From Anaerobiospirillum sp. (lineage in GTDB: Bacteria; Pseudomonadota; Gammaproteobacteria; Enterobacterales; Succinivibrionaceae), in contig JARHZF010000143.1 in the NCBI GenBank assembly GCA_029258325.1, positions 15,830 to 39,829 of the forward strand: DNA of 24,000 nucleotides. Reading direction: 5' to 3'. The position numbers were made by a program, and so were the translations under genes. Under the pieces are notes generated by a model, which was not told the origin of the DNA, did no database searches, and saw only the letters and a program-made list of their open reading frames with translations. This document shows positions 1 through 24,000 of this stretch, in pieces (the stretch's first letter is position 1; the number at the start of each line of letters is the position of its first letter).

Positions 1-62
1 TAATAACATTATATTATACAGCATGTTCATATATTTAAAAATAATTTTCAAATAAGATGCAA

Positions 63-704
63 TTATTCTTCTTTAAAACCATCTAAAAGAGAGTTTATTA
101 AATCACCATGCTTTTCTATTATTTTTTCCTTTTTTTGTCTAGTTGAAAGAATAATAGATCTAAGTTCATTTAAACAAGTATCAAAATCATCATTAATTAA
201 AATATAATCATACTCATCATAATGAGAAATTTCTTTTTTAGCCTTATCCATACGTGAGGCTATAACCTCAGGGCTATCTTGACCACGTCCTACTAAACGA
301 GAATGAAGCTCATCAAGAGATGGAGGTAGAATAAATATTTTAATAGCATCAGGAGATTGCTCTTTAATAATACGAGCTCCTTGCCAATCTATATCAAAAA
401 GAACATCATAGCCATCATCTTGCCATTGCTCTACAATCTCACGAGATGTACCATAATAATTATCAAAAACTTGTGCATATTCATAAAAAGCTTCTTTCTC
501 AATTAAAGCTTTAAATTCATCAGTACTTACAAAATGATAACTCTCACCATTAACTTCGCCTACACGAGGATCACGTGTTGTATGTGATACAGATAAACGC
601 ATAGAATCGTCATTATTAAAACGGTTTAAAAGAGATTTAATTAAAGATGATTTGCCAGCACCACTTGGAGCTGATACTATAAATAAAGATCCTCTGCCTT
701 TCAT
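63..704 (-). CDS. gmk: guanylate kinase
   Basis: ORF track 63..716. P-loop [10 protein letters not shown] plus guanylate-kinase-like body ([28 protein letters not shown]). Likely true start is ATG 704..702 (MKGRGSLF...), preceded by GAGGA 5 nt upstream. The GTG at 716 lies inside engB. The engB stop TAA (708..706) ends 1 nt before this ATG, so the two genes look translationally coupled. Confidence 0.93.
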
Positions 705-705
705 T

Positions 706-1380
706 TTATTCCTCACTTTGCTCTTTTATATCAAAATTTGTTTCATCTAAAGATTCAGCTCCATGGAAATTAGTAAACCAATCTGTTAAAACATTTCTAG
801 TTTCTTCAATTCCTATTTTCTTTAGAGCAGAAAAAGCTATAACAGTGAAATTACCACCAAATTCAGATAGCTCAAATCTGATTTTTTGCACAGCTTCACG
901 TCTTGCATTTAGACCTAGTTTATCTGATTTTGTAAGTAATATAAGAGCTGGAATATTTGCAGCAAGTGACCAATCTATAATTACTCTATCATGATCTTTT
1001 AGTGGATGTCTTATATCCATAGTAATAACAATACCACGTAAGGCACGTCTTTTTTGGAGATAATCGCCCATGGATTTTTGCCAATCACGTTTCATAGTAG
1101 CAGGCACAGCTGCATAGCCATAACCTGGTAGATCTACTAAAGAGCAACCTTTACATACCTCAAAAAGATTAATAAGACGTGTTCTACCTGGAGTTCTTGA
1201 TGTTTTAGCAAGTCTTGATTGATCACAAATAGCGTTTAAAGAAGAAGATTTTCCTGAGTTTGATCTACCAGCAAAAGCTATTTCAGCACCTTGATCATCT
1301 GGAAGTTTAAATAAATCAGGTGCTGATGTAATAAATTTAGTTTTTCTAAAATCTATTTTTGTTTTATTAGTTGTATCCAT
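706..1380 (-). CDS. engB: ribosome-biogenesis GTPase EngB/YihA
   Basis: 224 aa. G1 [10 protein letters not shown]3 DLPGYG, G4 TKSDK; size and N-terminal FITSAP region are typical of EngB. A 9-bp inverted repeat (CTCATAAAT/ATTTATGAG, 1391-1410) sits in the 37-nt gap to the upstream gene. Confidence 0.92.
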
Positions 1381-1417
1381 TTATATATATCTCATAAATC
1401 AATTTATGAGTAATATT

Positions 1418-2038
1418 TTAGAGTTCACCATTAACTAGATCAAGTATATCATCTGGAGATAATTGAGAATGTTCTTGGAACTCTCTTACAACTGTAAAAT
1501 CAGTATCATCCATAGCAAGTTCTAAATAGAATACATTACTACCTTGAGTGAAGAATGTAATACGTCTTACTACAGGATTATCTAAAGTCATATTCATATT
1601 GATTTGTAACTCATGAGGTAGAGCTAACATCTTAGGTTGACTTTGGGTAATATTGCCATGAAGTTCAGCACTTACTTTACCTGTAAAATTACCAATCATT
1701 TGATTCATAAGCTCACCTAGAGAATTTTGCACTTCATCTGAAATGAATGTTGCATTAAAATCGCTAGCTGATAAGCCCATATTGGTCATATAAGCTGAAT
1801 ATAGTTCAAGAGCACTTTCTTTAGGGAAGTTAATTACAACCATACCAGAGAAAGAGCCACTAAAAAGAACAAAAGTACCAACATCAGGACGTAATGTTGT
1901 TTTTGATATTCTTTGAACCATTGGAGTATATCTAACTTGATTACCTGTAGCTGTTGTAAGTACAGATGTAACACTATCACAAAGTGAAAGCATAATATCA
2001 GCTGAAGTGATTACCTTTTCACCCTTATTATTTTCCAT
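1418..2038 (-). CDS. CheC/CheX/FliY-family (CheX-like) single-domain protein, function unknown (possibly DUF3334-type)
   Basis: ORF track 1418..2050. The ATG at 2038 (MENNKGEKV...) has GAGG 7 nt upstream, whereas the 2050 start is TTG. It contains E113-L-M-N116 followed by exactly 22 residues to P139 (GELMNQMIGNFTGKVSAELHGNITQSQP). This fits the E-X2-N-X22-P core of the published CheC/CheX/FliY phosphatase consensus [D/S]-X3-E-X2-N-X22-P. The -4 position is N and S is at -3. The family call was made by motif only. Confidence 0.6.
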   Translation of the reverse strand: MENNKGEKVITSADIMLSLCDSVTSVLTTATGNQVRYTPMVQRISKTTLRPDVGTFVLFSGSFSGMVVINFPKESALELYSAYMTNMGLSASDFNATFISDEVQNSLGELMNQMIGNFTGKVSAELHGNITQSQPKMLALPHELQINMNMTLDNPVVRRITFFTQGSNVFYLELAMDDTDFTVVREFQEHSQLSPDDILDLVNGEL

Positions 2039-2342
2039 GAATCGCCTCAAAGTTTAATTATTTGTTACTGTAAATAATTACAATAATCAATAAAATAATA
2101 TGATATTGTTTTTAATCTTTTATTTTTTATATGTTTAGATAACATAAAAGACAAAGAATTTGAAAGAAAACATAGTAAATTAGACATGTTTTTTATTCTT
2201 TGTTTATTAAAGTTATAATATAACAATGTTTAGATAAATTTAAAAGTCATTAAAAAATTATTTAAATAATAAAAAAAAGCAAAGATACAATATTGTTAAA
2301 GGATACTCTATACAAAAAATAATATATATGTTTAATTTCTAT

Positions 2343-2388
2343 AATGCTTCTAAAATAACTCTTTTAGAAGCATTGTTGTTATTTTTTT
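2343..2388. terminator. 13-bp perfect hairpin at the glnG 3' end
   Basis: AATGCTTCTAAAA (2343-2355), loop TAACTC, TTTTAGAAGCATT (2362-2374). It starts 12 nt after the glnG stop (2389..2387), so it is the obvious glnG terminator. However, the U-rich tract (GTTGTTATTTTTTT, 2375-2388) is on the plus-strand side. The minus-strand side is followed by AUAGAAAUUAAAC. Confidence 0.6.
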
Positions 2389-3811
2389 ATATATTTAAAT
2401 TTAAGTCTTTAATTTTTCTAGTTAAAGTATTTCTACCCCAACCTAGAAGTTTTGCAGACTCTTGTTTGTGATTGCCTGTATAAGCCATAGCAGCCTCAAG
2501 CATTACTTTTTCAAACTCAGGAACAGCTTCAGATAAAATATCAACTTCACCTGCTTTAAGTCTTCCATCAACCCAATTTCTAAGTTGTTCTTGCCATGAA
2601 ACTTGAGTTTTTGAGGTACCAGATATAGATGTTGCTATCTTTACTTGATTGTTCTTTGCATGTAAAAACTCAGATGGTAGATCTGATAGTTGAATATCAC
2701 GACCTGTTACCATAATAGTTAAATATTTACATAAGTTTTTAAGTTGACGAACATTACCTGGCCATTGTTGGCGACATAAAAATACTAAAACCTCTGATGT
2801 TAGTTTTTTAGGTTCTGTATTGTTTTCAAGAGCACTTTGATTTAAAAAGTGTTTTGCAAGCATTGGTATGTCATTATTTCTATCACGAAGAGGTGGCATA
2901 TTTATATGTATTACATTTAATCTATAATATAAATCAGATATAAATGAGCCATTTTCAACTAAATCTTCAATTTGTAAAGAAGTTGCAACTAAAACTCTAA
3001 CATTACATTTAGTTGGTTTATTAGCACCAACAGCAAGGTATTCTTGATCTTGTAAAACTTGTAATAATCTTGTTTGTACCTCAAGAGGCATATCACAAAT
3101 TTCATTTATAAATAAAGTACCACCATTTGCTCTTGCAATAGCTGATTCATTAAAACTTACATCATCAATCCTACCAAATAACTCTAATGCTATATTATCT
3201 TGTGGTATAGATGACATATTGATAGAGATAAAGTTTTCTTTTTGTCTATCTGAGTGATTGTGTAGAGCAAGAGCTACAAGTTCACGACCTGTACCTGTTT
3301 CACCATGAATTAAAACAGGAACTTCACTTTTTGATACTCTGCCTATAAATTTAAAAACCTCTTGCATAGCAGGAGATTTTCCAATAATTTCAGCATCACC
3401 TATCATAGGGGTATCTGTATTTGGAGTGATCTTTTTTTGCATATTTACTCTATGAACAGCAGCACGTCTAATTAAAGACACAGCTTGCTCAATATCAAAA
3501 GGTTTTGGTAAATATTCAAAAGTACCATTTTCATATGAATCAATTGCAGCTGTTAAATCAGAGTGAGCTGTAATAATGATAAATGGAATATTCTCATCTA
3601 TTTCATGAACTTTTTTTATTAAAGAAAGACCATCTGTACCAGGCATATTTATATCAGAGACAATAACATCAGGACGTTCTGTTTCAAGTGCTTGTAATGC
3701 CTGATCTCCAGTCTCAAAAAGGCGATGAGTTATATTATTTACAGTTAGAGTTTTACCAAATACAAATCTGATGCTTGAATCATCGTCAATCACCCAAATC
3801 ATAGGATTCAT
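2387..3811 (-). CDS. glnG: NtrC-family response regulator (nitrogen regulation protein NR-I) with degenerate AAA+ core
   Basis: 474 aa, colinear with E. coli NtrC as recalled. The receiver is intact (DDD at 9-11, VSD53INMPG, TAHS, LPKPF). The C-terminal HTH HKQESAKLLGWGRNTLTRKIKDL is nearly identical to E. coli HKQEAARLLGWGRNTLTRKLKEL. The gene lies directly downstream of glnL, with RBS GAGAGGAA. Central-domain motifs are altered (see findings). Confidence 0.88.
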   Translation of the reverse strand: MNPMIWVIDDDSSIRFVFGKTLTVNNITHRLFETGDQALQALETERPDVIVSDINMPGTDGLSLIKKVHEIDENIPFIIITAHSDLTAAIDSYENGTFEYLPKPFDIEQAVSLIRRAAVHRVNMQKKITPNTDTPMIGDAEIIGKSPAMQEVFKFIGRVSKSEVPVLIHGETGTGRELVALALHNHSDRQKENFISINMSSIPQDNIALELFGRIDDVSFNESAIARANGGTLFINEICDMPLEVQTRLLQVLQDQEYLAVGANKPTKCNVRVLVATSLQIEDLVENGSFISDLYYRLNVIHINMPPLRDRNNDIPMLAKHFLNQSALENNTEPKKLTSEVLVFLCRQQWPGNVRQLKNLCKYLTIMVTGRDIQLSDLPSEFLHAKNNQVKIATSISGTSKTQVSWQEQLRNWVDGRLKAGEVDILSEAVPEFEKVMLEAAMAYTGNHKQESAKLLGWGRNTLTRKIKDLNLNI

Positions 3812-3833
3812 TGTATATTCCTCTCTTTTAGGT

Positions 3834-4907
3834 TTAGAATTTTAATTTCTTTAAAGGTAAGATAATTTTAAATGTGGTATTACCTTTTTCACTTTCACAC
3901 TCAATGGTACCATTGTGTCTTTCTACTATATTTTGAGCTATAGATAGTCCAAGTCCAGTTCCATTTTGGCGTGATGTAACCATAGGATAAAAAATAGTTT
4001 GTTTAATACTCTCAGGAATGCCAGGTCCATTATCTGTTATAGATACAACAATAGATGTTGGATATTTAATTCTATTTATAAGAACACCAGCAGTTGCTCT
4101 TGTTACAATTTTAATTGTAGGATGAGATGTATTTGACTCAGTTAAAGCTTGAACAGCATTACTTATAATGTTTAAAAGAGCTTGTTCTATTGCATGCTCA
4201 TCCATTTCTATTTCAGGTAAGGATGGATCATAATCTTTTTCAAAGCGTATATTATCTAAAGTTTCCATTTGCAAAAGAGATAATACTTTCTCGATAATAT
4301 AGTGAATATTGCAAGAAACAAGAGGATTAGGTCTTTGAGGTCCTAATAGATTATCAACTAAAGTCTTAAGTCTATCAGTTTGCTCAATAATAACTTTAGT
4401 GTATTCTTTTATAGAGACTTCTTTACCAAACTCCATATCAAGGAGTTGAGCCGCACCTCTTATACCACCTAGTGGATTTTTGATTTCATGAGCAAGTGAT
4501 CTAATTAAATCTCTTGCAGCAATAGATTGTGTTCTTCTTTGTAAATCATCATTCATCTTATTAAAATAATTATTAGATCTTAATTCGATGACTAATCCTT
4601 TACTTCTGCCACTATAAGCAGAGATATTCATATCAACACGTACATTGATAAAAGGTTCAAGTTTAATGCAGACATCAGCTGCACTAAAGCTTTGGAAATC
4701 TTTTTTTAATGCATTTGTTAGACTATCTATTAACTGTTTTTGATCTTTATCAATAATATCTAATAATTTTAAAGATATTATTTTGGATTTTGACATACAA
4801 AAAAGATGCTCTGCCGCATTATTAGCACTAACAATTCTTAATTGAGAATCAGTTACTAATACTGTTGTAGATATGCTTTCAAGGATTAGATTTGCATCAT
4901 ATTGCAT
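3834..4907 (-). CDS. glnL: nitrogen-regulation sensor histidine kinase NtrB (NR-II)
   Basis: ORF track 3834..4919 (TTG). The ATG at 4907 (MQYDANLILESI...) has GAGG 6 nt upstream. H-box LAHEIKNPLGGIRGAAQLL matches E. coli NtrB LAHEIKNPLGGLRGAAQLL. Also present: EYTKVIIEQTDRL, N-box LLNIISNAVQA, G-boxes DNGPGIP and GTGLGLSIA. Confidence 0.93.
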   Translation of the reverse strand: MQYDANLILESISTTVLVTDSQLRIVSANNAAEHLFCMSKSKIISLKLLDIIDKDQKQLIDSLTNALKKDFQSFSAADVCIKLEPFINVRVDMNISAYSGRSKGLVIELRSNNYFNKMNDDLQRRTQSIAARDLIRSLAHEIKNPLGGIRGAAQLLDMEFGKEVSIKEYTKVIIEQTDRLKTLVDNLLGPQRPNPLVSCNIHYIIEKVLSLLQMETLDNIRFEKDYDPSLPEIEMDEHAIEQALLNIISNAVQALTESNTSHPTIKIVTRATAGVLINRIKYPTSIVVSITDNGPGIPESIKQTIFYPMVTSRQNGTGLGLSIAQNIVERHNGTIECESEKGNTTFKIILPLKKLKF

Positions 4908-4935
4908 GTACAGCCTCAACGTAATAAAAAAAACA

Positions 4936-4952
4936 GATCAATTTTAGTGCAT
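4936..4952 (-). promoter_or_regulatory. candidate NtrC-binding site overlapping the glnL promoter/leader
   Basis: Read in the glnL direction it is ATGCACTAAAATTGATC. The first half-site TGCACTA matches the enterobacterial NtrC site consensus TGCACCA-N3-TGGTGCA, and the second half is weak. It lies 29-45 nt upstream of the glnL ATG. The GCACTAAAAT core is shared with sites at 5038-5055 and 14748-14764. Confidence 0.45.
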
Positions 4953-5021
4953 ATTTTAAACGTTAATCTTTAATAATGATCAATATTTTTTCATTTTGTA
5001 TCTTTTTATAGCTATTGATAT

Positions 5022-5055
5022 ATTGTAGTGCGATATTTTCACTATTTTAGTGCGT
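5022..5055 (-). promoter_or_regulatory. candidate tandem NtrC-binding sites upstream of glnL
   Basis: Read in the glnL direction it is ACGCACTAAAATAGTGAAAATATCGCACTACAAT. The first unit, GCAC-TAAAATA-GTG, has both half-sites (compare E. coli glnA site AGCACTATATTGGTGCA). The second unit (GCACTACAAT) is a half-site whose GCAC lies 22 nt further on. Confidence 0.5.
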
Positions 5056-5138
5056 TTTTATTTTGGTAAAAGCTTAAGATTTAAGGGATATTTATAGTTA
5101 AATTATTGATTTATAAAAATTTACTTAATTTTTTTAAT

Positions 5139-5167
5139 AAAAAAAACAGACCATTTTAGGTCTGTTT
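5139..5167 (-). terminator. rho-independent terminator of ebgR
   Basis: AAACAGACC (5144-5152), loop ATTTTA, GGTCTGTTT (5159-5167). The run of 8 A on the plus strand (5139-5146) gives a U-tract on the minus-strand transcript. It starts 7 nt after the ebgR stop. Confidence 0.8.
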
Positions 5168-5173
5168 CTCTTA

Positions 5174-6160
<987 letters not shown>

Positions 6161-6205
6161 TTAAAATGTACAATCCTTTATACTATCTAGTAGAATTAAA
6201 TTTCT

Positions 6206-6234
6206 ATGTTAGCAAAAAAAATCTTATATTTCAA
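6206..6234 (-). promoter_or_regulatory. candidate sigma70 promoter of ebgR
   Basis: On the minus strand: TTGAAA (6234..6229), a 17-nt spacer, TAACAT (6211..6206). This predicts a 5' UTR of about 40 nt. AT-rich background makes chance matches likely. Confidence 0.35.
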
Positions 6235-6238
6235 ATTG

Positions 6239-6258
6239 TTTTACTAAAATTAGTAAAT
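6239..6258. promoter_or_regulatory. everted copy of the ebg palindrome half-sites just upstream of the ebgR -35
   Basis: TTTTACTA-AAAT-TAGTAAAT. These are the same 8-mers as the TAGTAAAA/TTTTACTA operator arms, but in the opposite relative order. Confidence 0.3.
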
Positions 6259-6346
6259 TAAACATATAGAATAAAAAAAATATAAAAAACAAAGTATTAT
6301 CATATTTTATATAAAATAATATGTATATATTAATTTAAAATATTAA

Positions 6347-6754
<408 letters not shown>

Positions 6755-6785
6755 GTTAGTTTGTTTAGTTAGTCTATAAAGTCTT

Positions 6786-6824
6786 AGTTACTCTTTATTT
6801 TTACAAAATAAAGAGTAACTTTTT
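6786..6824 (+). terminator. rho-independent terminator of ygjH
   Basis: 14-bp perfect stem AGTTACTCTTTATT (6786-6799), loop TTTACAA, AATAAAGAGTAACT (6807-6820), then TTTT. Confidence 0.8.
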
Positions 6825-6834
6825 AATAAAAAAT

Positions 6835-6850
6835 AAGTAAAATTTTACTA
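6835..6850. promoter_or_regulatory. orphan near-perfect copy of the ebg palindrome between two terminators
   Basis: AAGTAAAATTTTACTA matches the palindrome at 15 of 16 positions. The 3' flank is also shared with the 6376 copy: AGTAAAATTTTACTAT[A/G]TTTTTT(T)G. Confidence 0.4.
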
Positions 6851-6932
6851 TATTTTTTTGCGTGTTTTTTCCATATATTTAACATTTATTTTTCTATACA
6901 AAAATACTTTTTCTAGATTAGAGATAATAAAA

Positions 6933-6966
6933 AAAAGCCTAGCTCTTAATTGAACTAGGCTTTTTT
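6933..6966. terminator. bidirectional rho-independent terminator (ends the ebg operon after ygjI)
   Basis: AAAAGCCTAG (6933-6942), a 12-nt loop, CTAGGCTTTT (6955-6964). It is flanked by an A-run upstream and a T-run downstream, so it can act on either strand. It lies 47 nt after the ygjI stop. Confidence 0.8.
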
Positions 6967-7012
6967 GATATTTTCGTTAACGCAAAACTTATAAAGTTAT
7001 GTTATGGATATA

Positions 7013-8491
<1,479 letters not shown>

Positions 8492-8508
8492 TTATGTAAT
8501 TTAAATAA

Positions 8509-8534
8509 ATGTATGAGCCTTATGACTCATACAT
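8509..8534 (-). other. intercistronic hairpin between ebgC and ygjI
   Basis: ATGTATGAG (8509-8517), an 8-nt loop, CTCATACAT (8526-8534), starting 8 nt after the ebgC stop. It is followed on the minus strand by UUAUUUAAAUUAC. It could be a partial terminator or an mRNA-stability element. Confidence 0.4.
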
Positions 8535-8541
8535 CTTTAAA

Positions 8542-8994
<453 letters not shown>

Positions 8995-9011
8995 TTATCT
9001 ATGCCTCTCTC

Positions 9012-12097
<3,086 letters not shown>

Positions 12098-12143
12098 AAA
12101 ACTAAATCATATATTTTATATTTTTATTAACTGCTAAAGATTT

Positions 12144-12160
12144 TAGTAAAATTTTTACTA
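12144..12160. promoter_or_regulatory. candidate primary EbgR operator of the ebgA-ebgC-ygjI operon
   Basis: TAGTAAAA-T-TTTTACTA has perfect 8-bp arms around a single central base. It lies between the candidate promoter/CRP site and the ebgA RBS, 82-98 nt upstream of the start codon. Confidence 0.55.
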
Positions 12161-12184
12161 AAAAAGAATAATTGAAGTTGCGAA

Positions 12185-12206
12185 ATTTTAACCAAGTCAC
12201 TATATA
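12185..12206 (-). promoter_or_regulatory. candidate -10 elements of the ebgA promoter
   Basis: On the minus strand, TATATA (12206..12201) would put the CRP site centre at about -41.5 (class II geometry). TAAAAT (12190..12185) would put it near -58 (class-I-like). No good -35 is present, as expected for an activator-dependent promoter. I cannot choose between the two from sequence alone. Confidence 0.3.
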
Positions 12207-12224
12207 AAATTATTTTTTTTGAAA

Positions 12225-12246
12225 ATATGTGACTAAGCTCATAAAA
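12225..12246. promoter_or_regulatory. CRP (cAMP receptor protein) binding site
   Basis: ATA-TGTGA-CTAAGC-TCATA-AAA compared with the consensus AAA-TGTGA-N6-TCACA-TTT. It matches 9 of 10 core positions with correct 6-bp spacing, upstream of ebgA. Confidence 0.6.
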
Positions 12247-12377
12247 AATAAATAACTTATAGAACTTGATAAATATCTATTTTTATTATGGATTAGATAG
12301 GGGTTATTTTTATTCTTATTTATATTTTTATATTACTTTTGTAAATAAAATTTTTAAGTAAAAGTATAAAATATTTA

Positions 12378-12394
12378 TAGATAAAATTTTACTT
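12378..12394. promoter_or_regulatory. possible auxiliary operator-like site
   Basis: TAGATAAAATTTTACTT has a perfect right half (AAAATTTTACT) and a degenerate left half. It lies about 235 bp upstream of the 12144 site. AAGTAAAA at 12356-12363 is also the exact inverted partner of TTTTACTT at 12387-12394. Confidence 0.25.
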
Positions 12395-12473
12395 TTGCTT
12401 ATATTTATTTATACTTTATTTAATTTTTAGTGTATGTTTTTTAGAATTTTATAAGATACTTTTATTTATTTTA

Positions 12474-12513
12474 GATAAAAAAATGACCTCTATAAAATTT
12501 ATAAAGGTCATTT
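12474..12513 (-). terminator. rho-independent terminator of typA
   Basis: AAATGACCT (12481-12489) pairs with AGGTCATTT (12505-12513), with an extendable inner TATAAA/TTTATA pairing. On the minus strand the stem is followed by UUUUAUCU, and together with the stem UUU this gives a U7 run. It lies 40 nt after the typA stop. Confidence 0.8.
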
Positions 12514-12552
12514 ATTCATTTTTATAAGATATTGTTGTTTATCAATATATTA

Positions 12553-14391
12553 TTATTCGCCTTTTTTACCACCTGCAGCACGGAATGCTTTAACTCTATC
12601 CATTTCAGATAAGAATTTCTTTCTAATACGAATAGATTTAGGTGTAACTTCAACTAGTTCATCTTCATTAATAAACTCTAAAGCTTGTTCTAAAGACATA
12701 TGTACAGCTGGAGTTAAAATAATATTATCATCAGAACCTGCAGCACGAACGTTAGTTAATTTCTTGGTCTTTAAACAGTTAACAGTTAAGTCATTGCTTC
12801 TGTTATGTAAACCAATAATTTGACCTTCGTATACTTCCTCACCTGCGTCTACAAATAATCTGCCACGCTCTTGTAAGAACCATAGTGCATAAGGAACTGA
12901 TTTGCCTGTATCATTTGAAATTAATACACCATTTACACGCTCACCAATGTTACCACCTACAAATTCATCATAAGAATCGAAAGTGTGATACATGAGACCT
13001 GTACCTGATGTTAATGTCATGTATAGAGTTTGGAAGCCAATTAAACCACGAGCTGGAATTCTATAGTCTAAACGAACACGACCCTTACCATCTGGATTCA
13101 TATTCTTTAATTGACCTTTACGTTTACCAAGCTCTTCCATTACAGCACCTTGATGCTCTTCATTTAGATCAAGGGTTAGAACTTCATAAGGCTCTTGAAT
13201 TTTTCCATTTTCATCTTTGTGTAAAATAACTTCAGGACGAGATACGCCAAGCTCATAGCCCTCACGTCTCATCTCTTCAATTAATACAGATAGATGTAAT
13301 TCACCACGACCTGATACTTTAAATCTATCAGGTTCATTTGTATTTTCTACACGTAATGCAACATTGTGTACTAATTCTTGACGTAATCTTTCTTCAATAT
13401 TACGTGAAGTAATAAATTTACCTTCTTTACCTGCAAATGGAGAAGTATTTACACAGAAGTTCATAGACACAGTTGGCTCATCTACAGATAGAGCAGGTAG
13501 TGCCTCTGCATTTTGTGGATTACAGATAGTATCTGAAATCTTAAGCTCACCTAAGCCTGTGATTGCAACAATATCACCTGCTGATGCTTCTTCAACCTCA
13601 GTACGTCTTAGACCTAGATAACCTAAAACTTGACCAATTCTGCCTTGTCTTGTTGAACCATCAGCACCAATTACAGTAACAGCCTGATTTGCTTTTACGC
13701 TACCACGAGTAATACGACCAACGCCAATAACACCTACATATGAAGTATAGTCAAGTGATGATATTTGCATTTGGAATGGACCTTCAGTATCAGCCTTTGG
13801 TGCAGATACTTTCTCTACTATAGTCTCAAATAGAGGTTCCATAGTATCACCATGATTATCAGCATCAAGAGATGCCCAACCACTTAAAGCAGATGCATAA
13901 ACAATAGGGAAATCTAATTGCTCATCTGTTGCACCTAAGTTATCAAATAAATCAAATACTTGATCAATTACCCAATCTGGTCTTGCACCAGGTCTATCGC
14001 ATTTATTAATAACAACAATAGGGTTTAAACCTTTTGCAAAAGCTTTTTGTGTTACAAATCTTGTTTGAGGCATAGGACCATCAACTGCATCTACTAAAAG
14101 TAGAACACAGTCAACCATAGACATAACACGTTCAACTTCACCACCAAAATCAGCATGTCCTGGAGTATCTACGATATTGATACGATAGTCTTTCCAATTA
14201 ATAGCTGTATTTTTAGAAAGAATTGTAATGCCACGCTCTTTTTCAATGGCATTTGAGTCCATAACTCTTTCTTGACCTAATTCATTTCTATCTAAAGTAC
14301 CTGATTGGCGAAGAAGTTTATCTACTAAGGTAGTTTTACCATGATCTACGTGTGCTATGATCGCAATATTGCGGATCTTTTGTACATCCAT
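12553..14391 (-). CDS. typA: ribosome-associated translational GTPase TypA/BipA
   Basis: 612 aa. [40 protein letters not shown], and EF-G-like domains. It is full-length relative to E. coli BipA (607 aa) and divergent from glnA, as in enterobacteria. Confidence 0.96.
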
Positions 14392-14420
14392 TTAATTTGC
14401 CCTAAAGTATTTCCTTTAAA

Positions 14421-14490
14421 AATAACATATGACTTTAATTAATTTATGTATTAATTAAAAATAGATGAAGTCATATTTATAAGTGTTATT
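14421..14490 (-). other. long imperfect hairpin in the typA 5' region
   Basis: Outer arms are AATAACATATGACTT (14421-14435) and AAGTCATAT...TGTTATT (14468-14476 and 14484-14490). Inner arms are TTAATTAAT (14435-14443) and ATTAATTAA (14450-14458). It lies 30-100 nt upstream of the typA ATG. Confidence 0.3.
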
Positions 14491-14747
14491 TATAATATAA
14501 AGGTATTTTTGAATTATCGAGTATAATGTATTGATTTTAAAAGCTTTAATAAAAATCAATAACAAAACTTTATCACAGTTCGCAATTATAACATTTTTTT
14601 TATGGCAACAAATAAAAATAACTAAAGATAAACTATCTCATCTTTTCCTATTTAATTGAATTTTATTTTCTTTTTTATCATTTTATTTATGGATATTTTT
14701 CTTATAAGAGCTATATAAAAAAGAGCTTTTATGATTTTTTTATTTTT

Positions 14748-14764
14748 TGCACTAAAATGGAAAA
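14748..14764 (+). promoter_or_regulatory. candidate NtrC-binding site upstream of glnA
   Basis: TGCACTAAAATGGAAAA. The left half and spacing match the enterobacterial NtrC consensus TGCACCA-N3-TGGTGCA, while the right half retains only TGG. It shares GCACTAAAAT with the glnL-upstream sites. Confidence 0.45.
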
Positions 14765-14766
14765 TT

Positions 14767-14796
14767 TTGGTTATTATTTAACATACAATTTATAAT
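14767..14796 (+). promoter_or_regulatory. candidate sigma70 promoter of glnA abutting the NtrC-like site
   Basis: TTGGTT (14767-14772), an 18-nt spacer, TATAAT (14791-14796). A second candidate, TTGCTC-N16-TATGAT (14846-14873), lies closer to the gene. AT-rich background makes either uncertain. Confidence 0.3.
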
Positions 14797-14940
14797 AACA
14801 AGTGAAAAAAAGTTTATTAGAAATGTCTTTTTATTTGATAGATATTTGCTCTATTAATTAAAAATACTATGATAAAATTATTATTTGTTTTATAAAAATT
14901 TTATATAAATTTTAAAGCTAAAGGCTACAGGAGTTTTTTT

Positions 14941-16350
14941 ATGTCAGTTACTGATGTATTAGAATTAATTAAAGAAAATGATGTTAAATTTGCAGATCTT
15001 CGATTTACTGACACTAAAGGTAAGGAACAGCATGTTTCTATTCCTGCACGCTTAGTTACTGAAGATTTCTTTACAGAAGGCAAGTTATTTGATGGTTCAT
15101 CAATGAATGGTTGGAAAGGTATTGATAATTCGGATATGCTTTTAAAACCAGATTTAAATACTGTACGTTTAGATCCTTTCTATGCTGATCCTACTATTAT
15201 TATTCGTTGTGATGTTTTAGAAGCAGATACAATGATAGGTTATGATAGAGATCCAAGATCAATTGCTAAAAGAGCAGAGGAATATTTACGTTCAACAGGT
15301 ATTGGTGATGAAGTTCTCCTTGGACCTGAGCTAGAATTCTTTATATTTGATGATGTAAAATTTACAACAAGAATGGGTACATGCATGTATCAAGTTGATG
15401 ACTATGAAGCAGCATGGAACTCAGATAAAACTTATGAAGGTGGTAATAAAGGCCACAGAACAATGGTTAAAGGTGGTTATTTCCCTGTACCTCCTGTTGA
15501 TCCATCACAAGATATTAGATCAGCTATGTGCTTAACTATGGAAGAAATGGGTCTTTTTGTTGAAGCTCATCACCATGAAGTTGCAACATGTGGTCAAAAT
15601 GAAATTGCATGTAAGTTTAATACATTAACTAATAAAGCTGATGAAGTTATGATTTACAAATATGTAGCTCATAACGTAGCAAATCAATATGGTAAGACTG
15701 TTACCTTTATGCCAAAACCAATTTTTGGTGATAATGGCTCTGGTATGCACTGTAATATGTCAATTTCAAAGGGTGGTAAGAACACTTTTGCAGGTAATAT
15801 GTATGGTGGTCTATCTCAAGAAGCTCTATGGTTTATTGGCGGTATTATTAAGCATGCAAAAGCTTTAAATGCTTTTACAAATCCATCAACTAACTCATAT
15901 AAGAGACTAGTTCCTCACTTTGAAGCTCCTGTTATGCTAGCTTATTCTGCATCAAATAGATCTGCATCTATTCGTATTCCTGTTGTTTTAAATCCAAAAA
16001 CAGCTCGTATTGAGGTAAGATTCCCAGACTGTCTTGCAAACCCATACTTAGCATTTGCTGCATTAACAATGGCAGGTCTTGATGGTATTCAAAATAGAAT
16101 TAATCCAGGTGATCCTATGGATAAGAACCTATATGATTTACCACCAGAGGAAGCAGCTTCAATTCCAACAGTAGCAGAGTCTTTAGGTGATGCTTTAAAT
16201 CACTTAGAAGAAGATCATGAATTCTTAATGGAAGGTGGTGTATTCTCAAAAGAAGCTATTGATGCTTATATTGCCCTTAAGAGAGCAGAGGAAGAGAAGG
16301 TAAGAACTATACCTCACCCAGCTGAGTTTGAACTATACTATAGCTTATAA
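14941..16350 (+). CDS. glnA: glutamine synthetase type I
   Basis: 469 aa, the same length as E. coli GlnA and colinear with it: [74 protein letters not shown]. The adenylylation-site context [10 protein letters not shown] is conserved. RBS AGGAG lies 7 nt upstream. Confidence 0.97.
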
Positions 16351-16377
16351 TTAAATTTTAATTATTTAAGTAAAATA

Positions 16378-16410
16378 GGGGCATAACTTTTTAGGTTATG
16401 CCTTTTTTAT
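16378..16410 (+). terminator. rho-independent terminator of glnA
   Basis: GGCATAAC (16380-16387), loop TTTTTAG, GTTATGCC (16395-16402), then TTTTTTAT. Confidence 0.85.
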
Positions 16411-16553
16411 AAAGTTTTCAGAGCTTTTATTATCTAAAATTTAACAAGAAAATCTTAAGTTCTTTTAAAATAGAAAAATTTTGTATAATATGAAATTTAA
16501 AAGACTTTATTTTAAATTTTAATAAATAATTGAATATATAAAAGGTATATATT

Positions 16554-17465
16554 GTGCAGGAATTTATAAAGTATTTTATTGTACGAGTAAAAAGAGATGA
16601 AATAGGAATTAATGCCGCTTCATTGTCATTTACTTCTATTTTAGCATTAATACCAGCATTAACCATTGCTTTATCAATTTTCACTATGGTTCCTGCTTTT
16701 GATTCTATAAAAGAAGAATTAACAAATTTTGTAAAAGCTAATTTTGTTCCTGTTTTCTCTGATGCAGTAGCTAAACATATTGAGTTTTTTGTAGCAAAAG
16801 CAGCATCTTTAACTTTAACATCTACACTATTTTTAATAGTTGTATCTTTAATGTTAATTAGAGCTATTGATAAGTCTATAAATAAAATTTGGCGTGGTGG
16901 TAAACGTACACTATCTCAAACTTTTGCTATTTATTGGACTTTATTAACAGTAGGACCTTTAGCTCTTGGTGTTTTATTATGGTTAGGTTCTACCTTTGTA
17001 GCTCAGACTTTGCAATATAAAGAAATAGCTACATTTACTAAATATATTTTTATTTATTTCCCAATCTTTATTGAGGTTGCTATCTTAACTACTATCTATA
17101 TGGTAGTACCAGTTACTTCAGTAAAACTTGTAGATGCAACCTTAGGTGCTGTTGTTACCACTATAGCTTTTGAAATAACTAAAAAGGTATTTGCCACATT
17201 TATTATAAGCTTTTCAGATTATGAAGCTATCTATGGAACACTTGCAGCTTTGCCTGTCTTTATGATGTGGATTTATATAAATTGGTGGCTTGTTCTTTTA
17301 GGTACATTACTTACATCTTTATTACATTCAGCTCGTATTGGTAATCAAGATGAATTACCAGCTTTTATCTCTGTAATTGCAAGTGTAACAGGATCAACAT
17401 TAGGTTCTGATAGTGCAATAAAAATACAAAAGAAGAAAACCTTAAATATAAAGGTTGATAAATAA
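16554..17465 (+). CDS. yihY: YihY/BrkB (formerly Rbn) family inner-membrane protein
   Basis: 303 aa, GTG start, multiple hydrophobic helices. AASLSFTSILALIPAL, INKIWRG...R, YWTLLTVGPL and YGTLAALPVFMMWIYINWWLVLLG follow the YihY family pattern recalled from E. coli (LAYVSLLSLVPL, LNTIWRS, YGVLAVIPILFVWVYWTW). Confidence 0.8.
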   Translation: MQEFIKYFIVRVKRDEIGINAASLSFTSILALIPALTIALSIFTMVPAFDSIKEELTNFVKANFVPVFSDAVAKHIEFFVAKAASLTLTSTLFLIVVSLMLIRAIDKSINKIWRGGKRTLSQTFAIYWTLLTVGPLALGVLLWLGSTFVAQTLQYKEIATFTKYIFIYFPIFIEVAILTTIYMVVPVTSVKLVDATLGAVVTTIAFEITKKVFATFIISFSDYEAIYGTLAALPVFMMWIYINWWLVLLGTLLTSLLHSARIGNQDELPAFISVIASVTGSTLGSDSAIKIQKKKTLNIKVDK

Positions 17466-17471
17466 GAATAA

Positions 17472-17509
17472 AAAAAGAGATGCTTAGTTTTTAACTCGCA
17501 TCTCTTTTT
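17472..17509. terminator. bidirectional terminator between convergent yihY and the AsmA-like gene
   Basis: AAAAAGAGATGC (17472-17483), a 14-nt loop, GCATCTCTTTTT (17498-17509). A-runs and T-runs are present on both sides. Confidence 0.75.
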
Positions 17510-17522
17510 CTTTTTAGATAAA

Positions 17523-19739
17523 TCAAATTATCTCTTTTTTATTTTCATCTAAATTAGTATTGTTAATATTATCTTTTGTTTTCTCTTCTTTATTATCTTC
17601 TTTAGATTTAGGAGGTAGAATTTTACTTTTACTTTCATCCTTATTATCTACATCACTACTTGTTTTTTTATCTGTCTCTTTAGTATCTAAAGTTTTATCA
17701 TCTTTAGCTAAATTTCTATCGCTTTCCTCTTGAAGTTTATCTAAAGCTAAAGATGGACGCATCTCAGAACCTCTTTTTAGAGCTTTAAAGTTATAAATAA
17801 CATCACTATCATTTATATCTTTTTTAAGCTCTACATTAGTAATACTATCTTTACTTTTTGATGTAAAGTTTATAAGACCATCTATAGTGTTGTTATTAAG
17901 AATATACTTTATATTGCCATCAATATTAGATGTAGATGAAATTAAACTTAGCTTATTGTCTATAACACCATTTTCAATATTAGATGTAATAGATAAGTTT
18001 TCGCCACCAAAATCATCATCTCTTAAAAGGAAGATAAGATCTTTAGTATTTGAAATACTATAATTATTAAGTTTACCACCATTAATTAAATCAAGACCAA
18101 ATTTAGATACTAGTATTTGTTTACTGTTTATATCAATTTTTCCAGTAAGATTTTCTTTAAATTTTTTGTAATCATTAGATCTAAGTTCAATATCTAAATT
18201 TATTTGCCCTGCAAATAAATTAGGTAGTAAATTAGAGTTAATTTCAGATAAATTAAAATCATCTGCTTTTATAGATAAATAGGCATTACCTTTATTTAAA
18301 GAAAAATCACCTGTTATTGCTACACTTGATTTTATAAAGGTTAAATCAGGTATTGATACTGTGATTAAATTATCTGTAAGTGTAGTTAAGACAAAGATTT
18401 TTTTTAAGTATAAATCAGAGTATAAAAATGACTTTGCATCAAAGGTAATTAAACCTGCTTTATTACCACTTAGGCTATTATCCTTTATATTTAAATTAGT
18501 TAAAGATAAAGAGAAATCTTTAATGGAGACAGGAAGTTTATTTATAAAAGATAAAAATTCAGCATTTATAATATTAATAGCTTGAATATTAAAATTATAA
18601 TTTTCTGTTTTATCTTTTATATAAGAATAAAGTCTATCATCAAGCTCAATTTTAGTCTTTTCTAAATTTAATTTATATAAATTAAAGGTATTACTATCTT
18701 TTTTGTACTCGCCTATAACATCAAAACGACCTAAAGATACTAGACCTTGAGCAGATATTGTATAACTATCATCAATAAAAGATGCTGTAGTTGTTATATT
18801 GCGTAAAGTTTCTTTTATATCACTTTTAACAACTTCAGATATACTGCCATCAAAATTAAAAGCAATAGTATCAGTTAAAGATAAGTCATTAATATAACCA
18901 TCAATATCTGAAATTAAAAGATTTTTCTTTTTATTTTCATAAATAATATTATTTATCTTTATCTTATCTGCTTTTATATGAAAGTTATCTAAAAATGGTG
19001 TTCTTTCTTTTAAAATAAGATTAGATATGACAGTATTTTTTAATACAACATTATGTGTGTCTATGTCATATTCTAAATTACAAAGAACACTACCACCACT
19101 TATTCTTGCATTTACATCATCAAAGAATAATTTATTGTCAGAACTCTTATAGTTAAAGCTTATACTTTTAAATTTCTCATTAAATAAAGATCCATCTTCA
19201 AAGTGAGCTTGAGCTGATGCTATAGATAAAATATCTTTATAAGTAACGTTATAAAGATTTAAATTAGCTTTTTCTACTTTAAGATTATCTTCATCTATTT
19301 GAATTTCATCAATTCTTATTCTATTTGCTTTAAAACTATTAAAATCTTTTTGTGTGGTTATTAAATTTGTTAATTCCTTTAAGTTATAACTTGGATTTTT
19401 TAAATATAGATATTCAAAATTTAAATCTTTATCAAAGATAAATTTAATTAGATCTAACTCTAAATAAATTTCACCTATTTTTTCATTTTCAATTTTAAAA
19501 TCTTGAATACGTAAAGTTCCAGGATAAAGAGGAGAGAACTCCACTTTATTTAAAGATACTTCTTTATTAATCTTACTTTGAATTAGGTTTGCAAGTGGTT
19601 CTTTTATGGTATTACCATTTAAAAATATAAAACCTGCAAAGATAATTAAAGTAAACAAAGAGCCTATAATTAGTAAAAAGTTATATAAAAGAGTTGCTGT
19701 TTTACTTCTTTTTTTTATAACTTGTCTTCTAAAAGCCAT
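17523..19739 (-). CDS. large N-terminally anchored envelope protein, AsmA/YicH-like
   Basis: 738 aa. It has a basic N-terminus and one TM helix (LLYNFLLIIGSLFTLIIFAGFIFL), followed by a long N/K/I/S/D-rich region that looks beta-rich. The start is 3 nt after the recG stop. E. coli has the AsmA-family gene yicH near recG, and RPSLAL near the C-terminus resembles what I recall of YicH. The last 80 aa or so are a K/D/E/N/T low-complexity tail. The family call is tentative. Confidence 0.5.
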   Translation of the reverse strand: MAFRRQVIKKRSKTATLLYNFLLIIGSLFTLIIFAGFIFLNGNTIKEPLANLIQSKINKEVSLNKVEFSPLYPGTLRIQDFKIENEKIGEIYLELDLIKFIFDKDLNFEYLYLKNPSYNLKELTNLITTQKDFNSFKANRIRIDEIQIDEDNLKVEKANLNLYNVTYKDILSIASAQAHFEDGSLFNEKFKSISFNYKSSDNKLFFDDVNARISGGSVLCNLEYDIDTHNVVLKNTVISNLILKERTPFLDNFHIKADKIKINNIIYENKKKNLLISDIDGYINDLSLTDTIAFNFDGSISEVVKSDIKETLRNITTTASFIDDSYTISAQGLVSLGRFDVIGEYKKDSNTFNLYKLNLEKTKIELDDRLYSYIKDKTENYNFNIQAINIINAEFLSFINKLPVSIKDFSLSLTNLNIKDNSLSGNKAGLITFDAKSFLYSDLYLKKIFVLTTLTDNLITVSIPDLTFIKSSVAITGDFSLNKGNAYLSIKADDFNLSEINSNLLPNLFAGQINLDIELRSNDYKKFKENLTGKIDINSKQILVSKFGLDLINGGKLNNYSISNTKDLIFLLRDDDFGGENLSITSNIENGVIDNKLSLISSTSNIDGNIKYILNNNTIDGLINFTSKSKDSITNVELKKDINDSDVIYNFKALKRGSEMRPSLALDKLQEESDRNLAKDDKTLDTKETDKKTSSDVDNKDESKSKILPPKSKEDNKEEKTKDNINNTNLDENKKEII

Positions 19740-19742
19740 ATA

Positions 19743-21845
19743 CTATGAACTACCTTTATTGACACTATTTATGTATTGAGGAAACCATCTTCTTAAGAAT
19801 TTATCACTAAGATCTTCATCCTTTATAATGGAAAGAGCACTGTTTCTTGCACTTTCAAGAAGCTTATTATCTCTATTTACATCAGCTACTCTAAAGTTTG
19901 TAAAACCAGCTTGTTGTTCACCAAAGATTTCACCAGGACCTCTTAATTCTAAATCTTTAATAGCAATTTCAAAACCATTATTACTATTTTTCATAGTAGA
20001 AAGTCTTTGTATAGCTGTTTCTGTTAAGTTATTGTTTTTATAGGTTAAAATACAAAATGAAGCAACAGAACCACGACCTACACGACCTCTTAATTGATGT
20101 AATTGTGCAAGACCTAAACGATGAGCATTTTCTATAATCATTAAGCTTGCATTAGGTACATCAACACCAACCTCAATAACAGTAGTGGCTACTAAAACCT
20201 GTATCTTATTTGCAAGAAAATCTTGCATAATGGATCTCTTTTGTACATTATTCATTTGACCATGTAACATAGCAACTTTTATATCTGGCATTTGTTGCAT
20301 TAATAGGTCAAACATAGTTTGTACATCAATTAAATCTTCATCTTCGCCTTTTTCAATTAAAGGACATACCCAATAAGCTTGTGCTCCTTCTTTACACTTT
20401 GCTCTAACTCTAGCAATAATTTCATCTCGTCTATCATCACTTATAGTAGCTGTTTGTATAGGTGTTCTATTTTGAGGTAGTTCATCTATAGTTGATACAT
20501 TCATATCTGCATATAAAGCAAGTTGTAATGTTCTTGGAATAGGGGTAGCTGTCATAGATAATTGATGCATAGCAACATTATTACGAGACTTATTAAATAA
20601 GGCTTTTCTTTGATCAATACCAAATCTATGTTGTTCATCAATAATAGCTAAAGCTAAATCATAATACTCAATATCACTTTGAAATACACTATGTGTACCT
20701 ACGATAATATTAGCTCTACCATTTTTAATCATATCCATAGTGTTATTTCTTTCAGTTTTAGATTGACCTGAGTATAAAATAACAGTATTAACTCCAAGAG
20801 GAGCTAGCATTGATTGGAATTTATAATGATGTTGTAGTGCAAGAAGTTCTGTAGGTGCCATAAGTACTGTTTGCTTACGATTTGCATATACTTGTAAAGC
20901 TGCCATCATAGCTATTAATGTTTTACCAGAACCTACATCACCATGTACAAGTCTTTGCATGCCTTTGCTCTTTTGTAAATCAAGACATATCTCTTTAAAA
21001 ACACGCAGTTGTGCATTAGTTGGTTTAAATGGTAGATTTTGCAAAAACATTTGTTGTATACCATCATTATAACGAAGAGCATATGAATCTTTAGTAGAAA
21101 CAAATGAAGAGTATTTTAATAATGATATTTGATATGCAATTAATTCCTCAAAACATAATCTTTTAAAACAATTTTCCTTCTCAATAATCATATTTTCATG
21201 ATCATCATAAGGTTTAGGGTTATGACATTGCTTTATAGCATCAACTAAAGTTAAGTGATATGGATTTAAATCATCACTTAAAATTTCCTCTAAAGGATTA
21301 TTATCAAGAAGTTTTAAAGACTCATTCTCAATTTTACGCATCATGCTTTGAGGTAATTTATCTGTTAAGTGATAAATAGGGCTTAAATGATCTTCAAGCT
21401 TAATTTCCTCATCACGGGCTAAAAATAAAACCTCAGGATGAGATAATTCAAAAGTTTTTGAATACTCATTAAATCTTGAATTACCAAAAAGTAATAAATC
21501 CTTACCCTTTGTAAAGTTTTGAGAAAATGATAAATAGGTATTAAAGAAAGTTACATTAGTTACGCCTGTATCATCTTCAATTGTAACTTGTAAAATATTT
21601 CTTTTAGGTCCTACAAATTTACATGAGACTACTTGTGCCTTGACTAAAATTCCTTTTTTTTCACTTTGTATATCTTTTATCTTAGTTAAGATAGTTTTAT
21701 CTTCATATCTATAAGGTATGTTAAAAAATAAATCAAAAATACTTTTTAATCCTAATTTTTCAGATAGTTTAGAGTAGTACTTAGGTCCCACACCATCTAA
21801 ATCAGATATGAGTTTGTTTTGATAATCGCTATCAGTATTAGACAT
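19743..21845 (-). CDS. recG: ATP-dependent DNA helicase RecG
   Basis: 700 aa. It has an N-terminal wedge/OB region, Walker A GDVGSGKT, motif II IIDEQHRFG, TATPIPRT, and QLHQLRGRVGRG. Confidence 0.95.
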   Translation of the reverse strand: MSNTDSDYQNKLISDLDGVGPKYYSKLSEKLGLKSIFDLFFNIPYRYEDKTILTKIKDIQSEKKGILVKAQVVSCKFVGPKRNILQVTIEDDTGVTNVTFFNTYLSFSQNFTKGKDLLLFGNSRFNEYSKTFELSHPEVLFLARDEEIKLEDHLSPIYHLTDKLPQSMMRKIENESLKLLDNNPLEEILSDDLNPYHLTLVDAIKQCHNPKPYDDHENMIIEKENCFKRLCFEELIAYQISLLKYSSFVSTKDSYALRYNDGIQQMFLQNLPFKPTNAQLRVFKEICLDLQKSKGMQRLVHGDVGSGKTLIAMMAALQVYANRKQTVLMAPTELLALQHHYKFQSMLAPLGVNTVILYSGQSKTERNNTMDMIKNGRANIIVGTHSVFQSDIEYYDLALAIIDEQHRFGIDQRKALFNKSRNNVAMHQLSMTATPIPRTLQLALYADMNVSTIDELPQNRTPIQTATISDDRRDEIIARVRAKCKEGAQAYWVCPLIEKGEDEDLIDVQTMFDLLMQQMPDIKVAMLHGQMNNVQKRSIMQDFLANKIQVLVATTVIEVGVDVPNASLMIIENAHRLGLAQLHQLRGRVGRGSVASFCILTYKNNNLTETAIQRLSTMKNSNNGFEIAIKDLELRGPGEIFGEQQAGFTNFRVADVNRDNKLLESARNSALSIIKDEDLSDKFLRRWFPQYINSVNKGSS

Positions 21846-21916
21846 CTAAGTTGCCTCATTTTGTTATTGTTAAAATTAAAGCATGTAAATACAAGCTATT
21901 TGTCTTTATAGAGATA

Positions 21917-21943
21917 AATCACCTATAGGCTATATAGGTGATT
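21917..21943. repeat. 11-bp-stem palindrome between pssA and recG
   Basis: AATCACCTATA (21917-21927), loop GGCTA, TATAGGTGATT (21933-21943). There is no U-tract on either strand, so it is not a canonical intrinsic terminator. It lies 43 nt after the pssA stop and 72 nt before the recG start. Confidence 0.4.
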
Positions 21944-21985
21944 AAAATACATTGCAATCAAAGTTTTTATAATGTCACGATAAAA

Positions 21986-23356
21986 TTATAATAATTGCTT
22001 AATAATTAATGATGCTCTAAATCTCTTTACTCTATTTAGTACTTTTTTTACATTCTCAGGATATTGATCTTCTGTCTCTATTTCTTGAAAGTGATTTATA
22101 TCAAGAGCATTTTTTAAGATAAATTGCTTCTCGTGACTAAATTTTTCTTGCATTAATTGGTTTGGATCATATATAAATAATCCATTTTCTAAATCAAGAG
22201 CCCATGCTCTTGGATTTAAATTATTACCTGTTACTATAGCATAATTTCTATCAATAAAAATGCCTTTTAAATGGTAAGAGTTAAAACCATCTTGCCACAC
22301 TTTAACCTTTAATTTCTTTTTATCAATATATGTTTGATTTGTTTTAACAAAATCACGTAGATTTTGTTCATATATATAAGGTATTACACCTATAGGTGAA
22401 AATTCTTCATCTTCATGAATAAAAAAGTCATTTGCAACTTTATCACCTACGACAAGAGTAACTTTAACTCCTTTTTTTAAGGCTTGCTCTATAGCATTTC
22501 TAATCATCTTTGGAGGATTAAAATAAGGCGTACAAATAAATAATTCTTGCTTAGCTGAACATAAAGCCCATAAAATTGCTTTATTTAAATTATTATTACG
22601 TTTGCCAAGTCCTGCTATAGGTGTTATGCCTATTTCATCATTTTTTATCTTCTTATCTTTAAATTCATATTGAGATAAAGTTAGATGACGTCTTAATTGT
22701 TTAATCTCATCCTTTATATCTTTAGCAGGTTTAACTTTACCTTGTGAGAAGTCTTGTACTGCAAAGTTTATATGGAATGACTTATTTGCATAATTACAAA
22801 AGGTATTAGCTAAATCTTTTGAGATAATCTCATGATATCTATCTAATCTATACTTATTATTTCTTGCAAGATAAGTGTCATTAATACTTGCACCTGTATA
22901 TAAAACAGTATCATCAAAAACCATACCTTTAGTATGTAATACACCGAAGATTTCGCGTTTTTTTACAGGTACACCATATATACAAGGTGGATGAGAACAG
23001 TCTTTGGCTTTCTCATAATATAAAGCACTATTTCCTAAAGATACACCTTTACCTATAAGACCTCTTTGAGCACGATGAAAGTCTACATATATCCAAATAT
23101 TTAATCTAGGATTTTTATTAGCAGCTTCATATAAAGCATCTAAAATTTCACGACCTGCATCATCATCTTGTAGATATAGAACAGTCATTAAAATACGCTC
23201 TTTAGCATTTTTAATTAGTTCTAAAAGTCTATTATGAAAATGCTCTGGATTTTCTAAAATATTATAATCACTTGCTTTTACAGCTAGTTTAGGTAGCTGT
23301 TGTAATCTTGTTTGACTATAAAATGAATTTGGTAAAGATTTTTTAAAAAGAAACAT
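21986..23356 (-). CDS. pssA: phosphatidylserine synthase, PLD-superfamily (E. coli type)
   Basis: 456 aa compared with 451 aa in E. coli, and colinear with it. There are two HKD motifs (VLHTKGMVFDDTVLYTGASINDTY and YHLKGIFIDRNYAIVTGNNLNPRAW). TPYFNPP and VGDKVANDFF are as in E. coli PssA. Confidence 0.93.
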   Translation of the reverse strand: MFLFKKSLPNSFYSQTRLQQLPKLAVKASDYNILENPEHFHNRLLELIKNAKERILMTVLYLQDDDAGREILDALYEAANKNPRLNIWIYVDFHRAQRGLIGKGVSLGNSALYYEKAKDCSHPPCIYGVPVKKREIFGVLHTKGMVFDDTVLYTGASINDTYLARNNKYRLDRYHEIISKDLANTFCNYANKSFHINFAVQDFSQGKVKPAKDIKDEIKQLRRHLTLSQYEFKDKKIKNDEIGITPIAGLGKRNNNLNKAILWALCSAKQELFICTPYFNPPKMIRNAIEQALKKGVKVTLVVGDKVANDFFIHEDEEFSPIGVIPYIYEQNLRDFVKTNQTYIDKKKLKVKVWQDGFNSYHLKGIFIDRNYAIVTGNNLNPRAWALDLENGLFIYDPNQLMQEKFSHEKQFILKNALDINHFQEIETEDQYPENVKKVLNRVKRFRASLIIKQLL

Positions 23357-23410
23357 AATTTGTACAAAAAATAATTTAGTTAACCTGAATTATATCATTA
23401 TCAAAACATT

Positions 23411-23448
23411 AAAACACAAGTAAGTTATAAGAACTTACTTGTGCTTTT
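23411..23448 (-). terminator. rho-independent terminator after the aminopeptidase gene
   Basis: CACAAGTAAGTT (23415-23426), loop ATAAG, AACTTACTTGTG (23432-23443). On the minus strand it is followed by UUUUAAUGUUUUG. It lies 15 nt after the stop at 23458. Confidence 0.7.
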
Positions 23449-23457
23449 ATTATAAGA

Positions 23458-24000
23458 TTAAATACTTTCAGTAGCCTTAGTTAGCCATGAAATTTCAAGA
23501 TCACTTAAAGTAGTTCCTGCAGTTTTTATTAAAGTTAATACTCTTTGATGATAGTTATTTAACCATTCACGTTCTTTTGAAGTTAGCATTTCTCTTATAA
23601 TAAGTCTTGTATCAAAAGGAACTAAGGTTAAAGGTGAAAAACATAACATATGTGAAAAGTTTGCTATATTACATTCTTCAACAACTACCAAGTTTTCAAG
23701 TCTAATACCATAGTCATTATCTTTATAAAAACCAGGCTCAATTGAAACTACCATGCCCTCTTCAAGAGGTATAGTACTTTGTTTTGCTGATATAACTTGA
23801 GGACCTTCATGTACATTTAAAACATGACCTACACCATGACCTGTACCATGATCATAATCAAGACCTAAGTCCCAAAGTGGACGTCTTGCTATAGCATCTA
23901 GTTGTAGACCTGATGTGCCCCTTGGAAAAATCGTAGTAGTAAGAGCAATATGACATTTAAGAACAGTTGTGTACATCTGTTTTATTTCAGCAGGTACATC
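23458..24000 (-). CDS. M24-family Xaa-Pro aminopeptidase (aminopeptidase P-like), 3' part only
   Basis: The reading frame stays open upstream of the track's first Met through to position 24000 (..DVPAEIKQMYTTVLKCHIAL..), so the gene is truncated by the window edge. Metal-ligand contexts are YDHGTGHGVGHVLNVHEGP, SIEPGFY and RLENLVVV. A C-terminal extension (PFDTRLI...EREWLNNYH) is typical of the long APP1-like form. Confidence 0.8.
   Translation of the reverse strand, partial: DVPAEIKQMYTTVLKCHIALTTTIFPRGTSGLQLDAIARRPLWDLGLDYDHGTGHGVGHVLNVHEGPQVISAKQSTIPLEEGMVVSIEPGFYKDNDYGIRLENLVVVEECNIANFSHMLCFSPLTLVPFDTRLIIREMLTSKEREWLNNYHQRVLTLIKTAGTTLSDLEISWLTKATESI

Follow-up and report, generated by a model that had tools for sequence, protein, structure and literature searches.

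An NtrC orthologue with an altered AAA+ core, probably sigma54-independent, in one clade of the Succinivibrionaceae

The NtrC proteins of one clade of the Succinivibrionaceae have probably become sigma54-independent, phosphorylation-controlled regulators of sigma70 promoters, a reading to which we assign a probability of roughly 0.7. A sequence-only reading of the window, by which is meant the whole 24,000-nucleotide stretch of Anaerobiospirillum sp. DNA analyzed here, had proposed that its NtrC neither couples to sigma54 nor hydrolyzes ATP and functions by some other mechanism. The clade-wide occurrence of the altered state, purifying selection, the predicted fold, operators of the NtrC type and the absence of a -24/-12 promoter at glnA bear out the greater part of this proposal, the loss of ATPase activity and the dependence on sigma70 being the parts that are read from the sequence alone.

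The ntrC product contains Response_reg, Sigma54_activat, AAA_lid_14, and HTH_8 domains, all above the Pfam cutoffs, and its Sigma54_activat match (E 1.2e-47) covers profile positions 1-167 of 168. By domain order, ntrB partner, and synteny, it is a true NtrC orthologue. The ntrC models TIGR01818 (the top match, at 541 bits) and NF008176 (529.8 bits) are by far the best NCBIfam models for the protein, yet the equivalog cutoffs of both are missed, the first slightly (558.6) and the second by more (620), a shortfall that fits the degenerate core; the TyrR model gives only 195 bits against a cutoff of 576. Because these equivalog cutoffs are missed, clade members carry merely the NCBI name ‘sigma 54-interacting transcriptional regulator’. 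The gene had been described as full length and paired with an intact ntrB, and both statements are correct: the reading frame is complete, and ntrB, which ends 22 bp upstream of ntrC, encodes a kinase that has the expected domains and scores above its model cutoff (Table 1).

The order ntrB-ntrC-(DUF3334)-engB-gmk is common to the window and to Ruminobacter and L073, two lineages with canonical NtrC; synteny likewise links the gene to the canonical ntrC of the sister lineage Aeromonas. The DUF3334/CheX-like gene downstream of ntrC was considered as a co-evolved partner and rejected, the same adjacency occurring with canonical NtrC in L073 and the upstream spacer lacking NtrC boxes. A second, canonical NtrC paralogue in clade genomes was also considered; the candidates checked (P0096, P0098, P0101, and P0103) are, by synteny, orthologues from other lineages, and all four have the ancestral typA<>glnA-DUF4124-ntrB-ntrC context. 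The description of the surroundings as an otherwise E. coli-like gln locus did not survive closer inspection, since glnA lies 11 kb from ntrBC on the opposite strand. Throughout the clade the block of typA and glnA stands in inverted orientation to ntrBC, with typA directly upstream of ntrB, and the window genome has an extra 7.6 kb lacZ/permease/LacI block inserted between typA and ntrB. An Rfam scan of the window gave no matches.

Table 1. Features of the ntrBC and glnA regions, in positions of the window.
Feature	Positions	Strand	Evidence or remarks
ntrC (glnG) orthologue, 474 aa, atypical AAA+ core	2387-3811	-	Pfam, NCBIfam, synteny
Fis-type HTH	2405-2524	-	HTH_8 match 3.4e-13
AAA+ lid including sensor-II GNVRQL, residues 309-390	2642-2887	-	AAA_lid_14
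AAA+ core (Sigma54_activat), residues 142-303	2903-3388	-	Pfam
FISDLYYRLN (canonical FREDLFHRLN)	2915-2944	-	alignment; first Arg and Glu gone, RLN Arg stays
Walker B LFINE (E. coli FLDEIG to FINEIC), D236N	3101-3115	-	alignment; Glu kept; N236 codon 3104-3106
Loop L1 remnant without GAFTGA, residues 210-229	3125-3184	-	5-residue gap versus NtrC1 and E. coli
Walker A GETGTGRE (E. coli GESGTGKE), K176R	3281-3304	-	HMMER/MAFFT; R176 codon 3284-3286
Receiver domain, residues 5-114, phospho-acceptor D53	3470-3799	-	Response_reg 4.3e-25
ntrB (glnL), intact histidine kinase	3834-4919	-	NCBIfam NR(II) NF008293, 345 bits versus cutoff 240; PAS, HisKA, HATPase_c
ntrB upstream region with three NtrC-box-like sites: GCACTAAAATAGTGA (5053-5039), GCACTACAATA (5031-5021), TGCACTAAAAT (4951-4941)	4941-5054	-	motif match
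typA/bipA, divergent from glnA	12553-14391	-	ORF translation
Single NtrC-box-like site TGCACTAAAATGGAA, 193 bp upstream of glnA	14748-14762	+	just one half-site canonical
glnA, type I glutamine synthetase	14941-16350	+	ORF translation; 70% identical to E. coli GlnA

Motifs were called from an HMMER alignment against Aquifex NtrC1 and a MAFFT alignment against E. coli GlnG taken from NC_000913.3, and the two concur on all AAA+ substitutions in the window NtrC. They uphold the four sites of substitution that had been named by eye (Walker A, L1, Walker B, and FREDL), and the positions given for R176, N236, and D53 were right, the L1 remnant having the extent shown in Table 1; the E. coli motif strings given for comparison match the real GlnG. 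Profile alignment recovered no Walker A Lys, Walker B Asp, or GAFTGA. Across the clade all 94 protein clusters have Arg at the Walker A position, against Lys in all 25 canonical relatives, and among 151 sequences (the 150 nearest 50%-identity representatives and the query) Arg is confined to the three that belong to the clade. The L1 region varies and is shorter by 5-8 residues, GAFTGA being deleted in all 94 clusters. At the Walker B Asp position there is Asn in 74 clusters, Ser in 18, and Asp and Thr in one each, while the Glu that follows is kept in 93. In the FREDL region the Arg has become Ile (51 clusters) or Asn (30) and the Glu has become Ser (65) or Ala (18), and the L2 Arg is also lost in the clade (Pro against the Arg of E. 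coli).

To call this core fully degenerate, with every signature replaced, is accurate for Walker A, GAFTGA, the Walker B Asp, and FREDL but goes too far for what persists, namely the Walker B Glu, the RLN Arg (in 88 clusters), the sensor-II Arg within GNVRQL (in 81), and the G-x-x-G-T-G backbone, which is kept in 92-94 of the 94 clusters, with Thr replaced by Ser in two. When the Walker A Lys is exchanged for Arg, nucleotide binding may survive and, in rare cases, slow hydrolysis as well. We infer that the window NtrC is without ATP hydrolysis; the retained G-x-x-G-T-G-R, sensor-II Arg, and RLN Arg would be compatible with nucleotide binding without hydrolysis, in the manner of Rhodobacter capsulatus NtrC.

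The atypical core state is common to all 94 protein clusters and to 56 GTDB species loci of a single clade, with members in Succinatimonas, Succinivibrio, Anaerobiospirillum, and Avisuccinivibrio. The clade forms a monophyletic group that sits on a long stem, and the changes in the AAA+ core appear to have arisen once, on that stem; the survey of relatives that had been suggested as a means of dating the loss places it there, the orthologues of Ruminobacter, L073, and Aeromonas being still canonical. Selection on the AAA+ core is relaxed yet purifying, with a dN/dS within the clade of 0.18, compared with 0.07 for the lid, 0.07 for the receiver, and 0.05 for the HTH. The pattern of constraint is inverted, down in the core and up in the lid, and accompanied by a burst of change in the core: positions at least 95% conserved make up 27% of the core in the clade versus 70% in canonical NtrC, and 62% of the lid versus 46%. 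Core identity is 0.81 between E. coli and Ruminobacter and 0.51 between the clade and Ruminobacter; lid identity is 0.86 within the clade versus 0.62 between E. coli and Ruminobacter, and four fixed differences are located in the lid. HTH identity within the clade is 0.89, and D53 is invariant in the alignment. Structure prediction confidently retains the AAA+ fold, an AF2 model of the core having a pLDDT of about 87-94 and a TM score of 0.9 to the AAA+ domains of FleQ, NtrC1, and LuxO. The best full-length structural match is the atypical EBP NtrX of Brucella abortus (PDB 5M7N/O/P; Foldseek E 2.5e-38).

The promoter of glnA provides a contrast with canonical relatives. Four of five such relatives have a -24/-12 promoter there (it is seen in E. 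coli, Ruminobacter, L073, and Aeromonas), with an NtrC palindrome located between -163 and -220 and TGGCAC-N5-xxGC between -73 and -99. No -24/-12 promoter is present in the 549 bp glnA spacer of the window, nor in any of 11 clade loci, a small sample made up of the window and the only 10 of the 56 related loci in which glnA is close by; the glnA spacer of L005 contains one match with two mismatches, which is missing in its sister L018. By sequence comparison, the sigma54 promoter has been lost at glnA in the clade. Clade glnA spacers instead have NtrC-like boxes close to TAAAAT-like boxes; counted manually from the latter, they lie at about -37, -49, and -61. The glnA spacers of the window's own sub-lineage are too divergent and AT-rich for alignment, and in the window genome the link of TGCACTAAAATGGAA to NtrC, with its one canonical half-site, is weak. 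By analogy with VpsR and with the NtrC of Rhodobacter and Caulobacter, clade NtrC would activate glnA and other nitrogen genes directly and in a sigma70-dependent manner.

Upstream of ntrB, a perfect GCAC-N7-GTGC palindrome (of the GCACTATTTTTGTGC type) is found 67-79 bp from the gene in 32 related loci, and 45 control spacers contain no perfect palindrome. About 16-18 of 36 loci also have a TGnTAAAGT-like extended -10 element, 16 nt past the palindrome, and a second GCAC half-site. The -10-like elements beside NtrC boxes (TGnTAAAGT, TATATT, and TAAAAT) are matches of sequence, and the -10 boxes at ntrB and glnA are guesses made from the consensus within AT-rich sequence. In two loci, L007 and L011, an NtrC palindrome lies about 60 bp upstream of a -24/-12-like match. 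Clade NtrC appears, judging from these palindromes, to recognize the NtrC box GCAC-N7-GTGC, and it probably represses its own ntrBC, as happens at E. coli glnLp.

An operator of this kind raises the alternative that clade NtrC is a repressor only, which retains the ancestral role played at E. coli glnLp and glnAp1 and never activates, glnA being constitutive or otherwise controlled. The operator function of NtrC at glnLp and glnAp1 needs neither its ATPase nor sigma54. The strongest cis evidence, an operator that overlaps what is presumed to be the promoter of ntrB, fits such a role, as do the presence of an operator upstream of ntrB already in canonical relatives, the overlap of NtrC-like boxes with the glnA core promoter region in several loci, and the description of Brucella NtrX, the top structural match, as a repressor. 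Pure repression nevertheless leaves unexplained both a lid more conserved than that of canonical NtrC and an invariant Walker A Arg; to repress glnA when nitrogen is limiting would run counter to physiology; and the manually counted distances of the boxes from TAAAAT resemble activator positions. We consider this account unlikely, though it is one to be taken seriously.

Far less probable is continued dependence on sigma54, whether through another contact surface or through mixed oligomers with a canonical bEBP that supplies GAFTGA and the ATPase. The gene rpoN may still be present in the clade: a tblastn search with E. coli RpoN, LptB, Hpf, PtsN, and RapZ returned nothing relevant from the fetched 1 Mb, which consists of ntrC-neighbourhood loci only and is hence uninformative on this point. 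No literature linking Succinivibrio or Succinivibrionaceae with rpoN or sigma54 was found, and the family goes unmentioned in the supplements to a sigma54-regulon survey. In Caulobacter, a 2025 study reports that NtrC without GAFTGA is still able to influence genes that depend on sigma54, GAFTGA-less alleles affecting sigma54-dependent flagellar genes. Matches resembling -24/-12 elements do occur in the typA-ntrB spacer of three clade loci (L007, L010, and L011), but they are neither mutually alignable nor conserved in position, and a sigma54 promoter upstream of ntrB was rejected; over about 1 Mb of clade DNA the frequency of sigma54-like matches is at chance (17 observed versus 14.4 +/- 3.5 expected). 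Against dependence on sigma54 stand also the -24/-12 promoter of glnA, found in none of the 11 clade loci and at a fixed position in relatives, the combined loss of both catalytic Walker residues (Lys of A, Asp of B), loop L1, and the L2 Arg, and the lack of a second bEBP in the fetched loci, which cover the ntrC neighbourhood only. That the gene is decaying or functionless, or its peculiarities an artefact of alignment or assembly, is scarcely credible despite the many conserved core positions lost and the narrowly missed NtrC equivalog cutoffs, and is refuted by a dN/dS far below 1 in every domain and by clade-wide motif counts, 94 independent clusters drawn from many assemblies having identical residues fixed, with the frame intact in 55 of 56 species loci and in the window (L056 runs off the contig end), a confidently predicted fold, and three concordant, independent alignments.

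Atypical EBPs have been described in some variety, including the NtrC of Rhodobacter and of Caulobacter, VpsR, NtrX, TyrR, PhhR, HupR, and HsfA, and there are published precedents for GAFTGA-less EBPs acting at sigma70 promoters. The window NtrC has the trait that marks the group, an EBP-type AAA+ domain without the sigma54-contact motif. With E. coli NtrC (GlnG, NR-I, b3868) it shares the REC-AAA+-HTH_8 architecture, 48% identity, an ntrB partner, the neighbours typA, glnA, and engB, the GCAC-N7-GTGC box, and an operator upstream of ntrB. It differs in Walker A (K to R), Walker B (D to N), the deletion of GAFTGA, FISDL in place of FREDL, the L2 Arg to Pro change, the location of glnA outside the ntrBC operon, and scores below the NCBIfam equivalog cutoffs, and the clade differs in having no -24/-12 promoter at glnA. 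R. capsulatus NtrC, named earlier as the known precedent, is indeed a GAFTGA-less protein that acts with sigma70, although it is not the sole one. Its L1/GAFTGA loop is deleted, it depends on phosphorylation and activates sigma70 RNA polymerase, and it reportedly needs ATP binding, which implies an intact Walker A (Bowman and Kranz, 1998). Both proteins are GAFTGA-less NtrC orthologues, but R. capsulatus is alphaproteobacterial and its loop loss independent; compared by description, the window protein differs in having Arg for the Walker A Lys and Asn for the Walker B Asp. The NtrC of Caulobacter crescentus, another GAFTGA-less orthologue, has an 8-residue L1 deletion, both activates and represses sigma70 promoters, is required for glnA expression, and possesses a Walker A K178 and a Walker B D235 that are needed for function (North et al., 2023, J Bacteriol 205:e0018123), whereas the Succinivibrionaceae protein is naturally without both residues.

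Among more distant proteins, Vibrio cholerae VpsR is likewise a gammaproteobacterial REC-AAA+-HTH protein with no GAFTGA and an odd Walker B (ND in VpsR, NE or SE in the clade); it binds beside the -35 region and, in the manner of a class II activator, stimulates sigma70 RNA polymerase, but it is not an NtrC orthologue, controls biofilm genes, and needs c-di-GMP, phosphorylation being unnecessary (PMC6158489). In structural alignment it is 26% identical to the window NtrC. Brucella abortus NtrX, an atypical EBP repressor, also lacks GAFTGA in the alignment but keeps a Walker A GAGKE and a Walker B DE, and NtrX forms a paralogous family of its own, confined to the Alphaproteobacteria. E. coli TyrR and Pseudomonas PhhR are AAA+ EBP homologues that act without sigma54 coupling at sigma70 promoters through promoter-proximal boxes; they differ in having no receiver domain, in being controlled by amino-acid ligands, and in not being orthologous. 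ATP-dependent oligomerization is used by both TyrR and PhhR.

If clade NtrC is a sigma54-independent regulator, as we favour, its core would have lost the sigma54-contact loop, the Walker A Lys, and the Walker B Asp on the stem of the Succinatimonas/Succinivibrio/Anaerobiospirillum/Avisuccinivibrio clade, while the protein continued to be made and selected. NtrB would phosphorylate it at D53 and the unchanged Fis-type HTH would bind the classical NtrC box, the folded AAA+ core and highly conserved lid serving oligomerization, perhaps via nucleotide binding without hydrolysis. The protein would then sit at or beside sigma70-type promoters rather than at a distant enhancer acting on a -24/-12 promoter. 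A broader reading, which we offer tentatively and as less likely than not, is that the whole nitrogen regulon was rewired from sigma54 to sigma70 in one step linked to the inversion that split glnA from ntrBC, that the NtrC ATPase became a non-hydrolyzing, nucleotide- or ligand-sensing oligomerization switch with the invariant Walker A Arg as its mark, that the hyper-conserved lid is a new RNA polymerase contact, and that rpoN was possibly lost from the clade. Were this joint rewiring true, it would be the first such case among gammaproteobacterial NtrC orthologues and the first without the catalytic residues; no description of an atypical NtrC in Succinivibrionaceae was found in the searchable literature.

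The family offers a before-and-after pair, with canonical NtrC in Ruminobacter and L073 and a degenerate core with promoter-proximal boxes in Succinivibrio, Succinatimonas, and Anaerobiospirillum, and this pair could show how an enhancer-binding ATPase becomes a sigma70 regulator and which residues, such as the Walker A Arg and those of the lid, become constrained in the process. The public label ‘sigma 54-interacting transcriptional regulator’ is probably wrong for the whole clade. Ammonia assimilation is central to rumen and gut communities, and as the Succinivibrionaceae are abundant there, models of nitrogen regulation in this family should not be copied from E. coli.

The regulator and kinase genes share the minus strand of the window, which has a G+C content of ~30%, with gmk, engB and a DUF3334/CheX-like gene. 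Pfam models identify Response_reg, a full-length Sigma54_activat (E 1.2e-47), AAA_lid_14 and HTH_8 domains in the regulator, and PAS, HisKA and HATPase_c in the kinase. The top NCBIfam models for the regulator are ntrC/NR(I), which it matches slightly below their curated cutoffs (541 bits vs 558.6; 530 vs 620), and the kinase exceeds the NR(II) cutoff (345 bits vs 240). In the protein cluster P0033, clade members fall only ~18 bits short of the NtrC equivalog cutoff and carry the NCBI name "sigma 54-interacting transcriptional regulator", yet lack the sigma54-interacting loop. Between yihY/BrkB and recG lies a 738-aa ORF without a Pfam match, with a hydrophobic N-terminal segment and a low-complexity tail rich in Lys, Asn and Asp.

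Features of the window and their coordinates
Feature	Position	Strand
gmk		-
engB		-
DUF3334/CheX-like gene	1418-2050	-
474-aa response regulator (NtrC)	2387-3811	-
Conserved lid segment (residues 309-390)	2642-2887	-
Histidine kinase (NtrB)	3834-4919	-
7.6 kb insertion between typA and ntrB	5174-12062	
Region of typA-glnA inversion comparison	12553-16350	
738-aa ORF	17523-19739	-

Alignment to the actual E. coli glnG (NC_000913.3) bears out both the E. coli motif strings given by the sequence-only reading and its codon coordinates for the substitutions. Its claim of a loop region five residues shorter and without GAFTGA is reproduced by a HMMER alignment to Aquifex NtrC1, in which the five-residue gap coincides exactly with GAFTGA. 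The assertion that every signature was replaced went too far: the Walker A Lys, GAFTGA, the Walker B Asp and FREDL are changed, but the Walker B Glu, the RLN Arg, the sensor-II Arg (GNVRQL) and the P-loop glycines are kept.

Motif states in E. coli GlnG and the window NtrC
Motif	E. coli	Window
Phospho-acceptor	D54	D53
Walker A	GESGTGKE (from residue 168)	GETGTGRE (from residue 170)
L1 loop	GAFTGA	absent
Walker B	FLDEIG	FINEIC
R-finger region	FREDLFHRLN	FISDLYYRLN

The degenerate NtrC is a clade-wide state rather than a one-off. Among the matches listed from a search of 5.8 billion proteins, 93 clusters show 54-80% identity to the window protein, all those named being Succinivibrio, Succinatimonas, Anaerobiospirillum or Succinivibrionaceae; the next matches, Ruminobacter and Aeromonas, have 50% identity or less. 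GTGR and F-(I/N)-(S/A)-DL are present, and GAFTGA is missing, throughout the first group, in which N or S stands in for the Walker B Asp in all but two members (one D, one T); the second group is canonical throughout. Scanning a single genome for each GTDB species found the same degenerate state at 56 loci, including A. succiniciproducens DSM 6400, S. dextrinosolvens DSM 3072 and S. hippei YIT 12066, the nearest named relative (79% identity). A neighbour-joining tree recovers the clade as monophyletic and separated from Ruminobacter by a long stem, and in a representative library of 1.84 billion proteins it forms one 50% cluster plus a fragment. Among 151 sequences (the 150 nearest representatives and the query), Walker A Arg occurs solely in three, all from the clade; about a dozen other representatives have also lost GAFTGA, and all of these keep the Walker A Lys. 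One canonical homologue, P0094 (557 aa), has an internal duplication of ~85 residues from GAFTGA through the R-finger region, possibly a product of misassembly, or else a genuine tandem duplication. Contigs deposited as 'Firmicutes bacterium CAG:534' (L014), 'Akkermansia muciniphila' (L019) and 'Bacteroidaceae bacterium' (L052), and several labelled 'uncultured Enterobacterales', bear the Succinivibrionaceae locus and are probably mis-binned or mislabelled MAGs.

Gene order was compared across the window and related ntrC loci (L002-L056, L065, L068-L074). Ruminobacter and lineage L073, with canonical NtrC, have typA <> glnA-DUF4124-ntrB-ntrC-(DUF3334)-engB-gmk-rpoZ-spoT, and Aeromonas has typA <> glnA-DUF4124-ntrB-ntrC. 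The clade order, glnA <> typA-ntrB-ntrC-DUF3334-engB-gmk, is this ancestral neighbourhood after inversion of the typA-glnA block relative to ntrBC and loss, throughout the clade, of the small DUF4124 gene from the glnA/ntrB interval. Since the neighbourhood is shared with canonical relatives, the degenerate NtrC is an orthologue, not a paralogue. The survey of relatives that had been proposed for dating the loss places the motif change after the branching of Ruminobacter and L073. The inversion, which coincides phylogenetically with the motif loss, took ntrBC out of read-through from the glnA promoter.

At most loci of Succinivibrio and Anaerobiospirillum (L012-L017, L019-L035, L041-L056, L065), typA-ntrB-ntrC is not accompanied by a type I glnA inside 10 kb, the gene being located elsewhere in the genome or another glutamine synthetase type taking its place. 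The insertion between typA and ntrB, where relatives mostly have a ~200 bp spacer, is found solely in the window genome and encodes a LacI-family regulator, a CsaA-like tRNA-binding protein, an amino-acid permease, a YhcH/DUF386 protein and a 1016-aa beta-galactosidase (lacZ). Directly downstream of ntrC, the DUF3334 protein contains a CheX-like region (CheY-P phosphatase fold) and might dephosphorylate a receiver domain. Its gene follows ntrC in 45 clade loci and canonical ntrC in L073, and is absent from this position in Ruminobacter (L068-L071) and Aeromonas; the spacer ahead of it lacks NtrC boxes.

Selection was estimated by the Nei-Gojobori method over 174 pairs within the clade. The AAA+ core is relaxed, though clearly not neutral, and underwent a burst of change on the clade stem.

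Domain dN/dS and sequence identity
Domain	dN/dS	Identity within clade	E. coli vs Ruminobacter	Clade vs Ruminobacter
Receiver	0.07	0.80	0.57	0.53
AAA+ core	0.18	0.65	0.81	0.51
Lid	0.07	0.86	0.62	0.49
HTH	0.05	0.89	0.77	0.65

Positions at least 95% conserved fall from 70% in canonical NtrC to 27% in the clade for the core, and rise from 46 to 62% for the lid. Only nine differences are fixed between clade and canonical proteins, among them K176R and four in the lid (E358K, R362K, A368V, E372D). The lid segment EPKKLTSEVLVFLCRQxWPGNVRQLKNLCKYLTIMVTGRDIQLSDLPSEF is nearly invariant in the clade, its conservation exceeding that of the clade receiver domain and of the same segment among canonical NtrCs. 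AlphaFold2 predicts the window AAA+ fold confidently (pLDDT ~87-94), with L1 shrunk to a short turn; the domain superposes on those of FleQ, NtrC1, LuxO and PspF (TM ~0.9), and the top full-length structural match is NtrX, an atypical enhancer-binding protein (EBP).

In 32 clade loci the ntrB start codon is preceded, at a distance of 67-79 bp, by a perfect palindrome (mostly GCACTATTTTTGTGC), and no perfect palindrome occurs in 45 control ntrC-DUF3334 spacers. In about 16-18 of the 36 loci listed a TGnTAAAGT-like element follows 16 nt after the palindrome, and then another GCAC half-site; in another sub-clade, boxes flank a conserved promoter-like TTGCAC-N17-TATATT. Canonical relatives also have an NtrC operator upstream of ntrB, so this feature is ancestral. 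The 11-mer TGCACTAAAAT occurs exactly twice in the window, upstream of ntrB, with two additional box-like sites, and upstream of glnA. Sequences resembling -24/-12 elements precede ntrB by 187-219 bp in L007 (3445-3460, TGGCACCCGTCCTGCA), L010 (3956-3971, TGGAACGGTCATTGCA) and L011 (~8645-8660, CGGCACTCCTGCTGCT), with an NtrC palindrome ~60 bp farther upstream in L007 and L011; they were rejected as real sigma54 promoters because they fail to align mutually and their overall frequency is at chance level.

In the E. coli control, glnA is preceded by two perfect GCAC-N7-GTGC sites and by TGGCACAGATTTCGCT; in each of Ruminobacter, L073 and Aeromonas, a single perfect palindrome (-163 to -196) is accompanied by a TGGCAC-N5-xxGC element nearer the gene (-73 to -75). 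A promoter of this sigma54 type was found in none of 11 clade glnA spacers; a -24/-12 candidate in L005 has two mismatches, and the sister locus L018 does not share it. Several clade spacers have an NtrC-like box shortly upstream of a TAAAAT-like box, and evidence for a putative NtrC site at the window's own glnA is thin.

In P-loop ATPases, a change of the Walker A Lys to Arg or of the Walker B Asp to Asn classically abolishes hydrolysis. Because the window NtrC carries both substitutions, ATP hydrolysis cannot be expected of it, nor can sigma54 contact, since it lacks the L1 loop and has another residue in place of the L2 Arg. The clade protein is nonetheless conserved, has an intact NtrB partner and, judged from sequence, keeps its DNA specificity and operators. 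It would most likely be a phosphorylation-controlled regulator that works at sigma70 promoters directly. The putative step with the best support is autorepression of ntrBC; activation of glnA is suggested by sigma54 promoter loss, box positions and precedent. Nucleotide binding for oligomerisation may persist, given the invariant Walker A Arg and the retained sensor-II and RLN arginines, and the unusual lid conservation suggests a new interaction surface.

Atypical, sigma54-independent EBPs are an established group that includes R. capsulatus NtrC, Caulobacter NtrC, VpsR, NtrX, TyrR, PhhR, HupR and HsfA. The two known GAFTGA-less NtrC orthologues, those of R. capsulatus and Caulobacter, are alphaproteobacterial. 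Caulobacter NtrC keeps and needs both Walker motifs, and R. capsulatus NtrC, which is reported to need ATP binding, presumably keeps its own, whereas the clade has lost the Walker Lys and Asp; VpsR is gammaproteobacterial like the clade NtrC and has a degenerate Walker B, yet is no NtrC orthologue (PMC6158489). The Succinivibrionaceae protein is therefore a third, independent NtrC lineage among atypical EBPs and, on present comparison, would be the first such NtrC without the catalytic Lys and Asp; a literature search found no published description of it. Whether rpoN is kept or lost in the clade would distinguish abandonment of the Ntr branch alone from that of the whole sigma54 system, the verdict on the protein being the same either way.
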